A DNA stretch of 64,000 nucleotides from Planctomycetota bacterium (GTDB taxonomy: Bacteria > Planctomycetota > UBA11346): assembly GCA_038231435.1 (NCBI GenBank), contig JBBRLJ010000017.1, positions 44,676-108,675 on the forward strand, given 5' to 3'. Position 1 is the first letter of the stretch. Every line of letters starts with the position of its first letter. The notes below the pieces were generated by a model. The model searched no databases. It saw only the letters and a program-made list of their open reading frames with translations, and was not told the origin of the DNA. Shown here piece by piece: positions 1 through 64,000 of this stretch. The position numbers and the translations under genes are program-made.

Positions 1-1611
1 ATCGTTTCGCGCGAGAAGGCCAAGATCGTCGAAGGCATGGGATTCGAGAAGATCCGCGTGCGTTCGCCGCTGACCTGCCAGTCGAAGTCGGGCATCTGCC
101 AGAAGTGCTACGGCATGGATCTCAGCCGTGGCCTGATGGTCGAGATGGGCGTGGCCGCCGGCATCATCGCCGCGCAGTCGATCGGCGAACCGGGCACCCA
201 GCTGACCATGCGTACTTTCCACATTGGTGGTGTCGCCGGCGTGAAGACCGAAGACACCAACTACAAGGCGCGCAAGCCTGGTACCCTGGTGTACGAGAAT
301 CTCCGGACCGTGACCAACGGCGCCGGCGACAACGTGGTGCTCAATCGCAACGGCGAGGTGATCATCAACGACACCAATGGCCGCACGATCGAACGCTTCA
401 AGGTGCCGGTGGGCTCCAAGCTCAACGTCAAGGATGGCGCGCTGCTCGAGAAGGGCACGCTGATCGCGGAATGGGAAGCGGCCAACATCCCCATCCTCTC
501 CGACGTCAGCGGCATCGTGCGCTTCGAGCACATCATCCCCGAAGTCACCATGCGCGAAGAGCGCGACCCGGCGACCGGCATCGTCAACCGCATCATCCTC
601 GAGGGTAAGGGCGACCTACACCCCCAGGTGCTGCTCGAGGACGAGAACGGCAAGCCGATCGCGCACTATCCCGTCCCCGAGAAGGCGACGCTGCGCGTCG
701 TCGAGGGTCAGAAGATCCCCGGCGGCACGCTGCTGGCCTCGACTCCGCGCGAGATCGCGGGCACGCACGACATCACCGGCGGTCTGCCGCGCGTCACCGA
801 GCTGTTCGAAGCCCGGCCGCCGAAGGATCCGGCGGTCATGGCCGAGCTCGATGGCGAAATCGACTTCGGCGAGCGCAAGCGCGGCAAGCGCACGATCGTC
901 ATCCGCGGCGAATCGGGCACCGAGGTCGAGCACTCGATCCCCCAGGGCAAGCACTACCGCGTGCACAAGGGCGACCGCGTGAAGGCCGGCGATGCGCTGG
1001 TCGACGGCGTTCTCGTTCCGAAGGATCTGCTCCGGGTCTGCGGCGAGGAAGCCCTGCAGGACTACCTGCTCGGCGAGATCCAGGCCGTGTACCGCGCCCA
1101 GAACGTGCGCATCGACGACAAGCACATCGAAACGATCATCCGCCAGATGCTGCGCAAGGTCGAGATCAACGATCCGGGCGACCTGCCCTACCTCCAGGGC
1201 CAGCTGGTCGACAAGATCCGCGTTCGCGAGGAGAACCAGCGCGCCCTGGCCGAAGGCAAGCGCGCGGGAACCTTCGAGCCGAAGCTCATGGGCATCACCC
1301 GCGCGGCCCTGCAGTCGGAATCCTTCATCTCGGCGGCCTCCTTCCAGGAGACCACCAAGGTGCTGGCCGACGCCGCCCTGGCCGGGCGTCGGGACGGTCT
1401 CCTGGGCCTCAAGGAGAACGTCATCCTGGGCCATCTGATCCCCTGCGGGACCGGATTCATCACCTACAAGGGCATCAAGATCGAGAAACTGGGCGCGCCG
1501 GTTGTCATCGAGCCCCTACCCGCTAGCATCCGCCCCCCCGTAGAAACCCGGTTCGGTGAGAAAACAGAAGTCCGGTTCGCCGACAAGGAGTCCATCAGTG
1601 CCGACCATTAA
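1..1611 (+). CDS. rpoC: DNA-directed RNA polymerase beta' subunit, 3' portion (gene starts before the window)
   Basis: Motifs [51 protein letters not shown] and [13 protein letters not shown]; the frame is open from base 1. Confidence 0.98.
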
Positions 1612-1978
1612 TCAGCTGATCCGCAAGGGCCGCCAGGCCGCGAAGAACAAGACCAAGAGCCCCCAGCTCGAGAAGAACCCGTTCAAGCGCGGCGTGTGCC
1701 TGCAGGTCAAGACCATGACCCCGAAGAAGCCGAATTCGGCGCTGCGCAAGATCGCACGCGTGCGGCTCTCGAACGGCAAGGAGATCACCGCGTACATCGG
1801 TGGCGAGAAGCACAACCTGCAGGAGCATTCGCTCGTGCTGGTGCGCGGCGGTCGCGTCCACGATCTGCCCGGCGTTCGCTACCACATCATCCGCGGCAAG
1901 CTCGACTGCCAGGGCGTCCAGGGACGCATGCAGAGCCGCAGCTGCTACGGCGCCAAGCGTCCGAAGAAGAAGGCCTAA
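1598..1978 (+). CDS. rpsL: 30S ribosomal protein S12
   Basis: GTG start at 1598 after AAGGAG; (M)PTINQLIRK...[11 protein letters not shown]...[20 protein letters not shown]. Confidence 0.98.
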
Positions 1979-2021
1979 AGTTGGGGGCTTCTGCCCCCGA
2001 CATCGCGCTCCGCGCTGCCCC
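1979..2021 (+). repeat. Double-hairpin intergenic repeat, family B, copy 1
   Basis: GTTGGGGGC-TTCT-GCCCCCGAC then ATC-GCGC-TCC-GCGC-TGCCCC; related copies at 17134, 24262 and 35697. Confidence 0.7.
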
Positions 2022-2148
2022 GCAGGCAGCAAGGGATGCTGGGTTTAGACATCAGAGATTTTCCGTCATCTTCCACTTACCACATCCCAGCGGCACTGCC
2101 GCAGTACCTCCGGTCATCTGACCGGGACCAGGGAACGAAGGATAGAAC

Positions 2149-2787
<639 letters not shown>

Positions 2788-2812
2788 TCTGCCTCCATCC
2801 GTAAAGGATGCG

Positions 2813-2843
2813 AAAGACCCCGGCTTTTGGCCGGGGTTTTTTT
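2813..2843 (+). terminator. Intrinsic terminator after rpsG, possibly bidirectional
   Basis: AAAGACCCCGGC-TTTTG-GCCGGGGTTTT followed by a T-run; lies between convergent genes. Confidence 0.85.
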
Positions 2844-2907
2844 ATTGGTTGGCCGCCTGGCGCGCCGAGGCATGAGAACCTGGAAGCTGAAGCGTTGAAG
2901 ATGTTCC

Positions 2908-3603
2908 CTATCGCCACTCCGAACTCTTCCACCGCACCGCGTTCCTCCAATCACCATTCCCCGGCGTGGCCCTCTTCCCCAATCCATGGCCATCGCAGAA
3001 GAGGATGTTCACCCTTCCCCGATGCCGGGAATCATCGACGCCTGAATACACCGCGTGACCCCACTGGCCCATCCCGGTCTCCTTGGCGATCGCGTCGATG
3101 AAGAGCACGAGCTCTGATTGATCGCTCGCAGAGCCCAGGCAGTAATGCCGCGGCCGTCCATCGGCATCGAGATAGCTGTTCATCTTGAAACTCTTCGGCA
3201 TGGCGTTGGTGAAGACCTCGGCTGGATGGCCATGGAAGCCCGCGCATTGGAAGATGCCGGTGCGGGCGCCGGATCGCTCGGAGTCGATGTAGGGCGGTAG
3301 CCGGCAGAACCATGCCGGGCTGCGCTGCGGGTCGTCGACGCCGAAGTTGGCCTCGGCGGGTAGACACTCGTTCCATTCCTCGGCATAGGTAAGCGCGGCC
3401 ATGCCTACCTGGCGCAGATTGCCCATGCAGCAGGTGGCGATGGCGTAGCGCTGGATGGGAGCGAGCGCCGAGCCCAGGAGGGAGCCCAACAGGGCCAAGA
3501 CCACCAAGACCACCAACAGCTCAATGAGCGTAAACGCCGTCCGACCGGTGGGTCCGGGGTACGACGAGCTAGCACACGAGCAATAACGCATCGAATGATT
3601 CAT
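2908..3603 (-). CDS. Prepilin-type N-terminal cleavage/methylation protein with H-X9-DG motif (DUF1559-like)
   Basis: AFTLIELLVVLVVLALL, CMGNLRQVGMA and C-terminal HRGRVNILFCDGH; start may be 3591 instead. Confidence 0.88.
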   Translation of the reverse strand: MNHSMRYCSCASSSYPGPTGRTAFTLIELLVVLVVLALLGSLLGSALAPIQRYAIATCCMGNLRQVGMAALTYAEEWNECLPAEANFGVDDPQRSPAWFCRLPPYIDSERSGARTGIFQCAGFHGHPAEVFTNAMPKSFKMNSYLDADGRPRHYCLGSASDQSELVLFIDAIAKETGMGQWGHAVYSGVDDSRHRGRVNILFCDGHGLGKRATPGNGDWRNAVRWKSSEWR

Positions 3604-3662
3604 TCGATGCGAGATGTAATGAACGATTCAACCGTTACAAGTGAACCTTCATAGGTTCACTT
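3587..3662. promoter_or_regulatory. Two perfect palindromes over the start and upstream region of the prepilin gene
   Basis: CGCATCGAATGA-T-TCATTCGATGCG (3587-3611) and AAGTGAACCT-TCAT-AGGTTCACTT (3639-3662) in an AT-richer patch; function is inferred. Confidence 0.45.
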
Positions 3663-3679
3663 AGACCCATGGGCAGGGA

Positions 3680-6154
3680 TCAGGACACCGCTCGTTCGAG
3701 ACCGGAACTGGGTCCGCTGCTGGACCTGGATCCCCGCCTTACCGAGTCTCCGGCCCGCCGTGGTGACGCGGATGGGGCCGTGGGGATCGTGAAGGTGAAG
3801 GTCGCTCCAGCGCCGGAGGTCGATTCCACCCAGATGCGTCCGCCGTGGCGGTCGACGATCTTGCGGCAGATGGCGAGCCCGATGCCCGTGCCGGGATACT
3901 CCTCGCGCGTGTGCAGGCGCTGGAACACCTCGAAGATCCGCTGCGATTGCGCCGGATCGATGCCGATGCCGTTGTCGCGCACCGAGAACTGCCAGGCGTC
4001 TCCCACCCGGGCGGCGCCGACCTCGACACGCGGCGTGACGCCGCCCCGGAACTTGAGCGCATTGCTGATCAGGTTCTGGAACAGCTGCATGAGCTGCATG
4101 CGGTCGAAGGCCACCCGCGGCAATGTCCCGCGGACGATGGCGGCTCCGGACTCGTCGATGCTGCGCTTGAGGTTCGCCAGCGCCTCGTCGAGCACGGAAT
4201 CGGCATCGATCTCCTCGATCGAGTGGCCGGTGTCGCGTCCGGCTCGCGAGAACATCAGCAGATCCTTGATCAGCTCCTGCATGCGCTTGGCTCCACCGTA
4301 GACCTGCGCCATGTATTCCGCGGCCGTGCCCTCGAAGCGATCTGGGTAGCGGCGGCGCAGCAGGTCGACGTAGTTGGTGATCATGCGCAGGGGTTCCTGC
4401 AGATCGTGCGATGCCACGTAGGCGAACTGCTCGAGCTCGGAATTCGAGCGGCTCAGCTCCGCCGCGTGCTCGGACAGCGCTGCCGAAGCCCGTTCCACCT
4501 CGGCGCGGGCGCGCTTCTCGGCTTCGACCAGGTCGCTGGTCTCGCGGAACAGGCGGGCGTGATCTATGGCCGAGCCCGATCGCCGAGCGACGTCCTCGGC
4601 GACCGACAGATCGGCCTGGTCGTAGCGCCGTGCGGTGGTGGACGGCCCGGCGGTGAGGAAGCTGAGCGCACCGAGCACGCGCCCGCGCGACAGCAGCGGA
4701 ACCACGATCAGCGACCTCAGCCCCAGGCCGCGCAGGGTGGCAAGGTGGGCCTCGTCCCGAGCCGCGCTCACCAGCCTGGCGTCGGGAATCTCGCTCAAGA
4801 GCAGCGGCTCGCCAGAGGCGATGACCGAGGCGGGCGGTTCGTCCGGCTTCTGTGGGAAGTGACGTTCGAGCTTGCGGGCAAGTTCGAGGCCGGCGGGGCC
4901 GATGGTGGCCACCGCAAGCCGCTCGAGCGATCCGTCCGGCCGGACCACGTCGACGGCGGACCAGTCGGCGAAGCCCGGGACGGCCAGCGACGCGACGTTG
5001 GCGAGGGTGCGTTCGTACTCCAGCGACGTGCCGAGCACCGAGCTCGCGTCGGCGACGAAGCGCAGGCGCTCCTCGCCGCGCTTGAGTGCGTGCTCCGAGA
5101 CGCGCAAGCCGGCGGCCGCATCCTCGGCGCGCTCGCGCGCCCTCGCCAGAAACCAGGAAGCGAGGAACAGCAAGGCGCTGGACATGATCCCGCCGAGCAG
5201 GACCAACGCCACCAGGCCACGGCTGGCCAGCATCTCTGGACGCGATTGGAAGTGGATGGCCCAGCGATGGCCGCAGATCTCGAATGCCTGGATCGACTCG
5301 TATGCCGGCGCAGCGGATGGTGCGTGATCGGTCGTGGCGGCGGATGATATGGAGGAGTCGTACATCAGCGCAGGCGCCGAGACGCGTTCGCCATCATAGA
5401 TCTGGAAGTCGATCGGCGTGTCCAGGCCCTTGAGGATATTTGAGATGAGATCGCTGCTGCGGAACGGGGCGGTGACGAAACCGACGAGAGCTTTGCGGCG
5501 GTCATCGATGGTAGTCGGGATGTCGCCGCCGCGATACAGCGGCAGGAAGATGATGAATCCCGTCTGCTTGCCGGGGGTGGCATCCTGGATCAGGACGACC
5601 TTACCCGACGCCACGGGGGTGGCCCGGTCGCGAGCCGATTCCAGGGCGTCGCGCCGCACCGGCTCCGACGACAGGTCGAAGCCGATAGCGCGCGCATTGC
5701 CCCGATCCGTGGGTTCGACGTACGCCACGGGGAACCGTTCGTGCGATGCGCCTTCGGGGAAGATCACGAACGACGGCGACTCGCGGCGCAGACGTTCGAC
5801 GAAGGACTGCTCATTCGCCGGCCCAAGCGCTGGCACGTAGCAGATCGCCTGCATGCCGGGATAACGCTGGCGCAGATCGAGCCGAGCTACGAAGGCCGCG
5901 AACTGCGCGCGCGTGGTAAGCGGATCCGCTGAGAACAACCCGGCCGTCCCGCGCAGCAGCGCGACATAGGTGTCCACCTGGTGATCGAGGGTCGACTCGA
6001 TCTGATCGACGGATTTGCGGAAGCGGATCGCATCGCGGGCGTGCAGTTCGCGCAGGGCGATGCTCGCGCCGAATGCGGTCAGCCCCAGCGATACCAGCAG
6101 GATCAGCAACGGGATCTGCTTCCACCGGAGCGGATTGAGGCGTCGGCGTGGCAT
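3680..6154 (-). CDS. Membrane sensor histidine kinase (CHASE-GAF-HisKA-HATPase)
   Basis: Two TM helices flank a CHASE-like region (AIGFDLSSEPVRRDALESARD); GAF region; H-box FAYVASHDLQEPLR, N-box FQNLISNALKF, G-boxes DNGIGI and GTGIGLAIC. Confidence 0.92.
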   Translation of the reverse strand: MPRRRLNPLRWKQIPLLILLVSLGLTAFGASIALRELHARDAIRFRKSVDQIESTLDHQVDTYVALLRGTAGLFSADPLTTRAQFAAFVARLDLRQRYPGMQAICYVPALGPANEQSFVERLRRESPSFVIFPEGASHERFPVAYVEPTDRGNARAIGFDLSSEPVRRDALESARDRATPVASGKVVLIQDATPGKQTGFIIFLPLYRGGDIPTTIDDRRKALVGFVTAPFRSSDLISNILKGLDTPIDFQIYDGERVSAPALMYDSSISSAATTDHAPSAAPAYESIQAFEICGHRWAIHFQSRPEMLASRGLVALVLLGGIMSSALLFLASWFLARARERAEDAAAGLRVSEHALKRGEERLRFVADASSVLGTSLEYERTLANVASLAVPGFADWSAVDVVRPDGSLERLAVATIGPAGLELARKLERHFPQKPDEPPASVIASGEPLLLSEIPDARLVSAARDEAHLATLRGLGLRSLIVVPLLSRGRVLGALSFLTAGPSTTARRYDQADLSVAEDVARRSGSAIDHARLFRETSDLVEAEKRARAEVERASAALSEHAAELSRSNSELEQFAYVASHDLQEPLRMITNYVDLLRRRYPDRFEGTAAEYMAQVYGGAKRMQELIKDLLMFSRAGRDTGHSIEEIDADSVLDEALANLKRSIDESGAAIVRGTLPRVAFDRMQLMQLFQNLISNALKFRGGVTPRVEVGAARVGDAWQFSVRDNGIGIDPAQSQRIFEVFQRLHTREEYPGTGIGLAICRKIVDRHGGRIWVESTSGAGATFTFTIPTAPSASPRRAGDSVRRGSRSSSGPSSGLERAVS

Positions 6155-6276
6155 CGACCCGCAACTCTCGTCGGGGAGGGGGCTTGCCCTAGCATGAAGC
6201 GTTCAGGGTTACTCGCAGAGCTCCCACCTGGCAGCGCCATCCGCGAGGGGATGACGCATGGAGGCGCTGATGCTGG

Positions 6277-6834
6277 CTACTTGCCCTCGGCCGGCGGCTT
6301 GGACACCACCACCTGCGCTGTGCGCACCAGCTGGTCCTTGAGCCGGAAGCCCTTGCGATGCACCTGGGTGATGTGGCCGCGGGGCAGATCCGCGCGCTCC
6401 TCCTCGGCGATCGCCTCGTGCAGCGCCGGGTCGAAGGCGCCCTCGGCGGGAATCGGCTCGATGCCGGCGTTGGCCAGGGCGGCGAGGAGGTTCTCGCGGA
6501 TCATGCTCACGCCCTGCGCGAACTCGCTGAAGGACTCCGGCTTCGCGGCCGTCAAGGCGCGCTCCAGATTGTCGAGCTGATCGAGGATCGGCTTCACGAA
6601 TCGTACCACCGCGCGCGTTCCAGCCTCGTCGGCCTCCTTGCGCAGGCGTTTGCGGACATTGTCGAATTCGGCCTGCCCACGGACGCAGCGCTCCTTCCAT
6701 TCCCCGACCTCGCGGCGCAGGGCCTCGAATTCGTTGGCCGGCACGGTGACGGTCTCGCCCTCGGCGCGCGGGCCATCGGCTTCGGCGCCGGCGGAATCGT
6801 CCTCGCTGGCATCGTCGATCTGGTCGGTGGTCAT
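6277..6834 (-). CDS. grpE: Nucleotide exchange factor GrpE
   Basis: RGQAEFDNVRKR, LDNLERAL, FDPALHEAI, KGFRLKDQLVRTAQVVVSK. Confidence 0.95.
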   Translation of the reverse strand: MTTDQIDDASEDDSAGAEADGPRAEGETVTVPANEFEALRREVGEWKERCVRGQAEFDNVRKRLRKEADEAGTRAVVRFVKPILDQLDNLERALTAAKPESFSEFAQGVSMIRENLLAALANAGIEPIPAEGAFDPALHEAIAEEERADLPRGHITQVHRKGFRLKDQLVRTAQVVVSKPPAEGK

Positions 6835-6902
6835 GTGCGGCTCTCGTTCTCGTTCGGCGTACTGCGGTCCGCGGTCGGTGCGGAGGGCGGATGAAGGCGG
6901 GC

Positions 6903-8030
6903 CTATTTTTCGCTGAACATGCTCTTGATGCGCTCGAAGAAATTACGCTGTTCCCCGCTCGCTTCCTCGATCTCCCCGAGCTCCTTCAACAGCTCCTGCT
7001 GGCGGCCGTTGGTGCGCTTCGGTACCTTGACCTCGACCACCACCAGCTGATCGCCGCGATGCGAGCCGCGGCCGGTGGGGATGCCCTGGCCGCGCATGCG
7101 CAGCACCTCGTTCGGCTGGGTCCCGGCGGCGATCTTGAGTTTCGCCGAGCCGTCGAGCGTGGGCACGTCGATCTCGGCGCCGAGCGCCGCCTGCGCGTAG
7201 CTGATCGGCACCTTGCACACCACGTCGTTCTCGTGGCGCTCGAAGAAGGCGTCGGCCTTGACGGTGACGTAAACGTAGAGATCGCCGCGGGCGCCGCTCT
7301 GGCGACCGGGCTCGCCTTCGCCCGCGACGCGCAGCCGCGAGCCGTCCTCGATGCCGGCGGGGATACGCACCTTGATGGTGACCTTCTTGGGCACGCCGCC
7401 GGCGCCGCGGCAAGTCGGGCACGGATCGGCGATGGTCTTACCGGCGCCATGGCACTGCGGACAGGTGGTCTGCACCACGAAGAAACCCTGCCCCTGGCGG
7501 ACGATGCCGGCGCCGCCGCAGAGGCGGCACGATACCGGCTTGGTTCCTGCCTTGGCGCCGCTGCCGGCGCAGGTCTCGCAATGCTCGTTGCGTTTCAGGT
7601 CGATGGTCTTGGTCGAGCCGAAAACAGCCTCGCGGAAACCGATCTCGAGCCCGAGCTTGAGGCTCGCGCCCTGGTTGCGATCGCCGCGACCGCCCCCGTT
7701 GCCGCCGAAGAACTGGTCGAAGATCGAGCCGCCGCCGAAGACGTCGCCGAAGGCGGCGAAGATGTCCTCCATGGAATTGAAGCCCTGGCCGGCATGCCCC
7801 ATGCCCTCGACGCCGGCATGGCCGTACTGGTCGTAGCGGCCGCGCTTCTGCTCGTCGGAGAGGACCTCGTAGGCCTCGGCGGCTTCCTTGAACTTGGTCT
7901 CGGCGTCTTTGTTACCGGGATTGCGGTCCGGGTGGTGCTTCATCGCCAGCTTGCGATAGGCCTTCTTGATATCGTCCTCGCTGGCCCCTTTGGCCAATCC
8001 GAGCACTTCGTAATAGTCGCGTTTGGCCAT
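6903..8030 (-). CDS. dnaJ: Molecular chaperone DnaJ
   Basis: [14 protein letters not shown] motif, G/F region and four CxxCxGxG repeats. Confidence 0.97.
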
Positions 8031-8115
8031 CGCAGAACCCATCGTAGTCAGAAAGACCCGGAATCAGCGGGAAAGCACATACCGGGCCATGCCAGAGCAC
8101 AAACTAGAGACATAG

Positions 8116-8706
8116 CTACCGCTCGAGGATCTCCGCTGGAGCCGTTGCAGGGGGGGCCTCGGACCGGGGCGCGATGGCCTGACCGGTGGCGTGGGAGGGA
8201 TCGGTCCTGGTCTCGTCCAAGGGATTGTAGACATCCTGGGCCAAGAGCGCCGTCGACAGCGCCGTGAGCTGGGCGGAGGCTTTGCGGTAGCGCTCGCCGA
8301 GCTTCGCGCGCTGGTCGACGGGCACGCCCAGGAGCTTCTTGCCGGCGTCCAGGTAGCGCTCGCCCGCCTTCATCGCATCGCCCTGGTCGAGCAGGGTCTT
8401 GGTTTCGAGCAGTAGGAGTTCGGCGTCGGCCAGGGCGGTGAGCGCATCGGCGGAGGCGGGAACCTTGTTGGCCTCTTCGTGATCGAGGTATTCCTGGGCG
8501 GCTTTCTCGGCCCGGCGCGCGGTGGCGGCGTCCAAGGGCATGGTCGGAGGGGCTCCGGCGGGGGCCACGGGTTGCGTACTCCTGGGCGCGGCCGGCGTCA
8601 CCGACGGGCCACCCGAGGGCGCCGCGCCCTCGGCAGCTGACAGGGACGCTTCGGGGACCGATGCCGCCATGAGGGCGATGAGGGCGATGGCGGCGATCAG
8701 GCGCAT
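8116..8706 (-). CDS. Hypothetical secreted alpha-helical protein
   Basis: Signal-like MRLIAAIALIALMAAS, Pro/Ala linker, helical domain; co-oriented between hisF and dnaJ. Confidence 0.65.
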   Translation of the reverse strand: MRLIAAIALIALMAASVPEASLSAAEGAAPSGGPSVTPAAPRSTQPVAPAGAPPTMPLDAATARRAEKAAQEYLDHEEANKVPASADALTALADAELLLLETKTLLDQGDAMKAGERYLDAGKKLLGVPVDQRAKLGERYRKASAQLTALSTALLAQDVYNPLDETRTDPSHATGQAIAPRSEAPPATAPAEILER

Positions 8707-8768
8707 GCCCACATCAAAGCCATCCCCTGGCCCAAGCAAGCCGGCTCCAGCTGACGGCCGCTCCACCG

Positions 8769-9539
8769 CTAACGTACCGCCACGCCTGCCGCGCGCATCT
8801 CGGCCTTGATCGCGCCGATCGTGTAGTCGCCATAGTGCACCATGCTCGCCACCAGCGCCGCGTCGGCGCCGCCGGTCGAGACCGCGTCGACGAGATGCCG
8901 CGGCAGCCCGCCTCCGCCCGAGGCGATCACCGGGATGCGCACCGCGTCGGCCACCAGCCGGGTGAGCGTCAGCTCGTAGCCCTGGCGCACGCCGTCGGTG
9001 TCGATCGCGTTCAGGCAGATCTCGCCGGCGCCCAGGGACTCGGCCTCGCGCGCCCAGGCGATCGCGTCGCGGCCGGTGGGCGTGCGGCCGCCGTCGATCA
9101 CCACCTCGTAGCCGCTGGGGACGGCCGAAGATGGCGCGACCTTCTTCGCGTCCATGCCCAGCACCACGCACTGCGCGCCGAAGGCGCGCGCGCCCGCGGT
9201 AATGAGCGCAGGATCGCGCACCGCCGGCGAATTGACGCTGACCTTCTCGGCTCCGGCGAGCAGCACCTCGCGCATCGCCTCGACCGAGCGGATGCCGCCG
9301 CCGACCGCGAAGGGGATGAAGATCGCCTCGGCCACGCGGCGCACCACGTCGATGAACACCCCGCGCTTCTCGGCTGAGGCGGTGATGTCGTAGAACACCA
9401 ACTCGTCCGCGCCCTGTTCGTAGTACCGCCGCGCGTAGTCGACCGGATCGCCGAGATCCTGGTTGCCTGTGAACTTCACGCCCTTGGTCACCTGCCCATT
9501 GCGGACATCGAGGCAGACGATGACGCGCTTGGTGAGCAT
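8769..9539 (-). CDS. hisF: Imidazole glycerol phosphate synthase cyclase subunit
   Basis: [56 protein letters not shown]. Confidence 0.96.
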
Positions 9540-9770
9540 GGAGACGACAGCTTGGCTCGGGCGCAGGGGGAGCAAGAAGCGGGGAGAATGGGGAAGGGGG
9601 AAGAGCGATGCTCGAAGGAAGAAGCTCGAAGCTGGAAGAGGAAGAGGGGGCGAAGGTCGCGCGCTACACCACGGCGGATGCCGATGATCGGGATCACCGC
9701 TCCACGTCGATCGTCCCCCTTCGCCATTCTCCCTTCTCCATGCCAGGCGTACTCCGACACTGCGACACCC

Positions 9771-10157
9771 ATGGGCACCAAGAGCCACTCCCGCGCCCCG
9801 AAGGCCTTCCGCCATCGCACCCTGGTCGCCGCCGAGGCGGTGCTGCTGGTGGGCGTCGCCCAGCAGCTCTTGTCGCAGCAGGTCGCCAACGCGGCGGTCC
9901 CCAATGTCGCGAAGATCCTCTTCACCATGATCGGTGTGCTCGGCGTGCTCGGCGGCATGGTGCTGCTCGCGCGCGCGTTCGCGATCAAAGGTGTCGCGCA
10001 GACCCACAACGTGATCAAGGCGCTGCCGATTCCCGCCGCCACCTGGCTGCTGCACCTCGCCGCCTTCGCCGGGCTGTTCCTGCTCTACGCCATCGTCTGG
10101 CAGCTGCCCGTCCAGGTACCGATCCTCGGCACCGTCGGCACCGCACCCTCGCACTGA
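9771..10157 (+). CDS. Hypothetical small membrane protein (about 3 TM)
   Basis: ATG at 9771, hydrophobic segments and coding-like codon usage. Confidence 0.6.
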
Positions 10158-10193
10158 GGGCAGTCCGCTGATTCCTCGGCTGGGGATCCGGCG

Positions 10194-11660
10194 TCAGCGG
10201 CGGAGACGTACGAGGAAGCTGCGGTTGTCGCGCAGCACCTGCAAGGTGACTTCCTTACGCTTGGCGAGCGCCGCAGCATCGTCGAGCGTGCGCAGTTCGC
10301 GCAGCGTCCGCTCGTGCAGCAGGCGGTCACCGACCGCGAATTCCGCGACGCCCGCCGGACTGTCCGGCTCCACTCCGGTGACCACCAGGCCGGGGCCGTC
10401 GTCGGTGCCGACGCGCAGGCCGAAACCCTTGAGCTCGACATCCTGCTCCTGCGAGCGTTGCTTGAGGATCTCATCGCGATCGACGGGCAGGATCTTCTCC
10501 TCGACTTCCTTGCCGGCGCGCCAGATGCGCAGCGCCATCGGCTCGCCGATGCGGCAGCTGGCGACGCGCGCGCGGAAGTTCATCAGGCTCTGGATGCGCA
10601 TGGTGTTCACCGCCAGGACGATGTCGTTCTTCTGCAGGCCGCCTTCGGACGCGGGGGACTTCGGCAGCACGCGGGTGATGCGCACCGTCTGCACCGCCGG
10701 CAGGCCGAGCTGCTGCGCCTGCTCGGCGGTGAGCAGATCCATGTCCACGCCGATGCCGGGCCAGCGCACGTGGCCGTTCGCGACGATGTCCTCGGCGACG
10801 TGGCGGGCGAGATTCGACGGGATGGCGAAGCCGATGCCGATGTTGACGTGGGTGCTGCTGAGGATGTTGGCGTTCACACCGATGATCTTGCCCTCGATCG
10901 AGACCAGCGGTCCGCCGCTGTTGCCGGGATTGATCGCGGCGTCGGTCTGGATGAAGGACTCGAGCCCGCGCATCGCCTCGTAGATGCCGGTCGAACGGTC
11001 GGTGGCCGAGACGATACCCGAGGTGGCGCTGTAGCCGACGCCCAGAGGATACCCGAGCGCGAGCACCCAATCGCCGACGTGCACCGCGTCCGAATTGCCC
11101 CAATCGATGGTGGGGAGATGCGGCACGGGGATCTTGATCACCGCGAGATCCGTGCTCAGGTCGAAGCCAACGTATTCGGCCTCGACCTGGCGGTTGTCGT
11201 TCAGCTGCACCACCAGGCGGTCGTAACCCACCGGCTGGTTGTTGCGCCCGCGCACGAACTCCTGCTCGTGGTTGGTCTGCAGCACGACGTGCGAATTGGT
11301 GAGGATGAAGCTGAACTTGTCGTCGGTGTGGAAGACGAAGCCCGAACCCTCGCCGACCTCGACCTCGCGGCTGGTGGTGTCGCCGGACCAGGAATAGGCG
11401 GCGGACATCTCTTCGCGCGTCTTGATCGCGACCACGCTCGGCGCGACCACCTCATCGACCAGGTTGAAGGCCCGCGACAGCACCGCGATCTCCTTGCCCA
11501 GCGCCGCGAGCTCGTCCTTGGCCTTCGCCCGGGCGGATTCATCCAGCGCGTGCGCGTGCGGCGCGGCGAGCGCGCACGCCGCGATCAGCGCGACCCGAGC
11601 TGGCCACCACGTCGGCGATCGAGCGAGGATTCTGGAAGCGATTGGCATGGGATTCTCCAC
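10194..11660 (-). CDS. HtrA/DegP-family serine protease with PDZ domains
   Basis: GSGFV, LTNSHVV, TDLAVIK, IQTDAAINPGNSGGPL; two PDZ-like C-terminal regions; signal peptide. Confidence 0.93.
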   Translation of the reverse strand: MENPMPIASRILARSPTWWPARVALIAACALAAPHAHALDESARAKAKDELAALGKEIAVLSRAFNLVDEVVAPSVVAIKTREEMSAAYSWSGDTTSREVEVGEGSGFVFHTDDKFSFILTNSHVVLQTNHEQEFVRGRNNQPVGYDRLVVQLNDNRQVEAEYVGFDLSTDLAVIKIPVPHLPTIDWGNSDAVHVGDWVLALGYPLGVGYSATSGIVSATDRSTGIYEAMRGLESFIQTDAAINPGNSGGPLVSIEGKIIGVNANILSSTHVNIGIGFAIPSNLARHVAEDIVANGHVRWPGIGVDMDLLTAEQAQQLGLPAVQTVRITRVLPKSPASEGGLQKNDIVLAVNTMRIQSLMNFRARVASCRIGEPMALRIWRAGKEVEEKILPVDRDEILKQRSQEQDVELKGFGLRVGTDDGPGLVVTGVEPDSPAGVAEFAVGDRLLHERTLRELRTLDDAAALAKRKEVTLQVLRDNRSFLVRLRR

Positions 11661-11813
11661 GTGTGACCACTACCCTGGACGGTCCGGGGCGATGGATCCT
11701 ACATGGGAACAGCACAGGGGAATCGCGGCCGGGCGGAGGGCGTTGGATCCGGTGGGCCGGACGGACGGGGTTCTTTACGGCGGAGAGCTACCGCGGGAAG
11801 CTACCGCGGACCG

Positions 11814-12398
11814 CTATTGCGGAGGGCACCAGAAGGTCTGGTCATCGCGGTAGGCGCCGACCGGCTGGGCCGGGATGGTCTCGGTGCCCGAGCCGCGGAA
11901 CGGGAAGGGCCCGCGTTCGCCGTCACCGACTGGGATCAGGCCGATCGGCTCGCGCGCGCCGCGCTCGATCGGATCGCCAGGGACGCCGACCGGATAGTCC
12001 TTCTGTGGGGGATAAGCGGCGCCCGGGAAAGGGCCCTTGTCCAGGGCGCCGACCGCCACCACGTCTGCGGTTTCCGGATGCAGCCCCGGATCCTGGATGC
12101 CGAGCATCGTCTGGCCTTTGAACTTCTGCCCGGGCGTCTTGCAGTCCACGCGTTGGCGATGCAGCGTGTCGATCGCGGGCGGATTCGCCGGCAGCTCGTA
12201 GACTTCCTTGTCGCCCGACCAGGTCATGCGCTCGTGCAGCGAGAAGGAGTCGTCCGCGGACACGGGGATGTAGCGCGTCTGGTAATACATGTCGCCGCAG
12301 CCGGTGACCGCGAGGAGCATCGCGGACAGCACGACCACCAGCAGTGGACCTCGCCGCGGCGGGACCAGCAACCGGAGCGCCGACAGGGGCTTGCGCAT
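11814..12398 (-). CDS. Hypothetical Pro/Gly-rich lipoprotein
   Basis: Hydrophobic leader with a lipobox-like VTGC; no family recognised. Confidence 0.6.
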   Translation of the reverse strand: MRKPLSALRLLVPPRRGPLLVVVLSAMLLAVTGCGDMYYQTRYIPVSADDSFSLHERMTWSGDKEVYELPANPPAIDTLHRQRVDCKTPGQKFKGQTMLGIQDPGLHPETADVVAVGALDKGPFPGAAYPPQKDYPVGVPGDPIERGAREPIGLIPVGDGERGPFPFRGSGTETIPAQPVGAYRDDQTFWCPPQ

Positions 12399-12689
12399 GC
12401 GGGCATGACAGCCGTGGCAGGGCCCGGCTCAACCGGAAATCTGGCGTCGCGAGGGGGGTGAGTGGTGTACCAGGCGATCGCAGGTCCATCCACGGAGCCC
12501 ATCCACGGAACCCATCCCCCTTCCCGGGCCGCGGTCGCCGGGCCGGGTGATGGCCGAGCGGTGGGCCGGCGTCCCCGCTTTGGGCGGACCTCGGAGCCTC
12601 GTCCCGCCATCGCGGCGATTGCGTCAGCAGGCAATGCCGTTCCGGGCCTGCCCCCTAGCCGCGGCGCATGCCTGACTAGAGTCTCGGCC

Positions 12690-13625
12690 ATGCCCGACGA
12701 CGCGGTGTTGCGCACGGTGCACCTCACCAAGGTGTACGCCGATTTCTGGGGCCGTCCGCGGGTGACGGCGCTCGACGACCTGTCGCTCGAGGTACGGCCC
12801 GGCGAGGTCTTCGGCCTGCTCGGTCCCAACGGTTCGGGCAAGACCACCACCATCAAGCTGCTGCTCGGCCTGATTCGTCCAAGCAAAGGCGACGCATTCG
12901 TCTTCGGTCGCGATCCGGGCGACCGCGCGGTCAAGGAGCGGGTCGGCTACCTGCCCGAGGAGACCTATCTCTACAAGTTCCTCGACGCCGAGGAGACGCT
13001 GCGCTTCTTCGGCCGCCTGTTCTCGCTGCCGAGCGCGGTGATCGCCAAGCGCTCCGCCGAGCTCATCGAGCTGGTCGGCCTGTCCGGCGCCCGAAAACGG
13101 CGGCTCGGCGAATATTCGAAGGGCATGGCGCGGCGGCTCGGGTTGGCCCAGGCATTGATCAACGATCCCAGCTTGGTGGTGCTCGACGAGCCGACCTCCG
13201 GCCTCGACCCGATCGGCTCGGCCGAGGTCAAGGACCTGATCGTACGCCTGAAGAGTCAGGGCAAGACCGTGCTGCTGTGCAGCCATCTGCTGGCCGACGT
13301 CGAGGACGTCTGCGACCGCATCGCCATCCTGCACCAGGGCGTGCTGCGCGAGTGCGGCCCGGTCGGCGAGCTGCTGCGTGCGGACCACCGCGTCACCGTC
13401 GAGCTCGATCGCCCGTCGCCGGAGCGCCTCGAGGCGGTGAAGAACGCGGCGGGCGACTCGCTGATCGGCGTCGCCCCGCCGCGCGAACGCCTCGAGGCGC
13501 ATTTCCGCCGCATCATCGCCGGATCTCGCGCGGGCGCCGGTCAGGCGGCGGGTCAGACGGAGAAGCCCTCTGCGCCCTCCGCGCCATCGCAACCAGCGGC
13601 CGATGAGCGGAGCGCATCGCCGTGA
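12690..13625 (+). CDS. ABC transporter ATP-binding protein
   Basis: Walker A GPNGSGKTT, signature YSKGM, Walker B VVLDEPTSGLDP, H-loop CSH. Confidence 0.93.
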   Translation: MPDDAVLRTVHLTKVYADFWGRPRVTALDDLSLEVRPGEVFGLLGPNGSGKTTTIKLLLGLIRPSKGDAFVFGRDPGDRAVKERVGYLPEETYLYKFLDAEETLRFFGRLFSLPSAVIAKRSAELIELVGLSGARKRRLGEYSKGMARRLGLAQALINDPSLVVLDEPTSGLDPIGSAEVKDLIVRLKSQGKTVLLCSHLLADVEDVCDRIAILHQGVLRECGPVGELLRADHRVTVELDRPSPERLEAVKNAAGDSLIGVAPPRERLEAHFRRIIAGSRAGAGQAAGQTEKPSAPSAPSQPAADERSASP

Positions 13626-14944
13626 ACGCCCTCATTGGCGGCCTGCGCGCCGCGGCCGCCCTCGCCGGCGTGACCGTGCGCGAGGCCGCGCGCCAGCACC
13701 TGTGGATCGTCTTCGCCGGGGTCGCCCTGGTGCTCTGCGTCGCCCTGGGAAACCTCTCGGCCGTCGACCCGTCGGCGCGGCTCAAGCTCGCGGTGGTGGT
13801 GGTCACCACTGGGCTCGGCTTCGCGGTGACGCTGCTGGCGATGCTGGTCGGGCCGAGCCAGCTGCGCCGCGATCTCGATGCTCGCGTCGGCATGATGCTG
13901 TTCTCGAAACCGCTGACCAGGCTCGCCTATCTCGGCGGTCGCTGGTTCGGGGTGATCGCCGGACTGGCGATGGGATCGCTGGCGTTGGCGGCCATCGGCT
14001 CGGCGCTGATCGCCTGGCGTGTCGCCGGCCTGCCCGAGATGCACCGCATCGAGCGCGCGAGCTCGTGGCAGGAGATCAGCAGCCTCGGCGAGGTGATCGC
14101 GGTCAAGGAGGGCCGCAAGCACGTGGTGCTCGGCGGCGCGCCGGGAAACGCCGTGCGCTTTCATCTCGAGCGGCTCCCGCACGCGGGACCCGAGGGCCTC
14201 GAGGTGCTGGTGCGCGTCGACCTGCGCAGCTTCGATCCGAACGAGGCAGTCGAGTATGCCGGCGCCGAGATCGTCGCCTCCGCTTCCGCGGCGTTCACCG
14301 CGCCGACGGTGCTCGCGCTCGATCCCGCGAGTCCCTACGGCCATGGCGGTGGAGATATGGTCGGCGACGGAGGCTCCGTGCAGCTGCGCTCGCGCGACGA
14401 ATCGCACCAGGACCTGTCGCAGGACTACTGCCGCCTGCGCCTGCCTGGCGCCTGCATCTCGCCGTCTGGCGATTCGTGGATCCAGGTGGTGCGCCTCGAG
14501 GGCCGCGCCGGATTCTCGATCGACCAGACCGGGACGGTGCTCGCCGCGGTACCCGGCGGCAATTTCCTGGTGAACCTCGTGCGCGGGTCATGCGTGCTGC
14601 TCGCCCAGGCCGGGCTGCTCACCGCGTTCGCCCTGCTCATCGCCTGCGTCAGCAACCTTGGCGTCACCCTGCTCGGCAGCATGACGCTGTTCTTCGCGGG
14701 CAACGCCCTCGACTCGCTGCGCGACACCCTGACCTACGATGACCCCAAGGCTCCGGTGCGCCGGATCATGGGACTGGCCCTGCATATCCTGCCCGATTTC
14801 GACCGTTTCGGCGTGGCGGCGCAGTTGGCCGCGGGCCAATCGATCGGCTGGGACATGGTGGCCGCCGCGTGGGTGTACTACGGAGCCTTCGCCGTGCTGT
14901 TCCTGATGATCGCATGGTTCACGCTCGCGCGGAGGGAGCTGTGA
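13622..14944 (+). CDS. ABC-2-type permease with a large extracytoplasmic insertion
   Basis: GTG start overlaps the ATPase stop; SKPLTRLAYLGGRWFG motif, several TM helices, ends ARREL. Confidence 0.82.
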   Translation: MNALIGGLRAAAALAGVTVREAARQHLWIVFAGVALVLCVALGNLSAVDPSARLKLAVVVVTTGLGFAVTLLAMLVGPSQLRRDLDARVGMMLFSKPLTRLAYLGGRWFGVIAGLAMGSLALAAIGSALIAWRVAGLPEMHRIERASSWQEISSLGEVIAVKEGRKHVVLGGAPGNAVRFHLERLPHAGPEGLEVLVRVDLRSFDPNEAVEYAGAEIVASASAAFTAPTVLALDPASPYGHGGGDMVGDGGSVQLRSRDESHQDLSQDYCRLRLPGACISPSGDSWIQVVRLEGRAGFSIDQTGTVLAAVPGGNFLVNLVRGSCVLLAQAGLLTAFALLIACVSNLGVTLLGSMTLFFAGNALDSLRDTLTYDDPKAPVRRIMGLALHILPDFDRFGVAAQLAAGQSIGWDMVAAAWVYYGAFAVLFLMIAWFTLARREL

Positions 14945-15008
14945 ACGTCCGTAGCCCGTCCACTGTCCGCAAGGGCTCTCGAGGACGAAAGTTCCCGAGG
15001 CCGACGCG

Positions 15009-16079
15009 ATGAGATCCCGCACCTGCGTGATCGCGGGCGTCGCGTGCCTGGTGGCGGCGCAGCTGCTGGCCAGCTTCCCGCTGGCGCGGGCGCGCCAGTC
15101 GCTGGTGCCGAACCACGAGATCTACGAGGCCCTCACCCCCGGCGAGTTCGCCGGCACGCTGATGCTGGGTGGTTTTCGCGGGCTCGCCTGCGACCTGCTG
15201 TGGATCCGCGCCGACAACGCCAAGGAGTTGGGCCACTACTACGAGAGCCTGGCGCTGTTCCAGGCGATCAGCCGCATCCAGCCGCGCTTCGAGCAGATCT
15301 GGACGTACATGTCATGGGACATGGCGTACAACATCGGCCACGAGGTCGAGGACGAAGATACCAAGTGGACGTGGATGCTCGCGGGCATCCAGACCAACGT
15401 GCGCGGCTGCCTGCGCAATCCCACCAGCGAACGCGTGCTGCGCCACCTCGCCTGGATGTTCAACCATCGCGGCGACCTCTTCAAGTCGCGCATCGAGGCG
15501 ACGGCGTGGGAACCGCTGCTCGGTCCGGTGATTGACAATGTCAACCGCGAGCTGCCAGAGGCCAAGCGCGTGCCGCCGTTCCCGCGCGGGCCCGGCGCGA
15601 AGGGAGAGGGGCTGGGCAACTTCCGCATCTCCGCCGTGATCTATCGCGCAGCGGTTGCGCTCGCCGAGGCGCGCGGCATCGATCAGTCGCAATTCGTGCG
15701 GCGCATGGTGCCGCTCGCCATCGAGAGCGACGGCAATCTGGCGCGCAACGGCGGCCATCATCTGGCCGCGCTGCGGATCTGGATCGAGGCGCTCAAGGAA
15801 TGGCAGCGGGTGCGTGCATACTACGATGCCGTCACCGGCGATGATGAGGACAAGACGCGGCGTGAGTTCGGCATCGACAGCTACGAACGCAACGAAGGCC
15901 ATCTGCGCCGCAAGACCGCCGAACTCGCCCGCCAGCTGGCTCCTGATCCCGCCGAGGGCGAGCGGTTCGCCTCGGCGGTGCTGGAGCGGCGATTCACCGA
16001 AGCCCTGGGCATGCTCGAACATCAGGGCTGGCTGGCCAGCGCGCGGCACGGGCACATCCACTGGCTCGACGAGCGATGA
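15009..16079 (+). CDS. Conserved hypothetical helical/TPR-like protein associated with the ABC transporter
   Basis: N-terminal hydrophobic anchor; LGGFRGLACDLLWIRA...IQPRFEQIWTYMSWDMAYNI; operonic position. Confidence 0.7.
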   Translation: MRSRTCVIAGVACLVAAQLLASFPLARARQSLVPNHEIYEALTPGEFAGTLMLGGFRGLACDLLWIRADNAKELGHYYESLALFQAISRIQPRFEQIWTYMSWDMAYNIGHEVEDEDTKWTWMLAGIQTNVRGCLRNPTSERVLRHLAWMFNHRGDLFKSRIEATAWEPLLGPVIDNVNRELPEAKRVPPFPRGPGAKGEGLGNFRISAVIYRAAVALAEARGIDQSQFVRRMVPLAIESDGNLARNGGHHLAALRIWIEALKEWQRVRAYYDAVTGDDEDKTRREFGIDSYERNEGHLRRKTAELARQLAPDPAEGERFASAVLERRFTEALGMLEHQGWLASARHGHIHWLDER

Positions 16080-17002
16080 CGACGGGCAATTCCGCCGGCG
16101 CCTCCCAGGTCAACGGACAGGCCCTGGCGATCGGCAAATTCGACGCGCTGCATCTCGGTCACCGCGCGCTCGCCGAGCGTGCGACGACCTTCGGGCCCGC
16201 GCTGCTGCTCGGCTTCACCGGCATGGCCGAGGTGCTGGGCTGGCCGCCACGGCGCCCATTGATCGCCCCGTCCGACCGTCCGCGCGTGCTGGGGTTGTGG
16301 TCGCGCGAGCTGGGCGCGCCGATCAGCCATGCGGCGCTCGCCTTCCCCGAGATCCAGCCGCTATCGGCCGGGGAATTCCTCGATCTCGTGCGCGCGCGCT
16401 TCGCCGCCACGGCGGTGGTCGTCGGCGAGGATTTCCGCGGCGGTCGCGGGCGCTCCGCCGGCGTCGCGGAACTGCGCGAGCTCGCTGTGGTGCGCGGTCT
16501 GGCATTCGCAGCGGTGCCACCGGTCATGCATCAGGGCGCGCCGATCTCGTCGAGCCGCGTGCGCGAGGCGCTCGCCGCCGGCGATGTCGCGTCGGCGCGG
16601 GTCCTCCTCGGCCGGCCCCATCGCCTGGTCGGCACCGTGGTGCGCGGCGACGGCCGTGGGCGCTCGATCGGCGTACCCACCGCCAATTGCGGCGAACGCG
16701 AGAACCAGGAACCCGCGACCGGCGTCTACGCCGCCATGGTCGGGGTCGGCGGTGGTGGCGAGCGCCATCCCGCGGCGGTCAACGTCGGGCGCGCGCCGAC
16801 GGTGGGCCCCGATCGCCCGCTGACCGTCGAGGCGCACCTGATCGGCGCGCAGCGCGATTGCTACGGCGAGCGCATCGCGATCGACTTCATCGCCAGGCTG
16901 CGCGAGGAACGCCGTTTCCCCTCCCTGGACTCCTTGAAGACGCAGCTGGCCCTCGACATCGCCGCCGCCACGGTTGCCGTACGCTCATCAGCCGACGGTT
17001 AA
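16076..17002 (+). CDS. ribF: Bifunctional riboflavin kinase/FAD synthetase
   Basis: IGKFDALHLGH, VVGEDFRGG, ISSSRVREAL, GRGRSIGVPTAN, VEAHL, LREERRF. Confidence 0.93.
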   Translation: MTTGNSAGASQVNGQALAIGKFDALHLGHRALAERATTFGPALLLGFTGMAEVLGWPPRRPLIAPSDRPRVLGLWSRELGAPISHAALAFPEIQPLSAGEFLDLVRARFAATAVVVGEDFRGGRGRSAGVAELRELAVVRGLAFAAVPPVMHQGAPISSSRVREALAAGDVASARVLLGRPHRLVGTVVRGDGRGRSIGVPTANCGERENQEPATGVYAAMVGVGGGGERHPAAVNVGRAPTVGPDRPLTVEAHLIGAQRDCYGERIAIDFIARLREERRFPSLDSLKTQLALDIAAATVAVRSSADG

Positions 17003-17133
17003 CGCGCAGATACGTCACCGGATCGCCCATCACTGTTCACGCAGGGCACGAATCTCCAACGCTCCTCCCCATCGCTCGGGGCAGGCCGGTGTGAGGCTCC
17101 GGCCGATCCCGGTCAGTCCCGGTTGGTGATGCC

Positions 17134-17171
17134 AGGCCGATGTCAGGGGCCGAAGCCCCCCAACCGAGAGC
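17134..17171 (-). repeat. Repeat family B, copy 2 (partial)
   Basis: Reverse strand reads GCTCTCGGTTGGGGGGCTTCGGCCCCTGACATCGGCCT. Confidence 0.6.
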
Positions 17172-17208
17172 TTTGCTTGGCGCGCCGCATGGGGATGATG
17201 CTTCGCCG

Positions 17209-18282
17209 ATGAGCGAACACGCCGATCTCGCCGCGTCCGTGCGCGAAGCGCTGCGCAGCGTGCAGGATCCCGATCTGCACAAGGATCTGGTCGCGCTCGA
17301 CATGGTGCGCGACATCAGCGTGCGCGAGGGAGTGGCGCGCTTCCGGCTGGTGCTCACCACCGGCGCCTGCCCGGTGAAGCAGCAGCTCGAGGACCAGTGC
17401 CGCGCCGCGGCGCTGTCGGTGGCCGGAGTCGTGCGCGCCGAGATCGCGGTCTCGGCCGAGGTGCCGAAGGGCGCGACGATGAGCGACGTGCTTCCCGGCG
17501 TGCGTCATGTGATTGGCATCGGCTCGGGCAAGGGTGGCGTGGGCAAGAGCACGGTGACGGTGAACCTCGCCTGCGCCCTGGCCGCGGCGGGCGCGCGCGT
17601 CGGCCTGCTCGACGCCGACATCTATGGCCCGTCGATCCCGATGATGATGGGCATCAACCAGCAGCCTTTTGTTATCAACAAGAAGCTGGTGCCGGTGGTC
17701 GGCCATGGCGTGCGCCTGATCTCGATGGGCTTCCTGCTCGACGAGAAGCAGCCGGTGATCTGGCGCGGGCCGATGATCGTGGGCGCGCTCAAGCAGTTCA
17801 TCACCGACGTCGACTGGGGCGAGCTCGACTACCTGCTGGTGGACCTGCCACCCGGCACCGGCGACATCCAGTTGACCCTGACCCAGACCGTCCCGCTCGC
17901 CGGCGCGGTGATCGTATCCACGCCCCAGGCGGTGGCGCTCATGGACGCGCGGCGCTCGGTGGCGATGTTCGCGAAGGTGAACGTGCCGATCTTCGGCATC
18001 GTCGAGAACATGAGCGAATTCGTCTGCCCGAGCTGCGGACACGTCGAATCGATCTTCGGCCGCGGTGGCGCTGAACGCGAGGCCGCGGCCCTGGCGGTGC
18101 CGTTCCTGGGCTCGGTGCCGCTCGAGCCCGGCGTTCGCGCCGCCGGCGACGACGGCACGCCGATCGTCATCAGCGCGCCGCACAGCCGCAGCGCGCTCGC
18201 CTTCCGCGCGGTCGCCGAGAAGGTCGCGCAGCGCGCGAGCATCGCGGCGCTGGAGCCGGCGAAGACCCAGCCCCTGGGATAG
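17209..18282 (+). CDS. mrp: Mrp/ApbC (NBP35 family) Fe-S cluster carrier ATPase
   Basis: N-terminal DUF59-like domain (VQDPDL...CPVK), GSGKGGVGKST, DADIYGPS, DLPPGTGD, VENMSEFVCPSCGH. Confidence 0.94.
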   Translation: MSEHADLAASVREALRSVQDPDLHKDLVALDMVRDISVREGVARFRLVLTTGACPVKQQLEDQCRAAALSVAGVVRAEIAVSAEVPKGATMSDVLPGVRHVIGIGSGKGGVGKSTVTVNLACALAAAGARVGLLDADIYGPSIPMMMGINQQPFVINKKLVPVVGHGVRLISMGFLLDEKQPVIWRGPMIVGALKQFITDVDWGELDYLLVDLPPGTGDIQLTLTQTVPLAGAVIVSTPQAVALMDARRSVAMFAKVNVPIFGIVENMSEFVCPSCGHVESIFGRGGAEREAAALAVPFLGSVPLEPGVRAAGDDGTPIVISAPHSRSALAFRAVAEKVAQRASIAALEPAKTQPLG

Positions 18283-18375
18283 ACGGAGAAGATGGAAGAG
18301 CGAAGAAGGAAGATGAGCATGCCCGCCAGGCTGCCTCGTCGAGCTTCCATCTTCTTCTTCTCCCGTCTCCGGCAG

Positions 18376-19224
18376 TCACTCCCTGACTGCGACCTTGCAC
18401 CCCGGCAGCACCAGGTCGAAGACCGCCGCGATATCCTCCTGCGCAAGCCGCACGCAACCGTGGCTGCTGCGCTTCTCCAGCCACGCGTCCGGGTGCTCGG
18501 CGGTGTAGCCATGGATGCCGATGCCCCGGAACGAAGCGTCCGGGAGCGGGTCGAAACCCATCCAGAATCCGCCGAGCACGTTTCCCGGATCCTTCGGTGC
18601 GAACAGCTTGTGGGTATCCGGATCCCGCCATTCGGGATCGCGCACGCTGACGGCGATGGTGGTGACGCCGAGCGGCGTCTCCTGCCCTGATTTCCCGACC
18701 GAGACCGGGAACGCGGCGACCAGCGTGCGGCCATGCCACACCAGCAGGCGGAACCGCGTCCGGCTCACTACCAGGGCCATGGGCACCGCCGCCGCGTCGA
18801 TCAACTTGAGCGGCCGGCCGGGCACGAGCTCGGGCCGACGATTCAGCCGCGCGATCATGCCCGCGCCGAGGCGATGCCGACGCGCGATCCCGGAGGCGGT
18901 CTCCTTCGCGGCGACCACGTGCAGTCCGACCCCGAGCCCTTCCATGCCTGGCACCAGTTCCGGCGACAGGAACACGCGGCGGCAATAGGGCGTGAGCCGA
19001 TCGGCGAGCTTCGCCGCCCGCTCCGGCGTCGCCGCGATCACCACCTCGCTGCCCGCCACGATCAAGGGCACCACCCCAGCGGGATCGCGATCGGCGCGCG
19101 CGAACAGCGCCTCGAGCTCGGCTCCCGCCGCGTCCGCGCCCTCGACGAGGGAACCCGCGCCGACTCCAACGCCGATGAGGGAGCAGCCGATGAGCATAGC
19201 GATGATGACCGACGTCGCGCGCAC
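18376..19224 (-). CDS. LysM + L,D-transpeptidase (YkuD family)
   Basis: LysM-like HVVAAKETASGIARRH; catalytic motif GIGIHG...SSHGCVRL. Confidence 0.88.
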   Translation of the reverse strand: MRATSVIIAMLIGCSLIGVGVGAGSLVEGADAAGAELEALFARADRDPAGVVPLIVAGSEVVIAATPERAAKLADRLTPYCRRVFLSPELVPGMEGLGVGLHVVAAKETASGIARRHRLGAGMIARLNRRPELVPGRPLKLIDAAAVPMALVVSRTRFRLLVWHGRTLVAAFPVSVGKSGQETPLGVTTIAVSVRDPEWRDPDTHKLFAPKDPGNVLGGFWMGFDPLPDASFRGIGIHGYTAEHPDAWLEKRSSHGCVRLAQEDIAAVFDLVLPGCKVAVRE

Positions 19225-19275
19225 GCGGCCATCCTAACGATGGATCACCTGCCCGGAAGCCGCTGGCCGCGCCAG

Positions 19276-19824
19276 CTAGTAGCGGTTGAGGCCGACCGGG
19301 TGCGCGAGCGGAGGTCGCGAACGGTGGCCCTGCTGATCGCGCTGCGGATCCACCAGTACCGCACGGCCATCGCGCAGGATCACGTACGAGGGATGCGCTG
19401 GATCCTGGCCGGCGACGCGGATCACCTCGGTGTCCACGCCTTCCGCCAACGGCCCGTTCGGCGGCATCGCCGCAAGCTTGGCGGCGAGCGTGGAGTCGCC
19501 GTGCGAGGCCGTCGACCACGCGGCGCCCACCAGCAGCAGCAGGGTCGCGGCGATAGCGGCCGCCCAGGCGCGCGGCAGCCGATAGCGCAGGATACGGGGC
19601 CCGTGATCGGGAATGCCATGCTCGAGCGCCAGGGACACCAGGTCGTGGCGGGCGAGGCTCTCTTGGCAATCGCCGCAGCGCGAGAGATGCGCGAACAGCG
19701 CCGGGTCGCCCTCGGCGTCGAGCGTGCCGTCGGCGACCAGCGCCAGCAGCGCCTCGGCCTCGTCGCAGGCGAGCTCGCGGTCATCTGGTCCGCCACCAGG
19801 AAGAGTTGCCAGGGGATCGCTCAC
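19276..19824 (-). CDS. Zinc-binding anti-sigma factor (zf-HC2) with a TM helix
   Basis: HLSRCGDC (HxxxCxxC) and a single TM; overlaps the ECF sigma stop. Confidence 0.85.
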   Translation of the reverse strand: MSDPLATLPGGGPDDRELACDEAEALLALVADGTLDAEGDPALFAHLSRCGDCQESLARHDLVSLALEHGIPDHGPRILRYRLPRAWAAAIAATLLLLVGAAWSTASHGDSTLAAKLAAMPPNGPLAEGVDTEVIRVAGQDPAHPSYVILRDGRAVLVDPQRDQQGHRSRPPLAHPVGLNRY

Positions 19825-20507
19825 AGCTCGCCCTCGGCGATGTCATCGAGCCGGGTCTTGAGGGTGGCACGTCCGCGGCACAGGCGCACCTCGACAGCCT
19901 GCCTGCTGATGCCGAGGCGCTCGGCGATGGCGATGTGGTCGAGCCCTTCCTCAACGCGTAGGCGGATGACCTCGCGCTGGCTGTAAGGCAGCTCGGCGAG
20001 CGCCCGACGCACAGCCGCCAGGCGCTCGTCGCTGACGACCTGATCTCCGGGGCCGCGGCCGAGGTCGCCGACCGCGGGGTGCTCGCCGAGGGCATCGCTC
20101 GAATGCTGCCGGCGGCGATCCTCGCGGCGCAGATGGTCGAGGCAGGCGTTGCGTGCGAGCTGGAACAGCCAGCCGCGGATCGCCGCGACATCGCGCACGC
20201 TGTCGACTCGGCGCAGCACCTTGAGGCTGACTTCCTGGTAGAGGTCGTCGACGGTGGCCGCGTCGCGGACGTAACGCTGGATGACGCGGCGGAGGGTGCC
20301 CTCCTCACGGGTCAGCAGGTAGAGGGCCTGCGTCGCCTCAGGCACGGCGGACGGCACGGCGGACACGGCCAAGGGCAGGGATGCGGCGGCCATCGCCATG
20401 ATAGACGATGGCGGGGCCGATGAGCTTACATCGCTCCTGACAGTGTGGATGGCACCGTGGATGGCACCGGCTCCGGCCGCTTCGGTACGATCGCCATCCG
20501 AGCCCAT
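19821..20507 (-). CDS. ECF RNA polymerase sigma factor
   Basis: Region 2 DDLYQEVSLKV...WLFQLARNACLDHLRR; region 4 LPYSQREVIRLR...IAERLGIS..AVEVRLCRGR; start uncertain. Confidence 0.9.
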   Translation of the reverse strand: MGSDGDRTEAAGAGAIHGAIHTVRSDVSSSAPPSSIMAMAAASLPLAVSAVPSAVPEATQALYLLTREEGTLRRVIQRYVRDAATVDDLYQEVSLKVLRRVDSVRDVAAIRGWLFQLARNACLDHLRREDRRRQHSSDALGEHPAVGDLGRGPGDQVVSDERLAAVRRALAELPYSQREVIRLRVEEGLDHIAIAERLGISRQAVEVRLCRGRATLKTRLDDIAEGEL

Positions 20508-20607
20508 GGCATGAGCTTACGCCAAGTGGGCGGAATTCCAGGCGGCGTGAGTACGCGGCAGAGGAAGGCGATACGCGCGGGGGCCCAGAGGAGGCCTCCG
20601 GAGGCAG

Positions 20608-21834
20608 TCATTCGATGACGGTGGTTACCGGCGTCACGTCGCTGATGCAGGCCTTGGTGCGCAGCAGGCCCGCGACCTTGGCGCGCAGGGCTTCGCGTCG
20701 CAGACGGCGCAGGCCCGCCTCGAGTTCGCCGGTGACCTCCTCGAAACTGCGCACGCGCGCATCCTCGCGCTCGAGCACGTAGACCAGGCAGGCCGCCTGG
20801 TTGGACACGAACACGTCCGACATCGCGCCCTTCGCCAGCGCGAACACGTGGCTGTCGAAGTCCTCGGTGAAGTACTTCGGCTCGACCCATCCCAGTTCGC
20901 CGCCATCGGCGGCGTTGGGGCCCTGGGTCAGGCGTTTGGCGGCGGCACGGAAGGCTTCCTCGAGCTTGTCCGGGGCGAGCCCATCGAGGCCGTCGCGCAC
21001 CGTCCGCAGGGCCTTCTCGGTCTGCTCAAGGTCGCGGATAGCCGCCGACTGGGTGCCGATCTCGAGGGCGACGCGCACACACTCGCGGCTCTTGGGATCG
21101 AGGTCGGGGCGGGTATCGGCGGCGGCGATCTCGGCGACGCACTCGTCGAGCAGGCGATCCTGCTCGGGCCTGGTAACCTCCTCCTTGAGGTAGGCCTCGA
21201 GGCGCGAGGTCGCGGCCTGCGCGATCGTCGCGTCCGGTGCGTCCTGCGCGCGCTTGAACAGCTCGGTCTTGGCGCGGCGCAGATCCTTCTCGAGCCCCGG
21301 ATCACTGGGGCGGAAGATGATCTGCAGGACGCGCGCCCGCGCGGGGCGGTGGAAATCCTGCTGGCGTTGCTGGTAGGCGCTCCACAGCGACGCCGGCGTG
21401 GCCTCGGGCGTGCGAATATCGTAATAATAGTTCAGCAGGGTCTCGATCGACTCCTGGCGTTCGAGGATGCGGCGCGCGGCGGCCTGGGCGGCTAGCGAGA
21501 TGTCGGTGTTGGTCTCCTTCGCGCGCGTGAGCACCTCGAGCACGATGCGGTCGTGGTCGGGGAGGAACTTCAGCTCCTTGGCCTTCTGCACCATGAGCGC
21601 GTCGTTGGTGAGCTGCTCGAGCGACTCCTGCATGAACGGGATCATCTCGGTCTTCGAGAGCGGCGTGACCTTGCCGCGCCGCTTGAAGTCCTCGATGCGC
21701 TCGCCGGTGCGCAGCCACACCTGTGATGCGGTGATGACCTCGCCGTTGACGTAGCGCAGCGCCATGTCGCTCGGCACCGCCGCCCAGACGGCGGATACCG
21801 TCGAGAGCAGCAGGATGACCAGGAACACGCGCAT
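20608..21834 (-). CDS. SurA-like periplasmic chaperone/parvulin peptidyl-prolyl isomerase
   Basis: Signal peptide, VNGEVIT SurA N-terminus, ARVLQIIF and ADGGELGWV parvulin motifs. Confidence 0.85.
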   Translation of the reverse strand: MRVFLVILLLSTVSAVWAAVPSDMALRYVNGEVITASQVWLRTGERIEDFKRRGKVTPLSKTEMIPFMQESLEQLTNDALMVQKAKELKFLPDHDRIVLEVLTRAKETNTDISLAAQAAARRILERQESIETLLNYYYDIRTPEATPASLWSAYQQRQQDFHRPARARVLQIIFRPSDPGLEKDLRRAKTELFKRAQDAPDATIAQAATSRLEAYLKEEVTRPEQDRLLDECVAEIAAADTRPDLDPKSRECVRVALEIGTQSAAIRDLEQTEKALRTVRDGLDGLAPDKLEEAFRAAAKRLTQGPNAADGGELGWVEPKYFTEDFDSHVFALAKGAMSDVFVSNQAACLVYVLEREDARVRSFEEVTGELEAGLRRLRREALRAKVAGLLRTKACISDVTPVTTVIE

Positions 21835-21891
21835 GGGTCGGGAGTGTACTCGGACGTCTGGATCGGCAATGCTTCAGGGGTCTGCCCCTAT

Positions 21892-22277
21892 GGCCCGCCA
21901 GGGCCGTAGGGGCGAAGCCCCTGACATACACAAGCGGGGGCCCCATCGCCCTGCGATGGGGCGGGCGCCGAGCAGTGGTCGGCGGATACAATGGGCGTAG
22001 CCCATCCGCCGACGAATTGGCCGGCGTCTCCGCCGGCCAATTCGAACTGCGACAAAGCCCGTGGGGTAGGCCCGCCAGGGCCGTAGGGGCGAATCCCCTG
22101 ACATACACAAGCGGGGGCCCCATCGCCCTGCGATGGGGCGGGCGCCGAGCAGTGGTCGGCGGATACAATGGGCGTAGCCCATCCGCCGACGATTTGGCCG
22201 GCGTCTCCGCCGGCCAAATCGAACTGCGACAAAGCCCGTGGGGTAGGCCCGCCAGGGCCGTAGGGGCGAAGCCCCTG
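21892..22277 (+). repeat. Tandem 177-bp multi-hairpin GTAG (REP-like) element, family A, about 2.2 units
   Basis: Units start at 21892, 22069 and 22246 (period 177); they contain GTAGGCCC-GCCA-GGGCC and GTAGGGGC-GAA-GCCCCT hairpins. Confidence 0.92.
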
Positions 22278-22279
22278 TG

Positions 22280-22909
22280 TTAATTCAAGTAGATCTCGAC
22301 GCGCCGATTGCGGCCCTTGTCCTCGCCGGCGGCGGCGCGGGGATCGAGTTGGCCGCGGAACGAGCCGTTGAGGCGATCCGACGAGACGCCGGCCTTCTCG
22401 AGGGCGCGCACCACCGCAGCGGCGCGGGCTCCGGAGAGACCCCAGTTGTCGGTGTACTTCTCCTTGGTCGAAGCCTTGGCCACCGGCGTGTCGTCGGTGA
22501 AGCCCTTGACCACGACCTTCTTGCCGGCGTTGTCGCCTTCGTTGAGGCGCGCGGCGAGGCGTTCGATGGCCTTCTGGCCGTCCTCATTGAGGTCGGCCGA
22601 ACCCTTGGCGAAGGCGAAGTCGTCGGGCAGCGCCACGCCGCCGGACGAGGTGGTTTCGAAGCCCTCGATCGGTCCACCGGAGATGGTGGTGCCAAGGGTC
22701 GCGCCCTGGTTCTCGTTGGCCATGGCAAGGCGGTTCTCGAGCTGAGCGTTGCGCTGGCGGGCCGCATCGAGCTCCTGCATCAGGCGCTGGTTCTCGCTGC
22801 GGTACTCGTCTTCGGCCACATTGGAGCCGCTACCGCCGCCACGCATGCGGCAACCGCTCAGGGCGATCGCGGCGACGAGGGGGACGAGCAGCACGAGGCG
22901 GAGGTTCAT
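22280..22909 (-). CDS. OmpA/MotB-family peptidoglycan-binding lipoprotein
   Basis: Lipobox LSGC, coiled coil, FAKGSADL, VKGFTDDTP, NWGLSGARAAAV, RNRRVEI. Confidence 0.9.
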   Translation of the reverse strand: MNLRLVLLVPLVAAIALSGCRMRGGGSGSNVAEDEYRSENQRLMQELDAARQRNAQLENRLAMANENQGATLGTTISGGPIEGFETTSSGGVALPDDFAFAKGSADLNEDGQKAIERLAARLNEGDNAGKKVVVKGFTDDTPVAKASTKEKYTDNWGLSGARAAAVVRALEKAGVSSDRLNGSFRGQLDPRAAAGEDKGRNRRVEIYLN

Positions 22910-23101
22910 GTGGTCTCCCGGAAGGGGGTTGTCGCTACGCGCAGGCACGTGCGATGAAGCGGGAACGCTAGTCTGTGAGCGGCAAAGGGCAAGGGTCGCG
23001 AGTGGCGGGATCCGTGGAGGGAAGTCCGACTGCGCCGCCAACGGAAGCGGGCGCCCCATAAAGGGCGCCCGCGGTCTGATCCGAGCCGTACGGCCTTCCG
23101 A

Positions 23102-24115
23102 TCATTTCGGCAGGTCGACGCCCTCTTCCTTGATGTCGTTGTTGACCGTGCGTTCGACGATCGGGAAGCCTTCGCCGGCAGCATTGAAGGCCGTGCGGCC
23201 ATCGTCGGAGACGCGCACCATGATGAAGCTCTTCTGGCGCTCGTTCTCGGCGAGCTTCTTGTTGCGGTACTTGTCGATGCGCCATTCAGCCTGGGTATCG
23301 ACGCCGGCGATGTCGCGGAACTCGCTGTCCTGGTGGAGATCCTTGAACTTCTTCGCGTTCGGTTCGACCGAGAAGCCGGCGAGGCCGCCGGCCATGGTCG
23401 TCCACATGTTGTCCTGGACGCCGCGGCGGGTCTCGGTCTTGCCCCAGGTGCTCTTGTGCGTGTCGTCGTTGGTCGGCCACATCGACATGAAGTAGTACGG
23501 GATGATCAGGAAGGCACCGATCACCAGGATCAGGGCCATCAGGACGATCCACACCGGATGGACCTTCTGGATCTCGACGCGGGCGCGGTTCGAGCGCACG
23601 CTGCGCCGGCTGTCGCCCTTGGCGTTGGACGAGGATTGGTCATCGCCCGACGAGGTGTGGAAGTCCACCGGCGCGGTGGTCGCGCCGACATTGGTCTCGT
23701 CGACCGCGGTCATGACCGCGGTGTTGGAATCGGTGAAGCTCAGCCCCGACTTGTCGCCCTGCTTCTCCTCGAAGGACAGGTCGCGGGTGTTGGTGTCGTC
23801 GAAGTTCACCACTTCCAGCTCGTCGCCGAAGGTGATCGATTCACCGCTGTTGGTGTCCTTGCCCTTGGATTGGACGATGGTCTCGGAGGTGTCGTCGACC
23901 ACCTTGCCGAGATCGATCGAGAGGTTGTCGCTATCGCCGGTGAGGACGATGGTGCCGTCCTCTTCCTTCAGCTTGTCGACGTCTTCCTTGTTCAGCATCA
24001 GCTTGCCGCCCACGCGCTGGGCGCGGATGGTGCCGGCATTGACGTGGTTCTGCAGCGCGTCGTCGTCGCAACCGAGGGTCTGCTTGGCTTCCTTGGCGTC
24101 GATCATGTCGGCCAT
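23102..24115 (-). CDS. N-terminal excisionase/MerR-like HTH, acidic linker, single-TM protein
   Basis: IDAKEAKQTLGCDDDALQNHVNAGTIRAQR N-terminus, D/E/T/S-rich middle, TM WIVLMALILVIGAFLIIPYY. Confidence 0.75.
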   Translation of the reverse strand: MADMIDAKEAKQTLGCDDDALQNHVNAGTIRAQRVGGKLMLNKEDVDKLKEEDGTIVLTGDSDNLSIDLGKVVDDTSETIVQSKGKDTNSGESITFGDELEVVNFDDTNTRDLSFEEKQGDKSGLSFTDSNTAVMTAVDETNVGATTAPVDFHTSSGDDQSSSNAKGDSRRSVRSNRARVEIQKVHPVWIVLMALILVIGAFLIIPYYFMSMWPTNDDTHKSTWGKTETRRGVQDNMWTTMAGGLAGFSVEPNAKKFKDLHQDSEFRDIAGVDTQAEWRIDKYRNKKLAENERQKSFIMVRVSDDGRTAFNAAGEGFPIVERTVNNDIKEEGVDLPK

Positions 24116-24261
24116 AGCTGTGCTCCGCTCCGGGGGTTATCCGGATCAAGGGTCGGAAAAGGAATGACTCCGTCGGGACTGGGTCCCAGGGGCGCAAGGT
24201 TAGATCAGCCGGAGGATTGCATCAAGGAGGCAGGAAGGGGGGAGGGCGGGGAGGCTCACAC

Positions 24262-24316
24262 GCTTTCAGTTGGGGGGCTACGGCCCCCCAACATCGGCCT
24301 CCGGCCTGCCCCCCGG
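24262..24316 (+). repeat. Repeat family B, copy 3
   Basis: GTTGGGGGGC-TACG-GCCCCCCAAC ATC-GGCC-TCC-GGCC-TGCCCCCCGG; near-identical to the reverse complement of 35697-35751. Confidence 0.85.
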
Positions 24317-25240
24317 AAGCCGGGGAGAAGGGTAGGTGGGCAGCGGAACGGCCCCGGGGCGGGGCGTTTCGGCTGGGGAATCGTGGGTATTCGAGGCCTC
24401 CGGCTTGTCACGGCTAGCCTTGCGGCTCTCCCGCTGCGGCGCCCCGGGCATCGGGGTTTCGAGCACGGCCAGCTCGGCTGCCGTGAAGCCGGCTTGGATC
24501 CGGCCGGGGCGGTCGAGGGGGAAGGGGGAGGGCAGCTGGTCGGGGAAGTGGCGGCGGACGGTGGTGGCGAAGTGGACCTCGGGATCGAGGCCCTGGCTGG
24601 CGCACCACCAGGTGTGCCAGCGCGAGCCGATGGCGACGTGGCGGATCTCGTCGTGGTAGATGCGCGCGATGATGGCGCCGGCCGTGGCGTCGATGGCGGT
24701 GAGCCGGGGGACGAGGCCGGCCGAGACGTCGAGGCCGCGGGCCTCGAGATAGCGCGGCACCACCACCAGCTGCTCGCCCAGGTCGAGCGCGGCGAGCGCG
24801 GCGTCCCACAGGCGGTGGTGGATCGGATGGGTTCCCGGCGGGCAGGCGTTGGCGACCAGCCAGGATTCCACCAGCGCGGCATGCTCCGCCTCCTCGCGGG
24901 CGATCTGGAGGAAGTCCTCATGCAGCGCGACGGGCGCTCCGCTCGCGCGCAGGCACAGCAGCACGGCGAGATCCACCGCGCTCAGCTCGATGTGGTGGAT
25001 GGCATGCAGGAACCGCGCGCGCGCGGCGAGATCCTTGAGCGGCCGGCGCCGGCGCGGCGGATCGGCGACCTCGCGGAAGCACGCGGCGCGACCGGGTCGC
25101 GCCGGCAACGCTGGCGCTGCCCAGGTCGTGCCGTCGGCGGGTGCTGGCAACGTCGCGAGCAAGGCGGCCTTGGTCTGCCCAGTCGGCGCCGCGATCACGG
25201 CGAGCAGTAGTCGTCCATGATCGGCGTGCGAGGGATCCAC
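24278..25240 (-). CDS. DUF455 ferritin-like domain protein
   Basis: LHAIHHIELSAVDLA, EEAEH, LEARGLDV, DEIRHVAIGSRW; stop codon lies inside repeat B. Confidence 0.85.
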   Translation of the reverse strand: MDPSHADHGRLLLAVIAAPTGQTKAALLATLPAPADGTTWAAPALPARPGRAACFREVADPPRRRRPLKDLAARARFLHAIHHIELSAVDLAVLLCLRASGAPVALHEDFLQIAREEAEHAALVESWLVANACPPGTHPIHHRLWDAALAALDLGEQLVVVPRYLEARGLDVSAGLVPRLTAIDATAGAIIARIYHDEIRHVAIGSRWHTWWCASQGLDPEVHFATTVRRHFPDQLPSPFPLDRPGRIQAGFTAAELAVLETPMPGAPQRESRKASRDKPEASNTHDSPAETPRPGAVPLPTYPSPRLPGGRPEADVGGP

Positions 25241-25352
25241 TCGCGCATCTCAGCGACGGATGGCGGGCAGGGAAGCGGCCAAGCGGCATGCGAGCGAGAC
25301 GTCGAGCGGGTGGCCCACGAGGCCGAGCGCGGGGTTGCCGGTGTCCGCCGTG

Positions 25353-25988
25353 CTACCGTGCCTCGACCCCGCGTCGCAGCAGTTCCTCGCGTACCAGGAA
25401 GCGCACGCGGTTGATGTCGACGTGGCTGCCGGGACAGGCGGTCTCCTTCCCTGGCACGTCGCGATGGCCGATGATGCGCGTCGAGGACAGCGTCGGCACG
25501 TGCTCGACCAAGAGCGCGCACAGTTCGATCAGGCGCGCCTGCACGTACGGATCCAATTGGTCGTCATCGTAGTTGCCGATGACGCAGATGCCGATGCCAT
25601 CCTGATTGTAGGGCGATTGGCTGGGCCCCGAGCCGGCATGGGCGCCGTGATACTGCTGCTTCCAGCGCCAAGTGGCGTCGACGCGTCCGCGCGGCATGGG
25701 ACGGCCGTTGCCGATAACGAAGTGGTATCCGATGCCGTCCCAGCCGCGGTCCTTGACGTGGGCAGCGTCGATGGTCGAGGTGTCGCCGGAGCGGTAGGCG
25801 CTGTGGTGGATCACGATCCAGCGCCAGGAATGCATCGGCGTCTCGATCGGCGGCGCGATCGATCGCCATTCGACGCGCTCGTCGCCGGCTGGCGTGTGCA
25901 GCAACCAGAAGATCAGGCAGGTGAAGCCCAGGGATGCGAGCAGCGCGAGGACGCGCGCGCCCCGATCCGGTGACGCGCCCGGCGTCAT
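25353..25988 (-). CDS. N-acetylmuramoyl-L-alanine amidase (Amidase_2/PGRP-like)
   Basis: WIVIHHSA, GWDGIGYHFVIGNG, GAHAG, IGICVIGNYD, IIGHRDV...TACPG; N-terminal TM. Confidence 0.9.
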   Translation of the reverse strand: MTPGASPDRGARVLALLASLGFTCLIFWLLHTPAGDERVEWRSIAPPIETPMHSWRWIVIHHSAYRSGDTSTIDAAHVKDRGWDGIGYHFVIGNGRPMPRGRVDATWRWKQQYHGAHAGSGPSQSPYNQDGIGICVIGNYDDDQLDPYVQARLIELCALLVEHVPTLSSTRIIGHRDVPGKETACPGSHVDINRVRFLVREELLRRGVEAR

Positions 25989-26086
25989 CGTGCCTGGATC
26001 TGCTGGAGTAGCCGCCGAACCATTCGCCGCAGCATCCGCTGAGGCATCTGAAGAAGTCCGTCGACGGTCATGTTCAGGTCGTCGCG

Positions 26087-26545
26087 CTACTGGTCGAGGA
26101 ACACCGCGGCCTCGGCGATCGGCAGCAGGTTGCCGTCGGCGAGGCGGCGGTTGCGCAGGGCCAGGCGCCAATACGGGCGCAGGCGCGCGTTCATGGTACG
26201 CGCGTGCGCCTCGAGACGCTTCCAGGTCGCGCCCAGATCGCGCACCGGTCCCGCGTGCGGGAGCGACAGCGCGTGCAGCTGGCGATAATCCTCAACCGAC
26301 ATCGCGCCCATCGATCGGCCCATGCCGGTGATCGGCGTGCCGACCTGGCATTCCCACATGGACGGAAGCTGGTCGCTCGGGGGCATGTTGAAGAAGATGG
26401 CGGCTGCACCGTAGGGCTCCACCTCCTGGCCTTCGAGCAAGCGCATGACCTCGGCCACCTGATCGAACGGATCGGCAGGATAGCCGGGGCACGAGAGCCC
26501 GGCGAAGCGCAGGTTGCCTTCGCGTGCGAGTTTCGGTTCGGCCAT
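26087..26545 (-). CDS. Hypothetical protein, GyrI-like small-molecule-binding fold
   Basis: 152-aa ORF from ATG 26545; ALSLPHAGPVRDLGATWKRL resembles the GyrI-like H-x-G-P motif. Confidence 0.6.
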   Translation of the reverse strand: MAEPKLAREGNLRFAGLSCPGYPADPFDQVAEVMRLLEGQEVEPYGAAAIFFNMPPSDQLPSMWECQVGTPITGMGRSMGAMSVEDYRQLHALSLPHAGPVRDLGATWKRLEAHARTMNARLRPYWRLALRNRRLADGNLLPIAEAAVFLDQ

Positions 26546-26942
26546 GGGTCCTCGCTGGTGCCCCCCATTACTGCCACGCCATCGACCAGGCAAGCAGTGG
26601 CGGACTCGCCGGGCCAGCGGCTGGGCGGGTGCCGGTAGGCCTTGCTTTGAGGTTAGTCGGACAACAATGCGGTCAAATATACACGAATTCACGCGCACGT
26701 ATGCTACGGCGCGAGCATTGGGCGACGAATCGAGCATCCCGAGCAGCGTCGAAGGTAGGAAGTCGAAAACGGAAGTCGAAAGCAGCGAGTTGAAAGCAGA
26801 GAGTCGAATGGATCTGAATATCGAAGTGCGCATCGCCGACGACGTACGCTCCGCGAACGACCGATCCGTCGTGCGGTCCTGCTCAGTGCCCATGTCAATG
26901 ATCAGTTCAATAATCAACCAACAGAACCAGTGAGGTGACCCA

Positions 26943-27455
26943 GTGGCCCAAGGTACCGTCGTGCGTTTCGATCGTCGTCGCGGCTATGGTTTCGTCGCTC
27001 CCGACGATGGCGGCGAGGATGTGTTCGTTCACCAGAACAACATCAGCATGGAGGGCTTCCGCTTCCTGCAGGTCGGCGAGCGCGTCACCTACGAACTCGA
27101 GGTAGGCGAGAAGGGCATGAAGGCGGTCTCGGTCGCCTTGGTCGAGCCGCGCGCCGCGCGCCCGCCGCACGAGGCCGGCCAGGACGGCGACGGCGCGGGA
27201 CCAGACGGAGGCTTCGAGCATCGCGACGCCATGGACGATGGCGAGTTCCGCGAACGCCGCGCCGCCGCGCCGCGCGTCGCGCGCGCTCCCAAACCGCAAC
27301 GTGGCAGCGACGACGTCGCCTCCGCGGTGGACAAGCTGCGCCGCAAGCAGGAGCGACTGATCAATCTGCTGGTCGAGAAGGGCATCCTCTCGCCCGGCGA
27401 CATCGACGGTGTCGACGGCGCCGCCGCGAAGGCCTTGGAGAGCGCCGAAGGCTGA
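26943..27455 (+). CDS. Cold-shock domain protein with C-terminal extension
   Basis: GTVVRFDRRRGYGFV (RNP1), DVFVHQ (RNP2), GFRFLQVGERVTYE; GAGGTG RBS. Confidence 0.9.
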   Translation: MAQGTVVRFDRRRGYGFVAPDDGGEDVFVHQNNISMEGFRFLQVGERVTYELEVGEKGMKAVSVALVEPRAARPPHEAGQDGDGAGPDGGFEHRDAMDDGEFRERRAAAPRVARAPKPQRGSDDVASAVDKLRRKQERLINLLVEKGILSPGDIDGVDGAAAKALESAEG

Positions 27456-27487
27456 GGAAGGCTCTCGCGGATGGAGGATTCGAGACG

Positions 27488-27522
27488 AGCCCAGGGGAAG
27501 TCCCCCGGGCTCTTTTGTTTTC
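27488..27522 (+). terminator. Intrinsic terminator after the cold-shock gene
   Basis: GAGCCCAGGGGA-AG-TCCCCCGGGCTC followed by TTTTGTTTT. Confidence 0.75.
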
Positions 27523-27729
27523 GTCTCCATGGGAGGGAGACGCTGGAAGTCCGAAGTCGGAAGCTGGAAGGGCAGCGTGATGATCTGGCCGTCTCGTCGT
27601 CACTTCGCTCTTCGCTCTTCTCACTTCCCACTTCCCATGCTCACCATCCCAAGCCATACACCCGACGCATAGCCTCTCCCGCATCCTGGCCCCTTCCTTG
27701 ACCAGGCCGCGCGGCCATCCTCCAAGGCC

Positions 27730-29178
27730 ATGGCCAGCCCAGACTTGACCCAGGTGGTGATCCTCGGCGCTTCGGGCGACCTGACCGCGCGCAAGCTGGT
27801 CCCGGCGCTGTACGCGGCGCACTGCGAGCACCTCTTCCCGGGCCGGTTGCAGCTGGTCGGCGTGGCGCGCCGTCCGTGGAATGACGAGTCGTTCCGGCAA
27901 GTCCTGACCGACAGCGCCCCGAAGTCGAAGACCTGCAGCTTCGACAGCTGGGAAGCGTTCCTCAAGCTCACCAGCTACGTCCAGACCCATCTCGAGACCG
28001 CGGCAGATTACGCGGCGCTCGGCGAGCGGCTCGAACAACTCGCGGGCGGTCCCGCCAACCGCGTGTTCTATCTGGCGGTCAAACCCGAGCTGTTCCTGCC
28101 CGCGGTCGAGAACCTGCGCGCCGCCGGACTGCTGTCGCAGAAGGATGGCCGCAAGTCGCGGGTGGTGGTCGAGAAGCCGTTCGGCACCGACCTGGCCAGC
28201 GCCAAGTTGCTGAATACCCGCCTGCTCGAACTGCTCGGCGAGGACCAGCTCTACCGCATCGATCACTATCTCGGCAAGGAGACGGTGCAGAACTTGCTGG
28301 TTTTTCGCTTCCGCAACGCCTTCTTCGAGCCGCTGTGGAACCAGAAGTACGTCGAGAATGTGCAGATCACCGTGGCCGAGAACATCGGCATGGAGGGCGG
28401 GCGCGGCGGTTACTACGACACCTCGGGCGCCATCCGCGACATCCTGCAGAACCACCTGCTGCAGCTCTTGTCACTGGTCGCCATGGAAGCGCCGTCGAAT
28501 CTCACCCCCAAGGCCATCCGCGACGAGAAGGTCAAGGTTCTGCAGTGCCTGCGCCCGCCCAGCGAGGATCCCGATCCGCTGCGCACCATCGTGCGCGGCC
28601 AATACGAGGGCTTCCGCCAGGAGCCGGGTGTCGCCCCGGAATCGCAGACTGAGACGTTCATCGCCGCGCGCGCCTACATCGACAACTGGCGGTGGGGCGG
28701 CGTACCATTCCTGCTGCGCACCGGCAAGTGCCTTCCCGATCGCTTCACCTCGATCACCGTGCAGTTCCGCATGCCGCCGACGACGCTGTTCGGCTCGTAC
28801 CAGGAGTGCCATCTGCGGCCGAACCGCATCACCCTGCGCATCCAGCCGAACGACGGCATCTCGATGGACTTCGACGTCAAGGAGCCCGGCCATGGCCTGC
28901 AGATCCGCCCGGCGAAATTGAACTTCGACTACCAGGACTACTTCCACAAGCCGAGCCCCGAAGCCTACCAGCGCCTGCTCCAGGACGTGGTGACCGGTGA
29001 CCAATCGCTGTTCATCCGCTCGGACGAGGTCGAGGAATCGTGGCGCTGGACCGACAGCCTGCGCGAAGCGATGAAGGCCACGCCGCTGCATACGTATGCG
29101 AAGAACACCTGGGGGCCGGCGGCGACCAGCGACATGTTCGGCGAGTGCGAGGGCCGCTGGGCTGTTGGCTCGTCGTAG
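27730..29178 (+). CDS. zwf: Glucose-6-phosphate 1-dehydrogenase
   Basis: GASGDLTARKLVPAL, VVEKPFG, YRIDHYLGKE, RDILQNHLLQ, RWGGVPFLLRTGK. Confidence 0.97.
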   Translation: MASPDLTQVVILGASGDLTARKLVPALYAAHCEHLFPGRLQLVGVARRPWNDESFRQVLTDSAPKSKTCSFDSWEAFLKLTSYVQTHLETAADYAALGERLEQLAGGPANRVFYLAVKPELFLPAVENLRAAGLLSQKDGRKSRVVVEKPFGTDLASAKLLNTRLLELLGEDQLYRIDHYLGKETVQNLLVFRFRNAFFEPLWNQKYVENVQITVAENIGMEGGRGGYYDTSGAIRDILQNHLLQLLSLVAMEAPSNLTPKAIRDEKVKVLQCLRPPSEDPDPLRTIVRGQYEGFRQEPGVAPESQTETFIAARAYIDNWRWGGVPFLLRTGKCLPDRFTSITVQFRMPPTTLFGSYQECHLRPNRITLRIQPNDGISMDFDVKEPGHGLQIRPAKLNFDYQDYFHKPSPEAYQRLLQDVVTGDQSLFIRSDEVEESWRWTDSLREAMKATPLHTYAKNTWGPAATSDMFGECEGRWAVGSS

Positions 29179-29567
29179 GGGCGCTGCCCCTAACGGCGCT
29201 GCGCGCCTACCCCACGGGCTTTGTCGGGGTTCGAAGTCGCCGGATGGCTTCGCCATTGTATCCGCCGACCACCCCTCGGCGCCCGGTCGCTGCGCGACGG
29301 TTTTGATAGGGGCTCCGCCCCTACGGCCTTCGGCCTACCCGGTGGCAGTACTAGAATCGTTTTTTTTTCTCAGCTCCGTGGGGAAGGCCCGACAGAGCCG
29401 CAGGGGCGAAGCCCCTGTCAATCCGGAGCGACAGCGACCGGGCGCCGAGCAGCGGTCGGTGGATACAATGGGCGTAGCCCATCCGCCGATTTTTTCGCCG
29501 TTACGGCGAAAAAAAGTTGCGACAAAGGCCGTGGGGTAGGCCGAAGGCCGTAGGGGCGGAGCCCCTG
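29176..29567. repeat. Two family-A elements in opposite orientation (29176-29340 reverse; 29377-29567 forward)
   Basis: Share the GGGCGCCGAG..GGTCGGYGGATACAATG core, GACAAAG..CGTGGGGTAGG and GTAGGGGC-GNA-GCCCCT with 21892-22277. Confidence 0.88.
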
Positions 29568-29569
29568 AC

Positions 29570-30718
29570 TCAATGCGCGGCTGGGGCCGTGGGTTGTTTT
29601 GTATCGGGCTCGGACGGGGCGGCGTCTTGGGCGGCGGGTTCGTCGACTGGCGCGGCGGCGGGGGCGGAGTTCTTCGCGAGGGTGGCGCCGCGGGTGTTGA
29701 CGTCGAGGGCGACGAGGGTCGCTGGTAGCACCACGACCGCTTCGTCACCGGGGGAGAACCACAGCTTGGCTTGGACGGTGATGGTGCCGCGCGACGCGCC
29801 CTTGGGGACGAGCAGCTGAGCGTACCAGTCGGTCTTGCCGGGGATCTGCTTCTGGCTCGCCTTGATGCTCCAATAGGCGTTGAGGTACGGGACGTCGGCG
29901 ACCAGCGCGGCGAGCATCTGGTCGCCGAGGAAATAATATTCCTCGACGCCGTCGGGCATCGGGTTCGGGCCGTGGCGGAGTCCGTTGTAGCCGAGATCCT
30001 TGATCGGCTTGATCGCCCAGTCGCTGCTGGTGCGGGCGTACGACGACTTGGGCTGGCGCGGCGCCACCATGCCGGGGGACGCGGGCTGCGCGCTCGCGAC
30101 GGTGTCGCCGAGCGTGACGGTGACGTCGATGCGCGTGAGCGGCTTGTCGAAGCCGGCGTTGGCGCGGTACTCGATGGGGATCTTCAGCAGGTACACCTCG
30201 TGGGTGTCGGCGTAGATGTGCGAGATCCTGGGTTCAGCGGCCGCGCCGCGCGCCGCGCGGCCGTTCATCTCGACGCGTCCGGGATGCAGCGTGGCGGGCA
30301 GCACCAGCTCGCCGGCGTCGACCGCATGCCACGAGCTCGCGGTAGCCGGAGCGCCATGCGTGGCGGTCTTGTGCGCTGCGGCTTTCGGCGCTGACGGCTG
30401 CGGTGTCTTCGCCGGCGACGAGCCGTCGGCCGCGTTCGCGATATCGGCCGAGGACACCGACCAGAAGCCCTCGGGGATATCGTCGAGCTCGATCACCACT
30501 GGCACCGAGAACGTCTGCGCGTCGGCGCTGGGCTCTTCCACCGAGATGGTGGTGACGGGCGATTTCACGACCAGTGGCGGCGCCTGGGTGGCGCCCTGGT
30601 GCTCGGGCTGATCGACGATCTGGCGATCCTGGCGGTGGCCGCAGCCGACTCCGCCGCACGCGAGCGCGGTCATGGCGGCGACCATCAGGAACGGGCTGAC
30701 GCGACGGTGCTGGGTCAT
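29570..30718 (-). CDS. Hypothetical lipoprotein
   Basis: Hydrophobic leader with Cys (LACGGVGC), Pro/Ala-rich linkers; 382-aa ORF with coding-like composition. Confidence 0.7.
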   Translation of the reverse strand: MTQHRRVSPFLMVAAMTALACGGVGCGHRQDRQIVDQPEHQGATQAPPLVVKSPVTTISVEEPSADAQTFSVPVVIELDDIPEGFWSVSSADIANAADGSSPAKTPQPSAPKAAAHKTATHGAPATASSWHAVDAGELVLPATLHPGRVEMNGRAARGAAAEPRISHIYADTHEVYLLKIPIEYRANAGFDKPLTRIDVTVTLGDTVASAQPASPGMVAPRQPKSSYARTSSDWAIKPIKDLGYNGLRHGPNPMPDGVEEYYFLGDQMLAALVADVPYLNAYWSIKASQKQIPGKTDWYAQLLVPKGASRGTITVQAKLWFSPGDEAVVVLPATLVALDVNTRGATLAKNSAPAAAPVDEPAAQDAAPSEPDTKQPTAPAAH

Positions 30719-30976
30719 GGGCTATCCTGAGGAGGGAGGCCTGCGCGCCGCGCGCATGCGCGGCGAAGTCGGTCATAAGCCCCCGCCGCGCAGCGCTCCA
30801 GGGAAAAAACAGCGGCTCGCGGCGGGTGAGGCAGGGGGTCCGGGTGGGGAGATGGAGATGGAGAAGCTGGAAGGGGGAAGTTTGAAGACGGAAGCATCGT
30901 ACTGGCCAAAGCGTCACGCACGAGGGTCCGCCGTCGGCTTCCCTCATTCCTCTCACCTCTCCCCTGATCTCCTTCC

Positions 30977-32251
30977 TTAGGGCTTCTTCTTCTCCCGGTA
31001 CAGCTCCCGATGCGTCTCGCGCAGCAGCGCCTTGACGTCGATGCCAGGGGGCGCCTTGCTGGCGTCGACCAGGTCGATGGCGGCGTCGGTCGCGAAGGCG
31101 CCTGGGAACCAGTGGCCCTTCTGCTCGAGCATGTTGTAGCGGTAGACGCCGAAATCCTTCATGTCGTAGCACTTCCACATGCGGCGGAAGCGCAGCACCT
31201 CGGGGATGTTGATGCCCGAGGGGTCGCCCAGCATCTCGTGCCCGTCCCACGCGCTCGCCGGGTCCACCGATACGCGCGCGTCCAGGGCCTTCTCGATGGC
31301 CAGATCCCGCGCGGCGAGCGGGATCGACACCGGGAATACGCCTTTCATCTCGTTGATGTGCCCCGGCTCGGTCATGCCGAAGCTCAGGGTCTGCACCTGG
31401 GGTGAGCGCAGGCACCAGCGCGCGTTCCATTGGATCGGCGTCAGCGGCGCGGTCATGCTCGTGAGCAGTGGCGAAGGATTGAACAGCTGGCCGCCCTTGT
31501 CGTTGGGCGAGATGATGAAGACGCCGATGTCCTTGGCGTGCGCGTACGCGACCGCGCCGGCATTCCGCTGGAAGAAGTAGTAGTAGTGCAGGTTCACGAA
31601 CGAAAAGAGTCCGGTGGCGAGCGCCTCGACGATCACCTCGAGCGGCCCGTGGGTGCTGAAGCCGACGTCGCCGATGATGCCTTCGTCGCGCATCTTCAGC
31701 AGTTCCTCGACCGCGCCGCCCTTGGCGGTGATGGTGTTCAGGATCTCGCGCGTATTGATGCCGTGCCAGCCGTAGAGATCGATGTGGTCGGTGCGCAGGC
31801 CCTTGAGCTGCTCCTCGACCGACTTCCGCGCATCGACGGCCGTCATCGGCCCACCTTTGGTCATCAGGTTGTAGCTGTTCCGCGGCACGCGCAGCTCGCT
31901 CTCGAGCACCTGGCCGTAGCAGTACTCGCTCTTGCCGTAACCATGCGCGGTTTCGATGTGGTTGACGCCGGCATCGAGCGCGAGCCGCGTGATGTCGCGG
32001 CATTGCTCGATCATGGTACCGGGCGGCTGCTCGCGGGCGCCGCCCCAGCTGTCCTTGTAGCGCATGCCGCCGAGCGTGATCGTCGACAGCCACTTCCCGG
32101 TGCGGCCGAAGCGGCGGTACTGCATCGGCTCGCGCTGGTTGCGGATCACCGGTGCGGCAGAGGCGCCTGGCCGCGACGCCGATGGAGATGCGGCTGGAGC
32201 GCCCCCTGGAGATCCGCCCGCTGATCCGGCTGCTGATGGTGACGTGCTCAT
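30977..32251 (-). CDS. Aldo/keto reductase with a Cys-less ferredoxin-like C-terminal tail
   Basis: MQYRRFGRT, LGGMRY, GVNHIETAHGYGKSE, VGFSTHGP, IISPNDKGG, GHWFPG; start may be at MQYRR. Confidence 0.9.
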   Translation of the reverse strand: MSTSPSAAGSAGGSPGGAPAASPSASRPGASAAPVIRNQREPMQYRRFGRTGKWLSTITLGGMRYKDSWGGAREQPPGTMIEQCRDITRLALDAGVNHIETAHGYGKSEYCYGQVLESELRVPRNSYNLMTKGGPMTAVDARKSVEEQLKGLRTDHIDLYGWHGINTREILNTITAKGGAVEELLKMRDEGIIGDVGFSTHGPLEVIVEALATGLFSFVNLHYYYFFQRNAGAVAYAHAKDIGVFIISPNDKGGQLFNPSPLLTSMTAPLTPIQWNARWCLRSPQVQTLSFGMTEPGHINEMKGVFPVSIPLAARDLAIEKALDARVSVDPASAWDGHEMLGDPSGINIPEVLRFRRMWKCYDMKDFGVYRYNMLEQKGHWFPGAFATDAAIDLVDASKAPPGIDVKALLRETHRELYREKKKP

Positions 32252-33633
32252 GGCTGGTCCTCGCTGGATGCTGGTGGCGCGGGTTCGTTCAAGGCTTGAG
32301 GCTTCGCGTTGGTGACTCTCGCCGCGAGCCAGCCGTCGCCGACGCGCGCTTCGATCGCCGTTCCGGGCGGCGCCTGGGCGATGCGCCGCACCAGCGTGCC
32401 GTCGGTGGTGCGCACCACGCTGTAGCCGCGGGCGATCACCGCCAGCGGCGACAGCGCGTCGAGATGCGCCGCGGCGCTGGCGAGACGCTTGCGCCCGGTT
32501 TCGAGGGCGCGCTCCATGCCCTGGGCGAGCGCGCGCTCATGCTTGCGCCAGCGCTCGGCGTGCAGCGCGAGCACGCGCAGCGGCTTGGCCACGCGCAGGC
32601 GCAGGCGCAGGGCGTCGAGATCCTGCGCGCGCGTCGCCTGGACGTGGTCGATGGCCTCGCCGAGCCGCGCCGACAACTCGTCGAGGCGCTGGCGGCGCAT
32701 CGCCACCTGGTGCCGTGGGCCGACCAGCGCGCGGTGGATGACCAACGCCTCGAGCCGCTGCCTGAGTCCGCCCATGACCACGTCGATGGACTGGTCGAGC
32801 TGCTTGCGCATGCCGGCGATGCCGTCGCGCAGGTCGCGCTCGACCGGAACCACCATCTCGCCCGCCGCGGTGGGGGTCTTGGCACGCACATCGGCAGCGA
32901 AATCCGCGAGCGTGGTGTCGGTCTCGTGGCCCACGGCGCTGACGATCGGCGTCGCGCACGCGGCGATCGCGCGCACCACCGCCTCCTCGTTGAACGCCCA
33001 CAGATCCTCGATGCTGCCGCCGCCGCGCCCGACCACGATCACCTCGACATCGGGATGCGCGTCGAGCGCGCGCAGCGCGCGCACCACCGAACCCGCGGCC
33101 GCCAGACCCTGCACCAGGCATGGGGCGTGCACGATGTGCATGCCGGGGAAGCGCGCGCGGATCGAATGGACCATGTCCGCGAGCGCGGCGCTGCCGGCCG
33201 CGGTCGCCAGTCCCACCGCGCGCGGGAGCATGGGCAGCGGCAGCTTGCGCTCCTCGTCGAACAGGCCCTCGGCGGCGAGTGCCGCCTTCAGGCGCTCGAA
33301 GCGAGCGGCGAGGTCGCCCGCGCCGACCGGGGTCACCCGCGATGCCAGCAGCTGGTACTGCCCGCGCGGTCCGTACACCGACAGGTTGCCGCGCACCAGC
33401 ACCTGCTCGCCCTCGCGCGGCATCGGGCCGTTGCGCACCACCTGCGACCGCCACATCACCAGCGAGATGATCGCCTCGCCGTCCTTCAGCGTCGCGTAGA
33501 AATGCCCGCTCGGGTAGACCTTTGCCTGCGAGAGCTCGCCCTGCACCGACAGCGGGCCGAAGCCCTCGAGCGAGGTCGCGATGCGCTGGGTCAGCGCGCC
33601 GACCGTCCATGGCTGTTCGAGCGGCTTGGCCAC
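32248..33633 (-). CDS. xseA: Exodeoxyribonuclease VII large subunit
   Basis: SGHFYATLKD, RLKAALAAEGLFD, RGGGSIEDLWAFNEE, SAVGHETDTTLADFAAD..TPTAAG, LSPLAVIARGYS. Confidence 0.96.
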   Translation of the reverse strand: MAKPLEQPWTVGALTQRIATSLEGFGPLSVQGELSQAKVYPSGHFYATLKDGEAIISLVMWRSQVVRNGPMPREGEQVLVRGNLSVYGPRGQYQLLASRVTPVGAGDLAARFERLKAALAAEGLFDEERKLPLPMLPRAVGLATAAGSAALADMVHSIRARFPGMHIVHAPCLVQGLAAAGSVVRALRALDAHPDVEVIVVGRGGGSIEDLWAFNEEAVVRAIAACATPIVSAVGHETDTTLADFAADVRAKTPTAAGEMVVPVERDLRDGIAGMRKQLDQSIDVVMGGLRQRLEALVIHRALVGPRHQVAMRRQRLDELSARLGEAIDHVQATRAQDLDALRLRLRVAKPLRVLALHAERWRKHERALAQGMERALETGRKRLASAAAHLDALSPLAVIARGYSVVRTTDGTLVRRIAQAPPGTAIEARVGDGWLAARVTNAKPQALNEPAPPASSEDQP

Positions 33634-33807
33634 CCGCGCAGCCTATGCGGCGCGGATCCTCGGCCAGGGATGAGCTTCTCGGGGGTTCTTGGCGCTCGTA
33701 AGCGCTCGTCTCTGAATGTCCCCACCGAAACGTCCATCTCGGCACCACCCGATGTCCATGGCCTGTTCCCACGGCTGATAGGATCGCCGAAAACCCTGGA
33801 GAACGCC

Positions 33808-34605
33808 ATGATCGAACCGCTCTTCGTTTCCGCCGCTCCCACCGCCCCCGCCGCTTCCAACGCCCCCGTCGCTCCGGCGGCGGGAGTCGAAGGTGCGCTC
33901 GATGCGCTCGAACGGGATGGATTCCTGCTGATTCCCGCCGCGTTGTCGCGCGAGGAGACCACGCTGGTGCGGACACGGCTCGACCATGCGCGCGCGCAAG
34001 GTTGGGAAGAGGGTTTGAACTCGGTGGGCAACATGTGGTTCGATACGCTGCTCGATCGCGAGCCCGAGACTTTCGCGCGGTTGGTCGGGCATGCGGCGGT
34101 GAAGCCCCTGCTCGATGGCCTCTATGGTCGCCAGTGCCAGCTGCGCAGCCTGCGCGGCCACATCAATCCAGGACCGTACGTGCAGGAATGGCATCTCGAT
34201 TTCTACGGCTATTGGCAGGAGCGGCGCGCGCTCGCGGGGCGGCGGATGGCGACCGCGCCGGTGGGCGTCAACACCACCTTCTACCTGCAGGACAACCTGC
34301 CGGGCAGCGGCCGCCTCACCTTCCTGCCGGGCACGCATCTGCGCGAGCCCCCGCACCTGTACCCGCACGATTTTGCGGCCTTCCAGGTATGGGCCGAACG
34401 GCAGCCGCGGGTCGAGCTGCATCCGCGCGCGGGCGACTGCGTGCTCTTCCTGAGCCACATGGTGCACCGCGGCGCCAAGGACGACGATGCGATGGAGCGC
34501 TCGAACATCGTCTGTCATTACCAGGCGTGCGCGATGCACGAGGCGGTTTGGCACGTGACCAGTCCGCGTGGTTTCGCCGGAACGTTTCCATTCGCCCGCG
34601 ATTGA
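33808..34605 (+). CDS. Phytanoyl-CoA dioxygenase (PhyH)-family Fe(II)/2OG oxygenase
   Basis: LERDGFLLI, WHLD (HxD), LTFLPGTH, AGDCVLF..HMVHRG; GGAG RBS before ATG 33808. Confidence 0.85.
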   Translation: MIEPLFVSAAPTAPAASNAPVAPAAGVEGALDALERDGFLLIPAALSREETTLVRTRLDHARAQGWEEGLNSVGNMWFDTLLDREPETFARLVGHAAVKPLLDGLYGRQCQLRSLRGHINPGPYVQEWHLDFYGYWQERRALAGRRMATAPVGVNTTFYLQDNLPGSGRLTFLPGTHLREPPHLYPHDFAAFQVWAERQPRVELHPRAGDCVLFLSHMVHRGAKDDDAMERSNIVCHYQACAMHEAVWHVTSPRGFAGTFPFARD

Positions 34606-34676
34606 TGAGGGTCGCGCGCCCATCGCGCGCGCCCCGATCCTGCTTGGCAGGGGGATCAGCGGCAGAGCATGACGGC

Positions 34677-35642
34677 ATGCCGGCGCGCCTTTCGCACATT
34701 CACATCCCTGTCGAACGCATCGAGCTTCCGCCCGAGCCGCTCTCGCCGTGGCTGCGGCTCGCCCATCGTACCCGCGTCGGCCCCGAGGGGGATGGCCGTG
34801 GCGTGCTGCGCTCGAGCGACGACTTCATGCTCATGCTCCAGCTCGAGGGCACGGCGTACATCTGGTGGCATGGGCTCGGCGGCAGCGTGGCGTTGCCGAG
34901 CGGATCGGTCGCGTTCGTGCCCAAGGACCGGCTCCACGCCTGGGGGGTCTGCCCTGGCCTGCACATCGCCGTGCATTTCGATCTGCACGCGGATCCCTCG
35001 ATCGAGCCCCTAGCGATGCTCCATCATCGCGACGAGCGCGTCGGACCGAAGCCGCTGGCGGCGATGCCGGTGTTCGAGCTCACGGCGTCGGGGCGGCCAG
35101 ACCGCCTGCTCATCCCGCTGGTGACGCCCCTGCGCCGGCCGGGCGCGTGGCTCGAGCGCATCGAACCGCTGGTCGCGATGTATGGCTCGCGCAGCCATCG
35201 CGGCATCGATGCGCGCCTGCGCGCGGCCGAGATCCTCTCGTGGGCGGTGCGTTCGCTCGACGTTGGTGCGCGCGGTGCGACCAGTGCCGCGGTGGATCCC
35301 GATCCGCGCATCCTCCGCCTGCTCGCCGAGCTCGATGCCGAGCCCGCGCGTCCATGGTCGGTATCCACGCTGGCGCGTCGCGTCGGCATGGGCGAGACCG
35401 CCTTCCGCCACGCCTTCGCCCGCGTCGCCGGCGCCAATCCCAAGGCGCATCTGGAGGCGGTGCGGATGGAGCGCGCCGCGCATCTGCTCTTGGATACGGA
35501 CAGCCCGATCGCGGCGATCGCGCGCGCGGTCGGCTACGACGACCCGTACCATTTCAGCCGCGTGTTCAAGCGCGTGAACGGCCGTTCGCCGAGCGCGCTG
35601 CGGGGAAGGAGGGGAGAGGAAAGCCTAGAGCCTAGAGCCTAA
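34677..35642 (+). CDS. AraC-family transcriptional regulator
   Basis: C-terminal WSVSTLARRVGM...IARAVGYDDPYHFSRVFKRVNGRSP; cupin-like N-terminus. Confidence 0.9.
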   Translation: MPARLSHIHIPVERIELPPEPLSPWLRLAHRTRVGPEGDGRGVLRSSDDFMLMLQLEGTAYIWWHGLGGSVALPSGSVAFVPKDRLHAWGVCPGLHIAVHFDLHADPSIEPLAMLHHRDERVGPKPLAAMPVFELTASGRPDRLLIPLVTPLRRPGAWLERIEPLVAMYGSRSHRGIDARLRAAEILSWAVRSLDVGARGATSAAVDPDPRILRLLAELDAEPARPWSVSTLARRVGMGETAFRHAFARVAGANPKAHLEAVRMERAAHLLLDTDSPIAAIARAVGYDDPYHFSRVFKRVNGRSPSALRGRRGEESLEPRA

Positions 35643-36647
35643 AGCTGAGAGCTGAGAACTCTGAGCGGCCTCGCCATCAGCCCTGCCCGTTTCTTCCCGG
35701 GGGGCAGGCCGGAGGCCGATGTTGGGGGGCCGCAGCCCCCCAACCGACAGCTCTTTCAATTCTGCGCGCCGATCCGAGGGGATCCTCGCGGCGAGCGCGG
35801 GCCAGTGGCCGCGGGGTGTGCGCACAGGGCCGGTGAACTCGAGACCGTCCGCGACCTCGCGGATGGCTGGTCCGAAGGCGGCGTCGAGTCCCAGCGCGGC
35901 GCGATCGCGCGCCATCTGCGCGACCTGCGCGCGCTTGGCCTCGCCCCAGGCGGGCTTGCCCCACGGCGCGTAGCCGCATTCGTCGAAGGCCTGCTGAGCG
36001 ATGTAGTGGATATAGAAGGTTCGGCGCATGCGGTTCGACGGATTCTCCATCGAGCCGTGCGGCGTCGACAGGCAGTGGAAGAGCACATCGCCCGGCTTCA
36101 TGCGCACCGGCACCGCGCCACAGCGGGCGAACAGCTCCTCCTGCGACTTGTCCTCCAGCTTCACGTGGCCGACCAGATGGTGGCCGGGGATCGCCCACAC
36201 GCAGCCGTTCCCTTCGTCGGATTCGTCGAGGTAGATGTCGGTGGTGAAGTTGGGGACAGCGCCGCTGGAGAGACGGGCGGGATCGCCGTAGGGTGGATCC
36301 TGGTGCCACGTCACCGGCCGGCCGCCCGGGATCTTCACCACCAACGAATCGTTCCACGGGAAGAACGCCTGGCCGACGCACTGGCCGATGTTCTCGAGCA
36401 GTTCGGGATTCACCGCCACGGCGCGGAAGATCGCATGGCGGTTCCACAGGTCCTCGGATCGCCAATAGACCTCGCCGCCGTCCTCGAGCTGGTGGTAGAG
36501 GTGCTTGTTGCCGTCCTTGGCCACTCCCTGGGCGACCACCGCGGCCGACTCCTCGCGCAGCTGGGCGAGCTCGCGCCCACGGACCACGCCGGGCATGACC
36601 AGGAAGCCCTGGGAGTGGAAGGAATCGATCTGCTGCTGGCTGAGCAT
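35625..36647 (-). CDS. PhyH-family dioxygenase (C-terminus extended through repeat B)
   Basis: MLSQQQIDSFHSQGFLV, WHQD, NGCVWAIPGHH, MKPGDVLFH...HGSMEN. Confidence 0.88.
   Translation of the reverse strand: MLSQQQIDSFHSQGFLVMPGVVRGRELAQLREESAAVVAQGVAKDGNKHLYHQLEDGGEVYWRSEDLWNRHAIFRAVAVNPELLENIGQCVGQAFFPWNDSLVVKIPGGRPVTWHQDPPYGDPARLSSGAVPNFTTDIYLDESDEGNGCVWAIPGHHLVGHVKLEDKSQEELFARCGAVPVRMKPGDVLFHCLSTPHGSMENPSNRMRRTFYIHYIAQQAFDECGYAPWGKPAWGEAKRAQVAQMARDRAALGLDAAFGPAIREVADGLEFTGPVRTPRGHWPALAARIPSDRRAELKELSVGGLRPPNIGLRPAPREETGRADGEAAQSSQLSALGSRL
35697..35751 (-). repeat. Repeat family B, copy 4
   Basis: Reverse complement of copy 3 with 3 mismatches; both give the peptide LSVGGLRPPNIGLRPAPR in the ORF track. 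Confidence 0.85.
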
Positions 36648-36747
36648 GGCTGCGGTCTCCGTATGGATGACATTAGCGTGATAACGGGAAGAACCTCTCG
36701 CAAGAATGCTAAAAACTCTTGTATCCTAAGATATCATCTGGTCGAAT

Positions 36748-37644
36748 GTGCCCGTGGCCAGTCGCCCCATCCGTCCCGTCGAGCCCAGCTATGGCTTCAC
36801 CGGCGATCGCGCGCTGCTGCAGGCCGCCTCGCCGCGCGAACACGCCCATTGCGACATCGAGCTCAATCTGCTCGCGACCGGCCGGATGCGCTATTTCTTC
36901 GCCGGCAAGCTCATCGATCTGCCGCCCGGCCGCTGGGTCGCGTTCTGGGCGGCGATGCCGCACCAGGTGATCGCCGTCGACGGGCCGGGCGAACTGTTGT
37001 GGGTGACGGTGCCGGTCTCGATGTTCATGGCCTGGGAGTTGGGCGAGGGTTTCGGCCAGCGCCTGCTGCACGGTGAGTTCCTGGCCGAGCCGCGCGCGCG
37101 CGCCGGCATCGTCGAGCAGGGGCGCGAGTGGATCGACGATCTCAAGCACGGCGCGTCGGAGGCTCGACGCATCGTCGCGCTCGAGTCGGAGGCGCTCGTG
37201 CGGCGCATGGCGCTCGACATCGTCACGGGAACCCAAGGCACTTCCGCGCTCGTGCCTGACGAGAAGCCGCTCGCTCCCGCGCGCGCCCATCGCGCCATGG
37301 CGAAGATCGAGGAACTCAGCGCATGGCTCGCCGCCCACTATCGGGACGAGGTCGACGTCGCCGACTGCGCCGCCGCCGTGGGACTGCATCCAAACTACGC
37401 CATGAACCTCTTCCGGCGCACGTGCGGCATGACGCTGTGGCAGTATCTGACGCGCTTGCGCCTGTCGCACGCGCAGCGCCTGCTGCTCACCAGCGATCGC
37501 GGGGTGCTCGACATCGCCATGGACGCGGGTTTCGGATCGCAGGCACGGTTCTATGTGGTGTTCAAGCAGGCCTACGGCCTGACTCCGGCCGCGTTCCGGC
37601 GGCGCGGAGGAGAGATGCCGCCGCCGGCGGCGCCGCCGAGCTAA
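36748..37644 (+). CDS. AraC-family regulator, MelR-like
   Basis: HAHCDIELN, FWAAMPHQ, VGLHPNYAMNLF, IAMDAGFGSQARFY. Confidence 0.9.
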   Translation: MPVASRPIRPVEPSYGFTGDRALLQAASPREHAHCDIELNLLATGRMRYFFAGKLIDLPPGRWVAFWAAMPHQVIAVDGPGELLWVTVPVSMFMAWELGEGFGQRLLHGEFLAEPRARAGIVEQGREWIDDLKHGASEARRIVALESEALVRRMALDIVTGTQGTSALVPDEKPLAPARAHRAMAKIEELSAWLAAHYRDEVDVADCAAAVGLHPNYAMNLFRRTCGMTLWQYLTRLRLSHAQRLLLTSDRGVLDIAMDAGFGSQARFYVVFKQAYGLTPAAFRRRGGEMPPPAAPPS

Positions 37645-37777
37645 GCACCACGTCGCCAGCGCCGCTGCTCGCATGGCCACGCAGCGCGCCCACGTGCGAC
37701 AGAGCGGGCGCGCGCCGCGCGCACGCGCGATTGACAGCTACGACCCCCGGTTACGGTGGCCCCCTTCGGAGGTGTCC

Positions 37778-38590
37778 TTGGTCGCTACACGGGCTCACAG
37801 TGCGCAGGTGGCCGTCCTCATCCCGGCCCGTCGCGCTTCCACCCGGCTGCCAGAGAAGCTGCTGCTCGCCGAGACCGGCAAGGCGCTGCTGACCCACACC
37901 TGCGAGCGCGCGGCGAAGGCCTACGGTTCGCAGGCGGTGACGGTGTGCGTCGACGACCCCGCATTGATCATCGCCGCCGAGAGCGCTGGCGTGCGCGCCA
38001 AGCTCACCCGTGCCGATCACCAGTCCGGCACCGATCGCATCGCCGAGATCGCCGCCGCACTCGAGGCTGGCGTGATCGTGAACGTCCAGGGCGACGAGCC
38101 CGAGATCGATCCGATCCACATCCGCAAGGTCGCGAACCTGCTCGAGCGCCACGCCTGGGCCGGCATCGCCACCCTGTGCACCCTCGGCACCGAGGCCGAC
38201 CAGGCGAACCCGAACGCGGTCAAAGTGCTCCTTGGACACGATGATCGTGCGGTATATTTCACCAGATCAGGAGCGCCGTGGGACCGCGATCGCGGTGCGC
38301 CGGCCGCGGTCTGCCACCGCCATCTGGGGATCTATGCCTATCGTCGCGAAATCCTGCTCGGCTATGGCAAGCTGCCGGCGAGCCGCCTCGAGGCGCTCGA
38401 GAAGCTCGAGCAGCTGCGCGCGCTCGAGGCCGGCATCGGCATCGCCTGCTCGGTCGTCGAGCATTCCGCGCCCGGCATCGACACGCGCGCCGATTACGAC
38501 GCCTTCATGGCGCGCCATCTGGCCGCCGCCGGAGCCGCCGCGGCTGGCAAGAAGCCGGCTTCCGGCTCCAAGTCTGGCACGAAAAAGTAA
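37778..38590 (+). CDS. kdsB: 3-deoxy-manno-octulosonate cytidylyltransferase
   Basis: IPARRASTRLPEKLL, HQSGTDRIAE, VNVQGDEP, HLGIYAYR, EKLEQLRALE; probable TTG start after GGAGG. Confidence 0.93.
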   Translation: MVATRAHSAQVAVLIPARRASTRLPEKLLLAETGKALLTHTCERAAKAYGSQAVTVCVDDPALIIAAESAGVRAKLTRADHQSGTDRIAEIAAALEAGVIVNVQGDEPEIDPIHIRKVANLLERHAWAGIATLCTLGTEADQANPNAVKVLLGHDDRAVYFTRSGAPWDRDRGAPAAVCHRHLGIYAYRREILLGYGKLPASRLEALEKLEQLRALEAGIGIACSVVEHSAPGIDTRADYDAFMARHLAAAGAAAAGKKPASGSKSGTKK

Positions 38591-38659
38591 CGTGCGCGCG
38601 GATGGCCTCGCATCGCGTGCCCCGAAACCCGCGCCCGGCTCCTTCCCTCGGATGAACCC

Positions 38660-40354
38660 ATGACGACCAAACGCGACGGTCCCACGCGTCACATCTTCAT
38701 CACCGGCGGCGTCGCCAGCTCGCTCGGCAAGGGCATCGCATCCGCCTCGATCGGGCGTCTGCTGATCAACATGGGCTTCCGGGTGCGCGTGCAGAAGCTC
38801 GATCCGTACCTGAACGTCGATCCTGGCACGATGAATCCCTTCCAGCACGGCGAGGTCTACGTCACCGACGATGGCGCCGAGACCGATCTCGACCTCGGCC
38901 ACTACGAGCGCTTCCTCAACCAGCCGTGCTCCAAGCATTCGACGGTCACCGCGGGCTCGATCTACCAGACGGTCATCCAGAAGGAGCGCGCCGGCAAATA
39001 CAACGGCGGCACCGTGCAGGTGATCCCGCACGTCACCGACCAGATCAAGGAGGCGATCCGCGCCCTGGTCGCTCCGGATGTGGATGTCATCATCAGCGAG
39101 ATCGGCGGCACCGTCGGCGACATCGAGGGCCTGCCGTTCATGGAGGCGGTGCGCCAGTACGCTCACGAGGCCGGGCGCGCCCACACCTGTTTCGTGCACC
39201 TCGCCTACATCCCGTACATCCGCGCCGCCGGAGAGATCAAGACCAAGCCGGCCCAGCACTCGGTGCAGAAGCTGCGCGAGATCGGCATCATTCCCGACTT
39301 CATGATGTGCCGCAGCGAGCGTGGCCTGTCGAAGGAGGTGCGCGAGAAGCTCTCCCTGTTCTGCAACGTCGATGCTCCGAACGTCATCGACCTCGCCGAC
39401 GTGCCGACCTCGGTCTACGAGGTTCCGCAGGTGCTGGTGAAGCAGGATGTGCACAACCTCATCTGCCGCCGTCTCGGCCTGCCTCTGCGCGAATGCGACA
39501 TGAAGGCGTGGGATCTGATGGTGAACCATATCCGCAAGCCGAAGGACACCGTCACCATCGCGCTGGTCGGCAAGTACATCAACCATCAGGACGCCTACAA
39601 ATCGGTCACCGAATCGATCGATCACGCGGCCTTCGCGCATCTGCTCAAGGCCAACATCGTGCGCATCGAGTCGGACACGCTCGAGAAGGAAGGCGATTGG
39701 CAGGAGATCCTCAAGGGTGTCGACGGCATCGTCGTGCCCGGTGGTTTCGGCAAGCGCGGTTTCGAGGGCAAGCTGCGCGCGATCCGCTTCGCGCGCGAGG
39801 CCAAGCTGCCGTACCTCGGCCTGTGCCTGGGCATGCAGGCGGCCTCGATCGAGTTCGCCCGCGACGTGCTCGGCCTCACCGACGCCAACTCCACCGAGAT
39901 GAACGAGAAGACCAGGGATCCGGTCATCGTCCTGATGGACAGCCAGAAGGAGGTGGTGCAGATCGGCGGCACCATGCGCCTGGGCAACTACCCGTGCACC
40001 CTGACCAAGAAGACCTCGCGCACCGCTCGCTGCTACAAGGACGCCGAGGTGGTGCAGGAGCGCCACCGCCATCGCTACGAGTTCAACAACGCCTACCGCG
40101 CGCAGTTCGAGCAGGCGGGCATGCTCTTCACCGGCCTGTACATCCCCGACGCGGCGCATCCGGACAAGTCCCTGGTCGAGATCATCGAGCTGAAGGACCA
40201 CCCGTTCTTCATCGCCACCCAGGCCCACCCCGAGTTCAAGTCGAGCCCGGTCGAACCTCATCCGCTGTTCCGCGGCTTCCTCGGCGCCGCCTACAAGCAC
40301 AAGACCAAGGGCCAGGACGATGGCGGTGCGCAGGCGATAGCCGCTGAGGGGTGA
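38660..40354 (+). CDS. pyrG: CTP synthase
   Basis: IFITGGVASSLGKG, DPGTMNPFQHGEV, GLCLGMQ, ERHRHRYE, QAHPEFKS. Confidence 0.98.
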   Translation: MTTKRDGPTRHIFITGGVASSLGKGIASASIGRLLINMGFRVRVQKLDPYLNVDPGTMNPFQHGEVYVTDDGAETDLDLGHYERFLNQPCSKHSTVTAGSIYQTVIQKERAGKYNGGTVQVIPHVTDQIKEAIRALVAPDVDVIISEIGGTVGDIEGLPFMEAVRQYAHEAGRAHTCFVHLAYIPYIRAAGEIKTKPAQHSVQKLREIGIIPDFMMCRSERGLSKEVREKLSLFCNVDAPNVIDLADVPTSVYEVPQVLVKQDVHNLICRRLGLPLRECDMKAWDLMVNHIRKPKDTVTIALVGKYINHQDAYKSVTESIDHAAFAHLLKANIVRIESDTLEKEGDWQEILKGVDGIVVPGGFGKRGFEGKLRAIRFAREAKLPYLGLCLGMQAASIEFARDVLGLTDANSTEMNEKTRDPVIVLMDSQKEVVQIGGTMRLGNYPCTLTKKTSRTARCYKDAEVVQERHRHRYEFNNAYRAQFEQAGMLFTGLYIPDAAHPDKSLVEIIELKDHPFFIATQAHPEFKSSPVEPHPLFRGFLGAAYKHKTKGQDDGGAQAIAAEG

Positions 40355-40583
40355 CGGCTCGTGGAAGAATGAGGGAAGCGGGAAGATAGAAGCGGGAAGA
40401 CTGAAGATGGAAGGGTGAAGAGAAGCGCGCAGCCGAGCATCGCGCAGCGCTGGATCATCATCGCCGCGGTCGTCACGCTTGCGCTCGCTGTTCAGCTTCG
40501 CCGTCCACTCCGTCTCTCGTTCTCTTCAATCTTCAATGTTCTGACGTCCAACTTCCGACCTCTCCCTTTCCCAAGGCCCCGTC

Positions 40584-41273
40584 ATGCCCTCCCTCCCCGA
40601 TCCTCCCCTGATCTCCCCCGGCCAGCTCGGCACCCGCGTCATCCAGGATGAATCGCGGGCCAGCTTCGACCGCCGCAACAAGCTGCTGTTGATGGAGGGC
40701 ATCAGGCCCGACGCGGTATTCATCGGCGATTCACTGACCAACGATTGGCCGGTGTCCGAATGCTTCGGAGATCTCTTCCGCACCGTGGTCAACCGCGGTA
40801 TCGGTGGAGACACCGCCAGTTACGTGCACCTGCGCCTCGATGCCGATGCGCTGCAGCTGAAGCCGCAGCGTGTGTTCTTCATGATCGGCACCAACGACAT
40901 GGCCGCGCGCTTCGGCTACGACACCGACGCGGTGATCCTCCGCGATCTCGAGGCGAACTACCGCAAATCATTCGCGATGATGAAGGATCGCGGCGCGCGG
41001 ATCTTCATCGGCACGGTGCCGCCAACCAGCCAGTCGGCGCTGCGTGACGTGATGTTCGCCCGCAAGAAGGTGCTGATCCCGGCGGCGAACCGCATCCTAT
41101 CGGCGTTGGCGCGTGACTACGGTTTCGTGCTGATCGATTACTTCGCGGCGGTGGCGGATGCGGATGGAGTGCTGATCCAGGAGTACACCACCGACGGCTG
41201 CCACTTCACGGCGCAAGGGTATTGGCGGTTGAACCGGGCGGTGAGAGCGGCGATGGAGAGGGCGGAAGGGTAA
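40584..41273 (+). CDS. SGNH/GDSL hydrolase
   Basis: FIGDSLT, NRGIGGD, MIGTND, DGCHF blocks. Confidence 0.9.
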   Translation: MPSLPDPPLISPGQLGTRVIQDESRASFDRRNKLLLMEGIRPDAVFIGDSLTNDWPVSECFGDLFRTVVNRGIGGDTASYVHLRLDADALQLKPQRVFFMIGTNDMAARFGYDTDAVILRDLEANYRKSFAMMKDRGARIFIGTVPPTSQSALRDVMFARKKVLIPAANRILSALARDYGFVLIDYFAAVADADGVLIQEYTTDGCHFTAQGYWRLNRAVRAAMERAEG

Positions 41274-41437
41274 AGGGTAGAAGGGGTGGAAGATGGAAGT
41301 CGGAAGAGGGAAAAGAGGGAAGAGAAGGGAGCGGAGCGCGGGAAAAGAGGGGAATCGGGGCGGGGAGGGTGGGACGCGGGGTTCTGGCTGGGGGTATTCC
41401 CTTTGACCGCGGGGGGTGGGGCGGAAACATCGCGGGC

Positions 41438-42259
41438 ATGAAGAACGTCATCCGCGTTGCGTTGGCTCTCATCATGGCGTGCACGCCGGCGGTGGTGCGC
41501 GCCGCAGATAACGCGGAGAAAACGGCGCCGCCTTTCGCGTTTCCCGAGCAATACCAGGTCGATCAGGTCGTGACCTCGCCGCAGGGCACCATGACCATGA
41601 ACGTCGCGCGCGATGGCGATCAGGTGCGGTCCGATATGGATGCCCAGGGCCACAAGGTGTCGATGATCGCGCGGCCCGACCTCAAGCTCACCTACATCCT
41701 GATGCACGAACAGAAGATGATGGTGCAGCAGCCGTACAATGACGCCGCCTTCGCGAATCCGGCGCGCGACAAGAGCGCCACCTGGAAGAAGACCGGCAAC
41801 GAGAAGCTCAAGGACGTCGACTGCGACACCTATGACCTCACCACCTCGACGGGCGAGGTCTGGAAGGTGTGGGCGAATCCGAAGGACCAGACGCTGGTGA
41901 AGCTCGTGAACGACGCGAAGAAGACCACCATGGAGTTCGATCACTGGAAGTTGACCAAGCCGGATAGCGCGCTGTTCGAGCCGCCGAAGGACTACGCCAA
42001 CGCCATGACCGCCGGCGGTCCTCCGCGCGGCCCCGGTGCGCCGGGTGGCCCCGGTGCGCCGGGTGGTCCCGGCGGTCCCGGCGGTCCCGGTCGCCCCGGT
42101 CCTCCGGGACCTGGTGGTCCCGGAGGCCCCGGCGCCCAGAACGGCCCGCCTCCCGGGACCGGCGGCCCCGCCGGTCCCGGCAACGCGCCGCCCCCGCGCC
42201 CCCCAGGCCCCGGCCAGGCTCCGCCCCCCGGCGCCCCCCCGGCCCCGCCCGCGCGCTGA
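41438..42259 (+). CDS. Secreted protein (DUF4412/LolA-like beta fold) with a Gly-Pro-rich tail
   Basis: Signal peptide, KKTGNEKLKDVDCDTY, DSALFEPPKDY, then GPGAP/GPGGP repeats. Confidence 0.75.
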   Translation: MKNVIRVALALIMACTPAVVRAADNAEKTAPPFAFPEQYQVDQVVTSPQGTMTMNVARDGDQVRSDMDAQGHKVSMIARPDLKLTYILMHEQKMMVQQPYNDAAFANPARDKSATWKKTGNEKLKDVDCDTYDLTTSTGEVWKVWANPKDQTLVKLVNDAKKTTMEFDHWKLTKPDSALFEPPKDYANAMTAGGPPRGPGAPGGPGAPGGPGGPGGPGRPGPPGPGGPGGPGAQNGPPPGTGGPAGPGNAPPPRPPGPGQAPPPGAPPAPPAR

Positions 42260-42390
42260 GATCCGCCGCCGTCGGCCGTCCGCTCCTTCGCTGCCGGCCC
42301 TGAAGCTGGCGAACGTCGCTCGCTCCTTCGCATCCTGCGCTGAACGGCCGAAGGCCGCGCCAACCCGCGCCAGCATCCGGGCTCTGCAAT

Positions 42391-42456
42391 GGGGCGGAGC
42401 CCCTGCGCAAAAAAGCCCGTGGGGTAGGCCCGCAGGGCCGTAGGGGCGGAGCCCCT
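42391..42456 (+). repeat. Family-A terminal module (short copy)
   Basis: AAAGCCCGTGGGGTAGGCCC-GCA-GGGCCGTAGGGGC-GGA-GCCCCT; between convergent genes. Confidence 0.85.
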
Positions 42457-42460
42457 TTGA

Positions 42461-43900
42461 TTACTTAGACGGAATGATGCGGAAGACTTGCGCGCCCCAC
42501 GGACCGAGCTGCACCTCGATCGCCTTCTCGGCGAGGGTCTCGGCGCGCACCTGGTAGGGCGCGCCGCCGGCGAGGTAGTCCTGGAATTGGCAATCGCGGT
42601 CGGCGAGCGGGCCGATCTCGATCGCGCCGGTGGTGGGCTGCCAGCTGGCGTTCACCACCATCAGCAGCCAATGGTGCGCGGGCAACGTCCACAGGCATGC
42701 CACCAGGCTGCGACTGCGTTCGCCGCGCGGCTCGAGCAACATCCAGGTGCCGTCGTGCCGCGCCGGTTCGCTCAAGAGCTTGAGCAGCTCGCGGTACGCA
42801 TTGCGATGCGCCTCGGAACCTTCCTCGGGGGGCCGGCGCGAGGAATGCAGCGACGCATGCAGGCGGCGGCCGTCCTCCTGGCCGTGATGGCAGAGCAGCA
42901 TGCCCGGGACCATGCCGGTGATGAACAAGGCGCCGCGGTGGTGGTCGGGAAACGGGAAGCGCGCAGCCGCGCGCTGCTCGTCGTCGTTCTCGAGGAAGCG
43001 CACGCAATGCGACTGGTAGTCGGCGCTGGCGCGAAGATGGGCGCGGATCGACTCGGCATCGTCCGAGAGCAGACGGTCGTAGAGGATCTTGTCGTAGGTG
43101 AAATCGAAGCCGACCTGTTGGAGCTCGTACTCGCGGTTCCAGTACACCTCGGCCATGAAGATGGTGCCGGGGTGCTCGGCGCGGACGCGGTCGAGGCAGC
43201 GCCGCCAGAACGGCTGCATCGCCCGGTTCCAGGTGCTCTGGAAGACGTCGGGCAGGAGCAGCATCGCCTCGTCGCAGCGCAGGCCGTCGCAGCGCGCGGC
43301 GATCGACGACGCCGTGCGAATCATCTCCTCTTGGCAATCGGGATTGCCGTAGTCGAGCTGCAGGGTGTTGCGCCACGGAGCGAAGAACGGATCGCGCCCG
43401 TGCGCGAAGACCTTGCCGTGGAGCTTCACGTAGGCGTCTGGCTGCTGGCGCAGCAGATACTCGTTGCCGAGGATGAAGAATTCGGGGTGCGTGGCCGCCC
43501 ACGGATGGTCGAGCCCGACATGGTTGGGAATGAAATCGAGCATCAGCGACAAGCCGCTCGCCTGCGCGCGCTCGCGCAGCCGCGCCAAGGTCTCGTCGCC
43601 GCCGAGCTCCCCGGGGACCTCGTAGCCAGCGTGCGCGAGCGGCGAGCCGCAGATGTCGGCGTCACTGAACTCGGGCAGCACCGAGGCCAGGTATTGGCGC
43701 AGCGGATCGTCGCCGAGCGACAGCTGGCGGCTCAACGGCCCAGTGCGCCACACCCCGAGCAGGTACAGCCAGGTGAAACCGTTCTCGACCAGGTGGTCCA
43801 GGAACTCGTACGACAGGTCATCGAGCGTCGCCGGTCGCCCCAGCTCGCGCGACCGGTCGGTGCGCCACGTGCGCACATTGAGCTCGTACAACTGGTGCAT
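42461..43900 (-). CDS. Alpha-amylase family (GH13) glycoside hydrolase
   Basis: LMLDFIPNH, DGLRCDEAML, FMAEVYW, RFLENDDE. Confidence 0.88.
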   Translation of the reverse strand: MHQLYELNVRTWRTDRSRELGRPATLDDLSYEFLDHLVENGFTWLYLLGVWRTGPLSRQLSLGDDPLRQYLASVLPEFSDADICGSPLAHAGYEVPGELGGDETLARLRERAQASGLSLMLDFIPNHVGLDHPWAATHPEFFILGNEYLLRQQPDAYVKLHGKVFAHGRDPFFAPWRNTLQLDYGNPDCQEEMIRTASSIAARCDGLRCDEAMLLLPDVFQSTWNRAMQPFWRRCLDRVRAEHPGTIFMAEVYWNREYELQQVGFDFTYDKILYDRLLSDDAESIRAHLRASADYQSHCVRFLENDDEQRAAARFPFPDHHRGALFITGMVPGMLLCHHGQEDGRRLHASLHSSRRPPEEGSEAHRNAYRELLKLLSEPARHDGTWMLLEPRGERSRSLVACLWTLPAHHWLLMVVNASWQPTTGAIEIGPLADRDCQFQDYLAGGAPYQVRAETLAEKAIEVQLGPWGAQVFRIIPSK

Positions 43901-43994
43901 GGGCGCGTGGAGTGTAGTTCACTGCCGGGACCCGCAACACTTGTCGCCGCAGGTTGAACGATCACGCGAGCGACACCTCGCATCCACCCAGACC

Positions 43995-44306
43995 CAGGGC
44001 CGCCGATCGGCCGCGCCGGCAGACCGAAGTCTGCGCCACGCAGGCCAAGCGCGCAGCGCGCAGCAGCCCGTGAGATCACGTCGCGCGGTATGGCCACGAA
44101 TCACTGCTGACAAGTTTCCCGCGATGGGGGGCAGCGCCGGAGGCGCGTTGACGGGGGGCGAGCGCTTCGCGAGCCGAAGGCCCTTCGGGGCATTCGCTGG
44201 CGTCGTCCTCGATCCCCTAGTGTGCACACAGGGCTGCCGATCGGCCGCCACGGCCGATCGAGCTCATGCGCCCCGCGTGGGCGGAGCGCGCAGCGCGAGC
44301 AGCCCG
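43995..44306. repeat. Imperfect direct repeats (43995-44070, 44229-44306) enclosing a module shared with the 52.2 kb mosaic
   Basis: CAGGGCYGCCGATCGGCCGC...GCGCGCAGCGCG(C)AGCAGCCCG occurs twice; 44126-44158 is near the reverse complement of 52394-52425. Confidence 0.7.
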
Positions 44307-44310
44307 ACGG

Positions 44311-45582
44311 CTACAGCTTGATTTCCGGCTTCCTCACCGCCACGCCGTAGGCGCCGAGGGCGGTGGCCAGCTCCTGAACCACGCTCTGGCCGCTACCGGG
44401 CGCGCGGTAGAGGTCGAGGTCGGTGTACTGGGCGAGGTCGCCGATGCGCGAGACGCCGAGGTCCTCGAGCACCTTGGCGGTGCGGTTGGCGAGCTCGAGC
44501 TTCTCGACCGATTCGCCGAGGATCTTCTGGTCGGCCTTCGAGATCGAGCGCTCGTCGCCCTCGCGGAACATGCCCAGGCGCAGGTTGCGCGCCGCGAGCA
44601 TCTCTTTCACTTCCTTCAGCGAGGTCTCGCCGAAGTTCTTGTACGAGAGCATCTCCTGCTCGGTGATGCGCAGCAGGTCGCCGAGGGTGAAGATGTTCAT
44701 CTTCGCCAGGCAGTTGCGCGAGCGCACCGACAGTTCGAAGTCGTTGACCGAGGTGCGCATGATCTTCTCCATGCGCTCACGCTCGCGCTCCTCGCGCTCG
44801 TCGTAGTACATGGAGCGCGAGGCCTTGGCGTCGCGCAGCAGGGTGAGCGCGCGGCGGTCGCGCGGGTTGTAGGCCAGCACTTGGCGGAAACAGTCGAGCG
44901 CCGCGTTGGATTCCCCGCGCTCCTCGTAGAGGATGCCCAGGTTGGTGACGGCCGGCAGGTAGGCGGGAGAGGCGTCGGCGCACACCAGGTAGTGCTCGGC
45001 GGCGAGATCGTCGTCGCCGATGCGGTCGAGCAGGACGCCGATCTTGAAGGCGGCTTCGACGTGCTGCGCGTCGGCTTCGAGCGCGGCCTCGAAGGCCTTG
45101 ATGGAGGCCTCGATCTGCGAGCGGGCCTCGAGGATGCGGCCATTGAGGAAGTCGCGCTCGGCGCCCTCGGCGACGCTGGCGAGGGCCTTCTCGGCGGCTT
45201 CATCGTCGCCGCCATCGAGCAGCGCGCGCACCAGTTCGCCCTTGGCCTCGGTCATGGTCTTGGCCGCGATCTGGAAGGCGGTCTTGGCGTCGCCGTACTC
45301 GCCGAGCTCGGCGTTGATCATGCCGAGCAGGGCCTGGCCGTAGGCGTCTTTCGGATCGATCATCTCCTCGGCGTCCGAGAACTTGCCGAGCGCGAACGCC
45401 AGCGCGGCGGTGCGCAGCTTGTCCTTGACCCCGGGGATGCCGTCGGCCAGCAGCGCGGCGAGCTTGGTGCGCTCCTCGGCATCCTGGGTCGCGACGCGGC
45501 GCAGGACCCGCACCTGGGCGAGGGTCGGGCGCTCGGGCGCGGTGAGGATCTGGGCGCTGCGGGGAAGGGTGGCGGTGGGCAT
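44311..45582 (-). CDS. TPR-repeat protein with two RNA polymerase alpha-CTD-like domains
   Basis: TPR helices, then SVNDFELSVRSRNCLAKMNIFTLGDLLRITEQEMLSYKNFGETSLKEVKEML and a second, degenerate copy. Confidence 0.88.
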   Translation of the reverse strand: MPTATLPRSAQILTAPERPTLAQVRVLRRVATQDAEERTKLAALLADGIPGVKDKLRTAALAFALGKFSDAEEMIDPKDAYGQALLGMINAELGEYGDAKTAFQIAAKTMTEAKGELVRALLDGGDDEAAEKALASVAEGAERDFLNGRILEARSQIEASIKAFEAALEADAQHVEAAFKIGVLLDRIGDDDLAAEHYLVCADASPAYLPAVTNLGILYEERGESNAALDCFRQVLAYNPRDRRALTLLRDAKASRSMYYDEREERERERMEKIMRTSVNDFELSVRSRNCLAKMNIFTLGDLLRITEQEMLSYKNFGETSLKEVKEMLAARNLRLGMFREGDERSISKADQKILGESVEKLELANRTAKVLEDLGVSRIGDLAQYTDLDLYRAPGSGQSVVQELATALGAYGVAVRKPEIKL

Positions 45583-45817
45583 GGCTGACCTCGATCTGGG
45601 TGCTCCCGCGCGCCCTGGACCCATGGCCAGGGCCATGGAAGGGGTGCGGGAGATTGGTGCTGGCGGAGAAAAGGGCTCACACGATAGCGGTGAGGGAGGC
45701 GGGGCAAGGGGGGGATGGACGGAGGACCGTCGTCTGGGGAGGGAAGGACCGCCGTCCGTCTGTCGTCATCCGGCGATAACGGCAAGCCGACAGACCACGG
45801 TCGCCATCCGGGACGCC

Positions 45818-47032
45818 TCAGGCGGCGCGCACCGCCACCGCCAGCTTCGCCAGCAGCTCATCGATCTCAGCCGCGGTGATGATCAAGGGCGGCGCCAGGC
45901 GCAGGGTGTTCCCTCCCGACGGTCCGACGACCAGGCCTTCGGCGAGGCAGGCCTTCACCAGGGCGCCGGGATCTTGGGCGAGCTGAACTCCCAGCAGCAG
46001 GCCCTTCCCGCGCACCTCGGTGCCGGCGCCGAAGATCGCGCGCAGGCCGTTGGCGAGCTGCTCGCCGCGCTGAGCGATTCTCTCGATGAAACCAGGGGCG
46101 AGCACCACATCGAGCACCGCGAGCGCCGCCGCGCAGGCGAGCGGATTGCCGCCGAAGGTGGTGCCGTGCATGCCGGGTTTCAGCAGGTCGGCGGCCTTCG
46201 GCGCATACAACACCGCGCCGATCGGCACGCCGCCGCCCAGGCCCTTGGCCAGGGTCATGATGTCCGGGACCACGCCGGTCTCGTGCTGGTACGCGAAGGC
46301 CCTGCCGGTGCGGCCGACTCCGGTCTGGATCTCGTCGACCACCAGCAGCGCCTGATGCTGGTCGCACAGGCGCCTGAGCTCGGCGAGGAACCCGGCCGGA
46401 GCCGGGCGCACGCCGCCCTCGCCCTGGATCGGCTCGACGAATACCGCGGCGACGTCAGGGCCCATGGCCCTGGCCAGCGCGGAGGCGTCGCCGAAGGGCA
46501 GGAAATCGGCCGCGGGCAATGGTTCGAAGGGCTCGCGATAGGCGGGATTCGCCGTGATCGACAGAGCACCGAGAGTGCGCCCGTGGAAGCCGTTCTGGAA
46601 GGCGACCATGCGCTTCTTGCGGCCACCGTGGGCCTGGTTGCCCCACAGCCGAGCCACCTTGTAGGCGGCTTCGTTGGCCTCGGTTCCCGAATTGCAGAAC
46701 AACATCCTGCCCGGGAAGGCGGCGCCGACGATGCGCGCCGCCAGGGCCTCTTGCTGGGGGATGCCGTAGTGGTTCGAGACATGCGCGAGGGTGGCCGCCT
46801 GGCGCGAGATCGCCTCGACCAGCCGAGGGTGGCCATGGCCGAGCGAGCTGACCGCGACTCCGGCGAAGGCGTCGAGGTGGCGGCGCCCCAGGTCGTCGAT
46901 CAGGTGGCAGCCCTCGCCGCGCACGAAGCGCACATCCTGGCGCTTGTAGTTCTGCACCAGGAAGGAGGGGTCGGCCTGGCCCGATGCGGGACCGGCTCCG
47001 GAGGCCGGCGATGGGTGTGCGAGCTTGCTCAC
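45818..47032 (-). CDS. argD: Acetylornithine aminotransferase (class III PLP enzyme)
   Basis: [58 protein letters not shown]. Confidence 0.92.
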
Positions 47033-47243
47033 GGCGAGCCTCCTGGGGAGTCGTATCGTTGCTCGCCATCGTGAGATGCAAGGCGGCGACTGGGGGATTC
47101 CGCGAGCATGATGTATGCCGATATGGCAATTGCAGCAGGAGGGGGCGGGCTACACTCCGCGCCATGCCACGGAAGGCCATACGACGAGGACCCGCCCGCG
47201 CGTCCGTCCGTGCTCATGCATCGCCACTGCTGCGTGGTCGTGC

Positions 47244-47807
47244 ATGAGCGGCAGCGATCCTGCCGCCACCCCCGCCACCCCCGCCGCCTTCCGCCATTGG
47301 GGCCGGTGGTTTTGGCCCGTGGCTCTGAGCGTGTTGGTGCTCGATCAGCTGACCAAGTGGTGGCTGTTCGCTCTGCCCGGCAATACCCGGCTGCCGACGT
47401 GGATCCTGCCTGCCCAGAACTCGGGGGTGGCCTGGAGCATCGGCCACCAGTGGCCCTGGGCGGTGACGCTGGTCACGGCGCTGCTGCTGCCCGCGCTGGC
47501 CTGGGTGTGGTGGCGATGGTTCCGTCCGCTCGGCGCCTGGGAGAACCTCGCCTTCGGCGGCATCCTCGGCGGTGCGCTCGGCAACGGCTTCGATCGCGCG
47601 TGCGCGCGCCTCGACCTGTTCCATCTGCGCGGCGTCCGTGATTTCATCAACATCGATCTGGGTTTCTGGCCAGCCCACCCGTGGCCGACGTTCAACATCG
47701 CCGATGCCGGCATCACCGGCGGATTCCTCGTCCTGGTGGCGCTGACATTCCGCAAGCCGAAAGCCGCGACCGCCCATGCCGGCATCGTGGCCGTGTCCGA
47801 CCGCTAG
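47244..47807 (+). CDS. lspA: Lipoprotein signal peptidase II
   Basis: LDQLTKW, NSGVAWS, GGALGNGFDR, GVRDFI, WPTFNIADAGI. Confidence 0.93.
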   Translation: MSGSDPAATPATPAAFRHWGRWFWPVALSVLVLDQLTKWWLFALPGNTRLPTWILPAQNSGVAWSIGHQWPWAVTLVTALLLPALAWVWWRWFRPLGAWENLAFGGILGGALGNGFDRACARLDLFHLRGVRDFINIDLGFWPAHPWPTFNIADAGITGGFLVLVALTFRKPKAATAHAGIVAVSDR

Positions 47808-47840
47808 CTTTTTTCTTCAGGTTTCTCTAGGAGCAGTTTC

Positions 47841-50800
47841 ATGCGTTTCAATCCGATCGCCCGCGAATTGGTCTGCAAAGTGGTCTACTACGGCCCCGGA
47901 CTCGCCGGCAAGACCACCAACATGCAGGTGGTGCACGATCGCGTGCCGCCGCAGCAGGTCACCGAGCTGGTCAGCGTCGACACCCATTCCGAGCGCACGC
48001 TGCACTTCGACTGGCTCGCGCTCGATGTCGGCCAGGTCCAGGGCGTCAACGTGCGCTTCGAGATCTTCACCGTGCCCGGGCAGAATTATTACGCCGCGAC
48101 CCGCCGGCAGGTCCTGCAAGGCGCCGACGGCGTGGTGTTCATCGCCGACAGCCGCCGCGAGGCGCTCGACGAGAACATCGATTCGATGAACGAGATGCTG
48201 AACAACCTCAGGCACCACGGCCTGCCCGAGGACCTGCCGGTGGTGATGCAGTACAACAAGCAGGACCTGCCGAGCGCGCTGCGCCGCGAGCAGCTCGAGC
48301 CGCTGATGAACGTGCGCGCCTGGCCGAGCTTCGCCGCCACCGCCACCGCCGGCGACGGAGTGATGGAGACCGCGCACGCGATCTCGTCGCTGGTCGCCGA
48401 GCGCGCCACGCGCCTGGGCTCGCCGGTGCCCAGCGACGTCGCCCAGCAGAGCCAGCAGCCGGTTCCCGGCCAGAGCTGGCTGATCTCGTGCTACCGCTGC
48501 CAGACCATCCTCGAGGTCCCCAACGCCAACATCGGCTCGGTCTACACCTGCGGTGTATGCGGTTCGACGCTCGAGGTCACCGACACCGAGCGCGGCCTGA
48601 CCCGGGCGCCCTCGGCGAGCCAGGATGACAGCGGCGGCTACGCCCTGCAGAGCGCGTCGCAGTCGCCCGATGCGGGCACCAGCGCGCTCTCGGGCTCGCG
48701 CACCCAGCCGATCGAGCGCCAGGTGGCGCTCGCCGACGGCCCGGGTTTCGACCTCGAGGGCTACGACGTGGTCGCGACGCTCGACGAATCCGTTCAGGGC
48801 CGCCGCGTCCGCGTGCGCGAACGCGCCACCGGGCGCACGCTGCGCGCCTTCACCGTCTCGCCGCAGTTGATGCGCCAGCCCGGTTACCGCGACAACCTCG
48901 AGCCGTACGTGCGCATGGCCGGCCCGATCAAGCATCCCAACGCGCTGCCGCTCGCGAACCTGAGGCCGACCCACGACAGCGCCGTGCTCTTGAGCATCGA
49001 TCCGCCGGATCATGAGCCGCTCGCGCACGTGCTCGCGCGCCGCCGCGCGCTCGCGCCGCCGCACGCCATGGGCCTGTTGCGCCAGCTCGCGCTCGCGCTC
49101 GAGGAAGCCGCGCGGCATGGCGTCGTCCACGGCTGGCTGCGCCCCGACGTGGTGCTGGTCAGTCCCGACGGCAATGCGCTGCTCGACGAGCTGTGCCTGC
49201 CGAAGAACCACCGCTTCCTGGTGCGCGAGCTCTCCGGAGCCAGCGCCGCCACCGAATACTACCTGGCGCCCGAGCATCTCGGCGACGACTCGCGCAGCGA
49301 CCTGCGCTCGGACATCTTCGCGCTCGGCGCGCTGCTGTTCCGCATGATCACTGGCGAGGGTCTGGTCACCGGCTACAGCGCGCACGAGGCGCTGCACAAG
49401 GTGGTGGCCAACGGTCCGCGGCCGCTGCGTTCGACCCAGGCCGGCGTCAGCCGCGACCTGGACCTGTTCTATCAGCGGCTGGTGGCCGCCGAGCGCAAGG
49501 ACCGCTTCCAGAACTACCGCGAGGTCATCGACGCGCTCGACAAGTTCGGCGGCGGCGCCAAGCGGCAGACGCTGCGCCTGACCGGCACCGTGGCCAATAC
49601 CGGCACCGGTCGCGCGGGCCGCTCCACCGCCAACGCGCACATCGCTCGCCGCGCCACCGGCGGCTCGGGCAACTATGCCGGACGCCCGCGCTCGGGCGGC
49701 GGCACCGGCCCAGCCACCGGCTCCATCCGCAAGAAGGACGACAGCGGCGTGGTGATGGCGGTGGTGGTGGTGTGCGTGCTGCTCGCGGTCGCGCTGATCG
49801 CGGTGATGGTGATGAACCAGTCGCACTCGTCGGGCTACACCGGGCAGAGCCAGGCCGAGAGCCCGAAATCCAAGTTCGATCCGCCAACCGTCACGCGTCC
49901 GATCTCGAGCCCGCCGGCGGGATTCACCGGCGGCACCACGACCGGCGCCACGGCCGGAACGTCCGGTACGCCGCGCGCGGCAGTCACCACCGCGACCGGC
50001 GGGGCAACTGGCGGAGGGACTGGAGGCGAGGCGCCCGCGCCGCTCACCGCGGCCCAGCGCAGCGACCTGCTGCACCAGATCGCCGACATGCGCACCGAGG
50101 AGCGCTACCAGGCCGCGATCGGTCTGGCGGCGAAGTTCGATTCGGCCGAGGACCGCGACGCGCTGCCCAAGGCGATCCTCGCCCAACGCGACCTGCGCAA
50201 GAAGGACATCGAAGCCGCGGTGGTGAACAGCGTGGATCTCGAGCTGATCAAGAAGCTCGTGCAGCCCGCCCAGTCGACCTGGGGCCTGCCCGGCGACGCG
50301 GATTGGGCGAACAAGCTGGTGACCACCGCCGCGGCGCGCATCGCCGCGGCCACGCCGGAAGTCGGCCCCATCGGCGAAGTGCCGAAGCCCGTCCCGGTCG
50401 AGGTCTCGCCGATCACCGGTCGCCCGCTCGCGGTGCAGCCGGCAGTCGTTCCGCCGGTGACTCCGCCCGTCGCCACGCCGAACGCCACGCCGGCTTCGAC
50501 CCAGCCGGCCTCGCCAGCAACGACTCTGAGCGATCCGGCTGCCCAGTCGCTGATCCTGGTCGACCAGGCGCTGCTCGCCTACGCACCGATCGCGGCGCAG
50601 CAGGCGATCACCCCGCTCGACGCCCAGTCGGGCGAGGCGCGCGCGCTCAAGCACGAGATCGACTGGTGGAACCGCCGCATGCCGCTGCTGAATCGCGCGG
50701 CGCAATCCGGCAAGGTGAAGATGCGCATGCCGCATCCGACCACCGGCGAGATGTGGGACGTGCTCGGCGGCGACGCCACCAATGTCGATGTCTCGAATCC

Positions 50801-52160
50801 GGGCGGCAGCAAGTCGACCCTGCCGTGGACGCAGTTCGCTCCCAAGGACATCGCCAAAGTCTTCCAGGAAGCGGCCAACCTGCCTGACGTCACCGGCGAG
50901 GAGAACGCCACCGCGGCGATCATGCTGATGCTCGCGGGCGACCAGACCCAGGCCAGCCTGCAGATCCGCAAAGCCAAGCCGACCATCGACGCCGATCTCG
51001 GCGCCGACCTCGACACGCTGATGGGCCTGCACCGCCGCCGCGACCTGGTGGACGTGCTGGCCAAGGGCAGCGACGCGCTGAAATCGGGCAATGCCAAGGG
51101 CATCGCCGACGCGCTCGCCGAGCTGCGCAAGGCCGACAAGCCGACGCAGGCCGCGCTGGCGTCGCAGATCGCCAAGCTCGATGAAGCGCAGCAGAAGCTC
51201 GCCGTGGCCAAACCGGCGACGCCCGCGGGCACTCCGGCGGTGACGCAGGGCAAGGACAAGGTGACCTTCGACGGCCTCGATGACCTCACCGCGTTCCCGG
51301 ACACCGAGGGCAAGTGGCAGGTCAACGGCGGCGCGATCACCAACCAGGTCGACGCCTCGCGCCTGGCGCGCCACGATCTCGGCAACGCCAAATCGGTCTC
51401 GCTGCGCTTCCAGACCGCGGTGCTCAAGGGCACGCTGACCGTCGAGTTCCGCGGCGCCAAGGTGGCGCTCGACCTCGCCGCCAGCACCTACACGCCCAGC
51501 GGCAAGACCGCGGGGCGCCCGAAGGGCTTCGCGATCATCCCCAAGCTGCCGTACACGCTGCTGCTCGAGCGCAAGGACGACACCCGCACCACGCTGCAGT
51601 TCAACAACGGCGTCGAGAGCGCCGACATATCGGTCGGCGATCTCAGCGACTCGCTGACCATCACCACCGACGGCGGCGCGACCGTTGCAATCGACGAGGT
51701 CGAGGTCTTCCGCGATTCGAAGGGCTCGACCATGGCCGAGATGCGCAACGCGCTCAAGGTCACCGGCTGGGAGCCGATCGGCGGCGCCTACCTGCAGGCG
51801 CCCTCGATCATCCTGCCGTCGAGCCCCGGCACCTCGAGCGGCATCGCCACGCCGCTGCGCGACAACGTCTCTGGCTACAACTTCGAGGTCAAGGGCACCG
51901 GCGTGCTGCGCATCCAGCTCGGCCGCCTGTCCGACAAGGACGCGAAGTGGCTGCAGCTCGATGTCGAGCTGCCCAAGAATGCGCTGGAGGTCATGCCGCT
52001 GACGGTGCGCTGGACCGACAAGGGCATCGCCGTGTACGACGCCAAGGGCAACGAGAAGGTCAGCGCGGCGATCGCGGAGCGCTACACGCATCTGATGATC
52101 CTGGCGTTGAACCAGGCGACGCTCGTGAACGCGCCGAAGATCGAATACAAGGCGCCTTAG
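47841..52160 (+). CDS. MglA-like GTPase / Zn ribbon / Ser-Thr pseudokinase / TM / large extracytoplasmic domain fusion protein
   Basis: KVVYYGPGLAGKTTN, RTLHFD, TVPGQ, NKQD; CYRC..CGVC; kinase fold with APE and SDIFALG but HGW in place of HRD; TM near 49746-49815; GGAG RBS. Confidence 0.88.
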   Translation: MRFNPIARELVCKVVYYGPGLAGKTTNMQVVHDRVPPQQVTELVSVDTHSERTLHFDWLALDVGQVQGVNVRFEIFTVPGQNYYAATRRQVLQGADGVVFIADSRREALDENIDSMNEMLNNLRHHGLPEDLPVVMQYNKQDLPSALRREQLEPLMNVRAWPSFAATATAGDGVMETAHAISSLVAERATRLGSPVPSDVAQQSQQPVPGQSWLISCYRCQTILEVPNANIGSVYTCGVCGSTLEVTDTERGLTRAPSASQDDSGGYALQSASQSPDAGTSALSGSRTQPIERQVALADGPGFDLEGYDVVATLDESVQGRRVRVRERATGRTLRAFTVSPQLMRQPGYRDNLEPYVRMAGPIKHPNALPLANLRPTHDSAVLLSIDPPDHEPLAHVLARRRALAPPHAMGLLRQLALALEEAARHGVVHGWLRPDVVLVSPDGNALLDELCLPKNHRFLVRELSGASAATEYYLAPEHLGDDSRSDLRSDIFALGALLFRMITGEGLVTGYSAHEALHKVVANGPRPLRSTQAGVSRDLDLFYQRLVAAERKDRFQNYREVIDALDKFGGGAKRQTLRLTGTVANTGTGRAGRSTANAHIARRATGGSGNYAGRPRSGGGTGPATGSIRKKDDSGVVMAVVVVCVLLAVALIAVMVMNQSHSSGYTGQSQAESPKSKFDPPTVTRPISSPPAGFTGGTTTGATAGTSGTPRAAVTTATGGATGGGTGGEAPAPLTAAQRSDLLHQIADMRTEERYQAAIGLAAKFDSAEDRDALPKAILAQRDLRKKDIEAAVVNSVDLELIKKLVQPAQSTWGLPGDADWANKLVTTAAARIAAATPEVGPIGEVPKPVPVEVSPITGRPLAVQPAVVPPVTPPVATPNATPASTQPASPATTLSDPAAQSLILVDQALLAYAPIAAQQAITPLDAQSGEARALKHEIDWWNRRMPLLNRAAQSGKVKMRMPHPTTGEMWDVLGGDATNVDVSNPGGSKSTLPWTQFAPKDIAKVFQEAANLPDVTGEENATAAIMLMLAGDQTQASLQIRKAKPTIDADLGADLDTLMGLHRRRDLVDVLAKGSDALKSGNAKGIADALAELRKADKPTQAALASQIAKLDEAQQKLAVAKPATPAGTPAVTQGKDKVTFDGLDDLTAFPDTEGKWQVNGGAITNQVDASRLARHDLGNAKSVSLRFQTAVLKGTLTVEFRGAKVALDLAASTYTPSGKTAGRPKGFAIIPKLPYTLLLERKDDTRTTLQFNNGVESADISVGDLSDSLTITTDGGATVAIDEVEVFRDSKGSTMAEMRNALKVTGWEPIGGAYLQAPSIILPSSPGTSSGIATPLRDNVSGYNFEVKGTGVLRIQLGRLSDKDAKWLQLDVELPKNALEVMPLTVRWTDKGIAVYDAKGNEKVSAAIAERYTHLMILALNQATLVNAPKIEYKAP

Positions 52161-52644
52161 ACTTCACGCGGCGCGCTCGGCCTGCGGCCTCGCTCCTTCG
52201 CTGCGCGAAGCCCGGCTGCGCCGGGGCGCCGCTTATCATCAGACGGGGGGTCGAGGACCCCCCGTCAACGCGCCTGTCGGCGCTGCTGCCTGGACTTCAC
52301 GCGCCACGCTCCGCCCTGCGGGCGTAGCCTCCCGCTGCGCGGGAGCGCCGGCTGCGCCGGCGGTGGCGCTATCTTCAGGCAAGGGGTCTTCGACCCCCCG
52401 TCAACGCGCCTGTCGGCGCTGCCCCCTTCGTGCTGGCTGACGTGTGCGGGGTTCCGGCTACGGCTCCCGCCTCCGCCTGCGTCGCGAGTTCACGCGGCGC
52501 GCTCGGCCTGCGGCCTCGCTCCTTCGCTGCGCGAAGCCCGGCTGCGCCGGGGCGCCGCTGGGATCTTCAGCGCCACCGCCGGCTCCGCCGGCGTTCCTGC
52601 ACAGCGGGAGGCTACGCCCGCAGGGCGGAGCGTGGCTCGTGAAG
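52161..52644. repeat. Mosaic of triple-hairpin repeats (family C)
   Basis: 52163-52233 is identical to 52489-52559 (71 bp); variant 52294-52370 is inverted at 52569-52644; CCCCCCGTCAACGCGCCTGTCGGCGCTGC at 52258 and 52394. Confidence 0.88.
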
Positions 52645-52746
52645 CCTTTGCAACATTACCGAAATTGGTCTTGATGACGTGTTCCGCGAGCTTCATCTCG
52701 GCGTCGGAACGTCGGTCCATACACCTCGAACGGTAGAACCACACTG

Positions 52747-54075
52747 ATGCCTGAAACAGCGCGCTCGAAGACCTTTGTCGTCGATACCAACGTCCTGCTG
52801 CACAACCCGAACGCGCTCTTCGCCTTCACCGACAACCACGTGGTCATACCCATGATGGTGCTGGAAGAGCTCGACAAGTTCAAGACCGCGAACAACGAGC
52901 TCGGGCAGAATGCGCGCGAGTGCGCGCGGTCGCTCGACAAGCTGCGTGCGAAGGGGAGCCTGCGCGAAGGCGTGACCACGCCGCAGGGCGGGATCATCCA
53001 GGTGCTGCTGCGACACGACGAGATCGCCGGGATGCTGCCCGGGGTCAACGACAACCGCATCCTCGGCTGCGCGCACCTGCTCAAGCGCGAAGGGCACAAC
53101 GTGTTCTTCGTCTCGAAGGACATCAACGCGCGCATCAAGTCGGACGCGCTCGGGATCCCGAGCGAGGATTTCAAGAACCAGAAGGTCAATGCCGACGAGC
53201 TCTACACCGGTTGGGTCACCGTTACCGCGCCGAGCGAGACCGTCGACGCGCTTGCGGTCGACGAGGAGTTCTCGATCGACGGGCTGTTCGAGGCCGAGGA
53301 CGCGCCGTTGATGGCGAACCAGTTCATCGTGGTGAAGGACGAGGCCGACGAGGACCGCTACATCATCGGCATGTGGGATCCTGAGACCAAGAAGGCCAAG
53401 CGCATCGACGACGAGCAGCCCGAATTGTTCGGCGTCAGCCCTCGCAGCCCCGAGCAGCGCATGGCCTTCGCGCTGCTGCTGGACGACCGCATCAAGCTGG
53501 TGTCGCTGGTCGGCTCGGCCGGCACCGGCAAGACCCTGCTCGCGCTGGCGTGCGGCCTGTCGAAGGTCATCCATGACGACGTGACCTTCAAGAAGCTGCT
53601 GGTCAGCCGCCCGATCATGCCGATGGGCCAGGACATCGGCTACCTGCCGGGTTCGAAGGACGAGAAGCTCGCCCACTGGATGGGCCCGATCTTCGACAAT
53701 CTGCATTTTCTGCTCGCCGGCGAGGAGCGCGATCCCGACGATGTGATCCGCCGCCTGATCGAGGAGGAGTCGATCACCCTCGAGGCCCTCACCTACATCC
53801 GCGGCCGCTCGATCAGCAAGCAGTACGCGATCGTCGACGAGGCGCAGAACCTGACGCCGCACGAGATCAAGACCATCATCTCGCGCGCCGGCCAGGACAC
53901 CAAGATCGTACTCACTGGCGACCCGCATCAGATCGACAATCCGTATCTCGACAGCAATTCGAACGGATTGACGTTCGTGGTGGAGCGGATGAGGGGGCAG
54001 CCACTCGCCGGGCATGTGACGTTGACCAAGAGCGAGCGCAGCGAGCTCGCGGGAATCGCGGCGACGTTGCTCTGA
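52747..54075 (+). CDS. PIN domain + PhoH ATPase (PhoH2/YlaK type)
   Basis: VVDTNVLLH, VLEELDKFK, NDNRIL, GSAGTGKT, IGYLPG, YIRGRS, DEAQN, GDPHQID. Confidence 0.94.
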   Translation: MPETARSKTFVVDTNVLLHNPNALFAFTDNHVVIPMMVLEELDKFKTANNELGQNARECARSLDKLRAKGSLREGVTTPQGGIIQVLLRHDEIAGMLPGVNDNRILGCAHLLKREGHNVFFVSKDINARIKSDALGIPSEDFKNQKVNADELYTGWVTVTAPSETVDALAVDEEFSIDGLFEAEDAPLMANQFIVVKDEADEDRYIIGMWDPETKKAKRIDDEQPELFGVSPRSPEQRMAFALLLDDRIKLVSLVGSAGTGKTLLALACGLSKVIHDDVTFKKLLVSRPIMPMGQDIGYLPGSKDEKLAHWMGPIFDNLHFLLAGEERDPDDVIRRLIEEESITLEALTYIRGRSISKQYAIVDEAQNLTPHEIKTIISRAGQDTKIVLTGDPHQIDNPYLDSNSNGLTFVVERMRGQPLAGHVTLTKSERSELAGIAATLL

Positions 54076-54082
54076 ACAGCCG

Positions 54083-54203
54083 GAGAGGCTGTGAGGTTGT
54101 GAGGCTATGAGGCTGTGAGGCTCGAAGGGGGCACGATCAACCCGTCGCAGAACGGCCCGTGCACGCCATGTGGATGTCGAACCTCACCGCCTCCAAGCCT
54201 CTC
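54083..54203 (+). repeat. Octamer-armed (GAGGCTGT)n inverted-repeat element, copy 1
   Basis: Five GAGGYTNN units, a roughly 55-bp core, then CCTC-containing complementary units; paralogous to 58754-58880. Confidence 0.8.
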
Positions 54204-54240
54204 CTGACCGTTTCTCCCGAGTAGAACAAGGAGATCGGGA

Positions 54241-55026
54241 TCATGGCCCCATCACGTGCCCGGAGAACTGCCCGAGCACTCCCATCGCCACCGCGAGAAT
54301 CACCGCCCCGGCCATCGACAGCAGCGCCGCCGCGAGGATGTGGCCGAGCATGCGCGCGTGCGACGCGGCGGCGTCGCGATGATGATCCGCAAGGCGCAGG
54401 CAATGCTCCTCGGCATCGGCCTTGCCGAGCGCGGGTGCGAGGCGCGCGAGATCCGCTCCGAGCAGCGTGGCGATCTCGGCCTCGGTCATGCGCCAGCGCA
54501 CGGCGAGCGCGGCGCGCGCGTAGAGCGAGGCGCGGCGGAGGTGGTACGACCAGGTGCCCAGGATGGTGACGCGGCTGGCGATGGCCTCGCCGCACCAGGG
54601 CAGGATCAGCGCCGAACTGATGACGATGGCGCCGGGCACGGCGGCGGCCAACCATGGCCAGGCGACGGTCGGATGCAGGGTGCGGACGACGATGGTCGCG
54701 GCGATCAGCACGATCGTGCTGCTGAGCAGGGGCTGGGCGAGGTGGTCTCTCCAGGTGCCGCGCCTGAGGCGGCGGTCCTCGAGCTCGTCGGCGGCGAGCA
54801 GCGCGGCGCGCTCCAGCGGCGGGCGGGGGCCGACGAGCAGATGCCGCACATGGCTCGGCGCGATGCCGGCAAGGGCCTGCGCCACGGTCTCGCCGCGCGC
54901 GAGCGCGGCGGCCACCGTTGCGGCGCCGGGAGTGGAGTCGGCGCCCAGGGTGGTGATGAGATCCTCGCGCCGCGCGGCGCTCTCGCCGATCAGGCGCAGC
55001 AGGGCGATCAGGTCAGCGTCGCGCAT
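54241..55026 (-). CDS. Divergent GspF/PilC-like membrane protein (short)
   Basis: ALARGETVAQALAG helical domain, HLAQPLL + TM, second domain and terminal TM; adjacent to a GspE-like gene. Confidence 0.55.
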   Translation of the reverse strand: MRDADLIALLRLIGESAARREDLITTLGADSTPGAATVAAALARGETVAQALAGIAPSHVRHLLVGPRPPLERAALLAADELEDRRLRRGTWRDHLAQPLLSSTIVLIAATIVVRTLHPTVAWPWLAAAVPGAIVISSALILPWCGEAIASRVTILGTWSYHLRRASLYARAALAVRWRMTEAEIATLLGADLARLAPALGKADAEEHCLRLADHHRDAAASHARMLGHILAAALLSMAGAVILAVAMGVLGQFSGHVMGP

Positions 55027-57388
55027 CGGCGGCCTCCTGGACTCCAGCGCTGGATTCGCGGCGGTCGCTGGCGGGCGGTGCCGCTGCATCGGACACGGGC
55101 GCCGACGGAGATCCCGGCTGGGAGTCTGCCGCTGGGATGTTTCCTGATGTGGTAGCAGAGGTTGTCGCGGAACTTCCGGCCGAATTCGGAACCGGGCTGA
55201 GGATGGAGGCGGGGACGAAGTCAGGCACCTCGTCGCGGAGCGATCCCGCCTGGAGATTCATCCGCTTGAGGAACACGCCATGCACCTGGAACTGCACCAC
55301 GCCGATGATCAGCACCGGGATCGCCAGCAGCGCCGGGGCGGCGATCATGATCGCGGTGGTCAGCCAGGCGCGGTGGATGGCGCGGCGGCGTTCGCAGCGC
55401 TCGATCGCCAGGGCCAGGCCGGCGCGATCATCGGCCCGCCATCCGCAGGCGCGCATGATGCCGCGCAGATCGCCCGCCTCGCCCGCCTGCCGCAGCGCGC
55501 GTCGTGGCCATGCGAAGCTCGCCGCGAGCGCGCGCGCGATCTCGCTCTCGGGGATCCCCGACCACGCCGCGCGCGCGACCAGGCGTCCACGCGCGAGGCG
55601 GCGCGCGGCGTGCTGCCCCGGCAGCCAGCCGCTCATGTAGGCGCACCACGAGATGGCGACGGTCATGCCGACGATCGGGATGAACAGGATCGACCACGAC
55701 GGCGGTGACGCCGCCTTCATGGTCCGCAGCACCGCGCTCATCAGGGGCGGGATCTCACAGTGGTCGTACGTCATCATCCTTTCGTATTTCGGCAGCACGG
55801 CGACGAGCAGATAGACGGTCATGAACCCCACCATCGCGGCGGTGGCGAGCATGCCCGGCAGCGCCACCCGCCAGCGGCCGGAGCCGGGATCGCTCGCGCC
55901 GGCATGCTCCGCGCACCAGTCGGCGAGCGCTTCGCGCCCGAGCGATTCGGCGGCGAGCGCTTCGCGTTCGAGCCGGCCAGGGATCAGCCATTCGGCACGC
56001 AGCGCCGCGACCAGCGAGGGATCGCCGCCGTCGATGCGCTCGAGCGCGCGCGCGATGCGTCCAGGATACGGCATGGGCAGGGACATCGCCGAGGCGCTGA
56101 GCGCGCCCGAGACATCCTGGGCATGACGCAGCGCCTCGCCCAGGCGCGCGCAGATGATGCGTGTCGGCGCCATGCCGGGTAAGGCGAGGCGCACCAGCGT
56201 CCACAGGCCCTGCGCGATCATCACCGCGATCAGCGCCTGGGCGACGGCCAGCAGCGCGAATCCGGCCACCGCCATCACCGACGCACGCGATTCCTCGACG
56301 TGCAGCGGAATGAACAGGTCGCGCATCGACCAGTGGAAGCCCAGCTCCAGGGTGAGCGCGGCGAAGCAGCCGACCCCGGTCATGATCGCGGCCAGCCCCA
56401 GCAGCGGCAAGGCGCTAGCGACATCGCGACGGTGGCGCTCCTGGGCGAGAACCTCGGCGGCGTTCCAATCGCGTTCTCCGCCGGTCGTGATCGGCACCAT
56501 GCCCATCCCGTCGAGCGCGGTGGCGAGATCGCCGCCGGCCTCGCGCAGATACGCCTCTGGGTTGCCGCGGAACCAGCACAGCAGGCACCAGTCGCGCCAG
56601 TCGGCCATCCACGCGGGCGTGCCGGGCGCGCGCGCGGCCAGGCGCAGGCGGCCGAGCCAGCGATCGATGCGCGTCGCCGGCGGGACATGGTCGGGCGCCG
56701 CGCGCGCGTGGCGCACCAGCGCGAACGCGAGCGCGCTGCGGTGCGCGTCGGGGCACCACGCGAGCCTGAGCGTGCGCGCCCCGCGGACGCGCGGCAGCAG
56801 CCAGCACGCCGCTGCCAGCCCGCCCAGGACCAGCACGCTCGCCTCGCCCAGGCACAGTGCCAGCGATCCCGTGGCCGGCTCGGAACGCGGTGTGTCTGGG
56901 TAATCCCATTCCCACATGCGCATGGCGTAGGGCGAGACGATGGTGGCGCCGAAGGCGTGGTAGCGCTTGCCGCTCGCCGCCTCCACTGCGAGCACTAGCA
57001 GCAGGCTCGGGAGCAGCGCCACGCATCCAAGCCAGAACGGATACCAGCGGATCCACCGGTAGCCGCGCGCCGGCCCGCGCGCTTCCAGCGCGATCGCGGC
57101 GAGACGGCGCGACAACGCGAGGGCGTCGCCAGAAGATGAGATGCCCGCGTGAGCGGCCGCCAGCAGCGCGCACTCGTCGGCGCTCACCAGGCGCTGCGCG
57201 CGCAGGACCTGGTGCAGCGGTTCGCCCGCGCGCAACGGCGGCGCGAGTCGGTGCGCCCAGCCGCGCAGTTGCGCGTCGCCTGAGGCCAGGCCTTCCAGAC
57301 CGTCGGGGATGGATTCGCGGCCGGCGGCGAGCAGGGAGAGCGCCGTCAGGAGTTCGAAGCGCCGGGGGGACAGGAAGGGCCAGAACAC
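55013..57388 (-). CDS. Divergent, double-length GspF/PilC-like membrane protein
   Basis: Repeated T2SSF-like units (LRAGEPLHQVL; IDGGDPSLVAAL...AESLG; VAVLPKYERMM; AGEAGDL) each followed by TM segments; probable GTG start at 57388. Confidence 0.6.
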   Translation of the reverse strand: MFWPFLSPRRFELLTALSLLAAGRESIPDGLEGLASGDAQLRGWAHRLAPPLRAGEPLHQVLRAQRLVSADECALLAAAHAGISSSGDALALSRRLAAIALEARGPARGYRWIRWYPFWLGCVALLPSLLLVLAVEAASGKRYHAFGATIVSPYAMRMWEWDYPDTPRSEPATGSLALCLGEASVLVLGGLAAACWLLPRVRGARTLRLAWCPDAHRSALAFALVRHARAAPDHVPPATRIDRWLGRLRLAARAPGTPAWMADWRDWCLLCWFRGNPEAYLREAGGDLATALDGMGMVPITTGGERDWNAAEVLAQERHRRDVASALPLLGLAAIMTGVGCFAALTLELGFHWSMRDLFIPLHVEESRASVMAVAGFALLAVAQALIAVMIAQGLWTLVRLALPGMAPTRIICARLGEALRHAQDVSGALSASAMSLPMPYPGRIARALERIDGGDPSLVAALRAEWLIPGRLEREALAAESLGREALADWCAEHAGASDPGSGRWRVALPGMLATAAMVGFMTVYLLVAVLPKYERMMTYDHCEIPPLMSAVLRTMKAASPPSWSILFIPIVGMTVAISWCAYMSGWLPGQHAARRLARGRLVARAAWSGIPESEIARALAASFAWPRRALRQAGEAGDLRGIMRACGWRADDRAGLALAIERCERRRAIHRAWLTTAIMIAAPALLAIPVLIIGVVQFQVHGVFLKRMNLQAGSLRDEVPDFVPASILSPVPNSAGSSATTSATTSGNIPAADSQPGSPSAPVSDAAAPPASDRRESSAGVQEAADARR

Positions 57389-57397
57389 TGATGGCAG

Positions 57398-57645
57398 GAG
57401 AAGGGGAAGAGGGGAAGGAAGAAGGAAGAAGTGGAAGAAGTGGGAAAGAAGATGAATGAAAGGGGGAGGCGGGAGGCGTAAGAAGTAAGAAGTAAGAAGT
57501 TGGAAGCTGGAAGACGGGAGGGGCGGCGGAAGGCGGAGAGCGGATTGATGTACGGAGTGTGCTTCCCGGCGCCGGCCCGCTCGGCCAGATCCACCTGCTC
57601 CTCTTCTTCCTTCGATCTTGCCTCTTCCAACTTCCAACTTCCCAG
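57398..57645. repeat. Inverted 7-nt periodic purine/pyrimidine repeat element
   Basis: GAAGTAA GAAGTAA GAAGTTG GAAGCTG GAAG ... CTTCCAA CTTCCAA CTTCC between divergent genes; similar elements at 18284, 27544, 30842 and 40363. Confidence 0.7.
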
Positions 57646-57691
57646 CTGTTTTTTGCAGTGCATTCCTCATCCCACGGCAACGCTGACCACC

Positions 57692-58765
57692 ATGCCAACG
57701 ACCGGCAAATCGTGGATCGAGGAGCTGCTCGCGCGCATGTCCGCGGGCGGCGCGAGCGATCTGGTGCTCGAACCCGAGGACGACGGTGGCCTGCGCGCGG
57801 TGGCGCGATTGGAGGGTGTGCGCCAGGTGATCGCGCGCTGTCCGGCTGATTTGGCGGCGGCGGCGATCGCGCGGTTGAAGGCGCTCGCGCAGCTGCCGGC
57901 ATACATCACCACCGAGCCGCAGGACGGGCGCATCGACGGCAAGCCGTTCGGCATCGCTGGCGACGTGCGCATGGCGGTGTTCCCCACGGTGCGGGGACAA
58001 CGCGTGGCGCTGCGCCTGCCCGCGCTCGGCGCGCTGCCCGAGCCGGGCGAGCTGGGCCTTTCGCCCGAGGTGCTCGCACAGCTGCGCCGCCTGGTGCGCG
58101 CGCCTGACGGCATCGTGCTGATCACCGGGCCGACCGGCTCGGGCAAGACCACCACCATCCATAGCCTGCTGCGCGAGCTCGCCGCCGAGCGCCCCGACCG
58201 TCAGGTGCTGACGCTCGAGGATCCCGTCGAGCGCCTGCTGCCCGGGGTGAGCCAGGCCGAGGTCAAGCCGCACGCCGGCTTCGGTTTCAACGAAGCGCTG
58301 CGCGCCGCGCTGCGCCAAGACGCCGACGTGCTGGTGGTGGGCGAGATCCGCGACGCCGATACCGCCAACACCGCGGTGCGCGCGGCGCTCAGTGGCCACG
58401 TGCTGGTGGCGACGCTGCATGCGGGCCGCGCCCGCGACGTGGTGCCGCGCCTGTTCGAGATGGGCGTGAGCGCCGACCTGCTGCTGCCGTCACTGCGCGG
58501 CGTGCTCGCCCAGCGCCTGGTGCGCCTCGCCCACGCGGCCTGCGCCGGCGCCGGCTGCGCGCACTGCCACGGCGGCTATCGCGGACGGCGCATCGTCACC
58601 GATCTGATGGTGGTCGACCACGCGGCCAGGCAGCGGCTGCGCGCCGGCGAACCGGTGGCGATGATCGCCGACATGGATGAGCAGGCGGCGAGGATGGTCG
58701 CGGAGCGAGTGACGGATGGGGGGGAGGTGGGGAGGGTATTGGGGGGGCTTCGGGAGAGGCTGTGA
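57692..58765 (+). CDS. GspE/PilB-family secretion ATPase lacking the N-terminal accessory domain
   Basis: ASDLVLEP, PQDGRI, GPTGSGKTTT, TLEDPVE, LRQDADVLVVGEIRD, GHVLVATLHA, VLAQRLVR, GCAHCHGGYRGR. Confidence 0.92.
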   Translation: MPTTGKSWIEELLARMSAGGASDLVLEPEDDGGLRAVARLEGVRQVIARCPADLAAAAIARLKALAQLPAYITTEPQDGRIDGKPFGIAGDVRMAVFPTVRGQRVALRLPALGALPEPGELGLSPEVLAQLRRLVRAPDGIVLITGPTGSGKTTTIHSLLRELAAERPDRQVLTLEDPVERLLPGVSQAEVKPHAGFGFNEALRAALRQDADVLVVGEIRDADTANTAVRAALSGHVLVATLHAGRARDVVPRLFEMGVSADLLLPSLRGVLAQRLVRLAHAACAGAGCAHCHGGYRGRRIVTDLMVVDHAARQRLRAGEPVAMIADMDEQAARMVAERVTDGGEVGRVLGGLRERL

Positions 58766-58880
58766 GGCTGTGAGGTTCGAAGGAGGCACGTTCAATCCGT
58801 CAGAAAATGGCCCGAGCGCGCAATGCGGTTTTCGAGCCTCACAGCCTCACAGCCTCCAAGCCTCCAAGCCTCAAAACCTC
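58754..58880 (+). repeat. Octamer-armed inverted-repeat element, copy 2
   Basis: GAGGCTGT GAGGCTGT GAGGTTCG ... GAGCCTC ACAGCCTC ACAGCCTC CAAGCCTC CAAGCCTC; core aligns with 54083-54203. Confidence 0.8.
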
Positions 58881-58929
58881 GCCTGTTATCCTCGATCTCT
58901 CCCGGCAGTTTCTCCTAAGCGCTGATTGT

Positions 58930-59013
58930 CGCGCTCGTCCCCGGCGTCAAGGACATGCCGCGGAGGAACCGCGGTGGGCGGAGCGCCCATCCTTGACCCC
59001 GGGGACGAGCGCG
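58930..59013 (+). other. Long branched hairpin (three-way junction) upstream of the four-helix-bundle gene
   Basis: CGCGCTCGTCCCCGG-C-GTCAAGGA pairs with TCCTTGAC-C-CCGGGGACGAGCGCG and encloses two small hairpins. Confidence 0.65.
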
Positions 59014-59040
59014 GGGTGGGGCGCATAGGAGAAACAGCCG

Positions 59041-59394
59041 ATGCAGACGTTCGAGGATCTCGATGTGTGGGCGATGGCGGCGGAACTCGCTGAGCGGATC
59101 GGACGACAACGCGGACTGAGCCGCAACGGAGATGGGCTCGGTTCGCAGATCCGCCGCGCGTCGCAATCGATCGTGTACAACATCGCCGAGGGCTGGGGTC
59201 GGCGCGGCGAGGTGGAACTCAACCGCTTCCTGGTCATCGCGCAGGGTTCGTGCGCGGAAGTGCAGGCGCAGTTGCGCATGGCCTACCGCACCGGCAGCCT
59301 GGCTCGCCAGGACTTTCTCGACCTGATCGAGCTGGCGCAGCGCGTGGGCTGGATGCTCAGGGGATTCATCCGTCGGCTGCAGCCGCCGCGGTGA
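59041..59394 (+). CDS. Four-helix-bundle protein (23S rRNA IVP/Avd-like family)
   Basis: FEDLDVW, LGSQIRRASQSIVYNIAEGWGR, FLVIAQGSCAEVQAQL; AGGAGA RBS. Confidence 0.92.
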   Translation: MQTFEDLDVWAMAAELAERIGRQRGLSRNGDGLGSQIRRASQSIVYNIAEGWGRRGEVELNRFLVIAQGSCAEVQAQLRMAYRTGSLARQDFLDLIELAQRVGWMLRGFIRRLQPPR

Positions 59395-59826
59395 AGTACG
59401 GACACCACGAAGCCCGCCATGCGCTGGTTGGGGCGCCACAGCCATAGGTATTCATACGAATACATGAAGGGAGGCCGTTCCGGTGTCCCTGCCTCTGTCC
59501 TTGGAGGGCGATTCGGGGTATCGTAGATGAGGGATGGCCGGCCCCTCCCAGGCGGCGCGCGCGGGGCGTGGACCAGGCACTCGCTGGTGCTGATGGCAGG
59601 TATCGATGCCGGCCATACATCGCTTCATTCGATGCGATTCAATTCCATCTCAAGTGAATATCAGTGAAGCATGTGACATTCAGGGAATCATCAGTTTATT
59701 CAAGCGAGACAAGAACGCCCAGAAACATCTCGCGCATTAATGGCGCCTAATCGTTGATAATACATCGCTGCTCGAGCTGGGCAGAGTCGCTCGTAATCTT
59801 CACTGTCGTCATTTTCACCGACGCGC

Positions 59827-60609
59827 ATGCCCTCACTCCCCACCTATTATTATCTCATCCCCATCCTTCAGGGCATCTGTCTGCTGCATGCGCTGAAGAC
59901 CCGTGCGGATTCGCGGTGGTTCTTTGCGATCTTCTTTGCGCCCGGCATCGGGGCGGTGGCGTATCTGCTGATGGAGGTGTTGCCGGCGCTACGGCGGGGG
60001 AATCTGATCGCCATCGAGCTGCCGATGTTCGAGACGATGCGGGTGGGCGCGCTCGAGAAGGCGTTCAGGTTCTCGGACACCGTCGAGACGCGGGTGGCGC
60101 TGGCGGAGGCGTATCTGAATGCCGGGCGGAAGGCCGAGGCGTTGGAATTGTACAAGCCGGTGCTGCTCGGCGTGGCGAAGAACAATCACTACGTGCTGTT
60201 CGGCTACGCGCGCGCCTGCTACATCAATGAGGCCTTCAGCGAGGCCGAGTCGATCCTGGTGCGATCATTCGCGATCCCCGGCAATGCCAAGCTGCGCGAG
60301 CGGTGGCTGTTGAGCGCGATGATCCATGAGAAGCTCGGCAAGGACGCCGAGGCCGAGGATGGCTACGCCAAGGCGGTCATGGGCTTCAACGGCGAAGAGG
60401 CGCGCTGCCGACAGGCGTTGTTCCTATGGGCGAAGGAGCGCAAGGCCGAGGCCATGGCGATCTTCGCGAAGATCATCGAGCACGCTGGCGATTCGGACCG
60501 TCGTTACCGTCGCCACGAGAAATCCTGGATCGCGATCGCCAAGGCCAAGACCAGGGAGCACGCGGCGGCGGCGAAGCTGGCGGCGTCCACCACCTCGAAG
60601 GCAGCGTGA
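59827..60609 (+). CDS. Membrane-anchored TPR-repeat protein
   Basis: Two N-terminal TM helices (LQGICLLHALKT...WFFAIFFAPGIGAVAY) followed by TPR-like helices. Confidence 0.8.
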   Translation: MPSLPTYYYLIPILQGICLLHALKTRADSRWFFAIFFAPGIGAVAYLLMEVLPALRRGNLIAIELPMFETMRVGALEKAFRFSDTVETRVALAEAYLNAGRKAEALELYKPVLLGVAKNNHYVLFGYARACYINEAFSEAESILVRSFAIPGNAKLRERWLLSAMIHEKLGKDAEAEDGYAKAVMGFNGEEARCRQALFLWAKERKAEAMAIFAKIIEHAGDSDRRYRRHEKSWIAIAKAKTREHAAAAKLAASTTSKAA

Positions 60610-60765
60610 TCGGGTGCGCTCGACAGGCTCGGGTTTCACGGCGAACTCCGGCGCTGGGAAGCGCCTCGACGGCGCGCTGGGCTACCTCGCATGGCCTCGC
60701 AGCGCCATGCTGCCTCTACCACTACTGACCCATTCCCCGTAAGTCCCCCCATCAAGGATCGATTC

Positions 60766-61158
60766 ATGAAGCTCCTGCTGCCGCTGCTCCTTCTCTTATC
60801 CGTCCGCCTGTCTGCTGAGGATGTGCAGAAGGTCTGGGTGAAGATCAGCTATTACGACGTCGCCGAGAAATCGGACCATTACTATTTCGGCCTGACCGAC
60901 AAGGCGGTGGTGGCCAAGCTCGATGGCGGAGAGACCGTCGGCTACATCAAGCTCGAGCAGACGTGCTGGTTCGTGTACGACAAGGAAGGGAAGATCACCG
61001 GACTCTCGAACGATGACAAGGACGACCTCAGCGGGACGATGTACATCTCGACACGCAAGGTCGACGAGGTTGCGCTGCTCGCGAAGCCGCCAGCGGAATA
61101 CCTGAAGAAGGTCATGGATGCCGAGGCGAACGCGGCCGAGAAGGCGGCGCTGCCCTGA
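60766..61158 (+). CDS. Hypothetical secreted protein
   Basis: Signal peptide MKLLLPLLLLLSVRLSA; AAGGA RBS. Confidence 0.7.
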   Translation: MKLLLPLLLLLSVRLSAEDVQKVWVKISYYDVAEKSDHYYFGLTDKAVVAKLDGGETVGYIKLEQTCWFVYDKEGKITGLSNDDKDDLSGTMYISTRKVDEVALLAKPPAEYLKKVMDAEANAAEKAALP

Positions 61159-61198
61159 TGCTCGCGCGGACGCCCACACGTCGTCCATCCCGATTCCG

Positions 61199-61795
61199 AT
61201 GCCCATGGTGATCCAGGGGGACGCGTCGATCGGCGAGCTGAATGCGCGATGCCGCGTTATCCTGGTCGCGATGCTCATCGTGGCCGCGATCCTGGCGTGC
61301 TCGTGCGGCGCTGAGGCACCGCGCGCCGAGCCGAGCCCGCTGGGCATCGCCGACCTGAATACGCGGAAGGTCATCGGTGCCCTGGGCCTTCCACTGGGGA
61401 CCACGGCCGAGATCGAGGCGACGGTGATCGATGGCCGCGACCTGGGCGACAAGGGCAGCAGCGGCGCCTACCTGCTGCGCATCGAGGCGGTGAACGGTGC
61501 GCCCAGCCCCGACAAGCCGATCATGCATTTCGTCGTGCATGGATGGGTCGAGACCGATCTGGTGACCGATCACTTCAGTCGCTATGAGCGGCTGAACGGC
61601 AAGGTCGCGCATCTGCTGACTGGCCAGGACATCGACGAGATCAACCGCGGATATGTGGCAAAGACCTTCCGCTTGGCGGTCTACGAGGCGGGCGGATATG
61701 CGGGGATCCCCAGCGGTCTGCCCAGAGACGTCGAGGTCTGGCAGGACTACGGATTCAGCTTCTCGTCGCACGTGGTGGTGCTGAAACAACGATGA
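61199..61795 (+). CDS. Hypothetical exported protein or lipoprotein
   Basis: Hydrophobic stretch VILVAMLIVAAILACSC; start uncertain. Confidence 0.6.
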   Translation: MPMVIQGDASIGELNARCRVILVAMLIVAAILACSCGAEAPRAEPSPLGIADLNTRKVIGALGLPLGTTAEIEATVIDGRDLGDKGSSGAYLLRIEAVNGAPSPDKPIMHFVVHGWVETDLVTDHFSRYERLNGKVAHLLTGQDIDEINRGYVAKTFRLAVYEAGGYAGIPSGLPRDVEVWQDYGFSFSSHVVVLKQR

Positions 61796-61884
61796 GAGTC
61801 CGGACGCAACGCGGTTCGACGCTGATGGCGAGGACGCGATCCACCGGTGATGAAACCGTGAACGCTGCGTACGGCCCGCGCGGA

Positions 61885-62964
61885 TCAGCCGCCATAGACG
61901 ACGAGCGGCTCGGTCATGCGCTCGGGCGCAATCTGCGGCGAGAACGGCGCGACGCCGCCATCGAGCGGACTGCGCACCCCGAGGCGGCTCTTGTTGAGCA
62001 CGTGGGTGTAGATCTGCGTGGTGGACACATCCTGGTGGCCGAGCAGCTCTTGCACGGTGCGGATGTCATAGCCGGATTCGAGCAGATGGGTGGCGAAGGA
62101 ATGGCGCAGGGAATGGCAGCTGGCCGTCTTGGCGATGCCCGCCTTGGCCATCGCTGCTTTCACCGCGCGCTGCAGCGACTGCTCGTGCACGTGATGCCGG
62201 CGCCACGTGGCGCCATCGGGCGAACGCGGATCGCGCGACAACTCGGCCGCCGGAAACACGTATTGCCACGCCCACTCGCGATCGGCCTTGGGATATTTGC
62301 GCAGCAACGCGAACGGCAGATGCACCGAGCCCCCGCCCGCCGCCAGATCCTGCCGATGCAGCTCGCGCACGCGCGCGATGTGTTCTTGCAGGACCGGCAG
62401 GATGCGATCCGGGAGCATGGTCACCCGATCCTTGTAGCCCTTGCCCTCGCGCACCAGGATCTGCCGATAGGCGATATCGACATCCTTCACCCGCAAGCGC
62501 ACGCATTCCATCAGGCGCATGCCGGATCCGTAGAGCAGGTTCGCCATCAGCCGGTGCGTGCCCTCGAGATGCGCAAGCACCGCCGTGACCTCGGCCTGAT
62601 TAAGCACCACCGGCAACCGCAGCGGCTTCTTCGCGCGCACCAGCCCATCGATCCACCCGAGATCCACCCCGAGCACCGCGCGGTACGCGAACACCAGCGC
62701 ATGCATCGCCTGGTTCTGCGTCGACGCCGCCACCTCTTGCCCGACCGCGAGATGATTCAGGAACGCCGCCACCTCGGCCTGCCCCATGCGCTTCGGATGC
62801 CGCATCCCGTGATGGACGATGAAGCGCTTGATCCAATGGATGTAGGTTTCTTCAGTGCGATAACTGAAATGCCGCGTGCGAATGACGTCGCGCACATCAT
62901 CGATGAAGGTCCGCCGCGCCGGGACCGACGACAGCTGATCGACATTGGGAGGATCGGCGGCCAT
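61885..62964 (-). CDS. intI: Integron integrase (tyrosine recombinase)
   Basis: [36 protein letters not shown], integron-specific insertion ([19 protein letters not shown]), [27 protein letters not shown]. Confidence 0.97.
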
Positions 62965-63099
62965 GCATAGAGTCTATACAGACCCTAATAGAAACAAGCG
63001 CTTTACCGCGTCAAAATGCCAAAGAATGCCCCATGATATGTCTGTTCGGGCTCGATCGAAGCAACCTATGATACCAAAGCCACTTATGCCTACCCCAAA

Positions 63100-63150
63100 A
63101 CATGCTGACGTGATTATCACGTCACTTTTGATGCCCAATTGGTGTTAGGC
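63100..63150 (+). other. Putative attI site
   Basis: GTTAGGC (GTTRRRY) at 63144-63150 upstream of the divergent intI, exactly where base composition switches to the AT-rich cassette; left boundary approximate. Confidence 0.75.
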
Positions 63151-63193
63151 GTCAGGAACAAAGTATAACTAAAAAACGGCAAACCAAAACCTT

Positions 63194-63658
63194 ATGATAC
63201 GAACGCTGATTTTAATTATTATTACAATATGGAATACATACGGTGATGAAAAAACGGGCACCACGGCCTTCTCCCTAAGGGATGTTGGCATTACATATTC
63301 TGACATATATGAAACGGATATAGATACTGGTAAAGTGACTGAAAAAACTAAACTAGTTCCTATATTAACTCTTTCAGAACAATGGGCCGCATCAAGTGTA
63401 CTAGAAAAAATAGACAAGAAAATATTTAAAACTGCAACATATGTCGGTAGAGTAAATATATATGTTACCGTATTGGAAAATTCAGACGTTATCTATTGGT
63501 ATGAAATATTGCTGATCCCGGAAAAGACCGTTTTAAATCACCCCTCGCCAAAGCGCATTAAGGCTGTTGGCAAACTGACCGAAAACAGCGCAATGTTGTT
63601 AGAAATTGCATCAAGAGTAGTAAGCGAAGTAGCCGATGATTATAAAATAGAAAAATAG
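63194..63658 (+). CDS. Integron cassette 1: AT-rich hypothetical exported protein
   Basis: 154-aa ORF with a hydrophobic leader, strongly AT-rich, bounded by attI and attC. Confidence 0.8.
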   Translation: MIRTLILIIITIWNTYGDEKTGTTAFSLRDVGITYSDIYETDIDTGKVTEKTKLVPILTLSEQWAASSVLEKIDKKIFKTATYVGRVNIYVTVLENSDVIYWYEILLIPEKTVLNHPSPKRIKAVGKLTENSAMLLEIASRVVSEVADDYKIEK

Positions 63659-63678
63659 TAAAAGGCTTCTTCCCTGCC

Positions 63679-63819
63679 ACCTAACTTGTCACTGCACCGG
63701 ACGTCTTTGCCAGTGATCTTCACAAGGCCGTGCTCGGGCGGCACTGCGTGCCATTATGCCCTGCGCCGCGGCCTCGTGAAGATCACTGGCAAAGCCGCCG
63801 GTGACCTCCGGTGTTAGGC
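63679..63819 (+). other. attC site (141 bp)
   Basis: R'' ACCTAAC (63679-63685), R' GTTAGGC (63813-63819), internal 19-bp stem CTTTGCCAGTGATCTTCAC/GTGAAGATCACTGGCAAAG. Confidence 0.92.
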
Positions 63820-63860
63820 GTCAGGAATAGGGTTTCTAGTGGATAAAACAGAAAAAATAT

Positions 63861-64000
63861 GGCTCTGCGTCGTTTCCCGTGGGTCCTTGCAGGCGCACAT
63901 GAAGGCCCAGGTTGTCCGGCATGGACACCAACCCCCTGTTCACGATGGCCCTCGGGCTGACTCCACCGTGGTGCGTCACCGAGACGCGTTTCGATGCCGA
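63861..64000 (+). mobile_element. ISL3-family insertion sequence, left end (truncated by the window)
   Basis: GGCTCT terminus after the AT-rich GAAAAAATAT, abrupt return to high GC, transposase start 60 bp inside. Confidence 0.75.
63921..64000 (+). CDS. ISL3-family transposase N-terminus (partial)
   Basis: MDTNPLFTMALGLTPPWCVTETRFDA fits the recalled LFxxALGLxxPWxV N-terminus of ISL3 transposases; only 26 codons visible. Confidence 0.72.
   Translation, partial: MDTNPLFTMALGLTPPWCVTETRFDA

Follow-up and report, generated by a model that had tools for sequence, protein, structure and literature searches.

A class-wide Planctomycetota membrane protein joining an MglA-type GTPase, a zinc ribbon and a predicted pseudokinase to a predicted, lectin-like outer region

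The locus described here lies in a 64,000-nucleotide stretch of Planctomycetota DNA (the window; GC 67.6%) and is occupied by one uninterrupted ORF whose product, of 1439 residues, carries in order an MglA-type GTPase, a zinc ribbon, a predicted pseudokinase, a single transmembrane (TM) helix and a putative ectodomain (Table 1). An initial annotation, made from the sequence alone, had claimed both the continuous frame and this order of parts, and translation and the family assignments given below bear it out. The motifs it quoted are likewise all found in the translation: GPGLAGKTT (aa 18-26), RTLHFD (52-57), TVPGQ (77-81) and NKQD (139-142) in the GTPase, CYRC-x16-CGVC (217-240) in the zinc ribbon, and DESVQG, LRAF, HGWLRPDV, DEL, HPN, APE and SDIFALG in the kinase region. 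A second long ORF, of 1424 aa, runs antisense; all domain matches fall in the forward frame, which has a GC3 of 0.92, and the ATG follows the sequence AGGAG at a distance of 7-11 nt. Independent unitigs of a second sample cross the junctions from lspA to the start codon, from G domain through zinc ribbon to kinase, and from kinase to TM helix with 0 mismatches, which supports the fusion as assembled.

Table 1. Features of the fusion gene and its conserved neighbours (window coordinates)
Feature	Residues	Position	Strand	Basis
lspA (signal peptidase II)		47115..47807	+	Pfam Peptidase_A8, E 3.4e-24
Shine-Dalgarno-like AGGAG before ATG at 47841		47830..47834	+	sequence inspection
Whole ORF	1439 aa + stop	47841..52160	+	translation; GC3 0.92
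MglA-type G domain	1-192	47841..48416	+	PDB MglA match; Foldseek; family conservation
Four-cysteine zinc ribbon (C217, C220, C237, C240)	212-256	48474..48608	+	conservation; AF2
Disordered linker	260-301	48618..48743	+	pLDDT <50; 25% mean identity to homologues
Hanks-type kinase fold, degenerate motifs (predicted pseudokinase)	305-572	48753..49556	+	PknE/PknB match; Foldseek; motif columns
Conserved post-kinase motif FGGGAKRQTLRLT	569-581	49545..49583	+	conservation in 89 members
Single TM helix, core	637-658	49749..49814	+	Kyte-Doolittle
Low-complexity Thr/Gly/Ala/Pro stalk	659-759	49815..50117	+	translation; 20% mean identity
Extracytoplasmic helical modules	760-1123	50118..51209	+	AF2
Beta-sandwich 1, concanavalin-A-like lectin/glucanase fold	1134-1294	51240..51722	+	VIA-align; Foldseek
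Beta-sandwich 2	1309-1439	51765..52157	+	AF2
PIN-PhoH gene, conserved downstream neighbour		52747..54075	+	Pfam PhoH 6.6e-45, PIN_4 7.8e-34

The gene stands 33 nt behind lspA, and neither a scan of the gap nor the sequence itself reveals a terminator-like site between the two. This lspA is the only one of the assembly (the sole PF01252 match in the genome), and of 21 orthologous loci, 20 have it next to the fusion gene in the same orientation; the PIN-PhoH gene lies downstream in 17 of the 21. Such synteny may be inherited gene order without functional meaning. A suggested link to a nearby type IV filament motor finds no support: synteny of the gene for the PilT-like ATPase is seen at none of the 21 loci. 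The absence of mglB holds in part: no Roadblock/mglB gene adjoins the fusion gene or occurs within the 64-kb window, but a genome search finds three PF03259 (Roadblock, MglB-like) matches, all on contig C33, where, with a PATAN-TPR-propeller gene, they flank a second MglA paralogue. A candidate trans-acting GAP is therefore available. In these genomes the second MglA, too, has a membrane anchor.

The G domain is of the MglA type. Residues 4-189 match the PDB structures from Myxococcus xanthus and Thermus thermophilus (5ymx, 6h17, 3t12, 3t1o) with E 2.5e-48 and 38-46% identity, and the model superposes on MglA with TM-scores of 0.91-0.94 and an rmsd of 1.4-1.9 (Foldseek). Like MglA it has a Thr-type G3 (TVPGQ, with Gln81), a switch-I arginine (Arg52) and the catalytic glutamine, beside G1 (GPGLAGKT) and G4 (NKQD). 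Retention of the intrinsic Arg and catalytic Gln, noted for this copy in the initial annotation, extends to the family: among 89 members, the P-loop lysine K24 is kept in 87, the putative Arg finger R52 and the G3 threonine T77 in 86 each, Q81 in 80, and the NKxD residues in 86-88 (N139 in 88, D142 in 87). This pattern indicates that purifying selection acts on the GTPase machinery of the fusion family. What differs is the setting, since known MglA is a soluble protein of ~195 aa whose gene adjoins mglB, encoding its Roadblock GAP, while here the domain is the N-terminus of a membrane protein that lacks an adjoining mglB; a long branch (0.41-0.47, support 0.997-1.0) separates the fusion clan from free MglA.

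All four cysteines of the zinc ribbon are present in 89/89 members, and the AF2 model of the ribbon is all beta with pLDDT 92-94; its one Pfam resemblance, to Zn_ribbon_LysW, is weak (E 2.3e-3, below cut-off). In the AF2 monomer of aa 1-600 (pTM 0.54) residues 201-209 and 260-301 are disordered, and no fixed interface is predicted between G domain and pseudokinase. For the initial annotation's suggestion that the pseudokinase may serve the G domain as scaffold, GAP or GEF, the model thus offers no fixed docking.

The kinase fold is recognizable through matches to PknE/PknB (E 1e-17 to 1e-12; 1e-16 to 1e-12 for aa 325-568) and through Foldseek TM-scores of 0.75-0.84 to PknB, PknA and PknI. The Pfam Pkinase profile aligns at positions 55-251 only, the Gly-loop/beta3 part scoring nothing. 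Judged column by column against canonical kinases, the domain lacks the Gly loop, the beta3 Lys, the alphaC Glu, the HRD Asp and the catalytic Asn, and this is true of the whole family, not of one copy. No GxGxxG occurs in the kinase domains of the 89 members, the beta3 Lys position is Ala, and the alphaC Glu position is Tyr, His or Phe. In place of HRDxKP the family has HGWLRP, with H430 and P435 in all 89, G431 and R434 in 87 and W432 in 85. The structural motifs APE, D491 and R555 persist in 88-89 of 89. To judge from these alignments, the degeneracy is ancient and itself conserved. The post-kinase motif FGGGAKRQTLRLT is conserved as well, F569, G570-G572, A573 and T581 each being kept in at least 90% of the 89 members.

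Core residues 637-658 are the sole segment with a Kyte-Doolittle mean above 1.6 (peak 3.44), and each of the 45 multi-segment relatives listed has one comparably strong hydrophobic segment (peak 2.1-3.75) after the kinase. The topology is probably type-I-like, which would place the C-terminal part outside. This part, put at about 780 aa and described as helical then beta-rich in the initial annotation, comprises 781 aa, and AF2 agrees (aa 760-1439, pLDDT 89.9; a helical part, then two beta-sandwiches). Within the helical modules lie a small beta element and a disordered, Pro-rich linker (aa 842-892), outside which pLDDT exceeds 90. They have no Pfam match at E<=0.1, and an Atlas search returned hypothetical PVC proteins only. 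Sandwich 1 aligns with concanavalin-A-like folds (VIA-align Z 13-17, rmsd 2.5-3.1 over ~155 residues), among them sialidase lectin modules, the ERGIC-53 CRD, legume-lectin-like domains, CBM66, DUF1080 and GH16, and its top Foldseek match is 4jqt (E 9e-10). Sandwich 2 is all-beta with pLDDT ~95, and the two together align to the tandem jelly-roll proteins 4jqt and 1w0o. A lectin fold by itself proves no function, and any ligand of glycan type is putative. Identity is 61-65% for the cytoplasmic domains versus 29-37% for the ectodomain, the usual pattern of a receptor with a diversifying sensor.

How widespread is the gene, and where did it come from? The architecture recurs in ~105 sequence clusters from NCBI, JGI, ENA and Logan assemblies, so the protein is neither a chimera nor a singleton. 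A search with zinc ribbon plus kinase as query (E<=1e-35) locates it in 44 of 48 genomes and 18/18 genera of one class-level uncultured Planctomycetota lineage, and in no other genome among 401 sampled from the phylum, in which the best match outside the family is a generic kinase (E 2.5e-29). The four class genomes without a match have completeness values of 62-79%; in three of these, short open frames (134-265 aa) encode pieces of a fused-type G domain. The fusion gene is a core gene of this lineage, all carriers being uncultured MAGs, and is single-copy in most (37 of the 44 positive genomes give one strong match). Some relatives are shorter: one (P0125) has no ectodomain, and four without a G domain (P0132, P0135, P0136, P0139) consist of zinc ribbon, pseudokinase and C-terminal TM segment, so the cytoplasmic module can exist without outer sensor or GTPase.

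The family's G domains, 99 of 99, fall into a single clan (split support 1.0). Its sister clan (support 0.976) takes in 10 of the 11 proteins in which MglA is fused to a canonical kinase, and the joint split of the two has support 0.80. These fusions, from other Planctomycetota MAGs where named (P0107, P0141, P0143-P0145, P0148, P0149, P0155, P0172, P0181), share the order N-terminal MglA-type G domain, linker, Hanks kinase. Unlike the pseudokinase family, they still score strongly against Pkinase (E 1e-46 to 1e-68) and retain a GEGGMG loop, with pattern matches to HRDVKPxN in 7/11 and to DFG in 10/11, and they are without zinc ribbon or large ectodomain. TPR repeats, another kinase-like domain or a TM segment at the C-terminus occur in some of them. 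The trees indicate that the family had a single origin and descends from an MglA-kinase fusion, with a sister lineage whose kinase motifs look intact. The canonical-kinase fusions appear to be undescribed too.

Literature searches found no published description of an MglA, zinc ribbon, pseudokinase and TM architecture, as the initial annotation had supposed. The Roco proteins (LRRK2, C. tepidum Roco), to which it had compared the protein, do unite a kinase fold with a Ras-like GTPase in a single chain, but the likeness is one of analogy: the G domain here is MglA-type (Pfam Roc 18.7 bits, cut-off 27), Pfam finds no COR or LRR, and a degenerate kinase is set in what is, by layout, a transmembrane receptor. 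The active-kinase sister clan nevertheless suggests a GTPase-kinase coupling similar to that of Roco. Receptor Hanks kinases (PknB/PknE, StkP) give the best kinase-fold matches and share the order kinase, TM, outer sensor; their kinases are active, their sensors are PASTA or other domains, and a GTPase is missing, whereas here five catalytic motifs are lost. The sections consulted in a review of bacterial pseudokinases (O'Boyle et al. 2025, PMC12599244) mention neither GTPase fusions nor Planctomycetes. The review describes the GLW, DYD and DLHK families as membrane-associated degenerate Hanks folds, as here; the proteobacterial GLW family has GLW for HRD and a poly-Leu beta3, where this family has HGW and xRA. 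It also describes MviN (Rv3910) of M. tuberculosis, of the ActPs3 family, in which a cytoplasmic degenerate Hanks fold precedes a TM segment and an outer carbohydrate-binding domain, and which acts as a phospho-dependent scaffold forming back-to-back dimers. MviN belongs to another pseudokinase family, actinobacterial and marked by an activation-loop deletion, and its fusion partner is a lipid II flippase instead of a GTPase or zinc ribbon; the likeness noted here is one of layout.

What might such a protein do? The most likely reading, to which we give roughly even credence, is a GTPase switch coupled to a receptor, in which the pseudokinase serves as transducer or scaffold. The protein would be a single-pass, type-I-like signalling protein. 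Inside the cell, a working MglA-type switch would be tethered through zinc ribbon and flexible linker to a catalytically dead Hanks fold; outside, the protein would carry the long stalk, the helical modules and the two beta-sandwiches of lectin type. Binding of a glycan-type ligand, from the envelope or the environment, to the outer domains would bring about a conformational or oligomeric change in the pseudokinase next to the membrane, much as happens in receptor kinases and pseudokinases; this domain would then gate the nucleotide state or effector access of the G domain, and MglA-GTP effectors would gather at a defined site on the membrane. A GAP acting in trans, for example one of the C33 Roadblock proteins, would probably be required for GTP hydrolysis. 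The direction of signalling, and any coupling of pseudokinase to GTPase, are what we infer from this arrangement.

The logic could also run inside-out and be Roco-like, which we think unlikely. The G domain would then be a GTP-dependent timer of pseudokinase-scaffold dimerisation or partner binding, and the output would be recruitment of phospho-dependent partners instead of effector binding by MglA-GTP; FHA proteins, for instance, might dock on the RQTLRLT threonine once an active kinase had phosphorylated it, as in the MviN-FhaA pair. The sister clan joins intact kinases to the same G-domain type, which is what one would expect had the GTPase begun as a kinase regulator; the strongly conserved T581 follows the pseudokinase; the genome has 17 FHA-domain matches and many active kinases; and PMC12599244 provides the MviN precedent. 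Phosphorylation of T581 is, however, pure conjecture, FHA or active-kinase genes are not among the conserved neighbours, and the large conserved ectodomain is explained no better than by a receptor switch.

One might think instead of a structural landmark, the lectin-type domains binding the cell's own envelope glycan or peptidoglycan and so fixing a membrane-tethered MglA at a site such as a pole, the division plane or an envelope-growth zone. The protein would then be a constitutive anchor for polarity or envelope biogenesis, expressed together with lspA. Near-universal, mostly single-copy occurrence, like that of a housekeeping gene, the close and conserved position behind the genome's only lspA, and the anchoring of the other MglA, by which tethering seems a lineage rule, would all suit this. 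We rate it as quite unlikely, as the ectodomain evolves fast and is missing in some relatives, and the retained switch residues favour regulated cycling over a static anchor.

It is improbable, though worth stating, that the kinase-like domain is an atypical active enzyme regulated by the GTPase as Roc regulates the LRRK2 kinase, be it an Arg-for-beta3-Lys phosphotransferase or, like SidJ or SelO, an enzyme of another ATP-dependent chemistry. The DFG-Asp position D449 is invariant (89/89), R322, R335 and R434 vary little or not at all, and these four could form a nucleotide site. PMC12599244 discusses Arg-rich pockets of bacterial pseudokinases as possible nucleotide sites and gives a prediction of ATP binding for the DYD and DLHK families, whose pockets are Arg-lined; 'dead' is thus a prediction. 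Against this, the catalytic Asp (HRD to HGW), catalytic-loop Asn, Gly-rich loop and alphaC Glu are gone family-wide, and the register of R335 with the beta3 Lys is ambiguous, MAFFT and HMMER alignments disagreeing. Finally, the window comes from a MAG of 108 contigs and 87.6% completeness and the antisense ORF overlaps the gene, but an assembly chimera, gene-call artefact or decaying pseudogene is refuted by the same architecture at similar length in the ~105 clusters, the presence in 44/48 class genomes, the unitig-bridged junctions, the GC3 and the high pLDDT of both AF2 models.

If the receptor-coupled switch is the right reading, then a signalling layout of which we found no description, with a Ras-like MglA GTPase and a predicted dead kinase inside and a sugar-binding-type domain outside, would be in use throughout a whole class of Planctomycetota.

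The fusion of an MglA-type GTPase, a zinc ribbon, a kinase-like domain and an outer part in one chain is real and conserved, and it combines known kinds of protein, MglA switches and receptor-type Hanks pseudokinases. The reading frame runs through 1439 open codons, and the motifs quoted in the initial annotation are all present in its translation. The window is 67.6% GC, and an antisense ORF of 1424 aa overlaps the gene; long antisense ORFs are common where DNA is GC-rich. GC3 is 0.92 in the plus frame, the homology lies wholly on that frame, and AGGAG stands 7-11 nt upstream of the ATG. Might the joining of the domains be a product of assembly? Unitigs of a second sample, from public sequencing runs, tile the fusion gene with 0 mismatches and span the domain junctions, so that the assembly chimera considered at the outset is ruled out. 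Apparent read joints at the locus, whose sides are only 21-39 letters long, were treated as noise from other organisms. Twelve DNA metagenome runs were found for the locus, with no RNA run among the runs found.

Features of the fusion gene and its surroundings, in window coordinates
Feature	Position	Strand	Detail
Gene for TPR repeats and RNA polymerase alpha C-terminal domains	44311-45636	-	441 aa
Unitig bridge, lspA to start codon	47100-47882		0 mismatches
Fusion ORF	47841-52160	+	
Unitig bridge, G domain to ribbon to kinase	48289-48995		0 mismatches
Unitig bridge, kinase to TM	49541-49860		0 mismatches
Post-pseudokinase motif FGGGAKRQTLRLT	49545-49583 (aa 569-581)		F569, GGG, A573 and T581 each at least 90% conserved
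1135-aa ORF	55013-58420	-	no Pfam match
PilT-like T2SSE ATPase gene	57500-58765	+	E 1e-73
23S rRNA intervening-sequence protein family gene	59041-59394	+	
Tyrosine recombinase (phage integrase family) gene	61885-62973	-	

The protein is also no singleton, a worry that had been raised from the sequence alone. A word-indexed protein search returned 257 proteins at E<=1e-5, and among the 120 matches listed, P0002-P0106 are 105 clusters (90% identity) with the G-domain and kinase architecture (791-1575 aa, E<=3.5e-127; sources NCBI, JGI, ENA and Logan), which puts the family at 105 clusters or more. The only names given among them, from Planctomycetota MAGs, are 'protein kinase', 'MglA' or 'SRP receptor beta/kinase'. 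When 1.84 billion representatives were scanned exhaustively and without a profile, about 40 clusters proved to cover the G domain, the ribbon and the kinase. How widely is the gene distributed? A related-locus search of genome contigs gave mostly plain MglA, with fusions only at loci L007-L009, and the distribution was drawn instead from genome searches with a ribbon and kinase query (aa 201-620). The genome that contains the window was assembled as a MAG (5.2 Mb, 108 contigs, completeness 87.6%). In a 401-genome sample of the phylum, strong matches (E 1e-38 to 1e-174) were confined to the GTDB family of that genome, where 23 of 23 genomes had them; the best match outside the family is a generic kinase at E 2.5e-29. 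The class sample comprises 48 genomes of 18 genera, all in that same GTDB family, and the fusion was matched at E<=1e-35 in 44 of the genomes and in all 18 genera, with one strong match in 37 of the 44. The four genomes without a match are 62-79% complete, and three of them have a fragment of the fused-type G domain, each within a brief open frame (134-265 aa). Because of these counts in the family and in the class, we regard the fusion gene as near-universal, and mostly single-copy, in a class-level lineage without any cultured member.

The N-terminal domain is of the MglA type. Residues 4-189 match the MglA structures 5ymx, 3t12 and 6h17 with 38-46% identity (phmmer, E 2.5e-48), the modelled domain superposes on MglA with TM 0.91-0.94 and rmsd 1.4-1.9 (Foldseek), and Pfam places Arf and Gtr1_RagA above cut-off. 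The MglA hallmarks TVPGQ (Thr for Asp in G3, TxxGQ), switch-I R52 and catalytic Q81 are in the sequence; Thr in G3 is described as a defining mark of the MglA family (PMC3000849). Among the 89 aligned members of the fusion family, the P-loop Lys is kept in 87, T77 of G3 in 86, and the G4 residues N139, K140 and D142 in 88, 86 and 87, while the intrinsic Arg and catalytic Gln, whose retention had been remarked on in the single protein, persist in 86 (R52) and 80 (Q81). Judged by its residues, the G domain is shown to carry the full set expected for GTP binding and MglA-type hydrolysis. Is it a domain of the Roco kind? Structure matches and tree both group it with MglA. Roco proteins combine Roc with COR, whereas the fusion protein scores 18.7 bits for Roc (cut-off 27) and has no COR or LRR at E<=1 in Pfam. 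It also differs from free MglA, which Wuichet and Sogaard-Andersen (2015) take, in the survey's stated criterion, to be a single-domain protein of 150-240 aa (PMC4316618), a definition that leaves the 1439-aa protein outside. Coupling to an MglB/Roadblock gene within four genes is a mark used for the MglA family; the fusion locus is without an adjacent one.

The G domain is followed by a two-knuckle CxxC zinc ribbon, a putative metal site (CYRC-x16-CGVC), all four Cys of which are present in 89/89 members; aa 212-256 are all-beta in the AlphaFold2 model at pLDDT 92-94, and Pfam Zn_ribbon_LysW is under its cut-off. The kinase-like domain (aa 325-568) matches PknE and PknB at E 1e-16 to 1e-12, and its fold superposes on PknB, PknA and PknI with TM 0.75-0.84 (Foldseek). 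Pfam Pkinase is above cut-off, yet spans profile positions 55-251 only. Membership in NCBIfam MADS6 kinase, PASTA kinase and PglW was rejected, with partial matches of 39-76 bits against cut-offs of 450-990. Motifs were judged by alignment with five canonical kinases and by column counts in the 89 members. The Gly-rich loop GxGxxG is absent (DESVQG here, LD[ED]SxQGRR family-wide), the beta3 Lys column is Ala (80/89), just after the invariant R335, and the alphaC Glu column is Tyr, His or Phe across the family. MAFFT and HMMER place R335 one residue apart relative to the beta3 Lys, so that R335 is at most a candidate replacement of that Lys. HRDxKPxN is changed to HGWLRP[DE]V (HGWLRPDV here; H in 89, G in 87, W in 85, R in 87 and P in 89 of the 89), and the HRD Asp and catalytic-loop Asn are missing. 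Kept in the 89 are D449 at the DFG Asp position (DE[LFI]; 89), APE (88-89), the subdomain IX Asp D491 (89) and the subdomain XI Arg R555 (89). The loss of catalytic motifs first noted in the one protein holds family-wide, and this degeneracy, as read from the alignment, is a conserved signature of the fusion family in its own right; the label pseudokinase is a prediction. ActPs1-3, GLW, CP1, DYD and DLHK are the bacterial pseudokinase families given in a 2025 review (PMC12599244). Compared by the text of that review, ActPs3 (MviN-type) has an activation-loop deletion and an aromatic pocket fill, and the GLW family has GLW for HRD and a poly-Leu beta3; the motifs of the fusion family are HGW and xRA, and its carriers are Planctomycetota.

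AlphaFold2 modelling of aa 1-600 with 89 family sequences (pLDDT 86.6, pTM 0.54) gave three well-folded units, the G domain (1-192), the ribbon (212-256) and the kinase fold (305-572), with low-confidence stretches between them at aa 201-209 and 260-301; the pTM of this model gives no hint that G domain and pseudokinase share a fixed interface. The protein has one strong hydrophobic segment, core aa 637-658, as expected from the single TM of the initial annotation, and a comparable segment (peak 2.1-3.75) lies C-terminal to the kinase in each of 45 multi-segment relatives among those listed. Because the N-terminal domains use nucleotides and an N-terminal signal peptide is absent, we infer that the N-terminus is in and the C-terminus out.

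The 781 residues past the TM contain no Pfam family, and the two ectodomain halves are without a match at E<=0.1. In the AlphaFold2 model of aa 760-1439 (78 sequences, pLDDT 89.9) a short helical bundle and a disordered Pro-rich linker (aa 842-892) come first, aa 899-1123 form a helical module that includes a small beta element, and two beta-sandwiches follow, which agrees with the helical-then-beta outer part of about 780 aa foreseen from the sequence. A search of the ESM Atlas with aa 895-1130 gave unnamed PVC hypothetical clusters alone (0.91-0.92). Sandwich 1 (aa 1134-1294) has a concanavalin-A-like lectin/glucanase fold (Z 13-17 over about 155 residues, rmsd 2.5-3.1), with matches to sialidase lectin modules, the ERGIC-53 CRD, legume-lectin-like domains, CBM66, DUF1080 and GH16, and the top Foldseek match of the ectodomain is 4jqt, a tandem DUF1080-type protein. 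The lectin-type assignment is at fold level only, and sugar binding is putative. A likeness of the ectodomain to clostridial neurotoxin was rejected (TM 0.08-0.27, rmsd 17-29), the common features being only a jelly-roll and long helices. Identity to homologues is 61-65% in the cytoplasmic domains, 25-30% in the linkers and TM, and 29-37% in the ectodomain.

In 20 of 21 orthologous loci, which range in GC from 45 to 74%, the gene just upstream of the fusion, in the same orientation, is lspA; here the gap from its end to the fusion gene is 33 nt, with no terminator-like site in a scan of the gap, and this lspA is the sole PF01252 match of the assembly. A PIN-PhoH gene is downstream in 17 of the 21 loci, and a class-III aminotransferase gene is upstream in 10. 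The initial annotation had suggested a possible link of the fusion to the nearby type IV filament motor, which we reject: the PilT-like ATPase gene is syntenic in 0/21 loci. Its remark that no mglB is adjacent stands, in that the 64-kb window has no Roadblock gene (PF03259), but a genome search for mglB found three Roadblock genes elsewhere. All three PF03259 matches of the genome are on another contig, C33, around a second MglA (locus L006:4017-11268). This MglA, 527 aa long and 48% identical, has a long linker rich in Pro and, at its C-terminus, a hydrophobic helix, and looks membrane-anchored; TPR-Roadblock, Roadblock and Roadblock genes flank it, and a DUF4388(PATAN)-TPR-PQQ-propeller gene comes after. 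All 48 class genomes have a C33-type MglA paralogue or the fused type, most having both. Across the class, identity is 66-100% for the C33-type MglA, with open frames of roughly 400-560 aa in the 48 genomes, and 26-52% for the fused G domain.

Several other genes of the window deserve mention. One pairs TPR repeats with two RNA polymerase alpha C-terminal domain matches (E 1.6e-29), an unusual pairing that is syntenic in 5 of the 21 loci. The 1135-aa ORF overlaps the PilT-like gene on the opposite strand, and at least the overlapping part is probably non-coding. Downstream, the intervening-sequence protein and tyrosine recombinase genes may mark the border of a mobile element.

How did the fusion arise? 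In a FastTree phylogeny of G domains (LG+gamma, unrooted), 99 fusion-family G domains group in a single clan from which free MglA is absent (support 0.997-1.0, stem 0.41-0.47). The 1.84-billion scan also revealed a second group, with an MglA domain and then a canonical kinase in 620-960 aa (P0107, P0141, P0143-P0145, P0148, P0149, P0155, P0172 and P0181; Pkinase E 1e-46 to 1e-68), the named members of which come from Planctomycetota MAGs; literature searches found no published description of it. By pattern match these canonical-kinase fusions have GEGGMG/GEGAMG in 10 of 11, HRDVKPxN in 7 and DFG in 10; TPR repeats, a second kinase-like domain or a C-terminal TM occur in some, the zinc ribbon in none. 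Ten of the 11 group together (0.976) as the sister clan of the fusion family, the joint split having support of 0.80. The simplest history, with moderate support from an unrooted tree, would be one MglA-kinase fusion in Planctomycetota, one branch of which later lost catalysis and gained the ribbon and ectodomain. Four proteins of 513-523 aa (P0132, P0135, P0136 and P0139) have the ribbon, an HGWLRP-type pseudokinase and a C-terminal TM, apparently without G domain and ectodomain, and P0125 (700 aa) combines G domain, ribbon, pseudokinase and TM and apparently lacks the ectodomain. Because the four keep both parts without the G domain, the ribbon appears to belong with the pseudokinase, and the five together suggest that the cytoplasmic module can work without the sensor or without the GTPase.

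Other combinations were also met. P0147 (812 aa) has an MglA-type G domain, FHA, GGDEF and then Pkinase, so that a single chain unites GTPase, phospho-Thr reader, diguanylate cyclase and kinase, and its G domain lies outside the other fusion clans. Further MglA fusions are to a DnaA-like AAA+ (P0108/P0109, Gemmatimonadota) and to a pentapeptide-repeat ion channel (P0110, Candidatus Uabimicrobium amorphum), and P0111 is an Arf+Ras protein of 1005 aa. Among the extended MglA representatives (250-720 aa), 23 of 90 have a strong hydrophobic segment. The giants P0138 (2592 aa) and P0151 (2573 aa) have six Pkinase matches apiece.

What might the fusion protein do? We give roughly even odds to a chain from glycan-type sensing, through pseudokinase transduction or scaffolding, to MglA effector switching. 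The ectodomain would sense a glycan-type ligand, the pseudokinase would transduce or scaffold, possibly via dimerisation like PknB or MviN (PMC12599244), and the tethered MglA domain would switch effector recruitment at the membrane. Candidate GAPs are encoded elsewhere in the genome. One may think instead of a GTPase-regulated phospho-scaffold; the post-pseudokinase motif might serve for docking or as a phospho-acceptor, and the genome has 17 FHA-domain matches, though we consider this reading unlikely. A constitutive landmark of the envelope or of polarity seems to us still more doubtful. Least probable is an atypical active enzyme, the HRD Asp and catalytic-loop Asn being gone, even though some bacterial pseudokinases are described in the 2025 review text as having Arg-lined pockets and possibly still binding ATP (PMC12599244). 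The sensing and switching chain can also be put in a bolder form, which is speculative and which we think improbable: a receptor and its G protein in a single polypeptide, where a lectin-type outer sensor would act through a dead kinase, turned built-in exchange factor or GAP-gate, on the GTP/GDP state of the tethered MglA. Such a ligand-to-Ras-like-switch route would have evolved independently in one Planctomycetota class from an ancestral MglA-kinase fusion, as a bacterial, non-Roc counterpart of Roco/LRRK.

Has the family been described before? The main survey of prokaryotic Ras-like GTPases dropped sequences of more than 240 aa, 39 of 488 in the MglA clade, and MglA fusions of this sort are missing from it because of that length cut-off; Planctomycetes are absent from the survey's list (PMC4316618). 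The main text of the Odelgard 2024 survey of Planctomycetota kinases mentions neither GTPase, Arf, MglA nor pseudokinase (PMC11032199), no GTPase fusion is in Krupa and Srinivasan 2005, and the text of the 2025 pseudokinase review includes neither a GTPase fusion nor Planctomycetes (PMC12599244). The initial view that the architecture is undescribed agrees with our literature searches, which found no description of an MglA-pseudokinase fusion, no paper on MglA in Planctomycetota and, in the accessible text of the literature found, no fusion of an MglA-like domain with a kinase.

MglA-type bacterial Ras-like GTPases are small soluble switches with separate GAP and GEF proteins, and to our knowledge a route from outside signals to MglA is known for the Frz chemosensory path in Myxococcus only. 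In the present case the MglA switch is built into a transmembrane receptor-like protein that is a core gene of a class-level lineage, and that has sister proteins with live kinases. With its putative lectin module, the fusion would be, next to MviN, a second and independent case in which a pseudokinase is linked with an outer carbohydrate-binding module. As a far simpler bacterial protein, it may also offer a compact, lab-expressible model for the LRRK2 question of how kinase fold and small GTPase communicate. It is also evidence of the modular nature of MglA, a domain that occurs naturally joined with kinases, with channels, with AAA+ ATPases and with membrane anchors.
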